A DNA stretch of 64,000 nt. It comes from an uncultured Verrucomicrobiae bacterium (GTDB lineage: Bacteria > Verrucomicrobiota > Verrucomicrobiia > Chthoniobacterales > Chthoniobacteraceae). The stretch is taken from positions 52,730 through 116,729 of the forward strand of contig CAWGMG010000017.1 in assembly GCA_963823615.1 (NCBI GenBank). The letters run 5' to 3'. A model generated the notes under the pieces. The model worked only from the letters and a program-made list of their open reading frames with translations. It was not told the DNA's origin and did no database searches. The first letter of the stretch is position 1. Each line of letters begins with the position of its first letter. A program made the position numbers and the translations under genes. This document shows, piece after piece, positions 1 to 64,000 of the stretch.

Positions 1-188
1 CATCGACTAAAGCACGCCGACCGCTCACGCTCGGCTCTGAACAGATCGCGGGTAAGAGCCGGGCGCTGCTTCGAGCATGCCTGGTTTTCCCTCGCCTGCG
101 GTGCGCAACCGCCCCACAATCTCCGGATCGCAAGGTCCGTGCGACGCTCGTACGCTTCTTCGGTTCTCCCTCCCCCCTACCCGTCCCC

Positions 189-875
189 ATGAAACGCTCC
201 TCCCTCGCTCTGCGCCCCGTTGCCTTCACCTTGATCGAGCTGCTGACGGTCATCGCCATTATCGCGATCCTCATGGCGCTGCTCTTTCCGATGGTGGTCC
301 TCGTCATGGAAAATGCGCGCAAAGCCAAGGCGCGGCAGGATTGCCTGCATATCGTGCAAAGCGTGGAGGCCTTTCACACGGACTATGGGCAGTACCCGCG
401 GCTCGATCCATCGGCGGCGTCGCCGCTCGCGGAAACGACTGACGAGGCGGCCGGCGACGTGGCCGCCCAGATGGCGATCCGCAACTCGGCGCTCTTCAAT
501 ACACTGCGCGCCATCGATCGGACGCCCAACACGAACAACGCGCAGAACCCGAAGCGGCAGTCTTATTACCCCACGACCATCGCCAGCAACCCCGCCAAAC
601 CGAAAGACGGCTTCCTCGAGACCAGCGACAGCCCGACCGGCAACCAGGGGTCGCTCTACGATCCGTGGGGCTCGGAGTATAACATCGTCATCGACTCCAA
701 CGGCGACAACGTCATCGATACCAAGTATGAAGACTTCAGCCGCGAAAACGCGCCGCGTGTACCGGTCGGCGCCTTCTCGCTCGGCAAAGACAAACTGCCC
801 GGCAAGAACGGCAACTGGAGATTGAAGCAAGGGACCGACTTCTCCGATGATCGCACCTCCTGGATGAGCAACTGA
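189..875 (+). CDS. prepilin-type N-terminal cleavage/methylation domain protein (type II secretion pseudopilin-like)
   Basis: N-terminus MKRSSLALRPVAFTLIELLTVIAIIAILMALLFP has the class III signal motif FTLIELL plus a hydrophobic helix; protein family abundant in Verrucomicrobia/Planctomycetes. Confidence 0.8.
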   Translation: MKRSSLALRPVAFTLIELLTVIAIIAILMALLFPMVVLVMENARKAKARQDCLHIVQSVEAFHTDYGQYPRLDPSAASPLAETTDEAAGDVAAQMAIRNSALFNTLRAIDRTPNTNNAQNPKRQSYYPTTIASNPAKPKDGFLETSDSPTGNQGSLYDPWGSEYNIVIDSNGDNVIDTKYEDFSRENAPRVPVGAFSLGKDKLPGKNGNWRLKQGTDFSDDRTSWMSN

Positions 876-990
876 GATCGCGGCGCAGCCCGCGACGGCG
901 CCGGCGCTCGAGCGCTTCCGCAAACGAGTCTCCAGTTTTCCCTCGCGTGAATTCCCGCGTGGCTTACCATACGCGTTCCGACCCGGCCCC

Positions 991-3046
991 ATGCGACGCC
1001 TCCCCAAATCCGCGCGGCTCCATCATCTTCTCCTCATCGAGGATGAGCCCGTAATTGCGCAGTGGGTGGCGGATTTGCTCGCGGAGTTTCCCGGCGGCCG
1101 CTTCCTGCTCGCCGGCCACGCGGAGTCGCTGCAGGACGGCCTGGCCAAGCTCCAGACGGCGCAGTTCGACATGGTCCTGCTCGATCTCAATCTGCCGGAC
1201 AGCGGCGGCATCGAGACCTTTCTGCGCGTCCACAGCGAGGCGGCGCATCTGCCGATCATCGTGCTGAGCGGGCTCGAGGACGAGGAGCTGGCGACGAAGA
1301 TCGTCCACCTCGGCGCGCAGGAGTATCTCGTCAAGACGCGGCTCGATTCGCAGACGCTCCAGCGCGCGCTGCGTTACGCGATGGAGCGTTTCCACGCCGA
1401 GGCGGAGCTCGCGAATGAGCGCGACCTGCTCCAGACGCTGCTCGAGAACATCCCGGACCGCATCTATTTCAAGGACAAGCAGAGCCGCTTCACCCGCATC
1501 AACCAGGCGCTGAAGCAGCTCTTCCGCCTCTCGCGCGTCGGAAGAGGCGTACGGCAAAACCGACGCGGATTTTTATGGCGAAGAGCACGCGCGCCCCGCG
1601 CTGGAAGACGAGCTCCGGCTCATGCAGACCGGCGAGTCGATCATCAACAAAGTCGAGCGCGAGGTGACGCTGGAGGGGCGCATGTCCTGGTCGCTCACGA
1701 CCAAGCTCCCGCTGCGCGACCGCTCCGGCAAGATCGTCGGCACGTGCGGCATCTCGCGCGACATCACCGAGCTGAAGGAGATGCAGGAGCAGCTCTGGCA
1801 GGAGCGCAATCTCCTCCGGAGCGTCATCGACAACCTGCCCGATCACATTTTCCTCAAGGACATCCACGGGCGCTATCTGCTCGATAACGCCGCCCATCAG
1901 CGGTGGCTCGGGTTCAGCGAGATCGAGCAGGTCGTCGGGAAGACGGTCTACGATTTCTTCCCGGAGGAGCTGGCGCGCCGGCTCGCGGCCGATGACGCGG
2001 ACGTGCTCAACTCGGGGCAGCCGCTGGTCAATCACGAGGAAAAGCTGATGGCGCCGAATGGCGAGGAGCGCTGGGTCGTGACCTCGAAGGTGCCGTGGTA
2101 TGGCGAAGGGACCGACCCGCTCGGCCTCGTCTGCATCGCGCGCGATGTCACGCAGCACAAGGAGGCCGAGGCGAATTTGCGCAAGGTGAACGCCGAGCTG
2201 CGGCACAGCCGGGAGAAGACGCTCGTTGCCATGCAGCGCCTGCAGGTCGCGCACGAGGAGCTGCGCAGCGTGCAGTTGCAGCTCATCGAGGCGGAGAAAA
2301 TGAAATCGATCGGCCGGCTCGCCGCGGGCATCGCGCACGAGGTGAAGAACCCGCTCGCCATCCTCCGCATGGCCATCGATTACCTCGGCACGATCAAAGA
2401 CAAGGACGAGAACGTCCCCGCCGTGCTCGCCGAAATGACCGACGCCGTGCAGCGCGCCGATGTCGTGGTGCGCGGGCTGCTCGATTTCTCCGCGCCGACG
2501 CAGCTCGAGCTCTCGCCGATGGATCTCAACGCGATCATCGAGAGCGCGCTCACGATGGTGAAAGGCGAGATGGTCGGCGATTTCACCCTGCACCGGGAGC
2601 TGACGGCCGGGCTGCCGCTGCTGCCGATCGACGGCGCGAAAATCTCGCAGGTCTTCGTCAATCTCCTGACCAACGCGCTCCACGCGATGCACGGAAAAGG
2701 GATGCTCACCGTGCGCACTTATGCGCGGCAACTGACCGGCGTCGGCGCGAATATTTCCGGCAACCGCTCCGAGACTTTCCGCGTCGGCCAGCAGATCGTC
2801 GTGGCGGAGATCGACGACACAGGCGAGGGCATTCCGGAGGACAAACTGCCGAAGATTTTCGAGCCGTTCTACACGACGAAGCCGACCGGCAAGGGCACCG
2901 GCCTCGGCCTTTCCGTGGTGAAGACGATCATGGACCTGCACGGCGGCACCATCGATATTTTCAATCGTTCCGACGGCACCGGCGTGCGCGTGACGCTCAT
3001 GTTCCGCCCGAGCGGCGCGCCGGCTCCCGGTGAGTTGTCGACATAA
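991..3046 (+). CDS. hybrid response-regulator receiver / PAS / PAS sensor histidine kinase (REC-PAS-PAS-HisKA-HATPase_c), interrupted by apparent 1-nt frameshift near 1535-1545
   Basis: 991-frame: REC domain (LLIEDEP..DMVLLDLNLPDSGG..IIVLSG) then PAS (DRIYFKDKQSRFTRINQALKQLF). The reading frame continues in the 1622-frame (..EEAYGKTDADFYGEEHARPALEDELRLMQTGESIINKVERE). Later motifs: HEVKNPL (H-box) and ATP-binding G-boxes (GTGLGLS). Confidence 0.8.
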
Positions 3047-3078
3047 CGCCGGGGTTCTGCGTTGAATATTCGCCTCAC

Positions 3079-3450
3079 ATGGAATCCAAGACGAAAGTGC
3101 TCATTGTCGACGACGAATCCGGCTTCACCCGGCTGGTGAAGCTGACGCTCGAGCGCTCGGGCAACTACCAGGTGCGCGAGCAAAACGACGGCTCGCAAGC
3201 CTGGCTCACCGCGCGCGAGTTTCGCCCCGACATCATCTTTCTCGACGTCGTCATGCCGAAGGTCGACGGCGGCGAAGTCGCGCAGCAGATCCGCTCCGAC
3301 CCGCTGCTCGAGAACGTGCCGGTCATCTTCCTCACCGCCATCGTCTCGCAGAAAGAGTCGCACCACGAATTCGGCGGCTTCCCGTTCCTGGCCAAGCCGG
3401 TGAGCATCGACACGATCAAGAAAACGATCGCGGAGCATCTGGGGGGGTAG
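3079..3450 (+). CDS. single-domain response regulator (CheY-like receiver)
   Basis: KVLIVDDESGF..DIIFLDVVMPKVDGGEV..PVIFLTA shows the conserved Asp pocket and phospho-acceptor Asp. Confidence 0.85.
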   Translation: MESKTKVLIVDDESGFTRLVKLTLERSGNYQVREQNDGSQAWLTAREFRPDIIFLDVVMPKVDGGEVAQQIRSDPLLENVPVIFLTAIVSQKESHHEFGGFPFLAKPVSIDTIKKTIAEHLGG

Positions 3451-3464
3451 ACCCACCGAACTCT

Positions 3465-3737
3465 ATGAACACGCTGCGAACCTCTCTTTTCCTCCTGCTC
3501 GCGGTGAATCTCGCCGGCGCGCAGGCACCGGACAACGCCAACCCGCCGTCCGCGGCGCCGCCCGCGCAAAAGGAGATGGTGGATTGGATTGCGGCGACCG
3601 ACGCGCAGTGGCAGGCCGCTTTCAAGCGGGACGTCACCGACGTGCATGACGCCGAGGTCCCCAGCCTCAGGCGGCGGAATCTCACCGCTCGGAGGGGCCC
3701 TCGCACGCTTTTTGCCTGTGAATGTCGAAAGTTGTAA
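3465..3737 (+). CDS. hypothetical small secreted protein
   Basis: N-terminal signal-peptide-like MNTLRTSLFLLLAVNLAGAQA; no recognisable domain. Confidence 0.3.
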   Translation: MNTLRTSLFLLLAVNLAGAQAPDNANPPSAAPPAQKEMVDWIAATDAQWQAAFKRDVTDVHDAEVPSLRRRNLTARRGPRTLFACECRKL

Positions 3738-3899
3738 CTTACCCCTTTCCCCTCCCGAAAACCGGGATCTCGCGAATCGCCTGCCAATTTGTTGAGCCAA
3801 ACCAAACACACTACCGCCGGGACTCCAGCTAGCAAACTCCTTTTCACGCAAGCGACCGACATCCGCAAGGGCGTTACCACTCTTCTCGAAACGCGAAAG

Positions 3900-4658
3900 A
3901 TGTGGCTGGTTCCGGGGGATTTGAGCTGGTCGATCATCAGTTCTTTCACGTTGAGCAGTGAGGTCGAATGGAAGGAGTATCCGCTGGCGGAGTCATCCTT
4001 GAGAAATCGGATCAAGCTCCTGGAGGCGCAGGTCCGCGAGCCTACGGAGGTTGCCAGGATTGAGCTTCGCCTCTCAAATCGGCACGTGAACCGCTGGATC
4101 ACAACCAAGCCGGAGGAATGTGCTCGCGTCATCGATGAAATCAATCGTGATTATGCGCCGATCGCCGAACCGAACGAACGCTGCCAGTGGTACCTACTTC
4201 AGAGCGTCTTCCGACGGGAACTCATTCGAGGAAAGACTTCCTCCAAGGCAGTCCGTGATCAATTTGAACTATTCATGAATGACGATTCGGTGCCGCTCAA
4301 CGAGCGGATCGCTATGGTCGGAACAGTGGCGCGTGAGCTCTACACAGAGGGCGACGCGGTTCAGGCGGACAAGTACCTGTCAGATTTCGCTCAAAAGCAT
4401 CCTGAAGCTCTCACATCGCAAGCCTACTTGCACGCCTGGTTTTATGTTTCCTTGTTGGGAATCGGAGACCGGCGGAAGGCAAAGGATATTCTGGTGAAGA
4501 TCGTTCCCGCTGGGCTTGGTGCAGCGCAACTCCCCGCTACGGACCCAGCGTTCGCGATGAGCGACACATATTTTTCGGTCTTGGGATTGACGGACGACGA
4601 ACTTCGGCGACGCGCCTGGCTGGAAATGTCGAAGCGAAAGGCCGGAGCATTAAAATGA
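3900..4658 (+). CDS. hypothetical protein (first gene of low-GC island)
   Basis: ORF 3789..4658 with ATG at 3900; GC visibly lower than flanks; stop TGA overlaps next ATG (ATGA at 4655-4658), suggesting translational coupling. Confidence 0.4.
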   Translation: MWLVPGDLSWSIISSFTLSSEVEWKEYPLAESSLRNRIKLLEAQVREPTEVARIELRLSNRHVNRWITTKPEECARVIDEINRDYAPIAEPNERCQWYLLQSVFRRELIRGKTSSKAVRDQFELFMNDDSVPLNERIAMVGTVARELYTEGDAVQADKYLSDFAQKHPEALTSQAYLHAWFYVSLLGIGDRRKAKDILVKIVPAGLGAAQLPATDPAFAMSDTYFSVLGLTDDELRRRAWLEMSKRKAGALK

Positions 4659-5993
4659 AAGACATCAAACTGTTTCTAATGTTGCTGCTCGTGGCACCTG
4701 CGTCGCTCCTTGGCGGGACGTGGCTCTCCACAAAGACATTGAGTTGTTTCCGACGCAACCCTCCGGCGGCTGGTCCTTGACGCTGCCACCTAAAGGGGCG
4801 GCGGACTTCACGGTCGCATTCAAGCCGCTGAAAGTCAACGGCATCACCTACGTGTACAAGGACAAATCGGCCACGATCAAGATTACGGGTGACAATAAGG
4901 ATGTAATGTGGACAATGAGCAGTAATACGGCGGCAGCACTGCTCAATCCCAATTCGATCGCGGCGACGACCACAGCCGTCGTTACGGGGATCTGGGTGCC
5001 GGAGGGGGCGCGGGGCCGGGAGGCGGATCAGGGCCAAGCAGCATCACGGGTACAGCCACCGTCATCGGTGTCACACTTGACACCAAAGAGTGTGTTACTT
5101 GGCAAATCGATCCCAACGTGCAAAAAACGGACGGCAGTAGCGCCATCACGTACATCGCCACGGTCTACAAAGCCGATGGAACCGTGAAGGAAGATGCGCA
5201 ACTGACCTCGGTAGTCCCAATCGAGGTAAGATCGGAGTTCAATGGGCGTCCGCCACCTCCTTGGATTTCTAAATCGGACAGCCGAGCAAAGGGCGTAGCT
5301 TGGGGCGAAATCGTCTGTCCATTCCCGGCCTCTTCTAACGGAAAACTGCAACTAAGCTATGATGGGAAGACCTCCAATAGTCCATTACTTACGTTTATTC
5401 TTCCAGTGCAGATCTTATTTAAGACGAGCGGGACAATAATAAACGATCCGGAATACGTCGGGTATAAATACGCCGTGGTATATGGGCAGGGCGAGAACCT
5501 CGGGCCGTTGCCTATGGGGAGAGGGCGAGCCGAACACCCATCCTCTTACACCGCTCCGTTGATGGCCATGGCAAAGGTTCCGACTTTGCCAGGAATTAGC
5601 TTTCATTGGGTGCGACTTGTAACCCTAAGATCTTGGTTTTTTCAATTCGATCAGAACGGTAAATGCCAGGTGCTTTTCAGGACTGCTTTGAAGGGTCCTA
5701 CGCCGGACATTAATACGATGGAAGTCGTGCAGAATACGCCGAGTCCGCAGACTGGAAATATCTACATTTGGGATAACCCTGCAACGGACCCTTCTTACCA
5801 GCATCCCCCGGTGGGCGTGTACATTTACGAAAAGAAAAATTTCTACTATGCTGTGTACGACAATATAGCCACCCGGTTGCTTCCGCGGTGTTGTCGCAAA
5901 GCGCGTTCGTCCGTCGGATCGCCGGGACAGCGATCTTTACAAGCGATTATCAAGGCATCCAAAACCTCTTGCAGGTTGGAGAAGTTAGCATGA
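4655..5993 (+). CDS. hypothetical secreted protein, split over three frames (signal peptide 4655-4783; 4720-5187; 5118-5993)
   Basis: Signal peptide MKDIKLFLMLLLVAPASLLGG in frame 2 runs into the 4720 ORF and then the 5118 ORF; consistent with indel errors; low-GC island. Confidence 0.35.
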
Positions 5994-6069
5994 CAGTTAC
6001 CGACGCAGAGGTCAGGGCGCTGATCCCAGGCCAATATCAAATCGAGTATGAGCCGACGGCTAAATAATC

Positions 6070-6732
6070 ATGAATCTCCATAAAACTCCAATCACTGTAT
6101 TGCTTGCGCTTTCACTACTACTAGTTTCCCTAGCGAAATCGCAGTCGGTGATGGATCGGCCGGAGCCACTCGGAGCAGTCGTCAAAAACTGTCCGAACAT
6201 TGTCCTTTCGCGTGTTGTCGATGTCGGATTTGTCGATTTAACAAATTCGGGTGTAAGCGTCTTCGACAAGGTTAGCTTTGAGCGAATCCGAGATATGAAA
6301 GGCTCCAGTCCGTCAAAGTTCGATGCGAAGATCGTTGTACGCGCATACCTGAGCGGTCAAGTTGATGATGAACCGAAAGTGGGGAAAGACTACCTACTGC
6401 TGGGAGCATTCGACGGTGCGAACTCGAGTATTCGGAGCTTGATTGAGAGCACACCCGAAAATATTTCCGAGGTAAAACGTCTTCTTATCGACGCCGCGCC
6501 GCCGACGAGTCCTGTCCCCTCTACTCCCAAGGCAATCACCACTCCTACTCCGGAATCTGTCGAACCGCGCGCGCTTGTCCCGCCGGCTCCGGCGACACAA
6601 GTGCCTGTGACACCCGCGGCAACCCCGCGAGGCGTGTCACCGAGGAAGAACAATCTCGCGTGGCCGATTGCGGTGTTTATAGGGCTGGGCCTGTTGGTCG
6701 CATTCTATTTCCGACGGAGACGAACGTCGTAG
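6070..6732 (+). CDS. hypothetical secreted Pro/Thr-rich protein with C-terminal WP-TM-RRRR tail (PEP-CTERM-like sorting signal?)
   Basis: Signal peptide MNLHKTPITVLLALSLLLVSLAKSQS; linker PTSPVPSTPKAITTPTPESVEP..; C-terminus AWPIAVFIGLGLLVAFYFRRRRTS. Confidence 0.55.
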   Translation: MNLHKTPITVLLALSLLLVSLAKSQSVMDRPEPLGAVVKNCPNIVLSRVVDVGFVDLTNSGVSVFDKVSFERIRDMKGSSPSKFDAKIVVRAYLSGQVDDEPKVGKDYLLLGAFDGANSSIRSLIESTPENISEVKRLLIDAAPPTSPVPSTPKAITTPTPESVEPRALVPPAPATQVPVTPAATPRGVSPRKNNLAWPIAVFIGLGLLVAFYFRRRRTS

Positions 6733-6841
6733 GGGCGCATAGTCAGGAAAGTGGGGAGCAGGAGGCAAACGTTCACACAGCATAAGGGGCGGCATCGGGG
6801 TTCTGGAGGCGAATCGTGACCGTGTCCCAACGGACCTCCGG

Positions 6842-7315
6842 TCATGGCGCCACCCCTGAACGAACGGCGGACATCCTCCGTGCAATGCGCCAGCATCCAA
6901 AGACGCCGGCGGCGACGAGCAGGTAGCCGAGCCAGTCCATACCATAAAAGTCCGACGAGGTGCCGAGGAGGGTGGCGCGGTCCGGATGGCCGGGGATGGC
7001 GCGGACGGTGACGGGCGGCGGCGGTCCGCCATCCACCACTGGGGCGTGGAGCTCGTAGTAGTCGCGCTGCACCTCGAAGTATTTTTCGAGCGGCCCCGCC
7101 CCGCCTTCGTTCCAGCTCACGCGCAGGAGATAGCGCTTCGTGTCGTTGGCATCGCCCCGGCTGTCGACTTTGGCTTCCAGGATCGAGCCGGGGAAGGAGA
7201 CGCCGTGCTGCTCCATTTCCTGCCGGCGCAGCTTGGAATGCAGGCCGAGGGCGATGAAGACGAAGCCGCCGACGATGGCACAGAGGGCGAGCGTGTAGGG
7301 CTGTAGATTTTTCAT
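6842..7315 (-). CDS. hypothetical membrane protein (DUF3592-like topology)
   Basis: Likely start MKNLQPYTLALCAIVGGFVFIALGL (TM), then a beta-rich domain and a C-terminal TM (GYLLVAAGVFGCW). Confidence 0.5.
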   Translation of the reverse strand: MKNLQPYTLALCAIVGGFVFIALGLHSKLRRQEMEQHGVSFPGSILEAKVDSRGDANDTKRYLLRVSWNEGGAGPLEKYFEVQRDYYELHAPVVDGGPPPPVTVRAIPGHPDRATLLGTSSDFYGMDWLGYLLVAAGVFGCWRIARRMSAVRSGVAP

Positions 7316-7596
7316 GCGGGGGTCGCGCCGGCTCACGCAGAAAGCGCGAAATAGTCGCGCCCCGCGGCGGGCCGTCCGCCTTCTGGTATAGGTGGCGGTG
7401 CCGCTTTCCGGCAAGGGCAGGATCACGCCGGCTCCGCGCCGCCGCAGCCACCGCGCACTGCGGCTCCGCGCCCTTTACGCGCTGGAGCGTGCACCGGCCC
7501 TGCGTGCTCAAGCGCGTGCCGCTTGCGCACAAACGATTCCGCATTTTTTGACAATTCTCTGACATCACCTGACGCAGCCTGTGGCAGAGTTTCCTC

Positions 7597-8124
7597 ATGC
7601 GCGCTCCCCAATTTTTCACCCACGGTGTTTGTCTTCTCACATTCGCAGCCATCGGTCTCACAGAGGAGCCCGCACGCGAGGCAAAGGCGACCGGGCGGGA
7701 GGCGCCGCCCGCGCCGGCCGTGAGTGCTCCCAACGCCGCTCTCCTCGACGGATTGAGCGTGGCGGGCACGATGAAGCAGATCATCGGGAGCTTCGACACT
7801 TACGGAAATCCGAGCCCCGGCTGCACCTTCGAGCTCAGCTTCGCGAAGCTGCCGGAGAGGACGATCGACTTTACCCGGCCGGCGGATGCTCGCGGAGCTG
7901 ATCAGGGCCGCGCTTACGTCCCCGTGCGCACCCCCTTGGCCGTCGAGCTCGTGGATGGGAAACAGGGATTCATTCGCTTGGCTTCGCCCAACGACCAAAC
8001 CAAACTGACCATCGAGATCCACGCGAACGAATTCGCCAGGGGCGCCAAAGCGCGCATCTATTTCCTGGAGCTGAGCTACGGGAAGATCAGGTGCATGGCG
8101 GAGGCGGAGGGGGTGCTACAGTGA
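7597..8124 (+). CDS. hypothetical secreted protein
   Basis: Signal-peptide-like N-terminus MRAPQFFTHGVCLLTFAAIG; no recognisable domain. Confidence 0.4.
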   Translation: MRAPQFFTHGVCLLTFAAIGLTEEPAREAKATGREAPPAPAVSAPNAALLDGLSVAGTMKQIIGSFDTYGNPSPGCTFELSFAKLPERTIDFTRPADARGADQGRAYVPVRTPLAVELVDGKQGFIRLASPNDQTKLTIEIHANEFARGAKARIYFLELSYGKIRCMAEAEGVLQ

Positions 8125-8246
8125 GTGGTCCGCTCAGTCCCGTGAGCGGCCCGGGGTGCATGGCGGACACGGAGGGGTCCTTCAGTAGGCGTCGGGTCTA
8201 GGGTCGAAGGGGCCGCCAGCCGGCCCGGCGAAAAGATGGTGGAAGA

Positions 8247-8289
8247 AAAAAGTGAAACATCTTTCCGATAGGGGTTGTGAGATTCGGTG
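8247..8289 (+). repeat. 43-nt module X (aaaagtgaaacatctttccgataggggttgtgagattcggtg); second copy at 19564-19605
   Basis: About 38/43 identity between the two copies; each lies ~300-390 nt upstream of a ctctgagacc repeat start. Confidence 0.7.
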
Positions 8290-8552
8290 CTGGAATGGGA
8301 GGGATGAAACCACCGGCTCTCCTCGATACGATTGGGAAGGCACGCAGGTTTGGAGTCCCGGCTTCAGCCGGCCGGGCGATCGCATCGCGGAGGTTGTCCG
8401 AAGATCCCGGCGCTCTTCGGGTGCCACATCTCGCCGCCCGAAGGCGGGACTCCGAACCTGGCCGCGCTTCGTGGGAGACGCGAAACGTGGCACTTCGTCC
8501 CGAAAGTGCTGCGCCCCGTGGTGCCTCCCGAGCCGCACTCTTTGCGCACTCA

Positions 8553-8585
8553 CTCTGAGACCCCGTTGCAGAATGTGCAACATCC
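8553..8585 (+). repeat. terminal repeat module ctctgagaccccgTTGCAgaatgTGCAAcatcc containing a TTGCA-N5-TGCAA inverted repeat; reverse copy at 50155-50189
   Basis: About 28/33 identity to the rc of 50155-50189 (cctctgagacccctTTGCAaaatgTGCAAaattcc); perfect 5-bp half-sites. Confidence 0.7.
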
Positions 8586-8624
8586 ATCCACGCATCGCTC
8601 GGCGGGCGGCGGGCGGCTATCCAA

Positions 8625-8650
8625 GTCTGACAGGTCTGACAGGTCTGACG
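8625..8650 (+). repeat. 3x tandem 9-mer GTCTGACAG (inverse copy CCGTCAGAC x3 at 35529-35561)
   Basis: gtctgacaggtctgacaggtctgacg; ~410 nt upstream of the ECF sigma gene. Confidence 0.7.
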
Positions 8651-9059
8651 TGGGCAAATTTCGCCAGCCTCCGACTCCAAACCGGTGCAAATCTGTAACA
8701 AATTGTAACGAAACTCCGGATTCCGCCCACCTCGGGCCGTTCAATTGAACATTCGCCGGCCTGAGCTGTCTCACTTTCTGCGCCTTGAGCCCTCCGAAGG
8801 GGCGCTTCATCCCATGACGATTTTCCTCCTCTCTCTCGCGGCTCTTGGCGGGGCGCTTTGGCTTCGTGAACTCGCGGCGGCGCAATGTGCGGCGCTCGTG
8901 CGGGTCCGGGTGCGGCGCGGCCATTTTCGTTCCTTGAAATCATGAGCTCGGCGACCTCGATCTTTCCCCGGCGGAATGGGTGAAGCGTTCTTTCCCTGGG
9001 GCGCGGCGCCCGAAACAGCTTCCCCACCTGCCGTCGCGCCTGTTACGAAGCCGCGCACG

Positions 9060-9641
9060 ATGGAAGACGCCGGCCGCAAGCTCGACGACGCGCTCGTCGC
9101 CCGCACCCAGGCAGGCGACTCGGTGGCGTTCGATGAGCTCGTGGTGAAGTATTCGCCGCGCCTCTACGGCCTCGTCTACAACATGACCTCGAACCACGAG
9201 GACACGAACGACCTGCTGCAGGATGTCTGGGCCAAGGCGTATCGCTCGATCAAGGGCTTCCGCATGCAGTCGAGCTTCTACACGTGGCTGCACTCGATCG
9301 CCGTCAACATGACGATCAACTTCCTGAAGAAGCGCGGCCGCCGGCACTCGGTGAGCCTCGATGACGTCGAGAGCGGGGTGCAGAACGACAAGGAGTTTCT
9401 CGAGCTCACCGCGACCACGAATCCGGTGCGCGAGGCGGATCTCGGCGAGCTGCAAAAGCGGCTGAACGAGGCGATGCTCAAGCTCTCGGTCGATCACCGC
9501 GCGGTCGTCACCATGTTCGACATCCAGGGGATGCCGCACGCGGAGATCGCGAAGATTCTTGAAGGTGTCCGAGGGGACGGTCCGTTCGCGGCTGTTCTAC
9601 GCGCATCGGCAGTTGCAAAATTTCCTGACTGAGTTTCACTA
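9060..9641 (+). CDS. ECF-type RNA polymerase sigma-70 factor (frameshift near C-terminus ~9570)
   Basis: Region 2 (LVVKYSPRLYGLVYNMTSNHEDTNDLLQDVWAKAYRSI) and region 4 (DHRAVVTMFDIQGMPHAEIAKIL). After a 1-nt shift the frame ends ..TVRSRLFYAHRQLQNFLTEFH*. Confidence 0.85.
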
Positions 9642-9659
9642 GCCGACCTGTACCGCCTT

Positions 9660-10131
9660 ATGACTGAAGAACAACTAAGCGCCCTGCTGCGGCTGAAGCG
9701 CCACGAGCAGCCGCCCCCGGGCTATTTCGACGATCTGCTGCGCGCGGTGCATCGCCGCCAGCGCGAGGAGTTGCTCCAGCGCCCGCTGTGGCGCATCGCG
9801 CTCGAGCGGCTGCAGTGTTTCTTCGGCGAGGCAGCTCCTGGCGCCGGTCTCGTACGCCGGCGTGCTGGCGGCGGTGGCCGTGGCGGGGGTGTTCACGATC
9901 CAGTCGATGAATCCCACGAGCGCATTCCCCCGGACAGGGCGAAGTTGCGACGACGGCCGCGATGCCCAGGCCACCGGAGCATCCGGCGGACCGGGCGCTG
10001 ACGCTGCAACAGCGGCATGAGCCGCTCATTTCGCAGCAGCAATTGGACGCGCAGATCGGGTTTGCGTCGAACGCGCCCCGCTATGTCATCGATGCGCGGC
10101 CGGTGAGTTATGAGGCTCCGTCTTCGTTCTA
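9660..10131 (+). CDS. putative anti-sigma factor (frameshifted)
   Basis: Directly downstream of the ECF sigma; N-terminus MTEEQLSALLRLKRHEQPPPGYFDDLL typical of anti-sigma N-domains; a TM segment appears in a shifted frame (LLAPVSYAGVLAAVAVAGVF); stop overlaps the next gene start. Confidence 0.45.
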
Positions 10132-11187
10132 GAGGCGTCTGGCTGGCCGCCGGGCTGGCGGTGGGCGGGGCGACCGTGTGCGCCGAGCCGCCGGGGCCGG
10201 CCAATGTCTTCGACCTGCTGCAAAAACAGGTGCAGCAGGAGATGGACAAGTGCCGCGACGCGGTGGTGCGCATCGAGTCGATGGACGAGCACGGGAAAGT
10301 GGCCGGGACCGGTTTTTTCATCGATCCGAACGGGCTGCTCTACACCTCTTTCACAGTCGCCGGGGAATCGCGCGACATCTTCGCCCGCTGGGACGGCGCA
10401 CAAGTATCCCGCGCGCCGGCTGGCCGCGGATCGCCGCTGCGGCCTCGCCATTTTGAAGGTCGACGCGCAGACCGCGTTCGTGCCGATCGGCCGCTCGGCG
10501 ACGCTCTCGACGGGCTCGCCGTTGATGACGTGCGGCTACCCGATGGACTTCCCGCTCACGCCGAGCTTCGGCCTCCTCGGCGGCTTCGAGCGCAAATACA
10601 TGGACCGCTATTTTGCGACGACCCACTTGCGGGCGAATCTCTCCGTGCAGCGCGGGGAAGGCGGCGCGCCCTTGCTCAATATGCGCGGCGAGGCGGTCGG
10701 CATTTTGATCGCGAGCCTGGATCAAGGCGGCGCTTCGTTTGCGCTGCCGATGGAGGCGGCGGAAAAAGTGCGGCGCGACCTCGCGCGCTTCGGCAGAATC
10801 CGGCAGGCCTGGCTCGGCTTGCAGATGGAGACGGCGGAGCAACCGACGCTCGGCTCGACCGCGCTGGTGCAGGATCTTTTCCCCGATTCGCCCGCGCTGA
10901 AAGCGGGCATCCACGTGGGCGATTCGGTCCTCGAGATCGCCGGCCGCAAGATCGCGAGCCCGGAGGACATGATCGACGCCTCGTTTTTCCTGAGCGTGGA
11001 AGACGCCGCGCCGGTGCGGCTCGCGCGCGACGGCGCGGAGTTGACGGTGCAGGTTACGCCCGTCGACCCGCCGCGGCCGGCGGGGCCGCCGGCGGTCCTC
11101 GGCTCCACGACGCGATCCCGCGCCGGCCAAGCCGTTCGAGCTGGGGAGCGGAAAATAGCGGCTGAAAATCAAGGGAGTTCTCTTTGA
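10110..11187 (+). CDS. HtrA/DegP-like S1C fold protein with PDZ domain; catalytic triad residues substituted (H->F, D->G, S->G), putative pseudo-protease; frameshift ~10405
   Basis: GTGFFIDPNGLLYTSFTV (His position is F), GLAILKVDA (Asp position is G), RGEGGAPLLN versus canonical GNSGGPL (Ser position is G); PDZ motif GIHVGDSVLEIAGRKI. Confidence 0.7.
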
Positions 11188-11220
11188 CATGGAGCGAAAC
11201 GCCCGCCTAGCCTGCGCGCC

Positions 11221-12042
11221 ATGAGGATCCTCGTGAACCATGACGGGCAACAGCTTGGCCCTTACTCCCTGGAAGAAGTGCGCGCCGCGCTGCAGGCCGG
11301 CTCGCTGAATGCCGGCGATCTCGCGTGGGTGGAAGGGACGCCCTCGTGGGTGCCGCTCTCTCGATCGTGAATGCGCCGGACGGCGGCGCAGCTTTCGCCG
11401 CCGCGACCGCGCAGTACGCCTCAGCTGCCGTACCAGCAGGTGGGCGAAACCTCGGGTCTGGCGATCACGAGCCTGGTCCTGGGCATCGTCTGCGTACGTC
11501 CTCTTCTGCATCGGCTTCTTTTTCTCCATCCCCGCGATCATCTGCGGACACATCGCCCGGGCCAATGTACGCAACTCGCAAGGCCGGCTCAAGGGCGACG
11601 GGCTCGCGCTCGCCGGGCTGATTTGCGGTTATGTTCACCTGGCCATCTTTGTGCTGTTTATGGCCTTTGGCGCGGTGACTCCGGCCATCAGCGGAGCCTT
11701 CGAGAAGGGGCGCGAAACCAGCACGATGAACGACGCGAAGCAGATCAGCACGGCGTGCATTCGATACGCGAGCGATCACGACGGGAAGTATCCCGATTCG
11801 CTGGAAGAGCTTGCGGACAAACAGGGGCTCGATCGCAACGGTGCTGCAACGGCCCCGGCGGCGGCTGGTTTCGATTACTTCGGCAAAGGGAAAACCCAGG
11901 CGGGAATCACGCAGCCGGATCGACGACGGCGATCGTGGCGGCGAAGAACGCGAACCGCCAGGGCAAGCGGGTCGTCGGGTACGCCGATGGCCATGCCAGC
12001 CTGGACACGTTTACGCCGGAGGACGCGCAAACTCGGTCCCGA
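11221..12042 (+). CDS. DUF4339(GYF-like)/DUF4190 membrane protein with H-X9-DG-like C-terminus, split over three frames
   Basis: MRILVNHDGQQLGPYSLEEVRAALQAGSLNAGDLAWVEGTPSWVPLS; TM segments FCIGFFFSIPAIICGHIA, LICGYVHLAIFVLF; C-terminus VVGYADGHASLDTF. Confidence 0.5.
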
Positions 12043-12108
12043 ATGAGGATGGCGGCGTCCGCGGAGGAGGCCGCGCCCGATGGATGTGCACGCCTACTTT
12101 TCTTCCCA

Positions 12109-12900
12109 TGAAAATCCCCACCCTCCTCGCCGCCGCGCTCGCCCTTAGCACCGCCTCGCCGCTTCACGCTGCGATCAAGACGGAAGTCATCCCTTACGAA
12201 CAGGGAGGCACCAAGCTGGAAGGCTTCCTCGCGTACGACGACGCCAGTCGCAAAGCCGCGGCCTGGCGTGTTGCTGATCCACGACTGGATGGGCGTGGGC
12301 GACTACGCGAAGAGCCGCGCGAAGCAGTTGGCCGAGCTCGGCTACGTGGCCTTCGCGGCGGACATCTACGGCAAGGGCAACCAGCCCGCGGACCAGAAGG
12401 CCGCGGGCGCGCTCGCCGGCCAATACAAGGGCGACCGCGCGCTCTACCGCGCGCGGCTGAAGGCCGGGTACGATCAGCTCGCGGCGCGGAAGGAAGTCGC
12501 GCCGGGAGAGATCGCCGCGATCGGCTATTGCTTCGGCGGCACCGGCGTGCTGGAGCTCGCGCGGAGCGGTGCGAACCTCAAGGGCGTGGTCACTTTCCAC
12601 GGCGGTCTCGCCACGCCGACGCCCGAGGACGCGAAGAACATCAAGTGCCCCGTGCTCGTGCTGCACGGCGCGGACGATCCATTCGTGAAGCCGGCGGAGG
12701 TCGCGGCCTTCAAGGAGGAGATGGAGAAGGCGCACGTGAAATACGAGTTCGTCGCCTACCCCGGCGCCGTCCATTCCTTCACCCGCCCCGATGCGGGCAA
12801 CGACAACAGCAAAGGCGCCGCCTACAACGAAGCCGCCGACAAGCAATCGTGGGCGGCGATGCAGAAGTTCTTCAAGGAGATCTTCGGAGCGAAAGGGTGA
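12109..12900 (+). CDS. dienelactone hydrolase family protein (frameshift ~12262)
   Basis: Signal peptide MKIPTLLAAALALSTASPLHA; DLH motifs GVLLIHDWMGVGDYAK..IGYCFGG..VLVLHGADDPFV..AYPGAVHSF. Confidence 0.8.
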
Positions 12901-13400
12901 GCACCGCCGGCGCCCGGGCGGAAGAGCCGACCGAGTACGAAGCGGCGCCGCTGTGGCGCCGCTTTTCCGCATTTGCGGTCGACTACGCGCTGGTCATCCT
13001 GATCGTCGCGATTCCTTTCGTCCTCGTCTCCGGGAACCAGGCGCTGTTTCTCCTGCTCGTCACGCTCAACTTCGCCACGGCGCTGAGCTACCGCTTGTTC
13101 GGCGACGGAATTTTCCAAGGCGCCGCCTTGGGCAAACGGCTCTTCGGCATCTACGTGGTCGACGCGAAAACAAGGCAGCCCTGCTCGAAGAAACAGGCGC
13201 TGCTGCGTATGATCTACCAGTGGGTCCCGGTGTTTGCCGTCGTCGACGGCATCGTCTTGATTTGCGATGGCCTGCAGCGTTGGGGCGACCGAATCGCGGG
13301 CACTTACGTCCTGCTTCGCCATCCAAAACCACCTCCGCTGCCCAAGCAATTGCGCCCCGTCGACTTTGCGGCGATCCGGGCCTCGCTCAAGAAACCGTAG
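12897..13400 (+). CDS. RDD family membrane protein
   Basis: GTG start overlapping the upstream stop; RRFSAFAVDYALVILI..; Arg-Asp-Asp spacing and two TM helices. Confidence 0.65.
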   Translation: MSTAGARAEEPTEYEAAPLWRRFSAFAVDYALVILIVAIPFVLVSGNQALFLLLVTLNFATALSYRLFGDGIFQGAALGKRLFGIYVVDAKTRQPCSKKQALLRMIYQWVPVFAVVDGIVLICDGLQRWGDRIAGTYVLLRHPKPPPLPKQLRPVDFAAIRASLKKP

Positions 13401-13430
13401 CGCACGCGATCCGCGCCGCGCATCTTTCAG

Positions 13431-14694
13431 TTGAACCCACCGCCCATTCCGGGCATTGATAGCTGCACCCCACGGCCCGTGACCCCTCCTGCCCCCAGAA
13501 CGAGAAGCCATCTCGTCGCGTTTTCCCTCGCGTTCGCGATCGCGGCGACGTGCCTCACGCTGGCGCTCTCGGCGAGCGGCCGGCTCGAGCAACACTACAT
13601 CCACGCCCTGGCGCCGGAGGTCGCGGTGGAGGAGACGAAGGCGAAGCTCCTCGGCGTCGTCCTCCAGCGCGTGGCCTTTGCGCAGCCGGATCTCCTCGTC
13701 CTCTACGGCAGCTCCGAGCTGGTGAAGCCGATGGAGAACCGGCCGAGCGATTTCTTCGCGGATTACCCGACCGGGCTTCACCGTCTTCCCCGTCGGCAAG
13801 CCGGGCGCGACCTCGCTCACGGTGGCGCAGAAGCTCGGCGGCGTCGGCGGGACGCTGCGCGGGAAGAAGCTCGCGATCTCGCTCTCGCCCGGCTGGTTCT
13901 TCACCGAGGTCTTCGATCCCAAATACTACGAGGGGAATTTCTCCGAGAACCAGGTGATGCAGCTCGTCTATGGCAACGAGCTGAGCTGGGATCTGCGCCG
14001 GGATCTCGCGCGGCGCATGGTCGAATACCCGCGCACCCTCGACAACCGCCCGCTGCTCGATTTCTCGCTGCGCTGCCTCGCGTCGGAATCGGCGGTGGAT
14101 CATTTGCTCTTCTACGTCTCGCAGCCGCTCGGCCAGCTCAACCGCGCCATCTGCCTGGCGCAGGACCATCTCGAGGTGGCCATCCATATCCTGGAGGAGT
14201 ACGACACGCTCAAGGCGCGGCCGCGGCTGGAGCGCCGGGTCGTCTGGAACGACGTGCTGAAGCGGGCGGTGCGCTTCTCCAACAAGAACGCGGTGCAGAA
14301 CAAGCGCAACGAAGTGGTGCGCCGGCACCTGCCGCGGGCGTCGCGCGATCTCGCGTTCCGCAGCACGCTCGCCGCGGCGAAGGAGTGGACCGATTTCGAG
14401 CTGATGCTGCGGGTGCTGAAGGAGCTGGGCGCGAAGCCGCTGATCATGAGCATGCCGGTCGAGGACATCCGGCTGGAGGTCTACGGCATCTCGCCGGAGA
14501 CGCGCACGGCCTACAACGAGCGCCTCGTCGGCCTCACCGCCCGCTATCAATTTCCGCTCGTCGACTTTCACGAGTACCAGCGCGACCCATCCTTTCTGGT
14601 CGATTTCCTCGATCACTTGAGTGCCTCCGGCTGGCTTTACTATAACAAGGCGCTGGACGATTATTTCCACGACCGCCTGACGCAGGCGAACTGA
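13431..14694 (+). CDS. dltD: DltD-like protein (frameshift ~13785)
   Basis: N-terminal TM anchor; LVLYGSSELVKP (GSSE motif) in the 13431-frame continues in the 13822-frame; DltD-like C-terminal region (..LIMSMPVEDIRLEVYGISPETR..). Confidence 0.65.
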
Positions 14695-14707
14695 GCCCCC
14701 AATTTTT

Positions 14708-14953
14708 ATGACTGAAAACTCCGATAAGATCATGGACGTCCTCGCCAACGTCGCCGAAACCGATGAGGTCCGCACCAACCCCGACCTGGCGCTCTACGAC
14801 CTGCAAATCCTCGACTCGATGAAGACCGTCGAGCTGATGGTGGCGCTCTCGAGCGAAGTCGGGGTCAACGTCTCGCCGGCGGAATTCGAGCGCGAAAGCT
14901 GGGCCACCCCGGCCAAGCTCGTCGCCGATGTCCTGCACCGAATGGAGGCCTGA
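14708..14953 (+). CDS. dltC: D-alanyl/acyl carrier protein (DltC-like)
   Basis: 81 aa; LQILDSMKTVELMVALSSEV contains the phosphopantetheine-attachment Ser motif (DSM). Confidence 0.65.
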   Translation: MTENSDKIMDVLANVAETDEVRTNPDLALYDLQILDSMKTVELMVALSSEVGVNVSPAEFERESWATPAKLVADVLHRMEA

Positions 14954-14958
14954 TTCCT

Positions 14959-15111
14959 ATGCAAAAACGTGTCCTGACCTGGATGGAAGCGCACCCGAAG
15001 ACGCGGACGGTGCTGCTCACGCTCTACTATCTCGGCGTGATCGCGGGCCTCGTGGCGCTGTACGGCCGCGGGGATTTCTCGACGCCGGCGTTTGTGTATC
15101 AGGAGTTCTGA
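14959..15111 (+). CDS. dltX: DltX-like small membrane protein
   Basis: 50 aa, MQKRVLTWMEAHPKTRTVLLTLYYLGVIAGLVALYGRGDFSTPAFVYQEF; single TM plus C-terminal F-x-Y-x-x-F motif typical of DltX. Confidence 0.55.
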   Translation: MQKRVLTWMEAHPKTRTVLLTLYYLGVIAGLVALYGRGDFSTPAFVYQEF

Positions 15112-15518
15112 GGTGAGTGCTGGCCGCCTGGCGTCTGGCGCGGCAGTGCGTCGGAACGTGCCTGGCTTGTTGAAAGGTATCGCCATTGGGGTTGCGTCAA
15201 TGCTTCGTGCTCGGTGCGCCATTGTCGCCGGGCGGGCATCCGCGAACGCGTGCATCGCCGAAGGACAGGCGCGATGGATTGCGCGCTCATTCCGACGGAG
15301 ACGGACGTTCGAGGAAGTAGTCCACTTGCGCAGCAGGATGACCCGACAATTCTGCGTGACCAGTGGAGTCCCGGCAGCGGGCGATGAGTTCGCGCGCGGA
15401 CCGGTCGTGCAGGGCAGGACGATCTGGATCCGGCGCGACCGTTTCATCCACTGGGAAACCGCGCGCTGAGCGCAAGCTGTTGCTTCCCCTGGCGCCGAGC
15501 TTGGTGTATTCCACCCGG

Positions 15519-16774
15519 ATGCAGCTTCTTCCCGGTTTTCGTGAGTTCCCGCCCGCCGAGTGCGCGCGGCGCAATTACATCCTCTCGCGCTGGCGCGAGG
15601 TCGCGCGGCGCTACGGCTTCGTCGAGTTCGATGGCCCGATGCTGGAGCCGATCGAGCTCTACCAGAAAAAGAGCGGCGGCGAGCTCGTCGGGCAGCTCTT
15701 CGATTTCGTCGACAAGGGGAAGCGCCACGTCGCGCTGCGGCCCGGAGATGACGCCGACGCTCGCGCGCATGGTGGCGGCGCGGCACCGCGATTATCGCAA
15801 GCCGATGAAGTGGTTTTGCGTGCCGCCGTTCTTTCGCTACGAGAAACAGCAGCGCGGCCGGCTGCGCGAATTCTGGCAGTTGAATTGCGATCTCTTCGGC
15901 GACAACTCGCCCGCGCGCCGACGCGGAGATGCTCGCCGTCGTCATCGACATGCTGCGCGTGCTTCGGCTTCGGCGCCGCAGGACTTCGTCGTCCGCCTGA
16001 GCGACCGCGACGCGTGGGCGCGTTTCGCGGCGAAGCACGGCGTCGCGGCCGAGAAACTGCCCGAACTGCTCGCGGTGGTGGACAAGCTGGAGCGCACGAC
16101 GGCCTGAGGAGAGCGCGGAGAGGCTCGCCCCGTTCGGCCTGAGCCTGGACGAGGTGCGCGAGTTCATCGCGAATCCCGGTGATGAAACGCAGAAGCTCGA
16201 CGGCATTCGCGCCGACCTGCGCGCGCGCGGGCTGGAGGAATACGTGGAGGTCGATCTCACAATCGTGCGCGGGCTGGCTTACTACACCGGGCTCGTGTTC
16301 GAGGTGTTCGACCGCGCAAAAAACGAGCGCGCGCTCGCCGGCGGCGGCCGCTACGACCAGCTCATCTCCGTGATGAGCGAAGGCAAGGTCGACCTCCCCG
16401 CGCTCGGCTTCGGCATGGGCGACGTGGTGCTCGGCAACTTCATCGACGACCACCCCGGCGCGGCGGAGAAGATGAAGCAATGGATCGCCTCGCAACACGC
16501 CGCGGATGTCTTCGTCATCATCGCCAAAGAGGAGCGCCGGCCCGACGCGCTCGCGCTCGTGCAGACGCTGCGCGAAGCCGGCCAGCGCGTCGATTACGAG
16601 CTCGGCGCCGCGAAAGTCGGCAAGCAATTCCAGACCGCCGAGCACCTCGGCGCGCGCTTCGCGGTCGTCATCGGCGACGAATGGCCGCAGGTGAAGGTGA
16701 AGACGCTCGCGACGCGCGAGGAGCGGGTGGTGGGGGTGGGGGAGGTGGCGGGGGTGGTGGCGGGCGGGGAGTGA
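15519..16774 (+). CDS. hisS: histidine--tRNA ligase, fragmented across at least 3 frames by indels
   Basis: [38 protein letters not shown] | ..[53 protein letters not shown] | ..[30 protein letters not shown].. plus C-terminal anticodon-binding domain. Confidence 0.85.
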
Positions 16775-16779
16775 GTGAA

Positions 16780-16924
16780 CAGAGACAATCAGACAATCAG
16801 ACAATCAGACAATCAGAGTTCCTAGCAGACGCGCGTCGGAACGATGGGGTGAGTTCGGAATGAACGTCACGTGCGCTGCACTCGTGCGGCGCCCCATTCT
16901 GATTGTCTGATTGTCCGATTGTCT
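16780..16924. repeat. inverted arrays of octamer CAGACAAT (4x, 16780-16817) and ATTGTC(T/C)G (3x, 16899-16924) flanking ~80 nt; long hairpin/cruciform potential
   Basis: cagagacaatcagacaatcagacaatcagacaatcagag ... ctgattgtctgattgtccgattgtct; lies between the hisS stop and the trx start. Confidence 0.7.
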
Positions 16925-16942
16925 TCCGCCTCCCCCCCGCCC

Positions 16943-17440
16943 ATGCGCCTCCTCCTCCTCGCCACCGCCGGCGCGCTGCTCTGTCTCGTGCACGCGCGAC
17001 TCCAGCGGCCCTGAAAGCGCGCCTGCCGATCGGTCAGCCGCTCGACCTCAAGTTCACCGCCGTCGATCAGCGGAAAGTCGATGTCGCCGAGATGAAGGGC
17101 AAGGTGGTCCTGATCGACTTCTGGGCGACCTGGTGCCCGCCGTGCGTGGAGGAGGTTCCGCGGATCAAAGCCGCGTACGAAAAGCTCCATGCCCAAGGGC
17201 TTCGAGATCGTCGGCATCAGCCTCGATTCCGACCTGGCGCAACTCAACGCCTTCACGACCGCCCACAAGATGGAGTGGCCGGAATACTTCGACGGCAAAG
17301 GCCCTGAGAACCAGTTCTTCGTGAAGTTCGGCCTCCGGTCCATCCCCGCGATGTGGTTGATCGATAAGGACGGCAACTTGCAGGACACAGACGCGCGGGA
17401 GGACCTCGCCGGCAAGATTGAGAAGCTGCTGGCGAAGTAA
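16943..17440 (+). CDS. TlpA-like thioredoxin-fold thiol:disulfide oxidoreductase (two frameshifts)
   Basis: Signal MRLLLLATAGALLCLVHA; VVLIDFWATWCPPCVEEVP (CxxC); C-terminus GFEIVGISLDSD..GLRSIPAMWLIDKDGNL. Confidence 0.7.
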
Positions 17441-17550
17441 CGAAAAGGGGTATTTTGCTTTGCCTGCAACCAGCCCGCTGGCGACGAACTTCTTTCCGGG
17501 CCCCTGTAGCCGGCCTTGCCCGCGGCGGGCGGGCTGCTTACGTTCCCTGC

Positions 17551-17934
17551 ATGAAGAAGCTCCTCCTCTCACTCCTCGCCATCCTCTCCACCGCCATGCT
17601 CGCCTCCGCCGCCGACTCGCAAAACGTCACGCCCGATCAGGCGGAGAAGTTGTTGAAAGAGAAGAAGGACATCGTGGTGCTCGACGTGCGGACGCCGGAG
17701 GAATTCAAGGAAGGGCACATCGCCGGGGCAAAGAACGTCGACTTCCAATCGGATGATTTCAAGAAGCAGGTCGCGGCGCTCGACAAGTCGAAGACGTACC
17801 TCCTCCACTGCGCCGCCGGCGGCCGGAGCACGCGGGCGCTCAAGGTGCTCGACGAGGACAAGTTCAGCCACATCTATCACCTGAACGGCGGCTTCAACGC
17901 GTGGAAGGAAGCGGGCAAGCCGGTGGCGAAATAA
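17551..17934 (+). CDS. rhodanese-like domain protein (periplasmic)
   Basis: Signal MKKLLLSLLAILSTAMLASA; VVLDVRTPEEFKEGHIAGAKNVD..LLHCAAGGRSTRA with active-site Cys. Confidence 0.8.
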   Translation: MKKLLLSLLAILSTAMLASAADSQNVTPDQAEKLLKEKKDIVVLDVRTPEEFKEGHIAGAKNVDFQSDDFKKQVAALDKSKTYLLHCAAGGRSTRALKVLDEDKFSHIYHLNGGFNAWKEAGKPVAK

Positions 17935-17964
17935 GCCTCGCATCCCCTGCCCCGCTCCCGCGTT

Positions 17965-18450
17965 ATGCCAGGCTCCGAGGAAATCACGCCCGCCGAACGC
18001 CGCTTCGTGCAAGCCGCCGATGCGCTGCGCGAGCCGAACCCGTGGACCAACAACGAGTGGCTCTGCCGGCCCGATCTCGTCGCGGCGGAGAAACTCCTGC
18101 TGGTGCGCGCGAACATGGCGCCGGGACACTGCCACCCGTTCCACTTTCACCCGCATCGCGAGGAGATCATCCACGTCGTCTACGGGCGCGCGGAGCAGTG
18201 GGTCGGCGACGAATACCGCATCCTCTCAGCCGGCGAGATCGCGCACATTCCCGCCGGCGCGATTCACGGCACATACAACCCTTTCGCCGAGCCGCTGGTC
18301 TTCCTCGCGATCCTCTCGCCCGCGAAATTGCCCGACGACCTCGCCGCCGCGCTCGACCCGCACGATGTCGGGACCGAGGAGCCGTGGGCCACGCTGCGCG
18401 CCTCGCGCGGGTTGGTGCGGTGCCAGTGGGGCGCCGGGCAGGAGGCGTAG
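17965..18450 (+). CDS. cupin domain protein
   Basis: HCHPFHFHPHREEIIHVVYG..IPAGAIHG shows a cupin His cluster. Confidence 0.65.
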   Translation: MPGSEEITPAERRFVQAADALREPNPWTNNEWLCRPDLVAAEKLLLVRANMAPGHCHPFHFHPHREEIIHVVYGRAEQWVGDEYRILSAGEIAHIPAGAIHGTYNPFAEPLVFLAILSPAKLPDDLAAALDPHDVGTEEPWATLRASRGLVRCQWGAGQEA

Positions 18451-18534
18451 CGCGAGCAGAAGCGGCAACGCTCGTCTTGACTGAGCGCCTCGCGCGGATT
18501 TCTTCACCTTCCTTCCCGGCGTATCATTGCCCAG

Positions 18535-19350
18535 TCAGCGATCCCACGAGTCGTTGAGCGGTTCGCCGACGTGACAGATCGGGCCGGTTGGAGGAGGTCG
18601 AGGCATCAGGCGTCGGAGTTCGCCCCGCCAATCTTCTTTCCAATTCGACAGCCGTTCTCCAAGCGTCGGATCGAAGCGGAGATACATATCGAAACGATCC
18701 ATGTCATCGGCCAGCGTGCGAATGAGAAGACGATCGGGAGCGACGAATCGCATCTCCGAGCCTTCGGACAACTCGATTCCCAGCTCTCGTTTGAAAGCAC
18801 CTTCCAGCGCCTTCGCATCGTGGAAGGAGGCGAGCGGCGATTGGGGGTGAATGGTCAAAGTGCGCTCGACGAATGGGCCGAGGAAGCGCTCGCTCACAAA
18901 ATAAAGAGTGTGGCCCGACTGACAACGCACAGGGCCGCAGCCCGAGAGAGTGCCGATGTAACGGGCGGCGTCGCTCACCGGAACATTCGTCAGGCTGATG
19001 GTGATGCGCGCGTCGGGATCGACCGGCGGCGGCACGCCGGCGAGCCCTCGGCCGGCCGCACCTGGCGATCTGCGAACAAAGCACGGCGGAGGATCAGGTT
19101 GTGTCCAGAGGGCGAAGTGCAAGTGCGCCGTTTCCGGGCGGTTCGCCAAGCCTTGATTCAACACGGCAATCGCCTCCGGCAGAGTGGCCTCGCGCAGCTT
19201 GAGTTTCGGGAGCACCGGGAGGCCGAGGCAGTGTTGAACTTTTGCGTCGATCGGGCCGGCCGTCGTAGGGGTGGCGACTCGAATCAGCGGGATCGCGACG
19301 CCGAGCGCCACGATGGCTAAAAACAGAGGTTGGACGAGGAAGCGCCGCAT
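18535..19350 (-). CDS. hypothetical secreted protein
   Basis: Signal MRRFLVQPLFLAIVALGVAIPLI; no known domain recognised. Confidence 0.45.
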   Translation of the reverse strand: MRRFLVQPLFLAIVALGVAIPLIRVATPTTAGPIDAKVQHCLGLPVLPKLKLREATLPEAIAVLNQGLANRPETAHLHFALWTQPDPPPCFVRRSPGAAGRGLAGVPPPVDPDARITISLTNVPVSDAARYIGTLSGCGPVRCQSGHTLYFVSERFLGPFVERTLTIHPQSPLASFHDAKALEGAFKRELGIELSEGSEMRFVAPDRLLIRTLADDMDRFDMYLRFDPTLGERLSNWKEDWRGELRRLMPRPPPTGPICHVGEPLNDSWDR

Positions 19351-19956
19351 GGCTGGGGATAGCCAGGAAAAGCCTACTTTCGCGAGGCGAATTGAGCCAG
19401 CCCAAATAACCCTTCGTGCGGCTTCCGAAGCGGCAGAGAACCGGCCGCAGGCAAGGTGCGGTTACCTGCATGAGGACCGCCGCGTGCGGGTGGCGGCTGA
19501 TGGCAGGGCTGCGAAGACCGCGCCCGCTCAGGCGTGACCCTGATTGCGAGCCGCCGGACGAAATAAAAGTGAAACACTTTTCCAATAGGAGTTGTGAGAA
19601 TCGGTGATTGAATCTTGGGGTGCTCACCGTGCCCTCATCCTCCCGGCAGGCTCAGAACCTCTGGCCCACCGCGGCAGCTGCGCAGTCGCCAAAGGCCCCT
19701 GAGCTTGCCGGCTGGGGAGTGCGTGCGCGGCCGCGCGGCCATGAATGCCGGGGGCCGAACCAGGGCCACGATCGATCGCAAACCGCTCCTGCCCGCGCAA
19801 GCGGCGGAGCACGCCAAACTCCACGCTGCTTCACGTGGTCCGCACAGTCCTCTGTGCGGTCGCCGCTTTCCGGGAAGATCGTCAGTGGCCGCGTTCGTTG
19901 TCTCTCGTTTGAAGCGGCTTCCCATAAAGCCGCGAAAGTCACGCTCGCCCACGCTT

Positions 19957-20590
19957 CCTCTGAGACCGATTCCCGAAATTCCCGAAATGCGCCCCCCACC
20001 ACTCAGCCGACGGCGTAAACTGTGCAAGCCTTCCCGAAACTCACCGCGCCTGCGTTTTTCCTCTGAGACCGATTCCCGTAATTCCCGAAATGCACCCACT
20101 CCCACCCGCTCAGCCGCGGCGAAAACCGTGCAATCCTTCCCGAAACTCCGCCGCGCCCGCGCTTTTCCTCTGAGACCGTTTCCCGTAATTCCCGAAATGC
20201 ACCCACTCCCACCCGCTCAGCCGCGGCGAAAACCGTGCAATCCTTCCCGAAACTCCGCCGCGCCCCGCGTTTCTCCTCTGAGACCGATTCCCGTAATTCC
20301 CGAAATGCACCCACTCCCACCACTCAGCCGGTGGCGAAAACCGTGCAATCCTTCCCGAAACTCCGCCGCGCCCCGCGTTTCTCCTCTGAGACCGATTCCC
20401 GTAATTCCCGAAATTCACCCGCTCCCACCACTCAGCCGGCGGCGAAAACCGTGCAATCCTTCCCGAAAATCCGCCGCGCCCGCGTTTTTCCTCTGAGACC
20501 GATTCCCGAAATTCCCGAAATTCACCCACTCCCACCATTCAGCCGGCGGCGAAAACCGTGCAATCCTTCCCGAAACTCGCCGGGCCAAAC
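19957..20590 (+). repeat. tandem array, 6 units of ~103-109 bp (unit starts ~19957, 20060, 20167, 20275, 20383, 20490)
   Basis: Unit cctctgagaccgattcccgtaattcccgaaatgcacccactcccacc..gcgaaaaccgtgcaatccttcccgaaactccgccgcgcc.. repeated with few substitutions; unit lengths are not multiples of 3. Confidence 0.9.
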
Positions 20591-20717
20591 CCGGTTGCCA
20601 ACCGCCTGTGATGCGGTAAAGTGCCCGCGCCCTTCAAGACACGCTTTCCTTCGACGTATTTTGCTAAGGCGCAACGCGTTCCCCGATTGACCTTCTGTAG
20701 AAAACACCCAGTCCCCC

Positions 20718-22352
20718 GTGTTCTCCAAAGCCTCCTTCTTTCTCGTCGGTTTCCTCGCGCTGGCCGGTCTGGCGCGGGCGGATGAGCCGCTGCATGTGCG
20801 CGTCGATCAGCTCATCGAAAAGCAGGCCGAGGGGCAGCCGATCGCGCCGCTCGCCGGCGACGCGGAGTTCCTGCGGCGGGTCTATCTCGATTTCGCCGGA
20901 GACCTTCCCACCGCGGCGGAGGCGCGCGCTTTCCTCGATGACCAGGCGCCGGACAAACGCGAGCAATTGCTCACGAAACTCCAGGCGGCCCCGCGCTTCG
21001 CGGAGCGACTGGCCGATGCGCTGAATGTGATGCTGATGGAGCGCCGCGGTGAGGACGCCGCGTGGCGCAAGTATCTCCAGGATTCGTGCACAGCGGGCAA
21101 GCCGTGGGATGTGATGGCAAAGGAGATGCTCGCCCCGGATTACGCAAATTCCGAGCTGAAGGGCGCCGGCTATTTCACCGTGCGCCGGCTGGAGAAGGTC
21201 GGGCAGCAGACAACGGATTATCCCGGCCTGACGCGCGATGCGGGGCGGATGTTTCTCGGCGTCGATCTCCAGTGCTGCCAGTGCCACAATCACCTCACGG
21301 TCAAGAGCTACAAGCAGGTCGATTTCAATGGGCTGTTCGTCGCCTTTCAAAACATCAAGCTCGAGGGCGCGGAGGGCAAGGCCATGAAGGTCCGCGAAGC
21401 GCCGCTGATGGCGAAGTACGATTTCGTCTCGGTGCTGACCAAAGTCGCCGGCCAGACCGGGCCGCGCATCCCCTTCGGCGAGGAGATCGAGATTCCCGAT
21501 CCGAAGTCCGACGACTACTGGGAAGTGAAGCCCGACCCGAAGAAGAAGGAGGTCGGAGTGGCGAAGTTCAGCCCGCTGAAGGAGATCGCCCAGCGCATCG
21601 CGACGAAGGAAAATCCGTGGTTCGTGAAGAACATCGCCAATCGCATGTGGTGGCTGCTCATGGGCCGCGGCATCGTGGAGCCGCTGGATTTGCATAACCC
21701 TGCCAATCCGCCCTCGCATCCCGAGTTGCTCGATCTCCTCGCCCAGGAAATGGCCGCGCACGATCTCAGCCTGCAATGGCTGCTCAAGGAGCTGTCGCTC
21801 ACGAAGACTTATCAAAGGACGAGCGTTCTGCCGGAGCCGGAGGCCCTGAGCTTGTCGAAGGGGGGCAAGGCGCCGCCGGAAAACCTGTTCCTGGTCGCCA
21901 AGGAGCGCCCGCTCTCGTCGGAGCAATTGGTCCGCGCGTTCCTGCGCGCCACCGGCGAGTACGACGCGGCGGCCGTGGCCGATGCGCCGAAGGGCCACGC
22001 GCTGGCGGATTTCGACAAGGCGTTTCGCGGCGCGTTTGCCAATGCACCCAAGGAGCCGGAGTTGACGGTGAACCCGACGCTCAAGTCCGCGCTTTTCCTG
22101 CGCAACAGCGACCTCGTTCTCTCCACCGTCAAGCCCGAGCATGGCAACCTCGTCGAACGGCTCGTCGCGGTCACTGACCCGAAGGCGCTCGCCGAGGAGC
22201 TGTATCTAACCATCCTCACGCGCCTGCCCACCGCGGAGGAAACGGCGGAGGTCAGCGTGTGGATCGAAAAGCATGCGTCCGATCGCCCGAAGGCGGTGGG
22301 TCATTATGCATGGGCTCTGCTGAGCTCTGAAGAATTTTTCTCCAATCATTAA
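20718..22352 (+). CDS. DUF1549/DUF1553 (PSCyt-type) domain protein
   Basis: Signal MFSKASFFLVGFLALAGLARA; CCQCHNHLT motif; typical partner of DUF1501 in PVC genomes. Confidence 0.85.
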   Translation: MFSKASFFLVGFLALAGLARADEPLHVRVDQLIEKQAEGQPIAPLAGDAEFLRRVYLDFAGDLPTAAEARAFLDDQAPDKREQLLTKLQAAPRFAERLADALNVMLMERRGEDAAWRKYLQDSCTAGKPWDVMAKEMLAPDYANSELKGAGYFTVRRLEKVGQQTTDYPGLTRDAGRMFLGVDLQCCQCHNHLTVKSYKQVDFNGLFVAFQNIKLEGAEGKAMKVREAPLMAKYDFVSVLTKVAGQTGPRIPFGEEIEIPDPKSDDYWEVKPDPKKKEVGVAKFSPLKEIAQRIATKENPWFVKNIANRMWWLLMGRGIVEPLDLHNPANPPSHPELLDLLAQEMAAHDLSLQWLLKELSLTKTYQRTSVLPEPEALSLSKGGKAPPENLFLVAKERPLSSEQLVRAFLRATGEYDAAAVADAPKGHALADFDKAFRGAFANAPKEPELTVNPTLKSALFLRNSDLVLSTVKPEHGNLVERLVAVTDPKALAEELYLTILTRLPTAEETAEVSVWIEKHASDRPKAVGHYAWALLSSEEFFSNH

Positions 22353-22370
22353 ACTCAATCGGTCCAGCCT

Positions 22371-23654
22371 ATGTCGAATCCTCTCTGCACTCCACAGGAC
22401 CACATCCTCTCGCGCCGGCGCTTCCTCGGTCTCGGCGCGGGCGCGATGGCGGCCGGCGCGTTTGGCGGCCTCCTCTCCGCCCGGGCCGGCGAAGCGCTGA
22501 AGAAGAAGGAAAAGCAGGTCCTCTTCGTCTGGCTCGATGGCGGGATGAGCCAGCTCGAAAGCTGGGACCCGAAGCCGAACACGAAGTTTGGCGGCCCCTT
22601 CCGCACCATCCCGACGAACGTGACCGGCGTGCATTTGTCGGAGCTGATGCCGCGTCTCGCGAAGCAGATGGACAAGCTCTGTGTCGTGCGCAGCGTGAGC
22701 ACGCAGGACAACGCCCACTCCTCCGGCATCGAGCGCATCCAGCGCGGCGACCCGAAGACCCGCGGCGTCCCCTACCCTTACTTCGGCTCCGCCGTGGCGA
22801 AGCTCCTCGGGCCGTGCGAAAGCCATCTGCCGCCATATGTCTGGATCAAGCCCGGCGGCGGCGGTTTCCGCCCGGAAGACGGCGGTTTTCTCGGGCCGAA
22901 ATACGGCTCGCTCGCCTTTGGCGACGGACTTCCGCCGGATGATCTGCTGCGCAATCCGACGCTGACCGCGGAGGAGGACGACGAGCGCAACGAGCTCCGC
23001 GCGAAGCTGAACGAGCGCTTCGTCGCGCGCCGGCCGACGAACTATACCGAGGCGAACAGCCACGTCTTCGACACCGCGCGCGAGCTCATGAAACGCGCCG
23101 ACATTTTCGACCAATCCAAGGTCTCGGCCAAGGACCAGGAGCGCTACGGCCAACACGACCTCGGCCGGCACATGCTCTGCGCGCGCCGCATGCTGGAGTC
23201 GGGCGTCCGCTTTGTGAAAGTCACCAGCTACGGCTGGGACACGCACGGCGACAACTTCAACGCGCACGCCTCGCTGATGCCGAAGTTCGACCAATCGTTC
23301 AGCTCCATTCTCGAGGACCTCGCCGCGACCGGGCAGCTCGACCATACGCTCGTTATTGCGATGAGCGAATTTGGCCGCACGCCGCAGGTCAATGGGCACG
23401 CGGGCCGCGACCATTGGCCGGAAGCGTGGTCGATCGCGATGGCGGGTTGCGGCATTAGCAAAGGCGTCGTCGTCGGCGCCACGAACGAGACGGGGACCTA
23501 TGTGAAGGACAGCGGCTATGACATCGGCAGCCTCTTCCACACCTGGTTTAACGCGCTCGGGATCGACTCCGTGAAGGAGGAATACGACAACAAAGGCCAG
23601 CCGCTCCCCATCGCGCACGAAGATATGAAACCCATCAAGGAGGCCCTCGCGTGA
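22371..23654 (+). CDS. DUF1501 family protein with twin-arginine signal
   Basis: RRRFLGLGAGAMAAGAF (TAT motif); FVWLDGGMSQLESWDPKP..; sulfatase-like fold family. Confidence 0.85.
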   Translation: MSNPLCTPQDHILSRRRFLGLGAGAMAAGAFGGLLSARAGEALKKKEKQVLFVWLDGGMSQLESWDPKPNTKFGGPFRTIPTNVTGVHLSELMPRLAKQMDKLCVVRSVSTQDNAHSSGIERIQRGDPKTRGVPYPYFGSAVAKLLGPCESHLPPYVWIKPGGGGFRPEDGGFLGPKYGSLAFGDGLPPDDLLRNPTLTAEEDDERNELRAKLNERFVARRPTNYTEANSHVFDTARELMKRADIFDQSKVSAKDQERYGQHDLGRHMLCARRMLESGVRFVKVTSYGWDTHGDNFNAHASLMPKFDQSFSSILEDLAATGQLDHTLVIAMSEFGRTPQVNGHAGRDHWPEAWSIAMAGCGISKGVVVGATNETGTYVKDSGYDIGSLFHTWFNALGIDSVKEEYDNKGQPLPIAHEDMKPIKEALA

Positions 23655-24745
23655 ACGCCCTCAAGCCACTCCACGTCGCGCCCGGCGCCTGCCAGCTCAC
23701 GTGCGCCCGCTTCAGTCCCGATGGCGCGATGGTCGCCGCCGGCGCGGTCGATGGCGGCGTCCAGCGCTGGAAGCTCGAGAACAAAAAGCTCGAGCCGCTC
23801 CCGCCGCTCACCGGCCATCAGGGCTACCTCAGCAGCCTCGCGTTTCACCCGAAAGAGCCGTGGCTTTTCACCGCCGATTCGTGGGGCCGGCTGCGCTGCC
23901 AGACCTTCACCGAGGACGCGCCGCCGGTCCTCTGGGAAAACGCCGCGGCGCACGACGGCTGGCTGCGGCAGATCGCGCTTTCGCCCGATGGCGCGCAGCT
24001 CGCCACCTGCGGGCGCGATCAAGCGGTCCGCGTCTGGACGGCGCAAGGCAAGCCGGTCGCGGAGTTCAAGCACGACGACGACGTCTTCGTGCTCACCTTC
24101 ACGCCCGATGGCCAGGCGATCGTCTTCGGCGATCAGCACGGCCACGTGCTGCAATGGGACCTCACGACGAAGAAAATCACCCGCACTTTCGACGCGACCT
24201 CCATGTACAAGATGGACCGCATGCAGGATTTGTGCGGCCTGCGCGTGCTCACTTTCTCGAACGACGGCAAGCTCCTCCTGGTCGCCGGCTGCACGCCGAA
24301 CAGCGGCGCGACGACGCAAAGCGTGCCGACGTGTCTCGCGTTCGATTTCGCGACCGGCAAACTCAAGCACACGTTCAATTACGGCACGCCCAAGGACGGT
24401 GCGATCGAGGACGCGCTGGTCCATCCGAATGGCTACGTGCTGGCCGCAACGAGCGGCAACCCCGGCACCGGCCGCGTGCTCCGGTTCAAGGCCGAGGAGA
24501 AAACCGCCTTCGACGACACGATCTCGCTCGCCAATTGCCAGGCCGTCTCGCTCCACCCCGACGGACAGCATTTCATCGTCGTCTCGACCAACTCCGGCAG
24601 CGGCAACGGCCGGCCGAAAACGGCGGACGGCAGCTACCCGACGAACATCTCCCCAGTGAACCTCTTCTTCCTCCCGGAAGAAGCGAAGGCCGTGGAAAAA
24701 GGCCCGAACCTCGACGCGGTGATCGACGCGAAGCTGCCGAAATAG
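23651..24745 (+). CDS. WD40/beta-propeller repeat protein
   Basis: Repeated ..DG..LA.G..DG.V..W.. units; GTG start overlaps the DUF1501 stop (operon). Confidence 0.7.
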   Translation: MNALKPLHVAPGACQLTCARFSPDGAMVAAGAVDGGVQRWKLENKKLEPLPPLTGHQGYLSSLAFHPKEPWLFTADSWGRLRCQTFTEDAPPVLWENAAAHDGWLRQIALSPDGAQLATCGRDQAVRVWTAQGKPVAEFKHDDDVFVLTFTPDGQAIVFGDQHGHVLQWDLTTKKITRTFDATSMYKMDRMQDLCGLRVLTFSNDGKLLLVAGCTPNSGATTQSVPTCLAFDFATGKLKHTFNYGTPKDGAIEDALVHPNGYVLAATSGNPGTGRVLRFKAEEKTAFDDTISLANCQAVSLHPDGQHFIVVSTNSGSGNGRPKTADGSYPTNISPVNLFFLPEEAKAVEKGPNLDAVIDAKLPK

Positions 24746-24828
24746 CTTCCGCCGAAGGCTGTCCGTCCCTGGCACCGACAGCGCGGTGCGCTCCGTTAGC
24801 GAGCCCCGGCACGACGATCGGTGCTACT

Positions 24829-24882
24829 CCCAGCCCCTCCCTCCAAACCGGACGGCGGTTTTCCCGCATCCCGCTTTCCAGT
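24829..24882 (-). mobile_element. group II intron domain V/VI-like remnant (~55 nt)
   Basis: cccagcccctccctccaaaccggacggcggttttcccgcatcccgctttccag aligns to 50471-50522 of the intact intron (..caaaccggacaggcggttttcccgcatccggctttccgag). Confidence 0.5.
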
Positions 24883-24964
24883 CAGCACGCCTCGACGACA
24901 GATTCCCTCGACGCGACCGGCGAACCGTAAGCGATCGAACCCATGGGCGCTTCCCGCGATGATT

Positions 24965-25396
24965 TCACAAGTATCCGCGCACGCCGCATCTCTTCGGCTC
25001 GCGCGGGACGGACGATGACAAGCACTTGGGCCGGCGCGCGTCGCAGGCTTTCATCGCCGATCCGTCGCTCATCGTGGAGGAGAAGATCGATGGCACCAAT
25101 GTGTGATGGCCGCCTTTCTCCAAAGGCTCGCGACCCTCCACCTGCGCCAGAAAAAACCGTTCGCCGATCAGCGGGCCGGCCACGGCCAGCACCGCCGGCA
25201 GACGACACACCGCCTGCACCTTGGGGTCGAGATCCAACCACGAATGGCGCCAGTCCAGACCGCGCGGCACCGGCCATTGGTCCGAAGGTTTCACGCCCGC
25301 CTCGAACGCCGCGCGCAGCTCGTCCAGCCATCCCGCCGGGATCGCGCCCCGGAGCAGAGCGAAGCCGTCTCGCTGGAGTTGGGGGAAGTCAGTCAT
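24965..25396 (-). pseudogene. phytanoyl-CoA dioxygenase (PhyH) family, N-terminal fragment only
   Basis: MTDFPQLQRDGFALLRGAIPAGWLDELRAAFE.. is PhyH-like; the ORF ends after ~90 conserved aa and no C-terminal His/Asp motifs appear in any frame. Confidence 0.4.
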
Positions 25397-25536
25397 GGAA
25401 GTCCGCGTTCATGGGACCATTGAAGACAAGGGCCGGAGCGGAAAGCAATCGGCCGCGGGCCGCCGGGTCTCCGCGCGTTTTGCCTTCAAGCTCGGCGTTC
25501 CGGTGTGACACGGCCGCGGGAATCCGCCGCTTCGAG

Positions 25537-28500
25537 CTACCGGCGCGGTGCAGGCCGGAGCGACAGCGATTCGTTCTCGGAGCGCAGCTCGACGGCGTCC
25601 GGTGGCGGCACGGTCCTCCGATCATACGGCCAAGGCGTGGAAAACAACACGGAGGGTGTGGGCAGGAAGCGCGGCGGCTGCGAGGGCGGGTAGGACTGAT
25701 AGAACGGCGTCGCCGCGCGGAACGGGCGGACGCGGTCGCGCTCGCCTCTGGGATAATCCATGGAGCTCGGCTGATAGCTTCTCGTTTCCGGCGTGCACGA
25801 GCGAATCACCATGTTCAGCAGGATGACGCCGAAGAAGATCCAGCGTCCGATGGACAGGGGACCCATGGATTTGCCGCCCCCCGGCTGGCGAATCCAGCTC
25901 GACCGGTACCGCTCGCCGGCGAGCTGCGCCATCAGCCCGACGGCCCGCCGGGTCACCGGCTTGAGCAGCCCGCCGTGCAGATAATTGGCGGTGGGGGATT
26001 GGTTGAGCCGAGCGATGCGGTTGCGCAACTCCGCGGGCCGGCCCGCGGCGGGCGTCCGGTGGACCGAGAGCCCGGCATTCACGACCTCGCGCAGCGCATC
26101 GTAGAACGCGCCGTCGCCGCCGAATTGCGCCGCGCTGGCGAAGCTTGCCGCGTCGTCGAAACGCTGCGCCAGGAGCGCGTCGGAGGCCATCCACAGCTGG
26201 TGGTGGCGCGTCGTGTGATCCGGCGGTTCGGCGAGCGCGCGCCGGCTGGCGGCCACGCCTTCCGGCACGCGTCCCAGTCGCCGGAGCACGACCGCCACGT
26301 TCAACAAAATCCACGGCGGAATCGACGGGCGCCGCTCCCACTCGCGGAACCAGGCGGCCGCTTCCTTGTTCTGATTGAGCTGCACCAGGATCGCGCCGGC
26401 CTGGCCCCAGAGCTCCGTGTCGGCGCGCAGGGCCGGGCCGGAGGCACGCAGCAGCCACCGCAGCTCGTCGAGTTTGCGGTGCTTCGCGAGGCGCTCGAGG
26501 TAGGCGAGGTGCGCGCGCTGGCCGACGGGCGTGGTGAACCCCAGGAACGCCAGCGCGCGATAGGTGCGCGTGCCGCCGCGCTCGCCGACGAGTTCGCCGA
26601 AGAGCCCACCCGCCGCGGGCGAGGCGCCTTCCTCGGTCAGCCACGAGGCCAGCCGCTTTTCGAGCTCCTGCCGCTGGCCGGCGGCGAGGAGCGCCTGCCC
26701 GGCCGCCGCGACCGCGGAGCCGTCTTCGTCGCGAGTGAGGCAGAGCTGCCGCATCGTTTCGAGCGCCTCCGGGAACTCGCGCCGGGCGAGGTGGAGCCGG
26801 ACCTCGCCACCGACGGTCGTGGCGCCGGGGAGGTGCAACTTCATGCGCGCGAGCACTTCCGCGGCCTCGTCGAAGCGCCCGGCCTTGAGGTGCTGCTCGA
26901 AGAGATTGTGCGAGGCGAAGCCGTAGGAGGGATCGAGCTCCATCGCGCGGCGCAGAAACGGGAGCGCCTCCTCCGCGCGATTCGCACGCAGCAGCAGGCT
27001 GGCGCGCCAGCCCAGGGGAATGGCGCTTTGGGGAGCGAGCCGGCAGAGTTGTTCCGTCGCCTCGAGCGCCCCGGGGAAGTTCTCCAACTGCGACTCCCAC
27101 TCGACCAGCCGATGCCAGCCCCAGGTGAAATCCGGCTCGTCGCGCAGCAGCGCGCGCATCGCGGTGACGGCGCCGTGGAGATCGCCCCGCTCGGCGTCGA
27201 CCCAGACCCGGCGGCCGCGCAAGGCGACGGGAAGCTGGTCCGCGGGCCATGCCGCCGGAGCGCAGGCCGCGGCCGCCTCCTCCCAGCGGCCGGCGCCGGC
27301 CAGCAGCAACGCGCGGCCGTCGTGGGCATCGCCAAACCGCGGATTTAGCGCCAGCGCGCGATCGATGGCCCCGAGGCGTGCCGGGAGATCGGTGACGGGA
27401 AGGCATTCCGCGAGGCGCAGCCAGGATTGCGGCTCGGCGGGCCGCAGCTCCGTGAGCGAACGGGCGCATTGCAACGCGCGGCCCTCCAAGCCTGGGCGTT
27501 GCGAGAAGCGGCGCAGCAGATCCCAGCCGGCCTCGTGCCCCGGCTCCAGCCGCAGCGCGCGCTCGGCGGCTTCCGCGGCGGCCTCGGCACGGCCGCGTTT
27601 GTCGAGCAGCGCCGCCAGGTGCGTGTGATTCTCGGGATCGAGCGGCGCCGCGGCGATCGCCACCTCGAGCACGCGCTGCGCCTCGTCGAGATCATCCCCG
27701 CGCTCGTGGGCGGTCGCAAGCGCGCGGGCTGCTTCGCCGCAGGCCGGCTGCAGGACGAGCGCGCGGCGCAGCGGCCGGATCTGCTCCACGCGTTCGCCGC
27801 GCGCCACGTGGACGCGGGCCAGGTTCAGCCAGAGCGGCACGAGCAGCGGGAAACGCTCGGTCGCCTCGGTCGCGAGGGTCAGCGCCTCGTCGAGCTGCCC
27901 CATGGCGGTGAGCTGTTGCACCGTCGCCGACCACGCGTGCCACAGGTCGGGACGCGCGGCGAGCGCCTCGCGCAGTCCGGCCAGCAGCTCCGGCGGCTCG
28001 AGAATCGGGAAGGCCAGATTGCGATAAGAGAGCAGGCCGTCGCCCAGCACCACCTGGCGAATGAGCTCCTGGCGAATGAAGGCGATCGACTCCCGGCGCT
28101 CGCCAAAGCTCTCGCTCGCCGTCAGCAGCTCAACCATGGCCGGCGTGTGATCGACCGAGAGCCGCAGCCCTTCGCGCGCCGCCTCCCGCGCCGCGGGGAG
28201 ATCGCCCGCGAGCCGCGCGAGCAGCGCGCGGATGGCGCAGTTGATCGGTTCGCTTCGCTCCAGGGCCTCGGCCCGCGCCAACTGTTCGCGCGCCTCCGGC
28301 AGGTGCCGCTGATCGGCCAGCGTGAGCGCCAGTTCGCGCCGCGCCCAAGCGTCGTCCGGATTCATCGCCAACAGCGCCTCGACCGACTCCTGCAGCGCCG
28401 CCGCGCCGCTCGCCCGCGCCGATTCCACCGCCAGCCGGCGCAACCCCAGGTGATGCGGGAAGCGCTCGATCTGCGCGGCCAGGTGCGCGTTGGCGGCTTC

Positions 28501-30867
28501 GCGTCCCGCGGTCTCCGCGGTCAGGCGCCCCACGCAGTTGTGCGCATCCATCGCCAGCGGCTCGGCGGCCAGCACCTCGCCCCAGAGCGCGAGCGCCTCG
28601 CGCAGATCGCAGCGATAATCGGCCAGCGTGGCGGCGGCCCGCAGCCACGCGGCGCCCGCGGATCGCTCCTTCGCCTGGGCCAGCAATCCGGCGGCGCGGT
28701 CAAAATCGCCGAAGCGGCCAAACGCGTCGGCCGCGAACAGCAGCAGATCTCCATCCGCGGGGCGCAAGGTGAGCGCGTGTTCGAGCCGCGCAAAGGCCTC
28801 GGGGTGCCGGTCGAGCACGCTCAGCGCCCAGAAAAGCACCCGCGCCGGTTGGGCGGAGAGCGCCGCGTTTTGCTCGAAGCGCTGCGTGAGCAACTCCACC
28901 ACGCGGTCGGCCTCGCGCAGATGCCGCGCGGCCATGAGATACGCCCTGGCGAAACCGTCCACCTTGTCGCGCAGGCAGGCCGCGTGCCGGTAAAGCTGCG
29001 TGGCCACGGCGAACTCCCGGCCCGCCCAGCGCAGATCGCCGAGCGCCGCGAGATTGGCAGCGTCCAGCGCCTGCGCGCGCACGCTGCGCGTCAGCCAGCG
29101 CAAGGCACGGCCCTGTTCGCGCGCGTCCTTCGCCAGGTGCTGCCCCCATTCCCGCCAGAAGGCCGGCTCCGGCCCCTGCGCGAGCTCCCGCAGAAACGCC
29201 TCGGCTTCCGGCGCGTGCCCGAGCTCGCGGAGGAGGGCAAGCTTCGGATACTGCAGGTGGCCCGCCGTGGGGAAGCGCTCCAGCAGCGCCTCGAGCGCCC
29301 GCAAGCCGCGCGCGTGATCCGCATCGTACGCAGCCAGCACCCGCTCCGCCTCGAGCGCGAGCCGATGGCCGGGCGAGCCGGTGTGCAATTCACCGAGCAC
29401 CCGTTCCGCGTCGGCCCGCCGATGCTCATGCAGCGCGCGGCGCACCTGGAAATAGCGGTCGTATTCGGCGGCGTCCGGCAACTCCAGCCCCTCCAGTCGC
29501 GCCGCGTCCGCCACCGGCAGCAGCACCATGCCGCGCGGGCCGCTGGAGGCGTAACGCTCCAGCAGCAGCTCCGCAAAAGCCTCGCCATTCGTTCGCTCAA
29601 ACGGATCGCGGATGAGCAAAGTCCCGCGGGCGCGGTCGTACCCGATGACGGCCTGGAGGTGCGCGCTTTGCGTCTCCAGCGTCACCATGGTGAAGGGCAG
29701 GCCGCGATCGAGCAGCGCGAGCGCCGCGTCCCAGGTGACGCGAAATTCGCGCACGGCCCAGCCGTTCTGCTGGAGCCATGCGCGCTCTTCGTGATCCGGC
29801 GTGCCGTCGTAGCAGATGAGGCGCGCCAGCGAGAGGTGATCGATGGGCGCCCCGAGGAAGATGCTGAGCGCGCTGAGCGTCGCCGGCGCGCACGTCATGT
29901 GATGCTGGCGCACAAAGGGGACGGGCAACAGCACACGGCCCGTCTGCGCGGGCGCGCCATTCGCCGCGGTCAGGCGCTCGTGGAGCCTGGCGAAGAAGGG
30001 CGTCCCCGCCTTGGCCGCCGCTTCCGCCGCCGCTGCCACGTCGCCACAGGCATAGTGCGCATCGGACATGCGCCCGTGCCACCACGCGCTGACCTCCTGT
30101 TCCATGAGCGGCGAGAGATCGGCGCAAAGCTGGTAACTTTTCAGCGCGCCGGGGTGGTCGCCGAGCTCCGCCTGCAGGGTCGCCAGGGTTGCGGCGAAGA
30201 CGGCGCATTCCGTGTGCTGGAGCGCCTCCTGGAGCAGCGCCACCGCGTCGTGATCGCGTCCGAGCAGCGGGAGCACCTCGGCGGCGGCGCAGACCGCGCC
30301 ACGAAACCACGGTTGCAAACGCAGGCCCTCCTCGGCCGCGGCCAGCGCCTGCGGGTAGCGGTCGCGCGCCTTCAGCAACTCGGAGCGCAGCACCCACGGC
30401 CACGGGCGGGGCTCCGCATGGATCTCCCCCGCGCGGTCGAGATGTCGCTCGGCCTCGTCAAAATCACGAAACAGGGTGAGCACGGCGCACCGGGCCAGCT
30501 CCAGGTCCGCGCGCTCCTCGTCGGTCGCATTGGGGAACGCCGGCCGGAGCTCGAGAAAATCCCAGGCGCCGCGTGGCCCGCGCTCCCGCAGCAAAGCGTA
30601 CGCCCGGAAGTACGCCGCCGCGGCGCTCGTGCGATCCTCGCGCCATGCGCGCTGGTGCAGCCGCCGCGCCGTCCGCGGCGCGCCGATGTTCGAAGCCAGA
30701 CGGCCGGCGACCAGGGCGGCGGCCGTGCCCGACCACGCCTCCAGCGGCGCGACCTCCAAAGCGCGCCGGTGCGCCTGCAGGAGAAGCCCTCGATCGTAGA
30801 GCGCTTCCACCGCAGCCACATCCGCCATCGAAACCGTCACACACGCGCGCGCTGGGGAAGCAAGCAT
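25537..30867 (-). CDS. giant TPR-repeat protein with embedded papain-fold C39-like peptidase domain and C-terminal TM segment
   Basis: Dozens of TPR-like helical repeats; peptidase region VPFVRQHHMTCAPATLSALSIF..TQSAHLQAVIGYD (Cys..His); C-terminal WIFFGVILLNMVI. Confidence 0.65.
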   Translation of the reverse strand: MLASPARACVTVSMADVAAVEALYDRGLLLQAHRRALEVAPLEAWSGTAAALVAGRLASNIGAPRTARRLHQRAWREDRTSAAAAYFRAYALLRERGPRGAWDFLELRPAFPNATDEERADLELARCAVLTLFRDFDEAERHLDRAGEIHAEPRPWPWVLRSELLKARDRYPQALAAAEEGLRLQPWFRGAVCAAAEVLPLLGRDHDAVALLQEALQHTECAVFAATLATLQAELGDHPGALKSYQLCADLSPLMEQEVSAWWHGRMSDAHYACGDVAAAAEAAAKAGTPFFARLHERLTAANGAPAQTGRVLLPVPFVRQHHMTCAPATLSALSIFLGAPIDHLSLARLICYDGTPDHEERAWLQQNGWAVREFRVTWDAALALLDRGLPFTMVTLETQSAHLQAVIGYDRARGTLLIRDPFERTNGEAFAELLLERYASSGPRGMVLLPVADAARLEGLELPDAAEYDRYFQVRRALHEHRRADAERVLGELHTGSPGHRLALEAERVLAAYDADHARGLRALEALLERFPTAGHLQYPKLALLRELGHAPEAEAFLRELAQGPEPAFWREWGQHLAKDAREQGRALRWLTRSVRAQALDAANLAALGDLRWAGREFAVATQLYRHAACLRDKVDGFARAYLMAARHLREADRVVELLTQRFEQNAALSAQPARVLFWALSVLDRHPEAFARLEHALTLRPADGDLLLFAADAFGRFGDFDRAAGLLAQAKERSAGAAWLRAAATLADYRCDLREALALWGEVLAAEPLAMDAHNCVGRLTAETAGREAANAHLAAQIERFPHHLGLRRLAVESARASGAAALQESVEALLAMNPDDAWARRELALTLADQRHLPEAREQLARAEALERSEPINCAIRALLARLAGDLPAAREAAREGLRLSVDHTPAMVELLTASESFGERRESIAFIRQELIRQVVLGDGLLSYRNLAFPILEPPELLAGLREALAARPDLWHAWSATVQQLTAMGQLDEALTLATEATERFPLLVPLWLNLARVHVARGERVEQIRPLRRALVLQPACGEAARALATAHERGDDLDEAQRVLEVAIAAAPLDPENHTHLAALLDKRGRAEAAAEAAERALRLEPGHEAGWDLLRRFSQRPGLEGRALQCARSLTELRPAEPQSWLRLAECLPVTDLPARLGAIDRALALNPRFGDAHDGRALLLAGAGRWEEAAAACAPAAWPADQLPVALRGRRVWVDAERGDLHGAVTAMRALLRDEPDFTWGWHRLVEWESQLENFPGALEATEQLCRLAPQSAIPLGWRASLLLRANRAEEALPFLRRAMELDPSYGFASHNLFEQHLKAGRFDEAAEVLARMKLHLPGATTVGGEVRLHLARREFPEALETMRQLCLTRDEDGSAVAAAGQALLAAGQRQELEKRLASWLTEEGASPAAGGLFGELVGERGGTRTYRALAFLGFTTPVGQRAHLAYLERLAKHRKLDELRWLLRASGPALRADTELWGQAGAILVQLNQNKEAAAWFREWERRPSIPPWILLNVAVVLRRLGRVPEGVAASRRALAEPPDHTTRHHQLWMASDALLAQRFDDAASFASAAQFGGDGAFYDALREVVNAGLSVHRTPAAGRPAELRNRIARLNQSPTANYLHGGLLKPVTRRAVGLMAQLAGERYRSSWIRQPGGGKSMGPLSIGRWIFFGVILLNMVIRSCTPETRSYQPSSMDYPRGERDRVRPFRAATPFYQSYPPSQPPRFLPTPSVLFSTPWPYDRRTVPPPDAVELRSENESLSLRPAPRR

Positions 30868-30997
30868 CCGCTATGAGAGCATAAAAGCTCTTCCGCGCAA
30901 CGTGTGTCTGGGCGTTGGCGGATCGAGCGTTTTCTCCGCTGCGGCGAGTGAGAGTGCTCAACTCGCGCGCCGGTATTCCTGGCTGGCTAATGGCCTG

Positions 30998-33004
30998 TTA
31001 CACCTTTTTCTCCAGCCCCGCGGCGGTGGCGCGAGCGCCTTCCTTGGCGATCTTTTCCAGGGTCTCCACGCCTTGCGGCGCTTCGCTGATTTCGAAGCCG
31101 CCCTTTTCCGCGACGAGCATGCTCAGCAATGTTTGCAGCAAACTCGATTTCTCGCCCTGGCCGTCCGCGCCGGCAATGAACAGGCGCTCCGGCACGAGCG
31201 GTTGCTTGGAGTTGGCGAGGCGCTCCGAGAGATCGCGCAGCGCGTAGAGGCGGGGATCGCCGTACGCTTTGATCTTCTGGAGCGAGACGGTCGCCTCGGC
31301 CATGCCGACTTGCGTGATTTTCGAGGACTCGCCTTCGCCTTCCAGCTTGAGCGCGCGCGCCCGGCCTTCCGCGATGGTGATGTCGCGCTTGGCCACGCGT
31401 TGCGCCTCGGCCAGCAAGGCGTCGGCGCGGTTGCCCGCCACGTCGATCTCGATGCGCGATTGCGTGAGCTCGGCTTGTTTGCCGGCGGTTGCGCGCGCTT
31501 CTTCCAGCGCCTTCAGGTGGACCGCCGCCTCCTGCTGCTTCGCATAGGTTTCGCGCTGCTCTTCCGCCAGCCGGCGCGTGCGGAGTTGATCGAACAATTT
31601 CTCGATCGGGTCATTCGCCGGATCTTTGACGGACGATTCGGGCCGGCCGATTAACACGGCGACGCAATTTATATCGAATTCCTGGAAACGCCGTCCGAGC
31701 TCGACGGTCGCCAGGCGCTGGATCTCTTCGCGTTTGGTGAGTAGATCGAGCATGCGCGAGCTTTGCGCCACGTCGCGGAAGTACGCAGTTAGGATCGGGT
31801 CGAGCGTTTGCGTGATCAGCCGTTTGACATCGCCGAAGCGCTGCACGACCGACGGCGCTTTTTGATAGTCGATATGCAGCACCAGCGAGAGCGGGAGCAG
31901 CGGCTCATAGCCGTCCGCGGTGATGATCTCGATCGTAGCCAGCGCGTCGTCATACTGATGACTCTCGCTTTGCCCGGTGATCCAGCGCAGGACGAAGTTC
32001 ACCGTCGGCACGAGCTCGATCTTAACGGCATAAGGATTGAGCGCATACTTGCCGGGCGTCAGCGCGCGTTTCCACACGCCTTTTTCGCCGGTGCTCACTT
32101 GCTCGCCATAGCGGAAGCCTTCGCCCGTCGTGTCGGTGCCGAGCGAACCGTAGTAAGAGACGACCACGCCGACATAGCCAATCGGGATCAGCGTCTTGGT
32201 GCCGAACTCGACGGTGGCAAACCAGCGGTTAATGAAGAACGTGCCGTCCGTCAGCACCTGGAGCTGCCGGCCGCGGCAACCGCCATGCGCCAGGAAGGTC
32301 TCTGGGTTCTGGAAGTAATTGTGATCCATCGCGATTTCCGGGGCGATGATTTCGCCGGCGGGAATCGTCGGGCCATCATGCACCGAGACGACACCGATGC
32401 GGTCGACCATCACGCCGTCCTTATCCGGCCCGGTGGTGATGACGACCGGCCGATAGCCGTTGACCGCCGACAGCTCCGACTGCCATTTCTGATAAGTGGA
32501 GTTTTCCTCCATACTATAGATTTGGGTCTCGGTTAACACGACGAACAGCGAGGTGTTAATGGCATAAACACCTTCGCGCAGGATGGCGCGCTGGCGGCCG
32601 CGCTGCCCGCCATTGGCGAGGAAGGTTTCCGCTTCCTGGAAGTAGTTGCAGTCGACCGTGCGGCCGAGCGTTTGCGTCGGCTCGAGCGGAGCGCCACCGC
32701 GCGCATAGACATAACCGATCCGGCCTTCCGCGACGGTGATCAGCGCGGTGCGATGAATCCTATACTGCCACGGGAAGAGGCCGAAATGCAGGCCGCCGCG
32801 GAGCAGCCGCGCCTGGAAGCCGGCCTCGCCCTGGGAGGCGATGATGCGGCCTTCGGCGAGCGACCCTCGAGAGCTCCAGAGCTTCTCGATGACGCCGACG
32901 CGGCTGTGTGGAATATAGACGACGCCGAGGACCCGAGGCAAAAAGAAGGCCAGGGCGGCGAGGGCGGCGATGAGGATTGCCCACAAGATTTGCGAGGTGG
33001 ACAT
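30998..33004 (-). CDS. flotillin / SPFH (band 7) family protein
   Basis: N-terminal TM, SPFH domain, then long Ala/Glu-rich coiled coil (..AEEQRETYAKQQEAAVHLKALEEARATAGKQAELTQSRIEIDVAGNRA..). Confidence 0.85.
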   Translation of the reverse strand: MSTSQILWAILIAALAALAFFLPRVLGVVYIPHSRVGVIEKLWSSRGSLAEGRIIASQGEAGFQARLLRGGLHFGLFPWQYRIHRTALITVAEGRIGYVYARGGAPLEPTQTLGRTVDCNYFQEAETFLANGGQRGRQRAILREGVYAINTSLFVVLTETQIYSMEENSTYQKWQSELSAVNGYRPVVITTGPDKDGVMVDRIGVVSVHDGPTIPAGEIIAPEIAMDHNYFQNPETFLAHGGCRGRQLQVLTDGTFFINRWFATVEFGTKTLIPIGYVGVVVSYYGSLGTDTTGEGFRYGEQVSTGEKGVWKRALTPGKYALNPYAVKIELVPTVNFVLRWITGQSESHQYDDALATIEIITADGYEPLLPLSLVLHIDYQKAPSVVQRFGDVKRLITQTLDPILTAYFRDVAQSSRMLDLLTKREEIQRLATVELGRRFQEFDINCVAVLIGRPESSVKDPANDPIEKLFDQLRTRRLAEEQRETYAKQQEAAVHLKALEEARATAGKQAELTQSRIEIDVAGNRADALLAEAQRVAKRDITIAEGRARALKLEGEGESSKITQVGMAEATVSLQKIKAYGDPRLYALRDLSERLANSKQPLVPERLFIAGADGQGEKSSLLQTLLSMLVAEKGGFEISEAPQGVETLEKIAKEGARATAAGLEKKV

Positions 33005-33325
33005 AGTTGGTGGTTCTAATTAGCTAACTGTTTGTTTGGTAACCGGCAGGGTGGAGCTCAGGCTCACGATGAGTGAGAGAGCCGCGTCACCGTTGGCATC
33101 ACGGCAGCGCGTCCGGGGGCCGGTGAGCCCCGAGAGGGTTTTCAGTCAGCGCGCGACCGGCGCGTGAAATGCGGCGAGCGCCGCGGGCATGAAAAGGGTG
33201 GAATCAAAGACAGCCGATCGGGCCATCTCACACGCGAACATGGAATCGTTCACAAGAGAAGCCTGCGGCGGGGAAACAAACATGTCAAGCGGGATCGGGA
33301 TGAGTGCGCACCGCCCGCATTCGGA

Positions 33326-35476
33326 TCACTTCCCGCCAAAGAACCGCTTGAAGGACTTGAAGATGCTCTCGACCACCGGCTTGGCGCGCGGCGTGTCGTC
33401 GCCGGCGAGGACGCTGCCGCTGTGTTTGCCGCACTCGCCCTTGGGCACGCACGAGGCGGGGAGGTCGATGAAGTAGCTGGTCCCGGCGCGCTCGCACCCG
33501 GTGGTCGCGAGGCCGTTGCTGACGGCGCAGACGGCGAGGTGTTGCAGCGGCATGGTGGGGAGCAGCAGTTCGGCTGGGTACCGCTTCGGCGCGGCGGCCA
33601 TCACATCGACCCAAATGGGCAGCGCGAGCGCGGAGCCGTACCCTTTGGCGATGATCGTCTTCGGGGCGTCGAGACCGACCCAGACGCCGCACGTGAGCGA
33701 GCTCGTGTAGCCGATGAACCACGCGTCCTTGAAGTCGTTCGTCGTCCCGGTCTTGCCGGCGGCGGCCCCCGGCTTGGTCCAGCCGAGCGTCTTCGCGGTG
33801 GAGGCGGTGCCGCGTTCCATGACCTTCATCAGGCTGCTCGTGATGAGCCAGCTCACGCCCGGGTCGAGTGCGTTCGTCTTCTCGTGCGAGGCTTGGTAAA
33901 GCGTGTCGCCGGCCGCGTCGTCGATGCGCTCGACGATGAAACTCTGCCGCCGCACTCCGGCATTCGGCAGGATGGTGTAGGCGGCGGTCATCGCCGTCAG
34001 GTTCGCCTCGAAGGTGCCGAGAAAGACCGCGGGCTGTTTCGGGATTTCGCCCAGGCCGACGGTCGCGGCGAGTTTGGTCACGTCGTCGAGACCGGCCATC
34101 TGCCCCACGCGGACGCTCATCGTGTTGCGGGATTGAATGAGCCCCTCCTCCGCATGCAGAATGCCCTTGTTGGTGCCGTCGGAGTTGTCGGGCGTCCAGT
34201 TCGGCGCGCCGCGGACTTCGCCCGGCCGGATCGGTCCGTCGTCGACGTAGCCGCCGGGGAGGAGGCCGTGGCGATACGCGGCGGCGTAGACAAACGGCTT
34301 GAAGGTCGAGCCGACCTGGCGCCCGCCCTGGAGCGCGCGATTGAATTTGCTCTCGGCGTAACTCCGCCCGCCGACGAGCGCGCGGATCGCGCCGTGCCGG
34401 TTGTCGATGACCACCGCCGCGCCCTGTAAATACGGGGTTTTCGCCTCGTCCTCGCGCTGCTGGTCGGTGAAGTCGGCGCGCCGCGGATGGTTGTAGCCCG
34501 GTCGCGCCTCGACCTTCTTCAGCTCCGCCTCGACGGCCTGCTCCGCGGCCTTTTGCAAGGTGGGATCGATCGTGGTGTAGACCTTGAGCCCGCCCTGCGC
34601 GCGCTGGTCGTCGGAGAGGATCGTGTTGAGATCGCGGACGACGGCGGCCATCGCGTAGTTGTCCTGCGCCTGCAGCGGGTGGCGCTTGGAAATGAGGAGC
34701 TTGGCCTCCTTTGCCGTGGCGGCCTGCGCGGCGGTGATGCGCTTGAGGCTGACCATGCGGTCGAGCACGCTGTCGCGCGCGCGCGTGGCGCGTTCCGGAT
34801 AGAGGATGGGCGAGGAAAAGGTCGGCGCGCGGATGATGCCGGCGATCATCGCGGCCTCGCCCAGCGTCAGGTCCTTCGCGGACTTGCGGAAATAAGCGCG
34901 GCTCGCCGCCTCGATCCCGTACACGCCGGTGCCGAAGTAGATGCGATTGACGTAGAACTCGAGGATCTCGTCCTTCTTGAACCGCTGCTCGATCCGCATC
35001 GCCATGAACGCCTCGAGCAGCTTGCGATGCAGGCTCTTGCGCTGGCCGATGTTCTCAAACGAGTTGCGCGCCAACTGCTGCGTGAGCGTGCTCGCCCCCT
35101 GCGCCGCCGAGCCGGCGGTGAGGTTGCGCAAGACCGCGCGCGCGATGCCGAGCGGGTCGATGCCGCGATGCGAGTAGAAGCGCGTATCCTCCCGCGCGAG
35201 CAGCGCCTCGGTGAAGTTCTTCGAGACTTCGCTGAGCGGCACGTAGATGCGATTTTCGCCCTGGAGCCGACTGTATTCCCGGCCGTCCATGTCGTAGACG
35301 GTCGAGCGCGAGGGCATCTCCTTCACCGCCTGGAGGTCGAACGTCGAGGCGAGGATCGCGTAGACGACGCAGACCGTCCCGACGACGAGAAACACGACGA
35401 GCGCCGTCCACAAAAGCACGCGCCGCAGCCAGGAGCGGGGTGGCGGAGCTTTGCGGTTGGGTGTGGGTCTGGGCAC
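33326..35476 (-). CDS. class A penicillin-binding protein (PBP1A; transglycosylase + transpeptidase)
   Basis: GT51 motifs REDTRFYSHRGIDPLGIARA, STLTQQLARN, RKLLEAFMAMRIEQRFKKDEILEFYVNRIYFG; transpeptidase STFKPF. Confidence 0.9.
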   Translation of the reverse strand: MPRPTPNRKAPPPRSWLRRVLLWTALVVFLVVGTVCVVYAILASTFDLQAVKEMPSRSTVYDMDGREYSRLQGENRIYVPLSEVSKNFTEALLAREDTRFYSHRGIDPLGIARAVLRNLTAGSAAQGASTLTQQLARNSFENIGQRKSLHRKLLEAFMAMRIEQRFKKDEILEFYVNRIYFGTGVYGIEAASRAYFRKSAKDLTLGEAAMIAGIIRAPTFSSPILYPERATRARDSVLDRMVSLKRITAAQAATAKEAKLLISKRHPLQAQDNYAMAAVVRDLNTILSDDQRAQGGLKVYTTIDPTLQKAAEQAVEAELKKVEARPGYNHPRRADFTDQQREDEAKTPYLQGAAVVIDNRHGAIRALVGGRSYAESKFNRALQGGRQVGSTFKPFVYAAAYRHGLLPGGYVDDGPIRPGEVRGAPNWTPDNSDGTNKGILHAEEGLIQSRNTMSVRVGQMAGLDDVTKLAATVGLGEIPKQPAVFLGTFEANLTAMTAAYTILPNAGVRRQSFIVERIDDAAGDTLYQASHEKTNALDPGVSWLITSSLMKVMERGTASTAKTLGWTKPGAAAGKTGTTNDFKDAWFIGYTSSLTCGVWVGLDAPKTIIAKGYGSALALPIWVDVMAAAPKRYPAELLLPTMPLQHLAVCAVSNGLATTGCERAGTSYFIDLPASCVPKGECGKHSGSVLAGDDTPRAKPVVESIFKSFKRFFGGK

Positions 35477-35528
35477 GGGTGGGTCTGTTTTGCAGGGCGG
35501 CGCCGCGCTGGTCGAGCGAAGAGACGGC

Positions 35529-35561
35529 CGTCGGACCCGTCAGACCCGTCAGACCCGTCGG
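35529..35561. repeat. 3x tandem 9-mer CCGTCAGAC (rc GTCTGACGG), in the intergenic region upstream of the PBP1A start
   Basis: cggacccgtcagacccgtcagacccgtcggac; same motif family as 8625-8650. Confidence 0.65.
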
Positions 35562-35566
35562 ACTCC

Positions 35567-36232
35567 TCAGAGCAAGTCCGGGCGCACGCGGCGCGTTTTC
35601 TCCAGCGCCTGCCGGCGGCGCCATTCGGCGATCGCCGCATGGTTGCCGGACATCAGGATGTCCGGGACGCGCCAGCCGCGAAATTCCACCGGGCGCGTGT
35701 AGTGCGGCGCTTCGAGCGAGCCGGCGGCGAACGACTCCTCCCGGTTCGACAGCTCGTTCCCAAGCACTCCGGGGATGAGCCGCACCACGCAATCGACGAA
35801 GATGAGCGCCGCGATCGCGCCATTCGTCAGGACGTAGTCGCCGATGGAAATCTCGTCATCGACCAGATGCTCGAGCACCCGCTGGTCGATCCCTTCATAG
35901 TGCCCGCAAAGGATGACCAAGTGTGTTTCGGACACGAACTGTTGGGCCAGCGCATGCGAGAGCGTCCGCCCGCCCGGCGACATGAGCACCACGCGGCTCG
36001 CCGGCGTCCGCAGCGCCTCGACCGCGGCGAAGATCGGCTCGCATTTCATCACCATCCCCTGCCCGCCGCCGTACGGCGTGTCGTCGGTGGTGCGGTGCTT
36101 GTCCGTCGCCCAGTCGCGGATGTTATGCGAGTGAAACTCCACGAGCCCCGCCGCCTGCGCGCGCTTCATCATACTCTCCTCGAGCGCGGACTCGGTGATC
36201 TTCGGGAAGAGGCTGAGGATGTCGATACGCAT
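35567..36232 (-). CDS. trmD: tRNA (guanine37-N1)-methyltransferase
   Basis: MRIDILSLFPKI..ILCGHYEGIDQRV..SIGDYVLTNGAIAALIFVD. Confidence 0.9.
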   Translation of the reverse strand: MRIDILSLFPKITESALEESMMKRAQAAGLVEFHSHNIRDWATDKHRTTDDTPYGGGQGMVMKCEPIFAAVEALRTPASRVVLMSPGGRTLSHALAQQFVSETHLVILCGHYEGIDQRVLEHLVDDEISIGDYVLTNGAIAALIFVDCVVRLIPGVLGNELSNREESFAAGSLEAPHYTRPVEFRGWRVPDILMSGNHAAIAEWRRRQALEKTRRVRPDLL

Positions 36233-36238
36233 CGGCCG

Positions 36239-37789
36239 TTATTTCCCCGGCATCGGTTCCAGGAAAAAGACGGCTTTCAGCTTGTCGCTCATCTTTTCCG
36301 GCGTCACCAAGTCCAGCCCATTGCTGTCGTTCACCACCAAGTGGAAACGGTAGTGATTCTCCGCCGAGAGGGAGTTTCCCTGCGTCCCCGCCAGGGGTTG
36401 TTGCACGAAGAAGAGGCAGTCACCGTTGATCCCTTTCACCGTGTGCAACCGAAATTTTTCGTGCCGGAGGTAAAAGCCTGGCTTGGCGACCGACTCGAAG
36501 GCGATCGTCCCAAAAAGTGTTCCCCGACCGACTTTGAACTGACCCTTCGCGGGCTCATACTTGGCGATCGCCGGATCGGTCTCACCGAGGACGATGCATT
36601 CCGCGCCGCCCCTGGCGGTTGCGATGCGAATGGTCTTGCCGATGAAGGGCGCCGACAAGGCCTGGAAGTCGACCACGAGCGAAGGGTCCACTTTCTTTGG
36701 GAGCAGGTCCGCTTTGGTCACGGTATACATCACGTAGTTGGCTCGCCCGGTGTCGTCTTTCAGGGTGCTCCGGATCGGCAGGCCGCCGTGGTAAGCCGGG
36801 GTGAGGGCGGCCGCCTTTTTGATCTTATCCACGTATTCCTGACTGTCCGGCGCCTCCTCCACGGGCTGCTGCTCCTTCGCCTTCCCGGTGTCCCACCATT
36901 TATCCGCGGCGGCCGGCAGGTAGGACTTCCAGGCCGGCGAGGTGTCGAACAGGAACTCGCCCGTGGGTGCGAGACAGGAAATCCAAATGCTGTTGAGATC
37001 GAAACGGTCGTGACTGACCACGGCGATCACGTCGCCTTCTTTGAGGGTGATCCGCGCTTTGCTGGCGGTGTCGCGCGTGACGCGCGGGAGAATCTCCTTG
37101 TTGTTGAGGTAGACCGACAAGCCGTTGTTGCCCGAGGCGTAGATGTCCGCCTTGTCGACCGGGCGGGCGAAAGGCGCAATCGTCATGCCGGTTTTCACCG
37201 CCGCCGGAGCGACCGCTGGAGCGACCGCCGAGGGGGCCGGGGCGGGCTCCGGTGACGCTGCGGCGGCCTCCGCGCTGAACGCATTGATGCGGGCTCGCAC
37301 CACCTGGGCCTCGTCGAGTTTCAACCCGCGCGTCAGCTCCTTCTCGAGCGCCCGCAGGCTGGCGAGGTACGAGGCATCGAGTGGCGCCAGCGCGGTCGAG
37401 CGGATCTTCGTCAGCCGCGCCGCCTCGGCTCGCCAGAAAGCGCGCAGCTTCACCACGCCGGCGTGAAGCCCCAGCTCATCCTGGGCCGGCACGTTATTCT
37501 CTGCCAAGAAGCGTTTGCTTTCGGTTTGATACGCCAGCGTCTCATCGAGCTCGCCTTGAGCCACCGCCTTCTTCATCGCCGTTTCCAGGGTCAACCGATA
37601 CGAGTCGTTGAGCCGCTGGAGACCCGCCAGCAGGGGCGCATCGAGCTTCTCGCTCACCTCCTTCGCGTGCGCCGTCTCGAGGCGTTCCAAGCTGGGAGCC
37701 GCAGCGCCGGCCGGTGTCTCGGCGGAAAGCGGCAGCGCGGTCAAAAAGAGCGCAACGAAGAGGCGCGAAAGCAGCGGGGGAAAGTGCAT
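36239..37789 (-). CDS. hypothetical secreted protein
   Basis: Likely start MHFPPLLSRLFVALFLTALPLSA (signal); 6-nt gap to trmD (operon); no confident domain. Confidence 0.55.
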   Translation of the reverse strand: MHFPPLLSRLFVALFLTALPLSAETPAGAAAPSLERLETAHAKEVSEKLDAPLLAGLQRLNDSYRLTLETAMKKAVAQGELDETLAYQTESKRFLAENNVPAQDELGLHAGVVKLRAFWRAEAARLTKIRSTALAPLDASYLASLRALEKELTRGLKLDEAQVVRARINAFSAEAAAASPEPAPAPSAVAPAVAPAAVKTGMTIAPFARPVDKADIYASGNNGLSVYLNNKEILPRVTRDTASKARITLKEGDVIAVVSHDRFDLNSIWISCLAPTGEFLFDTSPAWKSYLPAAADKWWDTGKAKEQQPVEEAPDSQEYVDKIKKAAALTPAYHGGLPIRSTLKDDTGRANYVMYTVTKADLLPKKVDPSLVVDFQALSAPFIGKTIRIATARGGAECIVLGETDPAIAKYEPAKGQFKVGRGTLFGTIAFESVAKPGFYLRHEKFRLHTVKGINGDCLFFVQQPLAGTQGNSLSAENHYRFHLVVNDSNGLDLVTPEKMSDKLKAVFFLEPMPGK

Positions 37790-37866
37790 GGCGTGAGGCC
37801 GGGAAGTTGAACACCGTACGCGCCCAACGCGAGACGTTTCCGGCGGCTTGATCTCTGAGCGCAGGC

Positions 37867-39069
37867 TCAGAACGTCTCCTTGACCTTCCCGCGCGGCGCG
37901 GTGCGCATCTCCTCTTTCGCCGCTTCCACTTTCTCCGCATTCTGGTTGCAGAGCAGCAGGCCGCTGAGCCCGGCGGGCTGATAATAGCGCAGGATGAACT
38001 TCTTTTTCTCCAGCGACCCTTCCAGCTCGAAACGGCTCGGCGGCTTCCCGAAGTCGCCGACGAAGTTGAAATGCAGATCGAGCGCGCGCGCCTCGGCGCT
38101 CGGCACGTACTCGTACTTCAGCCGCTTCTTGCCGGTCATGTTGATGCCCGCGAGCCGGCCTTGCGCCATGGCGGCTTCCCAGTACTCGAACCGCCGGATC
38201 CCGCCGAAAATCCTGCACGGGTAGGCCGCCACGTCGCCGGCCGCGTAGATCCCTTTTTCGTCAGTCTCGAGGTGCTCATTGACCGGCGTGCCGTACGGAT
38301 AGGCGAGCGGCGTCCCCTGCACCAGCGCGAGATTCGGCTCGCACCCGATGGCGACGATCGCGAGCTCGGCGGGAAAACGCTGGCCGCTCTTCGTCTGGAT
38401 GTTCTTGAGGACGGTGCGCCCCTCGAAGCCGTTCACCGTTTCGCCAAGCTGCAGCTTTACGCCGCGCTCGGCGAATTGCTTGGTGATGAACTCGCCCGTC
38501 GCGGGGTCGACCTTCTTGTCCCAGAGCGTCTTGCCGCGGTGCAGCAGCGTGAGCTTGATCCGCGGCCGCGTGATGAGAAGCGTCGCCGCCTCCGCCGCCA
38601 GAAATCCGCCGCCGACGATGACGACATCGCGCTCGAGATCGAGCATCTCGCGCAGCGCCAGCACGTCGCGCATCGTGCGCAGATAGATGACATTGCCGAG
38701 GTTGTTCCCGGCGACGGTCGGCTTGCGGGCGCGCGCGCCCATGGCGAGGCACGCCTTGCGAAACTCGACCGCCTGCCCATTCCCGAGCACCGCCAGCCGG
38801 CGCTCGATGTTGAACTGGGTGACGAACGTGTCGAGCCGCAGATCGACGCGGTTTTTCTCAAACCACGCCGCGTCGTGTTGCAGCAGCTTCTCCGGGACGA
38901 GCGGCTTGCCGTCCAGGCCGTGCTGGAAGAGAAGCGGCCGATGGTAAGGGGCGTAGCCCTCGTTCCCCACGAGCATGATGCTCCCTTTCGGGTCGTGCTC
39001 GCGGATGCCTTCGCACACGCTGGCACCAGCCACGCCTGCGCCGACAATCAGGTAATCACGCCGAATCAT
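37867..39069 (-). CDS. FAD-dependent pyridine nucleotide-disulfide oxidoreductase (AIF/ferredoxin-reductase-like)
   Basis: YLIVGAGVAGASVCEGI (FAD GxGxxG), VVIVGGGFLAAEAA (NAD GxGxxA), YAAGDVAAY. Confidence 0.8.
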   Translation of the reverse strand: MIRRDYLIVGAGVAGASVCEGIREHDPKGSIMLVGNEGYAPYHRPLLFQHGLDGKPLVPEKLLQHDAAWFEKNRVDLRLDTFVTQFNIERRLAVLGNGQAVEFRKACLAMGARARKPTVAGNNLGNVIYLRTMRDVLALREMLDLERDVVIVGGGFLAAEAATLLITRPRIKLTLLHRGKTLWDKKVDPATGEFITKQFAERGVKLQLGETVNGFEGRTVLKNIQTKSGQRFPAELAIVAIGCEPNLALVQGTPLAYPYGTPVNEHLETDEKGIYAAGDVAAYPCRIFGGIRRFEYWEAAMAQGRLAGINMTGKKRLKYEYVPSAEARALDLHFNFVGDFGKPPSRFELEGSLEKKKFILRYYQPAGLSGLLLCNQNAEKVEAAKEEMRTAPRGKVKETF

Positions 39070-39184
39070 ATTTGGGGGGTACAAGGAACATCGTGTCAGA
39101 ACTTCGCGCCGGGTGGAGAAAAAAAAGGACGAGCGCGGGAAAGCCGTGCGGTTGACGCGCGTCACAAGGGAATCGAACGCGGAG

Positions 39185-39284
39185 CCATCCTCTTTCTCAT
39201 CATCCTCATCTTCATCCCCATCAGTCTTCTCTCATTCTGGCAGAGTCAGGAGAGCTGTGGGCTGGGGATGAAGATGATGATCTA
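39185..39284 (-). other. conserved ~100-nt leader-like element, copy 1 (copy 2 at 60080-60179), immediately 5' of a minus-strand gene
   Basis: catcctcttYctcWtcatcMYcatcttcatcccMatc ... aggagag(c/a)tgtgggctggggatga(a/t)gatga is shared by both copies; perfect 15-bp stem tcatcttcatcccca/tggggatgaagatga; minus-strand Met-rich micro-ORF MGMKMRMMRKRM. Confidence 0.5.
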
Positions 39285-39431
39285 ACCAAACAACGAACAT
39301 CTTTTCGACGATCTTCGCGCACACCCTGACGGCGCGCGCCCGCGGGCGGTGGCGCGGAGCAGCGCGAAGCGCACCCCAATCGGCTCCTGAGCCTTGCGAA
39401 GCGCCGGGCTTCCGCTACGGTCCACCTTCCT

Positions 39432-39885
39432 ATGGATTTCCAGGCCCGCATCGACGAAGACCTCAAGAGCGCGATGAAAGCGCGCGAAACGGAGCGGCTC
39501 GGCGTGCTGCGGATGCTCAAGAGTTCGCTCAAGCTGGCCTCGATCGAGCAAGGCGGCGCGGAGGCCCGGCTCGATGACGCCGCCGCGCTGGCGGTCGTGC
39601 GCAAGGAGTTGAAGAAGCGCCAGGACTCGATCGAGGGCTTCGAAAAAGGGAATCGTCCCGAGCTCGCGGCGAAAGAAAAAGCCGAGGCGGAATTTCTGCA
39701 AGTCTACCTGCCGCAAGGCGATGAGCGCCGAGGAACTGGCGGCGCTCGTCGACGCCGCGATCGCCGAAGCCGGCGCGACCTCGAAAGCGCAGATGGGCGC
39801 CGTCATGAAGCTGGCCACGCAAAAAGCCGCCGGCCGCGCCGATGGCAAAGCGCTCAGTGCCGCCGTCGCCGCCAAGCTCCGCTGA
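39432..39885 (+). CDS. GatB/YqeY domain protein (frameshift ~39715)
   Basis: MDFQARIDEDLKSAMKARETERLGVLRMLKSSLK..; C-terminus ..MGAVMKLATQKAAGRADGKALSAAVAAKLR in a shifted frame. Confidence 0.7.
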
Positions 39886-39925
39886 CTGCCGTCTTCACTT
39901 CGTCATTCGTCATTCGTCATTCCCC

Positions 39926-40642
39926 ATGGTCTCCGCCCTCATCGTCGCCGCCGGCAGCTCCCGCCGCATGGGCTTCGACAAGCTCTTCGCGCCGCTCGCG
40001 GGCAAGCCCGTGCTGTGGCATTCCATCAAGGCTTTCAGCGACGCGGCGGAGATCCACGAGATCATCGTCGTGACGAAGGAAGACCAGGTCCCGGAGGTGC
40101 AGGCGCTGGTCGCGAAAGGGAAATTCGCCAAGGTGACGAAGGTGCTCCCCGGCGGCGACGAGCGGCACGAATCGGTCTGGATCGGCTTGCAGCAAATCGA
40201 GAGCAAGGGGAGCGAATTCGTCGCCATCCACGATGGCGCGCGGCCGCTCGTGACGCCGGAATTGATCAGCCGCTGCATCGCCCGCGCGCGCGAAGTCGGC
40301 GCCGCCGGCGTCGCTTCGCCGATCCCCGATACGGTCAAGCGCGCCACGCCCGAGGAGATGGTCACCGAGAGCGTCGATCGCTCGGGGCTCTGGGCGATGC
40401 AGACGCCGCAAATCTTCGCGAGCGGGCTCATCATGCAGGCCTACGCGGCCATCATGTCGAAGCACGAGATGGTGACCGACGAGATCTCCGCGGTCCAGAA
40501 GCTCGGCAAGCGCATCGCGCTCCTGCGCAACGACGACTGGAACTTCAAAATCACCTTCCCGCAGGATTTCGAGCTGGCCGAACACGTCCTCTCGCTGCGC
40601 AGCAAACGATCCTTGAATCCCCCCGTGCCGGCGGCGCCGTGA
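39926..40642 (+). CDS. ispD: 2-C-methyl-D-erythritol 4-phosphate cytidylyltransferase
   Basis: MVSALIVAAGSSRRMGFDKLF..VAIHDGARPLV..WAMQTPQIF. Confidence 0.85.
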   Translation: MVSALIVAAGSSRRMGFDKLFAPLAGKPVLWHSIKAFSDAAEIHEIIVVTKEDQVPEVQALVAKGKFAKVTKVLPGGDERHESVWIGLQQIESKGSEFVAIHDGARPLVTPELISRCIARAREVGAAGVASPIPDTVKRATPEEMVTESVDRSGLWAMQTPQIFASGLIMQAYAAIMSKHEMVTDEISAVQKLGKRIALLRNDDWNFKITFPQDFELAEHVLSLRSKRSLNPPVPAAP

Positions 40643-40714
40643 AGGCTCTGTTATTCGGCGCTCCCTAACAAAACCCCCGCCCGCCGCTTACTGTTACTGC
40701 TTACAACTTCCTGA

Positions 40715-41983
40715 ATGACCGCCTACCGTCTCACCCGCCTGCCCAACGGCATCCGCATCGCCTCGTACGAGATGCCGCACATGCGCAGTGTGACGACGGG
40801 AATCTGGGTCGGCATCGGCGGGCGGCACGAGAAGCTGGCGGAATGCGGCATGTCGCATTTCATCGAGCATCTGCTCTTCAAGGGGACCGCGCGGCGCAGC
40901 GCCCGGCAGATCACCGAGTCGGTCGAAGGGCTGGGCGGCTATCTCAACGCCTACACCACCGAGGACCACACCTGCTACTACTCGCGCGCCGCCGCGCGGC
41001 ATCTGCCGCGGCTCGCCGATGTCCTCTGCGACATGTTCGTGAACTCGGAGTTCGCGGCGGACGAGATCGACCGCGAGCGCGAAGTCATCCGCGAAGAAAT
41101 CCTGTCGTACCGCGATCAGCCGGAGCAGCACGCCTCGGACTTGCTCACGGAGACGATGTGGCCGCGGCACCCGCTCGGCCGCCCGCTCACCGGCACGCTG
41201 GAGTCGATCAGCCGCTTTCGCCGGCCGGAGCTGAAGCGCTTCGTGCACGAGCATTACAACGGCACGAACACCATCGTCGCCGTCGCGGGACCGGTGAGCC
41301 ATGAAGAAGTCGTGCGGCTTTTTGCCCCGACGCTCGGCAAGCTCCCGGCGGGAAAGAAGCCGCCCTTCACGCACATCCGCGCCACCACGCGCAACAACGT
41401 GAGCGTCAAAGCGTTCCCGCAGGAGACGGAGCAGATGCACCTCGCGATGGGTTTCCACGCCTTTGGCCGGCGCGACGATCGCCGCTACGCGCTGCGGCTG
41501 CTCAGCGTGCTGCTCGGCGAAAACATGAGCTCGCGCCTCTTCCAGACGCTGCGCGAACGCCACGGCTACTGCTACTCCGTGCAGACGAGCATCGTCACGC
41601 TCGACGACACCGGCGCCATCCAAATCTGCGCCGGCCTCGACCCGACCAAGCTGCGCAAGGCGCTCGGCATGATCTTGAAAGAGCTCGAGCGCATCTGCCA
41701 CGCCAAGCCCTCCGCGCGCGAGCTGAAGAAAGCGCGCGACTACACCATCGGCCAGACCTCGATGGGCCTCGAGAGCACGACCAACCAGATGATGTGGATG
41801 GGCGAATCGCTCCTCGGCTACGGCAAGATCCTCGACCCCGGCGAGCTGGAGAAAAAAGTCATGGCCGTCGAGCCCGAGCACGTGCAGGACGTCGCCTGCC
41901 ACTGCCTCAGCCGCGGCCGCCTCGGCGTGGCGGTCGTCGGGCCGGTGAAGCAGGACGAAGTGACCGCGTGGCTGCACGCGTAG
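40715..41983 (+). CDS. M16 family zinc metallopeptidase (pitrilysin-like)
   Basis: Inverted zinc-binding motif HFIEHLLFKGT (HxxEH) ... EDHTCYY. Confidence 0.85.
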   Translation: MTAYRLTRLPNGIRIASYEMPHMRSVTTGIWVGIGGRHEKLAECGMSHFIEHLLFKGTARRSARQITESVEGLGGYLNAYTTEDHTCYYSRAAARHLPRLADVLCDMFVNSEFAADEIDREREVIREEILSYRDQPEQHASDLLTETMWPRHPLGRPLTGTLESISRFRRPELKRFVHEHYNGTNTIVAVAGPVSHEEVVRLFAPTLGKLPAGKKPPFTHIRATTRNNVSVKAFPQETEQMHLAMGFHAFGRRDDRRYALRLLSVLLGENMSSRLFQTLRERHGYCYSVQTSIVTLDDTGAIQICAGLDPTKLRKALGMILKELERICHAKPSARELKKARDYTIGQTSMGLESTTNQMMWMGESLLGYGKILDPGELEKKVMAVEPEHVQDVACHCLSRGRLGVAVVGPVKQDEVTAWLHA

Positions 41984-42017
41984 CAAACGCCGCGGACCTT
42001 CGCCTGAAAAGTTCGGG

Positions 42018-42984
42018 TTATTTCCCACCCGCGGCTTTCTGGGATCGCAGGGTCAAGCAAACCTCGCTGGTCGCCAGTTCGGTGGAGAGGGTGTCGGTCC
42101 AGGAGCCATCGGGCTGTTGTTGCGCGAGCAGGTTCTCACGGGCGGCGGCTTGCCAGCGAGGCCAGGTCTCGCCGCCGACCATGCGCAACGCCTGACCCGC
42201 GTAGTAGTGCCCGTGGAAGTAAAAGGCGCTCTTCTGCGGCTCGGCGCCGGGGTGCCGGCAGGTAGGCCATGAGGTAGTCGGTGGCGCGGGCGGTGTCTGG
42301 CCGGCGGGCGGGGTCGGTCCACGCGCTGGTGGCCAGGGCCGCGGCGCAGGCGGCGGCGGAGCGCGGGAAGGCGCTCGTGCCGGGGGCCGTGTAACCGAAT
42401 CCGCCATCGGCGTTCTGGCACGTTTGGAGGAAGCCGACGCCGCTGCCGAAGGTCGCGGCCGGCACCGCGAGGCCGGCGTTGCGCGCGGCGGCGAGGGCCA
42501 TCAGCTCACAACTCGTGACGGAGGTGTCGCTGTCGCCGGGAGCGGGAGCGTAGCGCCAGCCGCCGGCGATCCCCTGGCTCTTCACAATGAGCTCGACGGC
42601 TTTCGCCAGTTTCTCCCGCACGTCGGACTGCGGGTTGGCTTGCAGGTAAGTGGCGAGAAAGAGCGTGGCGTACCCGTGGTCGTACATCGAGCCCTTGCGT
42701 TCGCCGTGCCCGGCGAAATAGCCCTGCTCATTTTGCGTTGAGAGGAGGAAGGTGGCGGCCTGCTTCACGCGGCCGGCGTTTGCCTCATCGCCCATGAGCG
42801 CCAGTCCCGAGAGGCTGGTCACGCCGACGCTCCCGCGGAACTGGCCCGTGCCGACGGAGCCGTCCTCCTGTTGCTGCGCGGCGAGGTAGGCGAGACCGCG
42901 GGTGACGGCCAGCGCGGCTTTGTCCTGGTCGGCGGCGTGCGCCAGGGGCGAGAGGGTGAGAGCGAGGATGAAGAGATGTTTCAT
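42018..42984 (-). CDS. prenyltransferase/squalene-oxidase repeat protein (frameshift ~42270)
   Basis: Signal MKHLFILALTLSPLAHA; repeated ..Q..DGS/GGW.. alpha-alpha toroid repeats (QQQEDGSVG, QNEQGYFAG, QGIAGGWRY, QNADGGFGY, QQQPDGSW). Confidence 0.6.
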
Positions 42985-43031
42985 GGCGGGTTTGGGTTGA
43001 GGTATCGCTATCGTCTAACTGGGAGCCGTGA

Positions 43032-46000
43032 TCACTCATCCGCGAGCGCACGGATTTGCGCTACCTTGGCCCTAGCTAACTCGAGTCGCCTCGGCTTCGC
43101 CAGGTCCTTGGGTAGCTTGCTGAAACTCACGTGCGCGAATGGCGCGACGGCCGGGTTGGTCGTGGCGGCCAGGAAGGCGGTGAAGGCTTTCCACTCGGCA
43201 TCGGTCGGATCGCCGACGCTGCTTTCGAAGTAGGCTGTGTCGTGCTTGGTCCGCGCTTCGATCTGGATGACGGAGCGCAGTTCATTTTGCGCGGCGCGGC
43301 GTTGCGCGGGGGTGAGGCTGAAAGCGACGCCGCCGGTGAGGGTGTTGATGAGGGACTTTCGGCCGCTGTGCAACTCGGTGACGCGGCGCAGCGCGCGCGC
43401 ATAGTGTTCCAGCGCCGCCGAGAAATCACCGGGCGTGCCGAGCCGGCGCAGGACGGAGGCGGCCAGCAGTTTCTCCGAGCCGTTGGTTAGATACTCGGCT
43501 ACCGCGGGCGACGCGGCGGGGTCGCCGATTTGCGCCAACGCGAGGAGCGCCGTGCGTTGCGCCTCGACGTTTTGTTCCCGCAAGCCTTGCTCGACGAGCG
43601 GGCGGTGCGGCTTGCTCTTGGCGAGTCCGAGGACGCGGTAGCCAATAATGCGCTGCACATCCAAGTCGCTCTGCGCCATCTGCACGCCGAGCGGGACGAA
43701 GCCGGCGTCCATGAATGGCCCCGCGGCCTCGACGACGGCGTTGAGCGTGTCGATATCGGAGACTTTGTTCCAGTTGTCGAGCGCGACGCGGAGCACCGTC
43801 TGGGCGCTCTCCGAGTCGATCATATTGTCGCGGGCGCTGCGGAGACGCTTCGCTAATTCAGGACCGGCGAGGCTCGCGGCTTCCAGCATGAGATCGGTCG
43901 GGAGGACCTTCTTCGGATCGAGCGCGCGCTTCTGCGCCGTCTTCGTGGAGAGCGCGTCGGAGCCCTTCGCGAGGTGAGTGAGACACGACGCGAGGATGCG
44001 CGGCCACTCGGGCGATTCCCAATACGGCAGCACTCCTTTCGCCGGTTCACCGTGCGGATTTGCCAGCACGACGATGACCCGGCCCGCGCCGTAGCTGCCG
44101 CGGACAATGGCCGGATGCCCGCCCGCCGTCGCCAATACCTCGGCGCCTTCTTTCACCGGCGATTGATCCACCTGCAACGCCGAGCCGGCACGCGCCCAGT
44201 CGACCTTGGAAAAGAAGCCGCTGTTCACCGCCTCGAGCGGCATTCCCGCGGGATCGATCGCAAGGTTGCCGGGTTTGGTAACGTGCACGGGCAGCACCTC
44301 GGCCAGCGCGGTATTGCGATCGGCTCCTTGCGACAAGTTGAACCAGCCGCCCATCACCAGGAGACCGCCGCCAGCGCGCACAAAATCGGCAATCATCGTC
44401 CGTCGCGCCACGCCGAGGTCCGCCGCCTGGACGTTGTCTAAGACGATGACATCATTTTCAAATAGCTGATCGTATGTTTCAGGAAAGTCCTCCATCGAAC
44501 CGGCCGGCCCAAGCCGGAAGCCGACCCGATCCACCCACGATTGCGAGTAGTTCCCGCCGCCGGCCAGTTGCAGCGCGATGTCGACCGGGTTCAGCCAGGC
44601 GAACGCTCCGCGCGCATGGTGAACATCGACGATGCCGTTGCGGTGAAGCTCCAGATTCGCGGGGCGCACGAAGTTCTTCAGATGCGCCAGCGCCTCGGCG
44701 TCGGCATTGTATTCACGATCGAAGTCCGCGTGCGGCGGCTTCGCGCTGGCCGCGGCGGCGCCGGTGCCGATGCCAGCGGCGGCTTTGTCGGCGGCGAGCT
44801 TGGCGTCGTGTTCTTTCTTCAGCGCCACATTAGCCAACTCCCTGGTCGCGTCCTCGACCGGCGTGGTCAATGGATAAAGCGGTTGGGTCGGCGATTCGAA
44901 TTCCAACGCCACGATGCTCCACATCTTAACCGTCGGAATGGTGATGGTCGCCGTGCCGGCATCGACCGTGGCCTCGAGCAATTCGTGGCCTTCGGTCAGG
45001 TCCGGCGAGACATGGAAGGCGCGAGTTAGCTTGGCGCCGGCGGGAAGGTTTGCATGCACGACGACCTTCTCGAGCGCGGTCGGGGGCGGCTGCACGCGTT
45101 GGGCGAAGTTGCGGTAGCCGGGCAGGTTCAGCACGTTCAGCAAGACCTGCTGGCGGCCATCGGGCAGCTTGCGCAGCCATGCGCTTTGGTCCCACCAGAG
45201 CGCGGTATTTGCGGCGGCGCCGGCCGGCGGCGTGACTTGAAAATGATCCGCGGCTTTGGCGATGAGGGCGGTGTCATCCCAGACGAACGCGGAGTAACGG
45301 GTGAGAAATTTCGGCAGTGGACCGAACGCATAATCGCCAGGCGAGGTTAAATAAGTATAGCGCTGGCCCGCGGCGAGGCCGCAGAGGACATTCCACGTCA
45401 CGTCCTGTTTACTCCCCATATCGAAAGTGATGAAGAGCGGGAGTCCGCCAATGCGCTTCTCGTAATTGGCCTCGCGGCAAAGCCCCTCATAGAAATTGCG
45501 CATGGAGCCGTCGGTCCAGCGGCTGTGGCCGCGGACGGATTCATCCATGATCAGGCCGTGGTCGCGCGCGATCTCGTGAAAATCGCTCTGGTCCGGCGGC
45601 AGGAACATCGGCGAGCCGCAGTTGGCAAACGCTGAGTTATAGCCATGCACAAAACCGGGCCGCTGCGCGTTGATGCGGTCGATACAGCGGCGCTGGTTTT
45701 CGACAAAATGCCCGTCCCAGCGGACGCCGTCCCAGCCGAACATCTCCGCGCTCCGCACGAGCTCATCGGCGCCGAAGTCGACGGCGGGATCGTAATTAAA
45801 GCGTGTCCAGAGGCTGGCCCAGTGCCGCCAGCCGCCGTCGCTCGGGCGGTTGAAGTTATAGTCATTTTCCAGCATCCGCTCGAGCAGGAACGTGCTGAAT
45901 TTCTCCGTTGCCGGCCCGGTCGCGAAGGAGTGGCCGAAAAACTCCGGATGCCGCTGGTAAGTGAGAAACCCGGCGATCCCCGCGCCGCACGCCTTGCCAT

Positions 46001-47210
46001 ACGTGATCGCCTTCACTCCGTGGCGGTGGGCGGTGGCGATCTGCAATTTCATGCCGCTCACGCTGCCGGGATATTGCGTCTGCCCGGAGACAAACTCCTC
46101 GGTCTTCGGAGTTAAGTCGGAGTAATCGCACGGCGCCCAGGCGAAGCACTCGAAGTAGTTCGCGTATTGCTTTTGGTTGCCGGCCATCACGGCCTCCGCC
46201 TTTTCGGGCGTTAGCTCACGCGTGCTTTGGCCGACGTTCCGACCGGTGATCCCGACGCGATAGACGTTCGCGCTCACACCGAAATACTCGCTGGAGGAAT
46301 GAATGACCTCGTTTGCGCTACCAATCAAAGAGCAACGCAGCTCATGGCCAAACTCGTCAGCGCCCAGCTTAAATGAAAAGGCGATTTCTTTCTTTTCGCC
46401 CGCCATAAGTTGAACGCTTGATGTATAGACTTCCTTCGCGCTGTCCAACTCCGTGATGACCTCCGCGCGGAACGTCAACACCCCACCCGCCGCGCCGGCC
46501 AGCAGCTCGGCTTTCGCACTCACTTGCTCGTTCGGCACGTAGTGGACCTTGTCGACGCTGACCCTCCCCACCGCCACCGGCGCCGGCCGGAGCAGCGTCA
46601 GCTCCACGCGATCGCACGCCACGCGCAGATCGCTTGGCGTAAAGGAGTCCGCGCTCTTGGCCCCCTCGAGCAACTCGGAAAGCTCGTCGCGCGAGGCGTC
46701 GGCTTTCTTCTTTTTGCCGCTCGTGCTCTCGTCGATATCGACCGCGGCGGCGACCCCTTTCTCCGCCTCGCCGGGGCTGGCGCGCATCTGATCGAAACCG
46801 CTCTTGCCCGCCGCATCCAGCGTGATGGAAACCTTGCCGCCCGGATGGAAAAACCGAAGCGGGAACGGGTGAAAACCGGGCTGCGAGTCGAGCTGCGCCT
46901 GGTCGATCACCCGCTCCGCGCCGTCCGCCTTGAACGTGATCGCCAGCGTGTGCAGCAGCGAGGCGGGCACCGCTTCCACCCACGCGGTGGCCAGGTAGTC
47001 ACCTGCGGGCAGTGCATGGCCAAAGTCGAACACGCGCCCGCCCGCCGGCAGCAGGGCGATGACGCAGCGCTTGCCCGAAGCGCGGCTGTCCGCGTACGCC
47101 GTCGCGGCCTTCGGCTTGAAGTCCTCCGCTTCGAGAATCTGCGCTTTCTCCGCGGCAGCGAGGCGCCCGCTGGTGGCGCTCAGCATCAGCAAAACGGCGA
47201 GCGCGCGCAT
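43032..47210 (-). CDS. large secreted multidomain protein (glycoside-hydrolase-like region, GATase1/ThuA-like domain, C-terminal HEAT repeats)
   Basis: Signal MRALAVLLMLSATSGRLAAA; VIVLDNVQAADLG..AGGGLLVMGGW (class-I amidotransferase-like); HEAT-like ..LLALAQIGDPAASPAVAEYL.. Confidence 0.55.
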   Translation of the reverse strand: MRALAVLLMLSATSGRLAAAEKAQILEAEDFKPKAATAYADSRASGKRCVIALLPAGGRVFDFGHALPAGDYLATAWVEAVPASLLHTLAITFKADGAERVIDQAQLDSQPGFHPFPLRFFHPGGKVSITLDAAGKSGFDQMRASPGEAEKGVAAAVDIDESTSGKKKKADASRDELSELLEGAKSADSFTPSDLRVACDRVELTLLRPAPVAVGRVSVDKVHYVPNEQVSAKAELLAGAAGGVLTFRAEVITELDSAKEVYTSSVQLMAGEKKEIAFSFKLGADEFGHELRCSLIGSANEVIHSSSEYFGVSANVYRVGITGRNVGQSTRELTPEKAEAVMAGNQKQYANYFECFAWAPCDYSDLTPKTEEFVSGQTQYPGSVSGMKLQIATAHRHGVKAITYGKACGAGIAGFLTYQRHPEFFGHSFATGPATEKFSTFLLERMLENDYNFNRPSDGGWRHWASLWTRFNYDPAVDFGADELVRSAEMFGWDGVRWDGHFVENQRRCIDRINAQRPGFVHGYNSAFANCGSPMFLPPDQSDFHEIARDHGLIMDESVRGHSRWTDGSMRNFYEGLCREANYEKRIGGLPLFITFDMGSKQDVTWNVLCGLAAGQRYTYLTSPGDYAFGPLPKFLTRYSAFVWDDTALIAKAADHFQVTPPAGAAANTALWWDQSAWLRKLPDGRQQVLLNVLNLPGYRNFAQRVQPPPTALEKVVVHANLPAGAKLTRAFHVSPDLTEGHELLEATVDAGTATITIPTVKMWSIVALEFESPTQPLYPLTTPVEDATRELANVALKKEHDAKLAADKAAAGIGTGAAAASAKPPHADFDREYNADAEALAHLKNFVRPANLELHRNGIVDVHHARGAFAWLNPVDIALQLAGGGNYSQSWVDRVGFRLGPAGSMEDFPETYDQLFENDVIVLDNVQAADLGVARRTMIADFVRAGGGLLVMGGWFNLSQGADRNTALAEVLPVHVTKPGNLAIDPAGMPLEAVNSGFFSKVDWARAGSALQVDQSPVKEGAEVLATAGGHPAIVRGSYGAGRVIVVLANPHGEPAKGVLPYWESPEWPRILASCLTHLAKGSDALSTKTAQKRALDPKKVLPTDLMLEAASLAGPELAKRLRSARDNMIDSESAQTVLRVALDNWNKVSDIDTLNAVVEAAGPFMDAGFVPLGVQMAQSDLDVQRIIGYRVLGLAKSKPHRPLVEQGLREQNVEAQRTALLALAQIGDPAASPAVAEYLTNGSEKLLAASVLRRLGTPGDFSAALEHYARALRRVTELHSGRKSLINTLTGGVAFSLTPAQRRAAQNELRSVIQIEARTKHDTAYFESSVGDPTDAEWKAFTAFLAATTNPAVAPFAHVSFSKLPKDLAKPRRLELARAKVAQIRALADE

Positions 47211-47330
47211 CGAAAACGCGATGCTTCGAGACAAGGATGATGCGTGAAAACCAGGGGGCGTGGTCATGGATAGATAGGCGGCGGGCTGCGTTTATCTTAG
47301 CCGTATCTCTGCAAGACGCGCGCCTCTCCG

Positions 47331-47483
47331 GATGGGTAGCACAGGCGTCCCGCCTGTTCGGCTCGGCGTCCCGCCGAGTCGTCGACACGGCGCGTAGCAT
47401 TCACCAAATGGTGAGGACGAGCGCTTCGCGAGCCGCCGGGCGGGACGCCCGCCGGAACAGGCGGGACGCCTGTGCTACCCATC
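47331..47483. repeat. 153-bp nested palindromic element (29-bp perfect inverted repeat arms plus inner inverted repeats)
   Basis: gatgggtagcacaggcgtcccgcctgttc ... gaacaggcgggacgcctgtgctacccatc; inner ggcgtcccgcc/ggcgggacgcc and caccaaatggtg. Confidence 0.75.
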
Positions 47484-47559
47484 GTAGAGCCACGCGCGTT
47501 TTGCATAGTGCTTGGAAAAGCATGTCGAGCGTCAGAGCCGGCGGACTGGGCGAGCCTCC

Positions 47560-50067
47560 TCACATCTCTTCCGACTCCAGATCGACCAGGATTTCGCGCG
47601 GCTTGGCGCCTTCGCCGGGGCCGACGTAGCCGCGCATTTCCATGATGTCGAGGATGCGCGCGGCGCGCGTGTAGCCGAGCCGCAGCCGGCGCTGGAAGAG
47701 CGAGGTCGAGGCCTTCTTTTCCTGGCGCATGACCTCGTAGCATTTCTCCACGAGCTCCTCGTCCTCGGCGCTGACTTCCTCCTCTTCGTCCTCGCCGTCG
47801 CCTTCGAGCTTCTGATGGATGGCGCTCTCGAACTGCGGCTCGCCTTGCGCGGAAGCGTGCTCGACGACGCGGCGGACTTCGTCGTCGGAGACGAGCACGC
47901 CTTGCGCGCGGACCATGCGCGAGGTGCCCGGCGGCCGGTAGAGCATGTCGCCCATGCCGAGGAGCCGCTCGGCGCCGTTTTCATCGAGAATGACGCGCGA
48001 ATCGAGCGCCGACGCGACCTGGAAGGCGATGCGGCACGGGACGTTCGCCTTGATGACGCCGGTGATGACATCGGCGCGCGGCGTCTGCGTGGCGATGATC
48101 ATGTGGATGCCGGCGGCGCGCGCCTTTTGCGTGATGCGCGCGATGGCGCTCTCCACGTCGGCCGGCGCGGTCTGCATGAGGTCCGCCAACTCGTCGACGA
48201 TGATGACGATGTACGGCATCTGGTCGGGGACGATGAGGTCCATCTCGCGCGAGTTGCGCTGCTTGCCCATGTTCGTCACGCGCTCCTCGGAGGTGAGCGT
48301 CTCGGGGTCGACCGGCGCGGGTTCCACCGCCGGCGCGAGCGGGTCGAGCAGCGAGTCGTCGAAAAGCGCGGCCTGGCCCTTCTCGGCATCGAGCTCCTTT
48401 TGCGTCTTCGTCTTCGGCCGCGCGTTGAAGCCGCCGATATTGCGCACGCCCGTCTTGGCGAAAATGGCGTAGCGCTTTTCCATTTCATCGACCGCCCACT
48501 TCAGCGCGAGCAGCACCTTCTTCGGATCGGTGACGACCGGCACCACGAGGTGCGGCAGCGTATTGTACATCTGCATTTCGACCACCTTCGGGTCGATCAT
48601 GATGAAGCGCAGATCCTTCGGCGTGAACCGGTAGAGAATGGAGGAGATGATCGAGTTGATGCAGACGCTCTTGCCCGAGCCGGTGGTGCCGGCGACCAGG
48701 CCGTGCGGCATCGCGGCGAGATCGGCGATGATCGTCTTGCCGTAGACGTCCTTGCCGAGCGCGATCGGGATTTTGCACTTGGTCGAGTGAAATTCCTCGC
48801 TCTCCAGCAGCTCGCGAAAGGCGACCTTCTGCTTCTTGCAGGTTGGCGATCTCGATGCCGACGGTGTCCTTGCCGGGGATCGGCGCGAGGATGTTGATCC
48901 GCTCGGCGCGGGTGGCGCGCGCGATGTCGCGCTCGAGCGCGGTGATGCGATCGACGCGGACGCCCTTCGCCGGGTAGACCTCGTAGCGCGTGATGGTCGG
49001 GCCGCGCGTGATGTCGCCCGCGCGAGACCTCGATGCCAAACTGCGCGAGCGTCTCGATGATGACGACCTGCAGCGCCTTCAGCTCCTCCGGGATCGGCCG
49101 CCTGCCGGCTCGCGAGATCGAGCGGGTCGAGCAGATCGAACGACGGCATGCACGTAGTTCTCGCAGTCGACGCTCGCGAGGGTCGGGCGTCTCCTCGGGC
49201 TTCTCGCGCTTGATCCGCGGGAGCGGCGGCACGCTGGCATCGAAGATGACCGGCTCCGGCCGCGCCGGCTCGAGCGGGCTCCGCCGGTGCGTCGACCGGC
49301 GCGGGGATGACGAGCGTCTCCGCCTCGGCCTCGGGCGAACCGACGCGCACGGTGTTTTTCTTGAGCCGCTCCTTCGCTTCCTTCGCCGTCGGCGGCGTCA
49401 GCGCGCGCAGCTTCAGCGCCTCCTCCCTCGCCTTCGCCGCCGCGCGGGCTTCGCGCCAGGCGTGGACGCGCTCCGGCACGCTGCCGGCATACGCCAGGCT
49501 GCGCCGCAGGAGCGACACGGGCTGCAAGCCGGTCAGCAGCACGAGGCTGATGACGTAGAGCAGCGTGCAAATGATGAGCCCGCCGATGTGGCCGACGACC
49601 GCGTGCAGGAAATCGCCCGCGATCCATTTCCCGAGCCACCCGCCCTCGCCCGGCAGCCCGAGCCGGCGCGCATCGAGCACCGACCACGGCAGCAGATGGA
49701 GCAGGCAGGCGCCCGCGACGACGAAGACCGCCGCCCAGACCGCGCGCATGGAGAGCCGGAGGCTCGGCGAGAGCAGCTTGGCCCCGCCGCACCCGAGCAG
49801 GATCGCGGTGAAGAGATAAGAGGCCGCCCCGAGCAGCGAATACGACAGGCAGGCCATGATGGCCCCGAACGGCCCGATGAAGTTGCTGGAAACCCGCGCC
49901 GACCGCGCCACCGAGGCGAGCGGGAACCACGTGGGGACATCGTTCGGGGCGTAAGAGACGAGCGAGAGGAAGAGGAGGGTCCCGATGCCGAGCAGCACCA
50001 GGGCGACGACTTCGCTGTAGATGTGGTGCTCGCGGATGCGGGCGAGAGAGGTCTTGGAGGTCGCCAT
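47560..50067 (-). CDS. ftsK: DNA translocase FtsK/SpoIIIE (multiple internal frameshifts ~48480-49060)
   Basis: N-terminal TMs MATSKTSLARIREHHIYSEVVALVLLGIGTLLFL..; Walker A LVAGTTGSGKSVCIN; ..MIIATQTPRADVITG..; gamma domain RRLRLGYTRAARILDIME; middle part spread over 3 frames. Confidence 0.85.
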   Translation of the reverse strand: MATSKTSLARIREHHIYSEVVALVLLGIGTLLFLSLVSYAPNDVPTWFPLASVARSARVSSNFIGPFGAIMACLSYSLLGAASYLFTAILLGCGGAKLLSPSLRLSMRAVWAAVFVVAGACLLHLLPWSVLDARRLGLPGEGGWLGKWIAGDFLHAVVGHIGGLIICTLLYVISLVLLTGLQPVSLLRRSLAYAGSVPERVHAWREARAAAKAREEALKLRALTPPTAKEAKERLKKNTVRVGSPEAEAETLVIPAPVDAPAEPARAGAAGAGHLRCQRAAAPADQAREARGDARPSRASTARTTCMPSFDLLDPLDLASRQAADPGGAEGAAGRHHRDARAVWHRGLARATSRAARPSRATRSTRRRASASIASPRSSATSRAPPAPSGSTSSRRSPARTPSASRSPTCKKQKVAFRELLESEEFHSTKCKIPIALGKDVYGKTIIADLAAMPHGLVAGTTGSGKSVCINSIISSILYRFTPKDLRFIMIDPKVVEMQMYNTLPHLVVPVVTDPKKVLLALKWAVDEMEKRYAIFAKTGVRNIGGFNARPKTKTQKELDAEKGQAALFDDSLLDPLAPAVEPAPVDPETLTSEERVTNMGKQRNSREMDLIVPDQMPYIVIIVDELADLMQTAPADVESAIARITQKARAAGIHMIIATQTPRADVITGVIKANVPCRIAFQVASALDSRVILDENGAERLLGMGDMLYRPPGTSRMVRAQGVLVSDDEVRRVVEHASAQGEPQFESAIHQKLEGDGEDEEEEVSAEDEELVEKCYEVMRQEKKASTSLFQRRLRLGYTRAARILDIMEMRGYVGPGEGAKPREILVDLESEEM

Positions 50068-50180
50068 ACGTGTCTTCGGCGGGGAGTTATTCACAATTGT
50101 GAGCGAGGTTGGCGAGCAGGAAGCGCGAGACAGAAATGCCGCCGGCGGCTGAGGGGAATTTTGCACATTTTGCAAAGGGG

Positions 50181-50414
50181 TCTCAGAGGAAGAGCGGGCG
50201 CCGTGGCGCCGGAGGCCCTGAGCGTGGCGAAGGTGCCGCAGGCCCTGAGCCGGTCGAAGGGTTTCGGGAAGGTTTGCGCAGTTTCGCGGGACGCTGGACG
50301 AGGCATTTCGGGAATTTCGGGAATCGCGCTCAGAGTAAGTGAAGGAGCCGGCGAGAGGAGGCTGAGGCGAGGTTTCGGGAAGGAATGCGCAGTTTTCACG
50401 GGAGTGGCTGGGCG
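50181..50414 (-). repeat. tandem repeat array (same family as 19957-20590, inverse orientation), part 1: ~2 units ending at the intron 3' junction
   Basis: rc units ..cgaaatgcctcgYccagc..gaaaactgcgcattccttcccgaaac..; terminal palindrome module at 50155-50189. Confidence 0.85.
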
Positions 50415-52498
50415 AGGCATTTCGGTAGAGTAGGCGGGAAGCGACGGATTGAGAGGCACACGGCCAATGACCGTCTGCTTCCCGCCCCTCATCAAACCGG
50501 ACAGGCGGTTTTCCCGCATCCGGCTTTCCGAGTTCCATTCTCGAAAAGCGCTGTCTCATGTGCATGGGGTCGGCATTTTGTAGAGCCCGTATTGCGTGAA
50601 GAGTTCCCGATTTGCCCAGCGTTTGTATTTGCCACAGGGATTGCCGTGCTTGCGCCATAACCACTGCCGGAGGCGGTGGGCCACGAAGGTATTCAGTTGC
50701 CCGAAGCTCCGATGGTACTGGGCGAGGGCAAAGAAATTGCCCCAGCCACGGGTCACTTGGTTGATTTCACGCACGACTTCCTCGGTCGCTCTCCACACGG
50801 AGCGCGCGTGGGTTAGCTCGCGCACCCGGTCGCGGAGCGCCTGCCCCTCGGCGGGCTCGGGGCCTTGAGCTTGTCGAAACGGCTCCGCTTCCGGGCTGGG
50901 CTCGATGTGCACGTACGCCGTCTTCTTCTTGGATTGTTGCCAGCGGAAGCTGAAGCCGAGGAACTCAAAACCGCTTTCACGGCTCTGGAGCACTTCGGTT
51001 TTCTTCTCGTTGAGGGCCAGGCCGCGGCTTTGCAGCCAGCGGGCCAGCCGCTCCTTCATGCCCGCTCCTTGCCCGGTTCCGCAGAGGATGACCAGATCGT
51101 CCGCAAAGCGGACCATCCACGGCTTTTGCCGGCACTGTTCATTGACCCCTTCATCCAGCGGATGCAGGTAAATGTTGGCCAGCAGGGGCGAGATGACGCC
51201 TCCCTGCGGTGCGCCGCAGGGGTTGGCCTTCATCTTCCGCCCGCCGCCTTTCTCCTCCTCCATCACCGGGGCGCGCAGCCATCCTTTGATGAGCTGGAGG
51301 ATCGTCCCGTCCCTCACCCGCCGCGCCACCAGCCGCAGCAGTTTCCCGTGCGGGATCGTGTCGAAGTACTGCGCCAGATCGGCGTCCACTACCGAGGAGG
51401 CGGAGGGGACAAGGGAGGTTGCAGGGCGGGCGAGCCCTTCGGTGCGGCCACTGCGCAGCCCCTGCCGGATCGCCTCCACCGCCCCGTGCGCTCCACGCCC
51501 GGGCCGATAGCCGAAGGAGAGCGGATGGAAGTCCGCCTCGAAAATCGGCATCAGCACCAAGGACACGGCCATCTGCACCACGCGATCCTTCACCGTCGGG
51601 ATGCCCAACCGGCGCACCCCTCCATCGGGCTTCGCGATCTCCGCCCGGAGCACTGGCGCCGGCCGGTACGTCTTGGCGCGCAACTCCTCCCGCAGCGCCT
51701 CCAGCCACGCCACTTCCTTTTCCTGATCTGCCGCAAGGTCCGCAATCTCCACTCCAGCAACCCCCGCGACCCCGCCATGGGCCTTCACGCGCCGCCACGC
51801 TGTCTCCAGCACATCGGCGCGCTGCACCTCTCCATACAGACTCCAGAACCGGGAGCCCGGACTGGACTTCGCTTTCCGATACAGCGTGATTTGCAACTGC
51901 CGAACCTTTTTGGGTGCTGGTAGCTCCTGCGAGCCGTCACCACGGCTCGCCCGGGACCCTGCCGCCACTTGTCCCGTGCGCCGCCGCCTCGGTCCTTCGT
52001 TGCGCTTCACTTCTGCGGAACAAGTGGCGTCCCTTTGCTCCCCCATGTTTTCTCCGAACCAGAGGTCCAGCATGGGATCAACGCTACTACGAACGCCTCC
52101 GACTTCTGCCGTGGCCGCACGGCCTCCCTCTTTCGGAGAGGTTGGGCCGCTTGTTGAGTCAGGTTTACTCGCCATGGCAGATCTCCCCGTTTACCCGCAC
52201 ATCACTTCGCGACATGTCGTCCACGCCGACCCCGCCGGTCTAATATCCCCACCCGCGACGGTTGGTCTGGGTGCGGACTCTTCGGCCTTCGCCCAAATTC
52301 CAGGGGCTCGGCTGCCGGGAGTATCCTTTCGAGGCTCATTTATGTGGTTCATATGGTTATTACGACCTGCCGGTTCGACTCCATGCCTGCTCCCCACCCC
52401 GCCTCGCGGCGACGCAGTTGGCACGGTCTTCGGTGCTGAACCGTCTAAGTGCACCGGCGGGACTTGCACCCGCGTTGATGTGCGCTTTGCGGGCGCAC
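50415..52498 (-). mobile_element. group II intron (2084 nt) with intact RT/maturase ORF
   Basis: 5' end GUGCGCCCG (rc of 52490-52498); domain V aaGCCGGAugCGGgaaaaCCGccugUCCGGuu (rc of 50481-50516); domain VI GGGCGGGAAGC..GCUUCCCGCC then ..uacucuac 3' end at 50415; IEP ORF lies between. Confidence 0.85.
50556..52175 (-). CDS. group II intron-encoded reverse transcriptase/maturase (true start probably at an internal Met, ~52046-52073)
   Basis: RT0-RT7 motifs: ..VLETAWRRVKAHGGVAGVAGV.., IAKPDGGVRRLGIPTVKDRVVQ, FADDLVIL (YADD variant); maturase/X domain; C-terminus GNPCGKYKRWANREL. Confidence 0.85.
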   Translation of the reverse strand: MASKPDSTSGPTSPKEGGRAATAEVGGVRSSVDPMLDLWFGENMGEQRDATCSAEVKRNEGPRRRRTGQVAAGSRASRGDGSQELPAPKKVRQLQITLYRKAKSSPGSRFWSLYGEVQRADVLETAWRRVKAHGGVAGVAGVEIADLAADQEKEVAWLEALREELRAKTYRPAPVLRAEIAKPDGGVRRLGIPTVKDRVVQMAVSLVLMPIFEADFHPLSFGYRPGRGAHGAVEAIRQGLRSGRTEGLARPATSLVPSASSVVDADLAQYFDTIPHGKLLRLVARRVRDGTILQLIKGWLRAPVMEEEKGGGRKMKANPCGAPQGGVISPLLANIYLHPLDEGVNEQCRQKPWMVRFADDLVILCGTGQGAGMKERLARWLQSRGLALNEKKTEVLQSRESGFEFLGFSFRWQQSKKKTAYVHIEPSPEAEPFRQAQGPEPAEGQALRDRVRELTHARSVWRATEEVVREINQVTRGWGNFFALAQYHRSFGQLNTFVAHRLRQWLWRKHGNPCGKYKRWANRELFTQYGLYKMPTPCT

Positions 52499-53210
52499 GG
52501 AATTACGGGAATCGGTCTCAGAGTAAATGAGGGAGCCGGGTGAGCCGGAGGCCCTGAACCTGTCGAAGGGTTTCGGGAAGGAACGCGCAGTTTTCGCGGG
52601 ACGCGTGGGCGTGAATTTCGGTAATTTCGGGAATCGCGTTCAGAGTAAATGAGGGAGCCGGTGAGCCGGAGGCCCTGAGCCTGTCGAAGGGTTTCGGGAA
52701 GGATTGCGCAGTTTCGCGGGACGCGTGGGCGTGAATTTCGGTAATTTCGGGAATCGCGTTCAGAGTAAATGAGGGAGCCGGTGAGCCGGAGGCCCTGAGC
52801 CTGTCGAAGGGTTTCGGGAAGGTTTGCGCAGTTTTCGCGGGACGCGTGGGCGTGAATTTCGGTAATTTCGGGAATCGGGCTCAGAGTAAATGAGGGAGCC
52901 GGTGAGCCGGAGGCCGTGAGCCTGTCGAAGGGTTTCGGGAAGGTTTGCGCAGTTTTCGCCGGTTCCGGTCGTCCCATTCTTCCCCTGCTTCCCGTCCCCG
53001 CGCCCGGTCCGCGACCAATTTCGGTAATTATGGGAATCACCCTCAGAGCGAATGAGCAGATACGGAGGGTAGTTTCGGAACAGATTGCGCAGTTTCGCGG
53101 GAAAGATGGCAGCGCGAGTTTCGGTAAGTGTGGGAATCGCCCTGAGAGTGAATGAAGGACGCGGAGTGGCATTTCGGGAAGGATTGCGCGGTTTCGCGAG
53201 ACGGCGGCCC
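52499..53210 (-). repeat. tandem repeat array part 2: ~4 near-identical 120-121 bp units (starts 52499, ~52613, ~52733, ~52854) then ~2-3 degenerate units
   Basis: Unit gaatttcggtaatttcgggaatcgcgttcagagtaaatgagggagccggtgagccggaggccctgagcctgtcgaagggtttcgggaagg(a/t)ttgcgcagttt(t)cgcgggacgcgtgggcgt. Confidence 0.9.
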
Positions 53211-53685
53211 GCGGATGCGGGAATGTGGCAAGCGGTTCGACCGATCGTGCGGCACAAGCGGTGCCCTCCCGGGAACGCCAATCTCGCGATTGGCGCAGCT
53301 GGCGGTTCACGCAGCTGGCGGTTCAAGGAGTCGGGGCGCCCTCGCCCCGAGTTTCTGGCCCGCGCCGCGCTGCGGGCCGCGGCGGCCGCGACTCGCCAGC
53401 GGAAGATTGGCGTTCCGAGGGGGCGCCTTGCGCAGCGCGCGCCCGACCCGCGGCGGCAGTGACACCGCTGGGTCGGAGACGGGGGTGAAGTGGCGAGCGG
53501 CCCAATGCGCATTCCGCCATGCTACCACAGGTTCTCGAATTCTGTGTTCCATACACGAAGATGTTGTGAGCGCCTGCGTGGGAGCCAATTTTTGCCTACT
53601 CGAGACTCGCGTCATCGTCGTGTTCCACAACTACTCTCACGTTTTCGACATTTTCGGCAAGCGGCTCCGTGAAGGGCCCCACAAA

Positions 53686-53773
53686 GGGTGGAACCGCCAA
53701 GACGCCAAGGCGCCAGGAAAAGCTGATGGATCGTGGTCTTCCTTGGCGTCTTGGCGTCCTGGCGGTTCCACCC
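53686..53773. repeat. ~32-bp imperfect inverted repeat (about 29/32 pairing) with 23-nt loop; strong hairpin
   Basis: gggtggaaccgccaagacgccaaggcgccagg ... ccttggcgtcttggcgtcctggcggttccaccc. Confidence 0.7.
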
Positions 53774-53962
53774 TTTTGATTCCGGCTCTGTCGGGGTTAG
53801 GCATCTCGGTGCAGCGACCTGAACAGCCAACGAAATGACTCGAATTGAAACGAATGGTTTGCAGCCTTCCGTATTCGATTCAATTCGGCGTGATTCGTTG
53901 GCCCTCGCGCTTGCCTTCACTGGCAGACTCAGGCTCAATCCCAGCCACCTCCGGGACCGCTC

Positions 53963-56928
53963 ATGGCATATCGTTTCGATGTCGCATTCTCCTTCGCCGG
54001 CCCTCACCGCGAGAAGGTGCGGGCCATCGCCGAGCTTGTCGCGGCGAAGCTCGGGAAGAAGCGCGTTTTCTTCGACGAGTGGTACCGAGCGGAAATCCTC
54101 GGGGGGAATATGCGCGTGCTGCTCCAGCGTATCTATGGAGAGAAAAGTCTCATGGTTGTCGCGGATCTTTCGCAAGACTACGCCGATCGGCCTTGGAGTC
54201 AGGGCGAAAGCGAGGCCATCGATGCTCTGCGGATGCGAATCGACTCGGCGCGCGACGAGACCGCGCGCCTGCGGGTGTTCATCGTGCGCTTCGGTCCCGG
54301 CGAGGTGCCTGGCGTCTTGGAAAACACCGGCTGGCTCGATGGCGCAGCCCTCTCCGTGGAAGAAATCGCCGGCGCGATTTTGGAGCGACTCGACCTGCTC
54401 AATGAACGCATGGGCGAAAGCGCCACCCCTGCCCCGCCACCGCCGGTCCCCTTGGCTCCCTCTCTTCCAGCGTCCCCCTCTTCCGCTCCGCCGATCCTCT
54501 TCTTTCACCCCGCTACCAACGACGCCCTCTACTCCCGGCGCGAGCGCGAGTTGGACTGGCTCGACGAGTGCGCGAAAAATCCCGCAATCCGCATCGCCAC
54601 CGTCACCGGCGTCGGTGGGCTGGGGAAGACCTCGCTCGTCGGGCATTGGATCGAGAAGGCGCGCGGCTGGCAGCATCGCGCCTTTCACGGCGTGTTCTTC
54701 TACAGCTTCTATTCCGATCGCGACCCGAAGCATTTCTTCGCGGCGTTCCTCCAATTCGTCTGCGAGCAGGAGAAGATCGAGGCCCTTCCTCCGGATCGTC
54801 CGCTCCATCATCTTGCGGCCGCAGCGGTGCGCAAGTGGTGCTACCTCGTGGTGCTCGATCGGCTCGAGGTGCTCCAGCACGACGAAAGCGATCCGCACTA
54901 CGGCTGGATCAACGACGGCGCGCTCAATGAATTCGTCGCGCGCGCCGGGGCGGCGGGGCCTTCGCTGCTCGTGCTCACCAGCCGCTTCCCCTTCCCGGAA
55001 GTCACGCGCGAGCATCCCGAGGCCGCCCGCGCGTGCGAGCTGCCCCTGCTTACCGACGACGAAGGCGCCGACCTGCTCGCCCATTGCGGTCTCGACGGCG
55101 GGCGGGAGAAGCTGCGCGGCTACAGCCATCAATTTGGCGGGCATCCGCTCGCGCTGCGGCTCTTTGCCGGCGCGTGCCTCGCGCAGCCCTTCGATGAACC
55201 GGAGACGGTGAGCCGGCACTTGCTCGCGGCAGGTGCGGAGGCGGGCGAAGAGGACGCGCATCGCCGGCAGTTCCGCAAGCTGCTGCTCTGGCTGCAAAAG
55301 AAACTCCCCGTAGAAAAGCGCCGACTGCTCCAGCTCGTCGCGCTCTTTCGCGAGCCGGTGCCCACAGCCACGCTCGCCGCGCTCGCCACGGGGCTCGATG
55401 CGATGAAGGCGGACTTCGGCGATTGCGACGCTGCGCGTCTCCTTTTCCTCCTTGATGCCCTGGTGCGTGATCAGTTTACTCCAGCGCGAGGAAGCGCCCG
55501 GCAGCGACACCGCCCGCTGGGCGGCGCATCCCATTGTGCGCGAGGTCTTCCGCGTCGAGGCACTGGCGTCTGGCGACACGGTCGCGCAGCAGTTTGCCGG
55601 GATCGTCGCGGGAAAGGGGGCGGGCCGCGCGCCCCGGAGCGTGGCGGAATTGCAGCCGATTCTGGAGGCGATCGAGTTGCTCCTCGCTGCGGGGGATTTC
55701 AAGTCGGCCGATGAGGTGTATCGCGGGCGGTTGGAGAATGGTGACGTATTCAAATGGATTCCCGCCCCGCATGAGGGGCTGCATTGCGCGCGGGGATTCA
55801 TCGAGCCGCAGGAACGTCGCGCAACGCTGGAGCAATTGGTCGGGCGGGAAGCGACAGCGCGCTACTTCAACGCTGTGGCGGGTCTTGGAAGCATTGTTGG
55901 CGAAATGGACCGGGTGGAGAGCCTGTATATTGAAATGCGCTACCTCTACACGGTCGAGTGCAATTGGAACGCCATCTCCGGTAGTTTCCAAAGCCTCGCG
56001 GCGGTTCAAACACTTCGCGGGATGCTGCGAGAGGCGGTCGCGCGCGCGAACGAGGCTCTCGCTTTTTGCGGGATCCAAGCAGTGAGGACATCTTGGAACG
56101 TCCCGCCCCTCCATCCAACGGACAAGCTGAACATTTTGATCGATAAAGATTTAAACTGCACTTCCCTCGCATACCGGGCAAACGCGCTTTCACTCGCGGG
56201 GGAATTGCCCGCCGCCGGTCGTGACTTTGCTTCGTCCGATACGCTCCAGCGCTTGGGTCACCGCGAAAACGTCGCACTTCACTCGCTCCGGGGCATCCAG
56301 TGGTGCCGCCATTGTCTGCGCCTCGGCGAGGCGGACGGCGCCCGCCGCCTCGCTGAGGCAAATTGGAGCGATCTGCGCGCGGAATCAATGGACCGCCGAC
56401 CTCGCCGCGTGCGACCTCCTCCTCGGTGAACTCGATTTCGCAGCGGGCGACCGCGATTCCGCCGAACAACGAATCGGCGCGGCCGTGCGGATCTTTCGCG
56501 AGGCCCGGCAGGGGATGGACCTCCCTGACGCGCTGCTCGCGCAGGCGCGGCTGCGGGGGAGCATTGAGGATTGCGAAGAGGCGCTGCGGCTCGCGGCCCG
56601 GAGCGGCTTTGCGCTGAAGCAGTGCGACGCCCTGAATCTCCGCGCCCGTCTCCGGCGTGAGGCCGGCCAGCCCGCCGACGCCGCCAAGGATGCCCGCGAC
56701 GCGCTCGATATCGCCGAGCGGTGCGGCTACTACTGGGGCCGGCATGAAGCCTTGCGCCAGCTTCGCGATGTCGCGAAGGCGCTCGGGAATCGCGCGGATG
56801 AGAGGCATTGGGACGAAGCCGAAAAGGCGCTGGCTGCGCGCATGAAGCCGGAGGTCGAAGAGGCGCTGCGGATCAATCGCGAGCACGATGCGGAAATGGA
56901 GCGGCTTTACGGAAGGCCGAAGCCGTAG
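53963..56928 (+). CDS. TIR - NB-ARC (STAND P-loop NTPase) - TPR protein, NLR-like; split over 3 frames (shifts ~55440 and ~56250)
   Basis: TIR: FDVAFSFAGPHREKVRAIAELVAAKL..VFFDEW..SLMVVADLSQDYADRPWSQGESEAI (conserved Glu present). P-loop IATVTGVGGLGKTSLV; hhhhD LVVLDRLE; LLVLTSRF; C-terminal TPR-like repeats to ..ERLYGRPKP. Confidence 0.7.
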
Positions 56929-57223
56929 CATAGGCAACCCTGGACCAAATGCGGACCGGTCGCTGCAATGGCGCCCACTCTATGTCAACAATTTGGGTTC
57001 GGCCATCGGCGCATCCAGGTAGCCCTGCCCGCGCCGGCACGGGCGACGTGACGATTCACGTGCTGTAACTCCGGAGCTTGGCGCCGCTCGCTTCCGCACC
57101 AACGCCCGGGAGGGGTGCGCCAGGCGGTGGAAAGGGCGGAGTTGTCATCGCGCACGGGGCGGCTCAGACTCATCGCGGTTCCCTGGGGGCACATCGGGGT
57201 CAGGCGACATTTCTTGACAGACC

Positions 57224-57229
57224 GGGCGG
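57224..57229 (+). promoter_or_regulatory. TTGACA -35-like hexamer ~30 nt upstream of transposase ATG (duplicated at 58809-58814)
   Basis: gggcacatcggggtcaggcgacatttcTTGACAgaccgggcgggttttcgtgaaatcgtcgcATG; whole ~75-nt block duplicated at 58775-58846. Confidence 0.35.
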
Positions 57230-57248
57230 GTTTTCGTGAAATCGTCGC

Positions 57249-58337
57249 ATGCCTCGCAGCTTGCGCATCCAGTACCCCGGCGCGTTTTATCACGTCATGG
57301 CGCGGGGCAATGGACGGGCGGATATCTTTCGCGGCGATGCGGACCGGACGCTTTTTCTCCGCACGCTCGGCGAAGCCTGTGGGCGGACCGGCTGGCGCGT
57401 GCACGCCTGGGTGCTGATGCGCAATCACTACCATGTGGTGCTGGAAACGCCGGAGCCGAATCTGGTCGAGGGGATGCAGTGGCTGCAGAATGCTTACACG
57501 CGGCGCTTCAACACGCGGCACCGCGGCTGGGGCCGGTTATTCGGCGACCGCTACAAGGCGGTGCCCGTGGAGGGGGAAGGGTACTACTACGAGACGCTGC
57601 TGAAATCGCGGGCGCATCACGCGCGCAGTCCGAATACCGTGGAGGGGGAAGGGTACTACTACGAGACGCTGCTGGATTACGTCCACCTGAACCCGGCGCG
57701 CGCGGGGTTGATTCCGATGGCCAGCGGCGGAAGTCTGCGCGACTACCCGTGGAGCAGCGTGGCGGCCGGATACGCGCTGCCGCCGGGGCGCCGGGCGAAA
57801 TGGCTCGCGGTGGAGGACGGCCTGGCGAGCTTTGGCTGCGGCGATACGGCGGCTGGCCGCCGCAGTTTTGTCGCGCGGCTCGATGTGCGCGCTCTGGAGG
57901 AGCCGCGAGCCAAGACGGGCTTGCCGGCGCTCGATCCGGAGCGTGACCGGCGGAGGAGCACGCTGGCGGACGGCTGGTACTGGGGGAGCCAAGCCTTCGC
58001 GGAGCGTCTGCTGGCGCTGGGGGAAGCAGTGATCGGACGTCCCGGGCACCGATCCGCGCGGAGTACGCAGGAGAAGCGCGCGCATGGCGAACTGGTCGCC
58101 CGCGAGCTACTCGAGGAAGGGCTCCGCCGGGCGAAGCTGACCCGTGAAGAGCTCCCCGCTCTTCCTGGGAGCGATCTGCGCAAAGTGGCGCTCGCCAGCG
58201 CGATCTGGGAGCAAACCATTGTGAGCATGGCATGGCTGGCGGAGCATCTGGCGATGCGGAGCGCGGCCAATGCGAGCCAGCAAATTCGCCGCTACCGGCT
58301 GGCCCAGGCCAAGCCGCTGTCAAGAAATGTCGCCTGA
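57249..58337 (+). CDS. IS200/IS605-family Y1 (HUH) transposase, RAYT-like N-domain fused to DnaA-C-terminal-like HTH domain
   Basis: AFYHVMARGNGRADIF..HAWVLMRNHYHVVLETPEPNLVEGMQWLQNAYTRRFN (HuH = HYH; catalytic Tyr in NAYTRRFN); C-terminus SDLRKVALASAIWEQTIVSMAWLAEHLAMRSAANASQQIRRYR resembles DnaA domain IV; internal 36-bp perfect direct repeat 57567-57602 / 57639-57674. Confidence 0.75.
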   Translation: MPRSLRIQYPGAFYHVMARGNGRADIFRGDADRTLFLRTLGEACGRTGWRVHAWVLMRNHYHVVLETPEPNLVEGMQWLQNAYTRRFNTRHRGWGRLFGDRYKAVPVEGEGYYYETLLKSRAHHARSPNTVEGEGYYYETLLDYVHLNPARAGLIPMASGGSLRDYPWSSVAAGYALPPGRRAKWLAVEDGLASFGCGDTAAGRRSFVARLDVRALEEPRAKTGLPALDPERDRRRSTLADGWYWGSQAFAERLLALGEAVIGRPGHRSARSTQEKRAHGELVARELLEEGLRRAKLTREELPALPGSDLRKVALASAIWEQTIVSMAWLAEHLAMRSAANASQQIRRYRLAQAKPLSRNVA

Positions 58338-58481
58338 CCCCTATGTTTAAGTGACCCCTATGTTTAAGTTCCCATCTCGCTATTTAAAACACCCGATGTC
58401 TGGCTCGTCGCCGGCGTCGCTTATGGTATCGCGACAGGTGAGAACGACGCTTTTACGGGCGAGGCATTATCAAAGCCATTT

Positions 58482-58673
58482 TTGCTGCCTTCGATCCCTG
58501 GAATAGCAGCCCCAGCTCAGAATGCGACGCCCCCAGAGACTCCACGATCAAGCCTATCGGCAGTCGGAACACCCGCTTCCATCGTTAAAGACCAAACGCG
58601 TAAGTGGCCGTGGGTGGTTGGAATACTCGGCTTGCTATCGCTCTTCGCGCTGGCTCTGAGACGCCGCGCCTAG
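58482..58673 (+). CDS. small secreted protein with PEP-CTERM-like tail (WPW-TM-RRR)
   Basis: ..KWPWVVGILGLLSLFALALRRRA*; lies in a locally AT-richer stretch. Confidence 0.3.
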   Translation: MLPSIPGIAAPAQNATPPETPRSSLSAVGTPASIVKDQTRKWPWVVGILGLLSLFALALRRRA

Positions 58674-58715
58674 CGTCGGCACGCACCCGGCCGGCCGTTT
58701 CCATATTACTGGGGG

Positions 58716-58797
58716 GCACATGGGGGTCAGCACATGGGGGTCAGCACATGGGGGTCAGCACATGGGGGTCAGCACATGGGTCAGCACATGGGGGTCA
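58716..58797 (+). repeat. tandem 14-bp repeat cacatgggggtcag x~6, an amplification of a unit present once at 57199-57212
   Basis: cacatgggggtcagcacatgggggtcagcacatgggggtcagcacatgggggtcagcacatgggtcagcacatgggggtcag. Confidence 0.85.
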
Positions 58798-58843
58798 GGC
58801 GACATTTCTTGACAGGCCGGGTGGGTTTTCGTGAAATCGTCGC

Positions 58844-58905
58844 ATGCCTCGCAGCTTGCGCATCCAGTACGCCGGCGCGTTTTATCACGTCATGGCGCGG
58901 GGCAC
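58844..58905 (+). pseudogene. truncated duplicate of the transposase 5' end (first ~20 codons plus promoter block)
   Basis: MPRSLRIQYAGAFYHVMARG identical/near-identical to 57249-57308, then diverges into the antisense 3' end of the HK gene. Confidence 0.6.
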
Positions 58906-58949
58906 TGCCTCGACACCTACTCGTAAACTCAGCCGCGGGCGCGCCCGGT

Positions 58950-60065
58950 CTACACGGCCGCGGCTGCGTACGGCGGCAACCGGAACCAGAAACACGCGCC
59001 GCCCGTCGGGCTGGGCCGGTAGCCGATCGTGCCGCCCCAGCGCTCGACGGTGATGCGGCAGAAGTAGAGGCCGAGGCCGGCTTTGCCGCGGATGCCGCCG
59101 GCGCTGGGCGCGAGCTTTTTGAAGAGATGCGGGAGCGCGGACTCGGGGACGCCGCGGCCGGAATCCATGACGGCGGCTTCGATCAGCTCGCCTTCGCGGC
59201 GCAGTTGGATGACGAGCTCGGTGCGCGGCGGGACGTGGCGCAGGGCGTTTTCGAGGAGGTTGGCGAAGATGCGCTCGAGGCGGGTCGTCTCGGCGGCGAC
59301 GAGGCAGGGGGCGCCGAGCGAGGGGTCGACGACGAGCCGCGTGGTGATCTCGTGGCGCCGGCAGGCGATGGTGACCTGGTCGAGCGCGGATTGCGCGACG
59401 GCGCGCAGGTCGGGCGCGGTCTCGGGCGTGAGGGTGAGCGATTCCAGCGCGGCGGCCTCGGCGGAGAAGACCTCGAGGATTTGCTGGATGAGGGTCCGCT
59501 GGCGGCGCGCCGCGTCGCCGGCCATCTCGACCATGCGCGTGATGCCGGGCGAGAGCGCCTGGGTTTGCAGAATGTCGAGCAGCCCGCTCATGCCGGCGAG
59601 CGGGTTCGCGAGGTCGTGAACGATGCAATGGACGAGCACTTCTTTTTTCTCGATCTCGCGGGCGAGCGCCTCGTGCTCGAGCACGGCGTGGCGCGCGGGA
59701 TTGAGGATCAGGAACTGGCGCGTGTGCTCTTCGTCGACGCGGTTGACGAGGAGGAATTGCTCGCCGTCGCGGGCGAGCGCCACGGCGGCGAAGTGCGAGC
59801 TGGAAAGCGCCGTCTCGGTCCAGATGCCGGAGTGGATGGTGCCATCGCGCCCGGCGGTCCAGAAGGCCTCCGCTTCCTCCATGAACTGGCTGAGGAAATG
59901 GGAGCGCTTTCCGACGACGAAGACCTGCGGGACCAGGGTGCTGGTGACGAGCGGCTCGCACCAGAGCGGCACGGGATAGAGCGCCTCGAACAGGCCGGCG
60001 GCGGTGCGGCGAAAGGCCATGCTCTCCAGCGCGGAGAGGAGTTGCTCGAGGGTGGAGGGCGTCAT
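58950..60065 (-). CDS. sensor histidine kinase (cytoplasmic sensory domain - HisKA - HATPase_c)
   Basis: H-box VHCIVHDLANPLAGMSG; N-box RIFANLLENALRH; G-boxes DSGRGVP and GLGLYFCRITVERWGG. Confidence 0.85.
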   Translation of the reverse strand: MTPSTLEQLLSALESMAFRRTAAGLFEALYPVPLWCEPLVTSTLVPQVFVVGKRSHFLSQFMEEAEAFWTAGRDGTIHSGIWTETALSSSHFAAVALARDGEQFLLVNRVDEEHTRQFLILNPARHAVLEHEALAREIEKKEVLVHCIVHDLANPLAGMSGLLDILQTQALSPGITRMVEMAGDAARRQRTLIQQILEVFSAEAAALESLTLTPETAPDLRAVAQSALDQVTIACRRHEITTRLVVDPSLGAPCLVAAETTRLERIFANLLENALRHVPPRTELVIQLRREGELIEAAVMDSGRGVPESALPHLFKKLAPSAGGIRGKAGLGLYFCRITVERWGGTIGYRPSPTGGACFWFRLPPYAAAAV

Positions 60066-60079
60066 TGGGGGTGGTGGCT

Positions 60080-60179
60080 CATCCTCTTCCTCTTCATCAC
60101 CATCTTCATCCCAATCGTTCTGTTTTCATTCATCCGGGTGGGAGCAAGGAGAGATGTGGGCTGGGGATGATGATGAACC
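60080..60179 (-). other. conserved ~100-nt leader-like element, copy 2; abuts the HK start codon; minus-strand micro-ORF ..IGMKMVMKRKRMSHHPQ* whose stop overlaps the HK ATG (ATGA)
   Basis: See copy 1 at 39185-39284; a third partial copy of the purine-rich arm (atgaagatgatgaggatgg) at 60376-60394 on the + strand. Confidence 0.5.
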
Positions 60180-60219
60180 GGAATTATGCAATTGGCGCGC
60201 GCGCGATGCCCGTAACACA

Positions 60220-60338
60220 GGCTTCCAGCCTGTGCGGCTCGCGGGCTTCCAGCCCGTCGAAGGAACTCACCGGTCGCTGAGTCCGGCGGCGGCGGCTTCG
60301 GCAGGCTGGAAGCCCGCCGGACGCACAGGCTGGAAGCC
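60220..60338. promoter_or_regulatory. four copies of 11-bp near-palindrome GGCTTCCAGCC (2 direct at 60220 and 60244; 2 inverted at 60304 and 60328) upstream of the HK gene
   Basis: caggcttccagcctg .. gggcttccagccc .. aggctggaagccc .. aggctggaagccc. Confidence 0.45.
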
Positions 60339-60429
60339 CGGGTTACGATGGCGCCGCGTCCCTCGATTTGCATACATGAAGATGATGAGGATGGCTTCGT
60401 GTTCACGCGCAATGTGATCCGTCGCGGCA

Positions 60430-60945
60430 TCAGGGGCGGGGCCGCACCAGTTGCGCGGCGGGCTTGGCCAGCGTCAGCTCCGCGAGCGCCTGAAAACCGG
60501 TGGGGACTTGCGCGCCGGTCTTCGCGCTGGTCCGGAAAGACGCCAGACCCTCGGGCACGGCAAGCTCCGCCTCGGAGCCTTCCACGAACAGATCGCATTT
60601 ATTGAAGAGGACGATCGACGGGACTTTTCCCATGGTCTCCTCGATCCGCCGGCGCAGCCCGAGCGCGACCTCGAGCGTGCCGTGCCGCGTGATGTCGACG
60701 ACGTAAACCAGGCCGTGGGCGCCGGCGAGGTATGAGAGTTGCACCGAGTGAAAGGCGTCCTCTCCCGCGAGATCCCAAAGGATGAGCGAGACCCCGCCAG
60801 CGCTGGTTTCAACGACGGCGGTGTCGATCTTGACGCCGACCGTGGTGAGGTAGCGATCCGTGAAGACCCCTTTGCAAAAGCGATGCACGAGGCTCGTCTT
60901 GCCGACGGCGAACGCTCCGATCATGCATATTTTTCGCTGTTCCAT
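60430..60945 (-). CDS. Ras-like small GTPase
   Basis: G1 GAFAVGKTS, G3 WDLAGE, G4 NKCDL, G5 SAK. Confidence 0.8.
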   Translation of the reverse strand: MEQRKICMIGAFAVGKTSLVHRFCKGVFTDRYLTTVGVKIDTAVVETSAGGVSLILWDLAGEDAFHSVQLSYLAGAHGLVYVVDITRHGTLEVALGLRRRIEETMGKVPSIVLFNKCDLFVEGSEAELAVPEGLASFRTSAKTGAQVPTGFQALAELTLAKPAAQLVRPRP

Positions 60946-60951
60946 GGGCCG

Positions 60952-62025
60952 TCATAAATCGCCGCGGCGGCGCACAATGTCGCGGTCCAGCGAATGGAAT
61001 TCCGCGAGCCGCAGGTGGAGCTTCTCCTCCGGCAGCGCGAGCTGCCGCGCCAGGTCCACCGGGTCATCGGAGAGCGGGTCGCGCATTCCGTCGACATAGA
61101 AATGCGAGCCGTCGACGCGCGTCTGCATGACGACAATCCCCGGGCGGCTCCGCAGCGCCTGCTCGAGCCGCCCCCAGCGGTGGTGATTCCATAGGGTGAA
61201 CGCGGCCCACCACAGGAGGAGTGCGGCGACCACACCGCCGACGATGTGAAACGGCGTGATGCCGCCCTTCTTTTTCGGCGGCTGCTCCTGCCGCTGCTCC
61301 TGGAGGCAGCCTTTCATCAGCTCGGCGCAGGAGCGGAAGCTCTCGGGCGACGTCTCCTGCTGCGCGAGCGCCTTCAGGTGATCCTGGTGAATCGCGGCGA
61401 CAGTTTCATGGATGACCTCGCGGTACTGCTGCGGCGGATTGCCGCGAATCTCCGCCGCGAGCACCGCTTCCGGACCTGATTCGATCCAGAGCGTGGCGTC
61501 GTCGATCGTTACCGAGCCGATCTCTTTTTCCGTGGTGCGAAAAGCGTCGCGCATGAAGTCCTGGATCGCGGTCAGCATGGCCGAGATCGCCTGGCTGTTC
61601 TCCGCCTTCGCGGGATCGAGCGCGACGTGCTGCAAGAGGAGGCCGCTCTTTTTCTCGATGAGAAAGACCTGCTCGACGCGGTAGACCAGCGTGCGAATGA
61701 GGACGACCTCGGCGAGCGTTTTGCCGGTGCGCTTCGCCTCCAGCCGCCAGCGGATGCTCTGCGGCGAGAGGCTGTGCTCGACGGTCTCGTTGAGCGACTG
61801 GATCATCTTCTCCAGCGCGTGCGCGATGGAGCGGCGCACGATGCCGCCGATGATGGGGAAGAGCGACTCGGTGAGGATGCCGGGGTTCAGCTCGATCGAG
61901 TGCCGGATCGTGCGCTCAGTCACCGGGGTCATCGCCCGCACGAGCTTCTCGTCGACGTACGCCTCGTCCAGGCCGCCCGGCAGCGGACTGGCGGCGGGCT
62001 CGGGAACGGCTCCGGGTTGGGTCAT
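60952..62025 (-). CDS. hypothetical membrane protein (operon partner of the small GTPase)
   Basis: Central TM ITPFHIVGGVVAALLLWWAAFTLW; 6-nt gap to the GTPase gene; no confident domain. Confidence 0.5.
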   Translation of the reverse strand: MTQPGAVPEPAASPLPGGLDEAYVDEKLVRAMTPVTERTIRHSIELNPGILTESLFPIIGGIVRRSIAHALEKMIQSLNETVEHSLSPQSIRWRLEAKRTGKTLAEVVLIRTLVYRVEQVFLIEKKSGLLLQHVALDPAKAENSQAISAMLTAIQDFMRDAFRTTEKEIGSVTIDDATLWIESGPEAVLAAEIRGNPPQQYREVIHETVAAIHQDHLKALAQQETSPESFRSCAELMKGCLQEQRQEQPPKKKGGITPFHIVGGVVAALLLWWAAFTLWNHHRWGRLEQALRSRPGIVVMQTRVDGSHFYVDGMRDPLSDDPVDLARQLALPEEKLHLRLAEFHSLDRDIVRRRGDL

Positions 62026-62041
62026 GAAAAAACCGGCGTGC

Positions 62042-62602
62042 TTAGGCGGACGGCTGCGATGGGCGGCGCAGGCGGCCCGCCATCTCGGTGAAGAGCTCGC
62101 TCAGCGCATCGCGCTCCGCGACCACGCCGGTGAGTTGGCGGAGTCGCTCGTCGAGCCGGGCCGCCAGCGCCTCGCGCTCCTGGCGCGCCGTGTCGTGCGC
62201 GGCCTGATGCTGCGCCGCGTGCTCGCGCAACTGCGTCTCCAATTCACGGGCGCGCGCCTCGGAGCGCTCGTTGGCCTCGGCGAGCTGACGCGTGAGGTTC
62301 TCCACCGTCGCGCGCAGCGCCTGGGTCGCCTGCGCCTCCGCGGCGCGCGCCGTTCGCTCGGCCTCCAGCTGCTCGCCGAGTTGCCGGAGCAGCGCCGAGG
62401 ATTGCTCGGCCAGATTCCGGAAACGGTCTTCGATCTCCTGCCGCAGCCGCTCATGGTCGCCGGCGGCCTGCCGCTCCAGCAGGGCAAACCGATGGTCGTA
62501 TTCGCGCATCTGCCCGCCGAACAGAATGTCGCGGATCTGGTCGACATTCCCCTCGGGTCGAGAGTGGTCTCCAGGACTGGGATTGATCGGAAGCATGTTC
62601 AT
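62042..62602 (-). CDS. coiled-coil protein (first gene of GTPase operon)
   Basis: Likely start MNMLPINPSP..; long Ala/Glu/Arg/Gln-rich heptad region (..LRQLGEQLEAERTARAAEAQATQALRATVENLTRQLAEANERSEARARELETQLREH..). Confidence 0.45.
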   Translation of the reverse strand: MNMLPINPSPGDHSRPEGNVDQIRDILFGGQMREYDHRFALLERQAAGDHERLRQEIEDRFRNLAEQSSALLRQLGEQLEAERTARAAEAQATQALRATVENLTRQLAEANERSEARARELETQLREHAAQHQAAHDTARQEREALAARLDERLRQLTGVVAERDALSELFTEMAGRLRRPSQPSA

Positions 62603-62785
62603 GGTGGAGCGATTTAGCGGAATGCGGCGGAGAAGCTCAAGATATATGGGCGTCCAGCAGCGAATCGCGGCCCGCGGAGTTCGTCGTTCCGCCTCCAGGC
62701 ACCGAAAGGCGGGACGACGAACCTCATTGGGCACTCCATTACTCCGCGCCTTGTCACCGCGTCCCGTCTCCCTCACTCTCCCGCC

Positions 62786-63978
62786 ATGCAAAAAAAGCGC
62801 GTCCTCATCCTCTCCACCAGCGCGGGCGCGGGCCATGTGCGGGCCGGCGCGGCGCTGGAGAAGGCGTTCGCGGCGGATGACCGCGTGGAGAAGGTGGTCC
62901 ACGAGGACGCGCTGAAGTACACGAACAAGCTCTTCCGCGACTTCTACTCGACGCTCTATATCAAGCTCGTGCACAACGCGCCGGGGCTGCTCGGCTACTT
63001 CTACAGGGCGAGCGATGAGCCGTGGAAAAACGAGACGGTCGCGCCAGCAGTTCGACCGGCTGAACACGCGCGCGCTCATCAAGTTCATCCGCGAGTTCGA
63101 TCCGGACATCACCGTCTGCACGCACTTCATGCCGGCGGGGATCATCTCGCACCTCATCGAGACCGAGGATCTGCGCGGCGCAGCTCTCGATCGTCGTCAC
63201 CGATTTCGACTGCCACGCGATGTGGCTTTCGCGCATTTTTCACCGCTACTTCGTGGCGATCGAGGAGACGAAGGTCGCACCTCGAGGCGCTCGGTCTGCC
63301 GGGCGATCGCATCACGGTTTCCGGCATCCCGATCGACCCGGTCTTCGCGGAGCCGGTGGATCGCGCGGCGGTGCGGCAGAGCTTCGGCCTGCAACCGGAT
63401 CTGCCGACGCTGCTGCTCTCCGCGGGCGCGCTCGGCGTCGCGCCGGCGGAGCTCATCGTGCAGCGGCTCGAGGAAGGACTGCACCGGGACGTGCAGACGA
63501 TCGTCGTCTGCGGGCGCGAACGAGGAGCTGCGCGAGCAGGTGCTGAAACAGGTCGAGGGGACATCCGCGCTTCTGCGTGCTCGGCTTCACCGACCGCATG
63601 CCGAGCTCATGAAAATCAGCGATCTTGTTCATCGGCAAACCCGGCGGCCTGACGACTTCCGAAGCGCTGGCCTGCGGGCTGCCGCTGGCCATCATCCAGC
63701 CGATTCCCGGGCAGGAGGAGCGCAACAGCGATCACCTGCTGGAGGAAGGGATCGCGATCAAATGCAACGAGCTGACGACGCTCGCCTACAAGATCGACCG
63801 GCTGCTCGGCGACCCGGCGCGGCTGGCCGCGATGCGGCGCAACGCGCCTCGCCCTGGGCCGCCCGCACGCGGCGCGCACGGTGGTGGAGACGCTGCTCGA
63901 CCGACGATCTCCCCGCGCTCGTCCTGACGACGAGCAGCGCGAGGCGATGACGCAGATCGCCGCGCCGCTGAAGGCATG
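62786..63978 (+). CDS. diacylglycerol glycosyltransferase of the MGDG-synthase/UgtP (GT28) family; at least 4 frameshifts
   Basis: MQKKRVLILSTSAGAGHVRAGAALEKAF; ..FDPDITVCTHFMPAG..; ..VSGIPIDPVFAEP..; ..VVCGRNEELREQ..; ..KPGGLTTSEALACGLPLAIIQPIPGQEERNSDHLLEEGIAI. Confidence 0.7.
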
Positions 63979-64000
63979 AGCGCGCGAGCCGTTCCTCTGG

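Follow-up and report, generated by a model that had tools for sequence, protein, structure and literature searches.

The 64,000-nucleotide stretch of DNA that was analysed (the window) very probably carries a TIRtron, that is, an IS-like element of about 1.16 kb consisting of one TIRYT gene within 30-nt terminal inverted repeats (TIRs), together with a truncated relic copy downstream of it. This assignment follows from the inverted repeats that bracket the gene and have the core GGGGTCAGG-N8-CTTGACA. The locus is a further copy of an already described class of bacterial mobile elements, those with a Y1/HUH gene of the TIRYT type and inverted repeats, and it is an ordinary member of that class with ordinary decay in the form of a relic copy and a private insertion. 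The TIRYT class corresponds to TnpAY1 subclass 2.1 and to RAYT group 1, and ranks second in size among the branches of the Y1 HUH superfamily. A literature search on TIRYT returned no biochemistry for any member. The locus and its relatives make up a large verrucomicrobial lineage, numbering more than 2,800 homologues, whose TIRs follow a clean consensus, GGGGTCAGG-N8-CTTGAC. The features of the locus, by position in the window, are:

57191-57220, + strand: TIR-L, 30-nt inverted repeat partner of TIR-R (97%)
57249-58337, + strand: TIRYT gene, coding sequence of 362 aa
57423-57434, + strand: HUH motif N59-H60-Y61-H62 (NHYH), invariant in alignments A1 and A2 and aligned with H59-M60-H61 of TnpAREP
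57603-57674, + strand: private in-frame 72-bp insertion, made of a 34-nt filler (57603-57636) and the second copy of a 38-nt repeat (57637-57674)
57678-57680, + strand: predicted catalytic Y144 in DYVHLNP (Y120 of the uninterrupted protein)
58053-58334, + strand: DnaA-domain-IV-like C-terminal domain, 94 aa, its final residues (..LSRNVA) encoded within the right TIR
58317-58346, - strand: TIR-R, overlapping the final 7 codons of the gene, stop codon included
58335-58368, no strand assigned: 17-nt tandem repeat in two units (TGACCCCTATGTTTAAG), found by TRF, the first unit beginning within the stop codon
58369-58715, + strand: spacer from TIR-R to the second left end, G+C 58% against 65% in the window
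58716-58798, + strand: 14-mer array (GCACATGGGGGTCA), 6.1 copies with 94% matches by TRF, running into the TIR of the truncated copy
58784-58907, + strand: truncated second copy with left TIR (58786-58815), leader and first 21 codons; 124-nt repeat at 96%, aa 1-21 recovered by tblastn

Element ends and class assignment

The two arms (57191-57220 and 58317-58346) are 97% complementary over 30 nt, and the left arm recurs at 58786-58815, making three arms in all. The core of TIR-L (57196-57219) reads GGGGTCAGGCGACATTTCTTGACA and contains the GGGGWSAS motif as GGGGTCAG, and TTGACA forms the inner end of the same arm. This 24-mer core occurs three times in the window and had no match in 100 shuffles; both it and GGGGTCAGG are confined to this locus within the 64 kb, and a scan of the other 62 kb found no further TIR motif. 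The preliminary description had regarded TTGACA as part of a duplicated promoter. The sequence in question is the TIR of the element, and a sigma-70 promoter based on it is unsupported, since no sigma-70-like promoter passes a consensus scan. The 30-nt inverted repeat bracketing the gene was absent from that description. In annotation, "promoter duplications" and unusual tandem repeats beside such genes should be read as element ends.

Repeats of the form GGGGTCAGG-N8-CTTGAC also flank homologues in Chthoniobacterales, Prosthecobacter and Verrucomicrobiales, where the N8 varies among loci yet agrees between both arms of each locus, and equivalent repeats flank relatives of 312-329 aa in other phyla. 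The overlap of TIR and gene at the 3' end recurs in three further loci (L004, L008 and L009). The folding of a single arm is not significant (dG -1.2 kcal/mol, z about 0), and a hairpin within each arm (stem GTCAGG/CTTGAC) was rejected, its stability being no better than that of shuffled sequence. We also dropped the idea that the inner TIR is DnaA-box-like, as by eye about 6/8 specified positions agree, which is not significant; an Rfam search gave nothing above chance.

In the description of TIRYT genes and TIRtrons by Di Nocera et al. (2013, PMC3733652), the TIRs carry the GGGGWSAS motif, a TIR overlaps the gene at its 3' end, and TIRs are also found singly, as dimers or in groups. TnpAY1 subclass 2.1 was defined by NH[YF]H, Y[IV]HLNP and SS motifs, a "W" motif reading W[EQ] or FQ, the absence of REP and a C-terminal Bac_DnaA_C/HTH-like domain, the HTH being related to Bac_DnaA_C, HTH_23 or HTH_28 (Quentin et al. 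2018, PMC6006769). A comparison with these descriptions showed that: 1) the gene encodes a Y1/HUH protein homologous to RAYTs, and long TIRs are present instead of REP hairpins. 2) Each of the three arms has the GGGGWSAS motif, as GGGGTCAG, at its outer end, and the right arm overlaps the 3' end of the gene. 3) The HuH, Y and proximal SS motifs of subclass 2.1 appear as NHYH, DYVHLNP and PWSS, and the protein carries the C-terminal HTH domain, related to Bac_DnaA_C. 4) TIRs of this type also occur as singles, dimers and clusters, copy number is low and REP are absent.

Several traits set the locus apart from subclass 2.1 as surveyed. The protein, of 338 aa (362 in the copy analysed), exceeds the subclass median of 238 and has an additional helical middle region. 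The "W" position reads LFGDRY in a by-eye reading of alignments A1 and A2, so that FG here is a variant of the listed W/FQ consensus; F98 and G99 are invariant within LFGDRY, and relatives from other phyla read LFQGRY. The C-terminal domain has diverged past Pfam detection, and the host belongs to Verrucomicrobiota, which the surveys do not highlight for the subclass. Finally, short stutter arrays at the TIR tip are common in the verrucomicrobial lineage, a trait for which we found no description in the papers on the class that we consulted. The abundant palindromic REPs of RAYT/REPtrons in the strict sense are not found within the 64 kb.

The TIRYT protein

Three parts make up the protein: a Y1/HUH nuclease domain at the N-terminus, a helical region in the middle and, at the C-terminus, an HTH domain resembling DnaA domain IV. 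An IS200/RAYT-like HUH domain had been recognised in the gene at 57249-58337 from the outset, and a Pfam Y1_Tnp match (E=4.3e-9, aa 14-110) confirms it. The N-terminal domain has the fold and the catalytic motifs of TnpAREP, its best structural match; searches of the PDB with phmmer and with hmmsearch using the family profile gave chance matches only, plus a weak match to TnpAREP. TnpAREP is a monomer that acts as nuclease and strand-transferase on single-stranded DNA. In alignments A1 and A2 the NHYH, DYVHLNP and WSS motifs are invariant or nearly so. The tyrosine of NAYTRRFN, formerly taken as catalytic, was rejected because some homologues carry C, F or V at that position. The tyrosine of DY(V/I)HLNP is invariant in sets of 37 and 57 homologues and aligns with the catalytic Y115 of TnpAREP; judged from these alignments, Y144 is the predicted catalytic residue.

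The likeness to E. coli TnpAREP, a RAYT (PDB 4er8), covers the aligned HUH motif and catalytic tyrosine, the position of the gene between cognate repeats in inverted orientation, and the REPIN-like, hairpin-forming repeat doublets found among relatives of the element. In contrast, TnpAREP has 165 aa and is without the DNA-binding C-terminal domain, and its repeats number in the hundreds, each of them a palindromic hairpin with a GTAG tag. Unlike REP/BIME, the single arm of the element is unfolded, its tag is GGGGTCAG and dispersed copies are lacking in the 64 kb.

Fold searches with the full-length protein caught the N-terminal domain only, so the C-terminal domain was modelled alone. The predicted fold of the final 94 aa, a long connector helix followed by an HTH, is that of DnaA domain IV (PDB 3pvp, 1j1v, 1l8q), which binds double-stranded DNA, and the HTH aligns in register. 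Searches of Pfam and NCBIfam with the whole protein and with its C-terminal 145 aa did not detect DnaA_C: the whole protein fell short of the Pfam gathering threshold for Bac_DnaA_C (PF08299), with no match at E<=1. Likewise, 26 C-termini of the family searched against Pfam (E<=10) gave scattered winged-HTH matches only, Bac_DnaA_C being absent, and hhalign of the C-terminal profile with E. coli DnaA domain IV returned a probability of 0.1%. Relatives from other phyla have sub-threshold Bac_DnaA_C matches, and hhalign assigns their profile a probability of 69% against the same domain; the C-terminus of the window protein in turn matches the C-terminal profile of these relatives with weak significance (hhalign E=0.016). 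The proposed likeness to DnaA domain IV is accordingly upheld by fold and via distant relatives, and not by profile searches of this protein. A profile search had been named in advance as its test, and by the negative searches just given that test would formally have refuted it, the link being visible in the fold and the distant relatives. At the level of fold, then, the locus and its relatives confirm the C-terminal resemblance to DnaA domain IV. The domain differs from its DnaA counterpart in that: 1) the window protein has no significant sequence similarity to it. 2) The base-contacting segment, RDHTTV in DnaA, reads RSAANA here in the hhalign alignment. 3) The TIR is not a DnaA box (TTATNCACA). 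4) The protein lacks an AAA+ domain and any evident tie to replication initiation. A search of 1.84 billion proteins with the C-terminal 124 aa yielded 656 matches, unannotated and of fragment-like lengths, with no clear new architectures.

Copies, relics and mobility

Copies within one genome have homology bounded exactly by the TIRs and unrelated flanks: loci L001 and L007 of one MAG share 95.2% identity across the 1,171 nt between TIR boundaries, and for L004 and L005 the identity is 86.9% across 1,124 nt. We conclude from such copies that whole elements have moved, and on the same evidence the suggestion of a possibly domesticated transposase is not favoured. The flanks hint at a possible target preference, ..AT[A/G]|GGGG. 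There is one full copy in the 64 kb, and a plasmid search recovered relatives at <=39% identity only; given the low copy number and a family that lies off known plasmids, activity may be rare. The exact 24-mer is found in 37 metagenome loci, which include solo TIRs, doublets and short +/- pairs, and TIRs without a gene take the form of hairpin-forming doublets and of pairs about 150 bp in length.

Gene-less solo TIRs and inverted doublets favour a domesticated, REPtron-like system, in which an immobile RAYT-type nuclease retained by the host maintains or disperses short, non-autonomous TIR repeats comparable to REP/REPIN, two of which happen to flank its gene. The doublets fold as perfect, REPIN-like hairpins of 24-28 bp (dG -30 to -35 kcal/mol, z -11 to -14), and the low number of copies per genome agrees with RAYTs of group 1, which average <2 copies per genome and are IS-like in part only (Bertels et al. 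2017, PMC5581495; PMC6006769). We nevertheless consider such a system unlikely, as the copies in one MAG are homologous only between their TIRs, in unrelated flanks, a near-identical second copy lies on another contig, truncated and nested copies are found, and many homologues sit on contigs of about 1.1-1.4 kb, as is typical of collapsed repeats. Moreover, single arms are unfolded, and the other 62 kb is devoid of the TIR motif, unlike what REP densities would give.

The relic lies 0.44 kb downstream of the full element. The segments 57189-57312 and 58784-58907 are 96% identical over 124 nt (5 mismatches, spacing 1595), and the homology ends at 58907, 43 nt from the stop of a convergent histidine-kinase gene. 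This block is what is left of an older copy, namely its left end, the rest having been deleted. It had earlier been reported as a recent duplication of about 75 bp, some 1.6 kb downstream: the duplicated block and its spacing stand, its length is 124 nt, and since the relic differs from the full copy at 5 of these positions it is not a fresh duplication but the left end of a truncated second copy. We claim no left-end bias among truncated copies, as right-end relics exist too (L001, 4716-5212).

Tandem arrays at the TIR tip

The preliminary description was right about the 14-mer array, which has 6.1 copies in front of the relic and occurs once, with a single mismatch, at the original site (57190-57203). 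Each unit consists of 6-7 nt of flank and the first 7-8 nt of the TIR, one unit being without GG; the 14-mer is observed 7 times against a mean of 0.23 per shuffle, and 7 was never reached. The 17-nt unit is made of 10 nt of flank and the 7 outermost nt of TIR-R, which read GGGGTCA on the opposite strand. Its two copies are present much as had been described, with the correction that the first starts in the stop codon and not after it. Both arrays are thus repeats of flank plus outer TIR tip, and this is a family-wide trait: extra copies of flank and GG occur on the outward side at 30 of 115 TIR ends of relatives, against 7 on the inward side, and TIR ends in other phyla have none. Among the units that reach at least 3 nt into the TIR, 27 of 56 stop at position 7-8 (12 independent TIR ends), so that unit boundaries cluster directly after GGGGTCA(G); units are often cut to 2-4 G.

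In the likeliest mode of action, the C-terminal domain, predicted to bind DNA, would dock on the inner conserved half of the TIR (..CTTGACA) and so hold the HUH/Tyr active site over the outer GGGGTCAG tip, with nicking and rejoining of DNA at that point; repeated breakage or slippage at the tip would give rise to the arrays, and the GGGGTCA(G) boundary would be the proposed cleavage site, a testable prediction drawn from the recurring end-point of the stutter. We tentatively raise the further possibility, itself rather doubtful, that the stutter arrays are in vivo footprints of the TIRYT nuclease: as units in many independent elements share their outer start and most often stop after GGGGTCA(G), the enzyme would nick its own TIR at the end of GGGGWSAS, and rounds of break and repair there would produce the arrays. 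If true, the uncharacterised TIRYT class would have its first predicted cleavage site, and the chemistry would be unlike the peel-and-paste of IS200, pairing a DnaA-like double-strand anchor with HUH nicking of the TIR tip. The arrays could also come from plain replication slippage between G-runs, with the enzyme uninvolved.

A function as iterons, with the 14-mer and 17-mer arrays serving as clustered sites for the DnaA-like domain, comparable to DnaA-box clusters, in the regulation of expression or of end choice and not being by-products of breakage, appears improbable. It would suit the constant presence of the GGGGTCA tip in the repeated unit, the DnaA-domain-IV-like fold of the protein and the recurrence of arrays across many lineages. 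However, arrays are present at only the 30 of 115 ends and at none in other phyla, copy number and unit length differ between near-identical elements (the locus itself has 1 copy at its own left end and 6 at the relic), and the frequent truncation of units to 2-4 G would be intolerable for a binding site.

The 72-bp insertion in the gene, a duplication that carries filler DNA, is a lesion both recent and private to this copy. It contains the second copy of an internal direct repeat of 38 nt (57565-57602 and 57637-57674, 100% identical, spacing 72), earlier given as 36 bp, and adds 24 aa in frame. These had been taken for a 24-aa duplication; 12 residues are indeed duplicated (VEGEGYYYETLL), and the other 12 (KSRAHHARSPNT) are new and come from the 34-nt filler, for which a search of the window found no match of more than 11 nt. 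P0001, encoded on another contig, is identical to the window protein at 337 of 338 positions and is without exactly those 24 aa. The insert lengthens the loop directly ahead of the catalytic helix, and in the relatives L008-L010 the loop is 7 aa longer at the same site.

The insertion and the repeat copy numbers are those of a single assembly. An artefact, in which the array copy numbers, the internal repeat with its filler and the partial copy stem from mis-assembly of a multicopy element, could appeal to the error-proneness of short tandem repeats in short-read assemblies and to the fact that the window protein and P0001 differ essentially by the insertion alone. We rate it as very unlikely, since dozens of independent assemblies show similar arrays, the insertion keeps the reading frame and brings 34 nt of unique sequence that repeat collapse or expansion cannot create, and the relic, differing from the full copy at 5/124 positions, is a distinct sequence.

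The idea of a classical IS200/IS605-type element, moving by single-strand peel-and-paste with subterminal hairpins at both ends, can draw on the Y1_Tnp domain and on fold similarity to the TnpA of IS608 and ISDra2, but it is hardly credible, being already contradicted by the anatomy of the element ends, which are inverted repeats and not hairpins on one strand (arm dG -1.2 kcal/mol), by a Y motif of the RAYT type (Y..LNP, not Y...Q), by a closest structure, TnpAREP, that is a monomer where the IS200/IS605 enzyme is a dimer of about 150 aa, by a protein more than twice the length of IS200 TnpA, by an NCBIfam IS200/IS605 transposase score (transpos_IS200, E=0.056) of 13.7 bits against a 55-bit cutoff, and by the lack of any TnpB-sized ORF in the ORF list within the TIR-bounded 1.16 kb, tnpB often being present in that group.

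The spacer between TIR-R and the second left end is probably outside the TIRtron. A Pfam search of it gave no match. One of its frames contains no stop between the element boundary and 58673, its product finishing with a hydrophobic helix followed by RRRA, and the spacer may be the remnant of a host gene.

An inverted repeat bounding the element, and the class of the element

The transposase gene (57249-58337, + strand) is an ORF of 362 aa whose product matches Pfam Y1_Tnp at aa 14-110 (E=4.3e-9). The feature that organizes all the local repeats is a 30-nt terminal inverted repeat (TIR) that was overlooked in the preliminary description; its arms (57191-57220 and 58317-58346) are 97% complementary and enclose this gene, with the right arm (TIR-R) covering the final codons and stop. 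A third, left-arm copy lies at 58786-58815, and the window has exactly three occurrences of the 24-nt TIR core GGGGTCAGGCGACATTTCTTGACA, all at this locus. No match to the core arose in 100 shuffles; shuffles for the 14-mer gave a mean of 0.23 matches and never attained the observed 7. By chance, neither would be expected.

Repeats at the transposase locus
57565-57602 and 57637-57674: internal direct repeat, 38 nt, 100% identical, spacing 72
57189-57312 and 58784-58907: downstream duplicate, 124 nt, 96% identical, spacing 1595
58716-58798: 14-mer array, 6.1 units
58335-58368: tandem repeat of two 17-mers

Thus, the 5-6 tandem 14-mers and the doubled 17-mer after the transposase stop that had been described are indeed present, as is the perfect internal repeat, but at 38 rather than 36 nt, and the downstream duplicate, which spans 124 nt at 96% identity rather than about 75 bp.

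An inverted repeat of the same type surrounds each of the full-length relatives from Chthoniobacter, Chthoniobacterales MAGs, Prosthecobacter and Verrucomicrobiales. The consensus from their loci is GGGGTCAGG-N8-CTTGAC(A), situated about 30-50 nt 5' of the start codon with its complement over or directly past the stop; the N8 varies from locus to locus and agrees between both arms within a locus. GGGGTCAGG-N8-CTTGAC is also found at relatives of 312-329 aa from Desulfobacterota, Aquificota, Acidobacteriota and WOR-3 (loci L015, L020, L023, L027, L031, L034 and others), which align to the window protein over the first ~190 aa only, with 40-50% identity. A Verrucomicrobiales element (L008:2944-4053) and that of the window (57191-58346) have an identical 23-nt TIR core, GGGGTCAGGCGACATTTCTTGAC, despite proteins only 50% identical, so the TIR is far more conserved than its presumed cognate protein.

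RAYT-like genes with long flanking TIRs were described by Di Nocera et al. as "TIRYTs", within "TIRtrons" that share a GGGGWSAS motif, have gene ends overlapped by the TIRs and display TIRs as singles, dimers or groups (PMC3733652). In the classification of Quentin et al., most TIRYTs fall within TnpAY1 subclass 2.1 (Bertels' group 1), which occurs at ~1.9 copies per genome without REP and whose members show NH[YF]H, Y[IV]HLNP and SS motifs together with a C-terminal HTH related to Bac_DnaA_C, HTH_23 or HTH_28 (PMC6006769). The window element belongs to this already described class: its protein shares the motifs as NHYH, DYVHLNP and WSS, and its TIR tip GGGGTCAG matches GGGGWSAS. A strict RAYT/REPtron was rejected, as single TIR arms are unfolded (dG -1.2 kcal/mol, z about 0) and there are no dispersed copies in 64 kb. 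An IS200/IS605 element was likewise rejected on its non-hairpin TIRs, the Y..LNP motif and a protein of more than twice the length; no TnpB-sized ORF fits within the 1.16-kb TIR-bounded unit.

Nuclease and C-terminal domains of the transposase

The family is large, with over 2,867 matches, usually of 338-350 aa and often named RayT or "transposase" at source. In alignments of 37 and 57 homologues the N-H-Y-H (HUH) motif and the tyrosine of DY(V/I)HLNP are both invariant, and in the family profile they line up with residues H59/H61 and Y115 in the TnpAREP of E. coli, Y115 being its catalytic tyrosine (PMC3479197). The tyrosine of NAYTRRFN, named in the preliminary description, gives way to C, F or V in part of the family and is hence not the nucleophile. 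These alignments establish a predicted TnpAREP-type HUH/Tyr active site.

The proposed fusion of a Y1/HUH domain to a DnaA-domain-IV-like region is essentially right, but for the latter part it holds at the level of fold only: DnaA_C went undetected in the window protein itself by every sequence method used, profile comparison with DnaA domain IV included. Relatives of similar length from Desulfobacterota, WOR-3 and other phyla give sub-threshold Bac_DnaA_C matches (E 2e-4 to 7e-2). The C-terminal profile of the other-phyla relatives matches E. coli DnaA domain IV (hhalign probability 69%, E=4e-5) and, weakly but in register, the C-terminus of the window family (E=0.016). With direct profile matches absent, the DnaA-like reading is supported by the predicted fold of the C-terminus and by transitivity through these relatives. 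At the recognition helix DnaA has RDHTTV and the window protein RSAANA, which fits a new DNA specificity, as likewise suggested by Quentin et al. (PMC6006769).

The closest protein among the matches listed, P0001, is identical at 337 of 338 positions and lacks exactly 24 residues; both fall in one 90% cluster and come from separate contigs (183,753 and 944,724 bp). The corresponding 72 bp, missing from P0001, comprise the 38-nt duplication with its copies parted by a 34-nt filler, and fall in the loop directly ahead of the catalytic-Tyr helix. This loop tolerates length changes, since three relatives (L008-L010) have 7 additional residues at the same position of the homologue alignment.

Mobility, derivative forms and flanking genes

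Two copies in one MAG (L001 and L007) are 95.2% identical over 1,171 nt, precisely between the TIR limits, with unrelated flanks; L001 also has a third copy (4716-5212), a relic with the right end only. L004 and L005, likewise two copies from a single MAG, have 86.9% identity over 1,124 nt. At L009:2108-4100 a full copy with two right ends 51 nt apart is directly adjoined by a truncated one that retains the left TIR and 837 nt (98.4% identical). These comparisons show TIR-bounded mobility, and the suggestion of a domesticated transposase is not supported.

An exact-match metagenome scan with the 24-mer recovered 37 loci: complete elements, many TIRs without a nearby gene, +/- pairs and -/+ doublets. 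The +/- pairs lacking a transposase gene have TIRs ~120 nt apart and form miniature (MITE-like) derivatives of ~150 bp. The gene-less -/+ doublets are tail-to-head with an 8-50 nt A/T-rich spacer; the two that were folded (L096 and L102) give fully paired hairpins of 24-28 bp (dG -30 to -35 kcal/mol; z -11 to -14), and in this the doublets resemble REPINs. Plasmids have distant relatives only.

Derivative forms without a transposase gene
L105:131-278: miniature TIR pair
L106:1765-1912: miniature TIR pair
L112:1478-1619: miniature TIR pair
L096:1098-1154; L102:2661-2717; L111:2776-2849; L113:2426-2497; L115:381-437: TIR doublets

Taken together, this describes an IS-like element of low copy number that has non-autonomous derivatives, in line with the 2013 sketch (PMC3733652).

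In the window, what had been read as a recently duplicated promoter with the first 20 codons is the left end of a second copy (58784-58907): its left TIR, its leader and its first 21 codons, truncated at 58907. No sigma-70-type promoter passes a consensus scan, and TTGACA is conserved as part of the TIR. With 5 mismatches to the full copy in 124 positions, this relic stems from a separate insertion, older or diverged, rather than from a fresh duplication.

Neighbourhood of the element
53963-56928 (+): three overlapping ORFs (53963-55714, 55452-56429, 56221-56928), together resembling one STAND-type NTPase
58369-58673 (+): one frame, open from the element's right boundary to 58673; lower G+C (58%)
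58950-60065 (-): histidine kinase (HisKA + HATPase_c, Pfam), convergent with the relic
60430-60945 (-): Ras/Roc-family small GTPase (Ras 7.7e-26)
60952-62025 (-): 357-aa protein, no Pfam match

The overlapping ORFs show weak Pfam matches (TIR_2 8e-4, NACHT 7e-4, NB-ARC 3e-3, TPR_12 1e-3) and may constitute a single TIR-domain/NACHT-NB-ARC/TPR gene, frameshifted or miscalled by mechanical ORF listing; this would be a candidate defence-type gene directly upstream of the element. The frame at 58369-58673, with no Pfam match, has a hydrophobic helix followed by RRRA at its end (..WPWVVGILGLLSLFALALRRRA) and may represent the surviving 3' end of a host gene that was cut by the insertion and coded for a membrane-anchored or sorting-signal protein.

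Stutter arrays at the TIR ends

In the 14-mer and 17-mer arrays, the repeated unit consists of flank and the first 7-8 nt of the TIR. Of 115 TIR ends examined, 30 have stutter arrays of this kind (inward control, 7); all 30 belong to verrucomicrobial-type elements, and none to the 312-329-aa relatives. The longest seen (L098:1-95) has 8 or more units of GGAGCGATAGG(GG), differing in G count, and continues into the TIR of a full element. Units have a common outer start point and a variable inward extent, and their end-points peak sharply at 7-8 nt, past GGGGTCA(G) (27 of the 56 units reaching at least 3 nt into the TIR; 12 independent ends). There is a second peak within the G-run, and for short units plain slippage between G-runs is a simpler alternative. 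We infer that the arrays arise from recurrent breakage, or from polymerase run-off, where the GGGGWSAS motif ends, followed by microhomology-mediated re-priming. The recurrent end-point is the most interesting outcome, as it predicts a cleavage site for an uncharacterized class of enzymes; a literature search, including a broader one for newer work, found no biochemical work on any TIRYT.

The TIRs are conserved at two places, the invariant outer tip and the inner CTTGAC. The HUH domain would nick the GGGGTCA(G) tip, and the C-terminal domain would dock on the double-stranded inner half. Given that the left arm (TIR-L) is directly 5' of the start codon, binding to it could also autoregulate expression.
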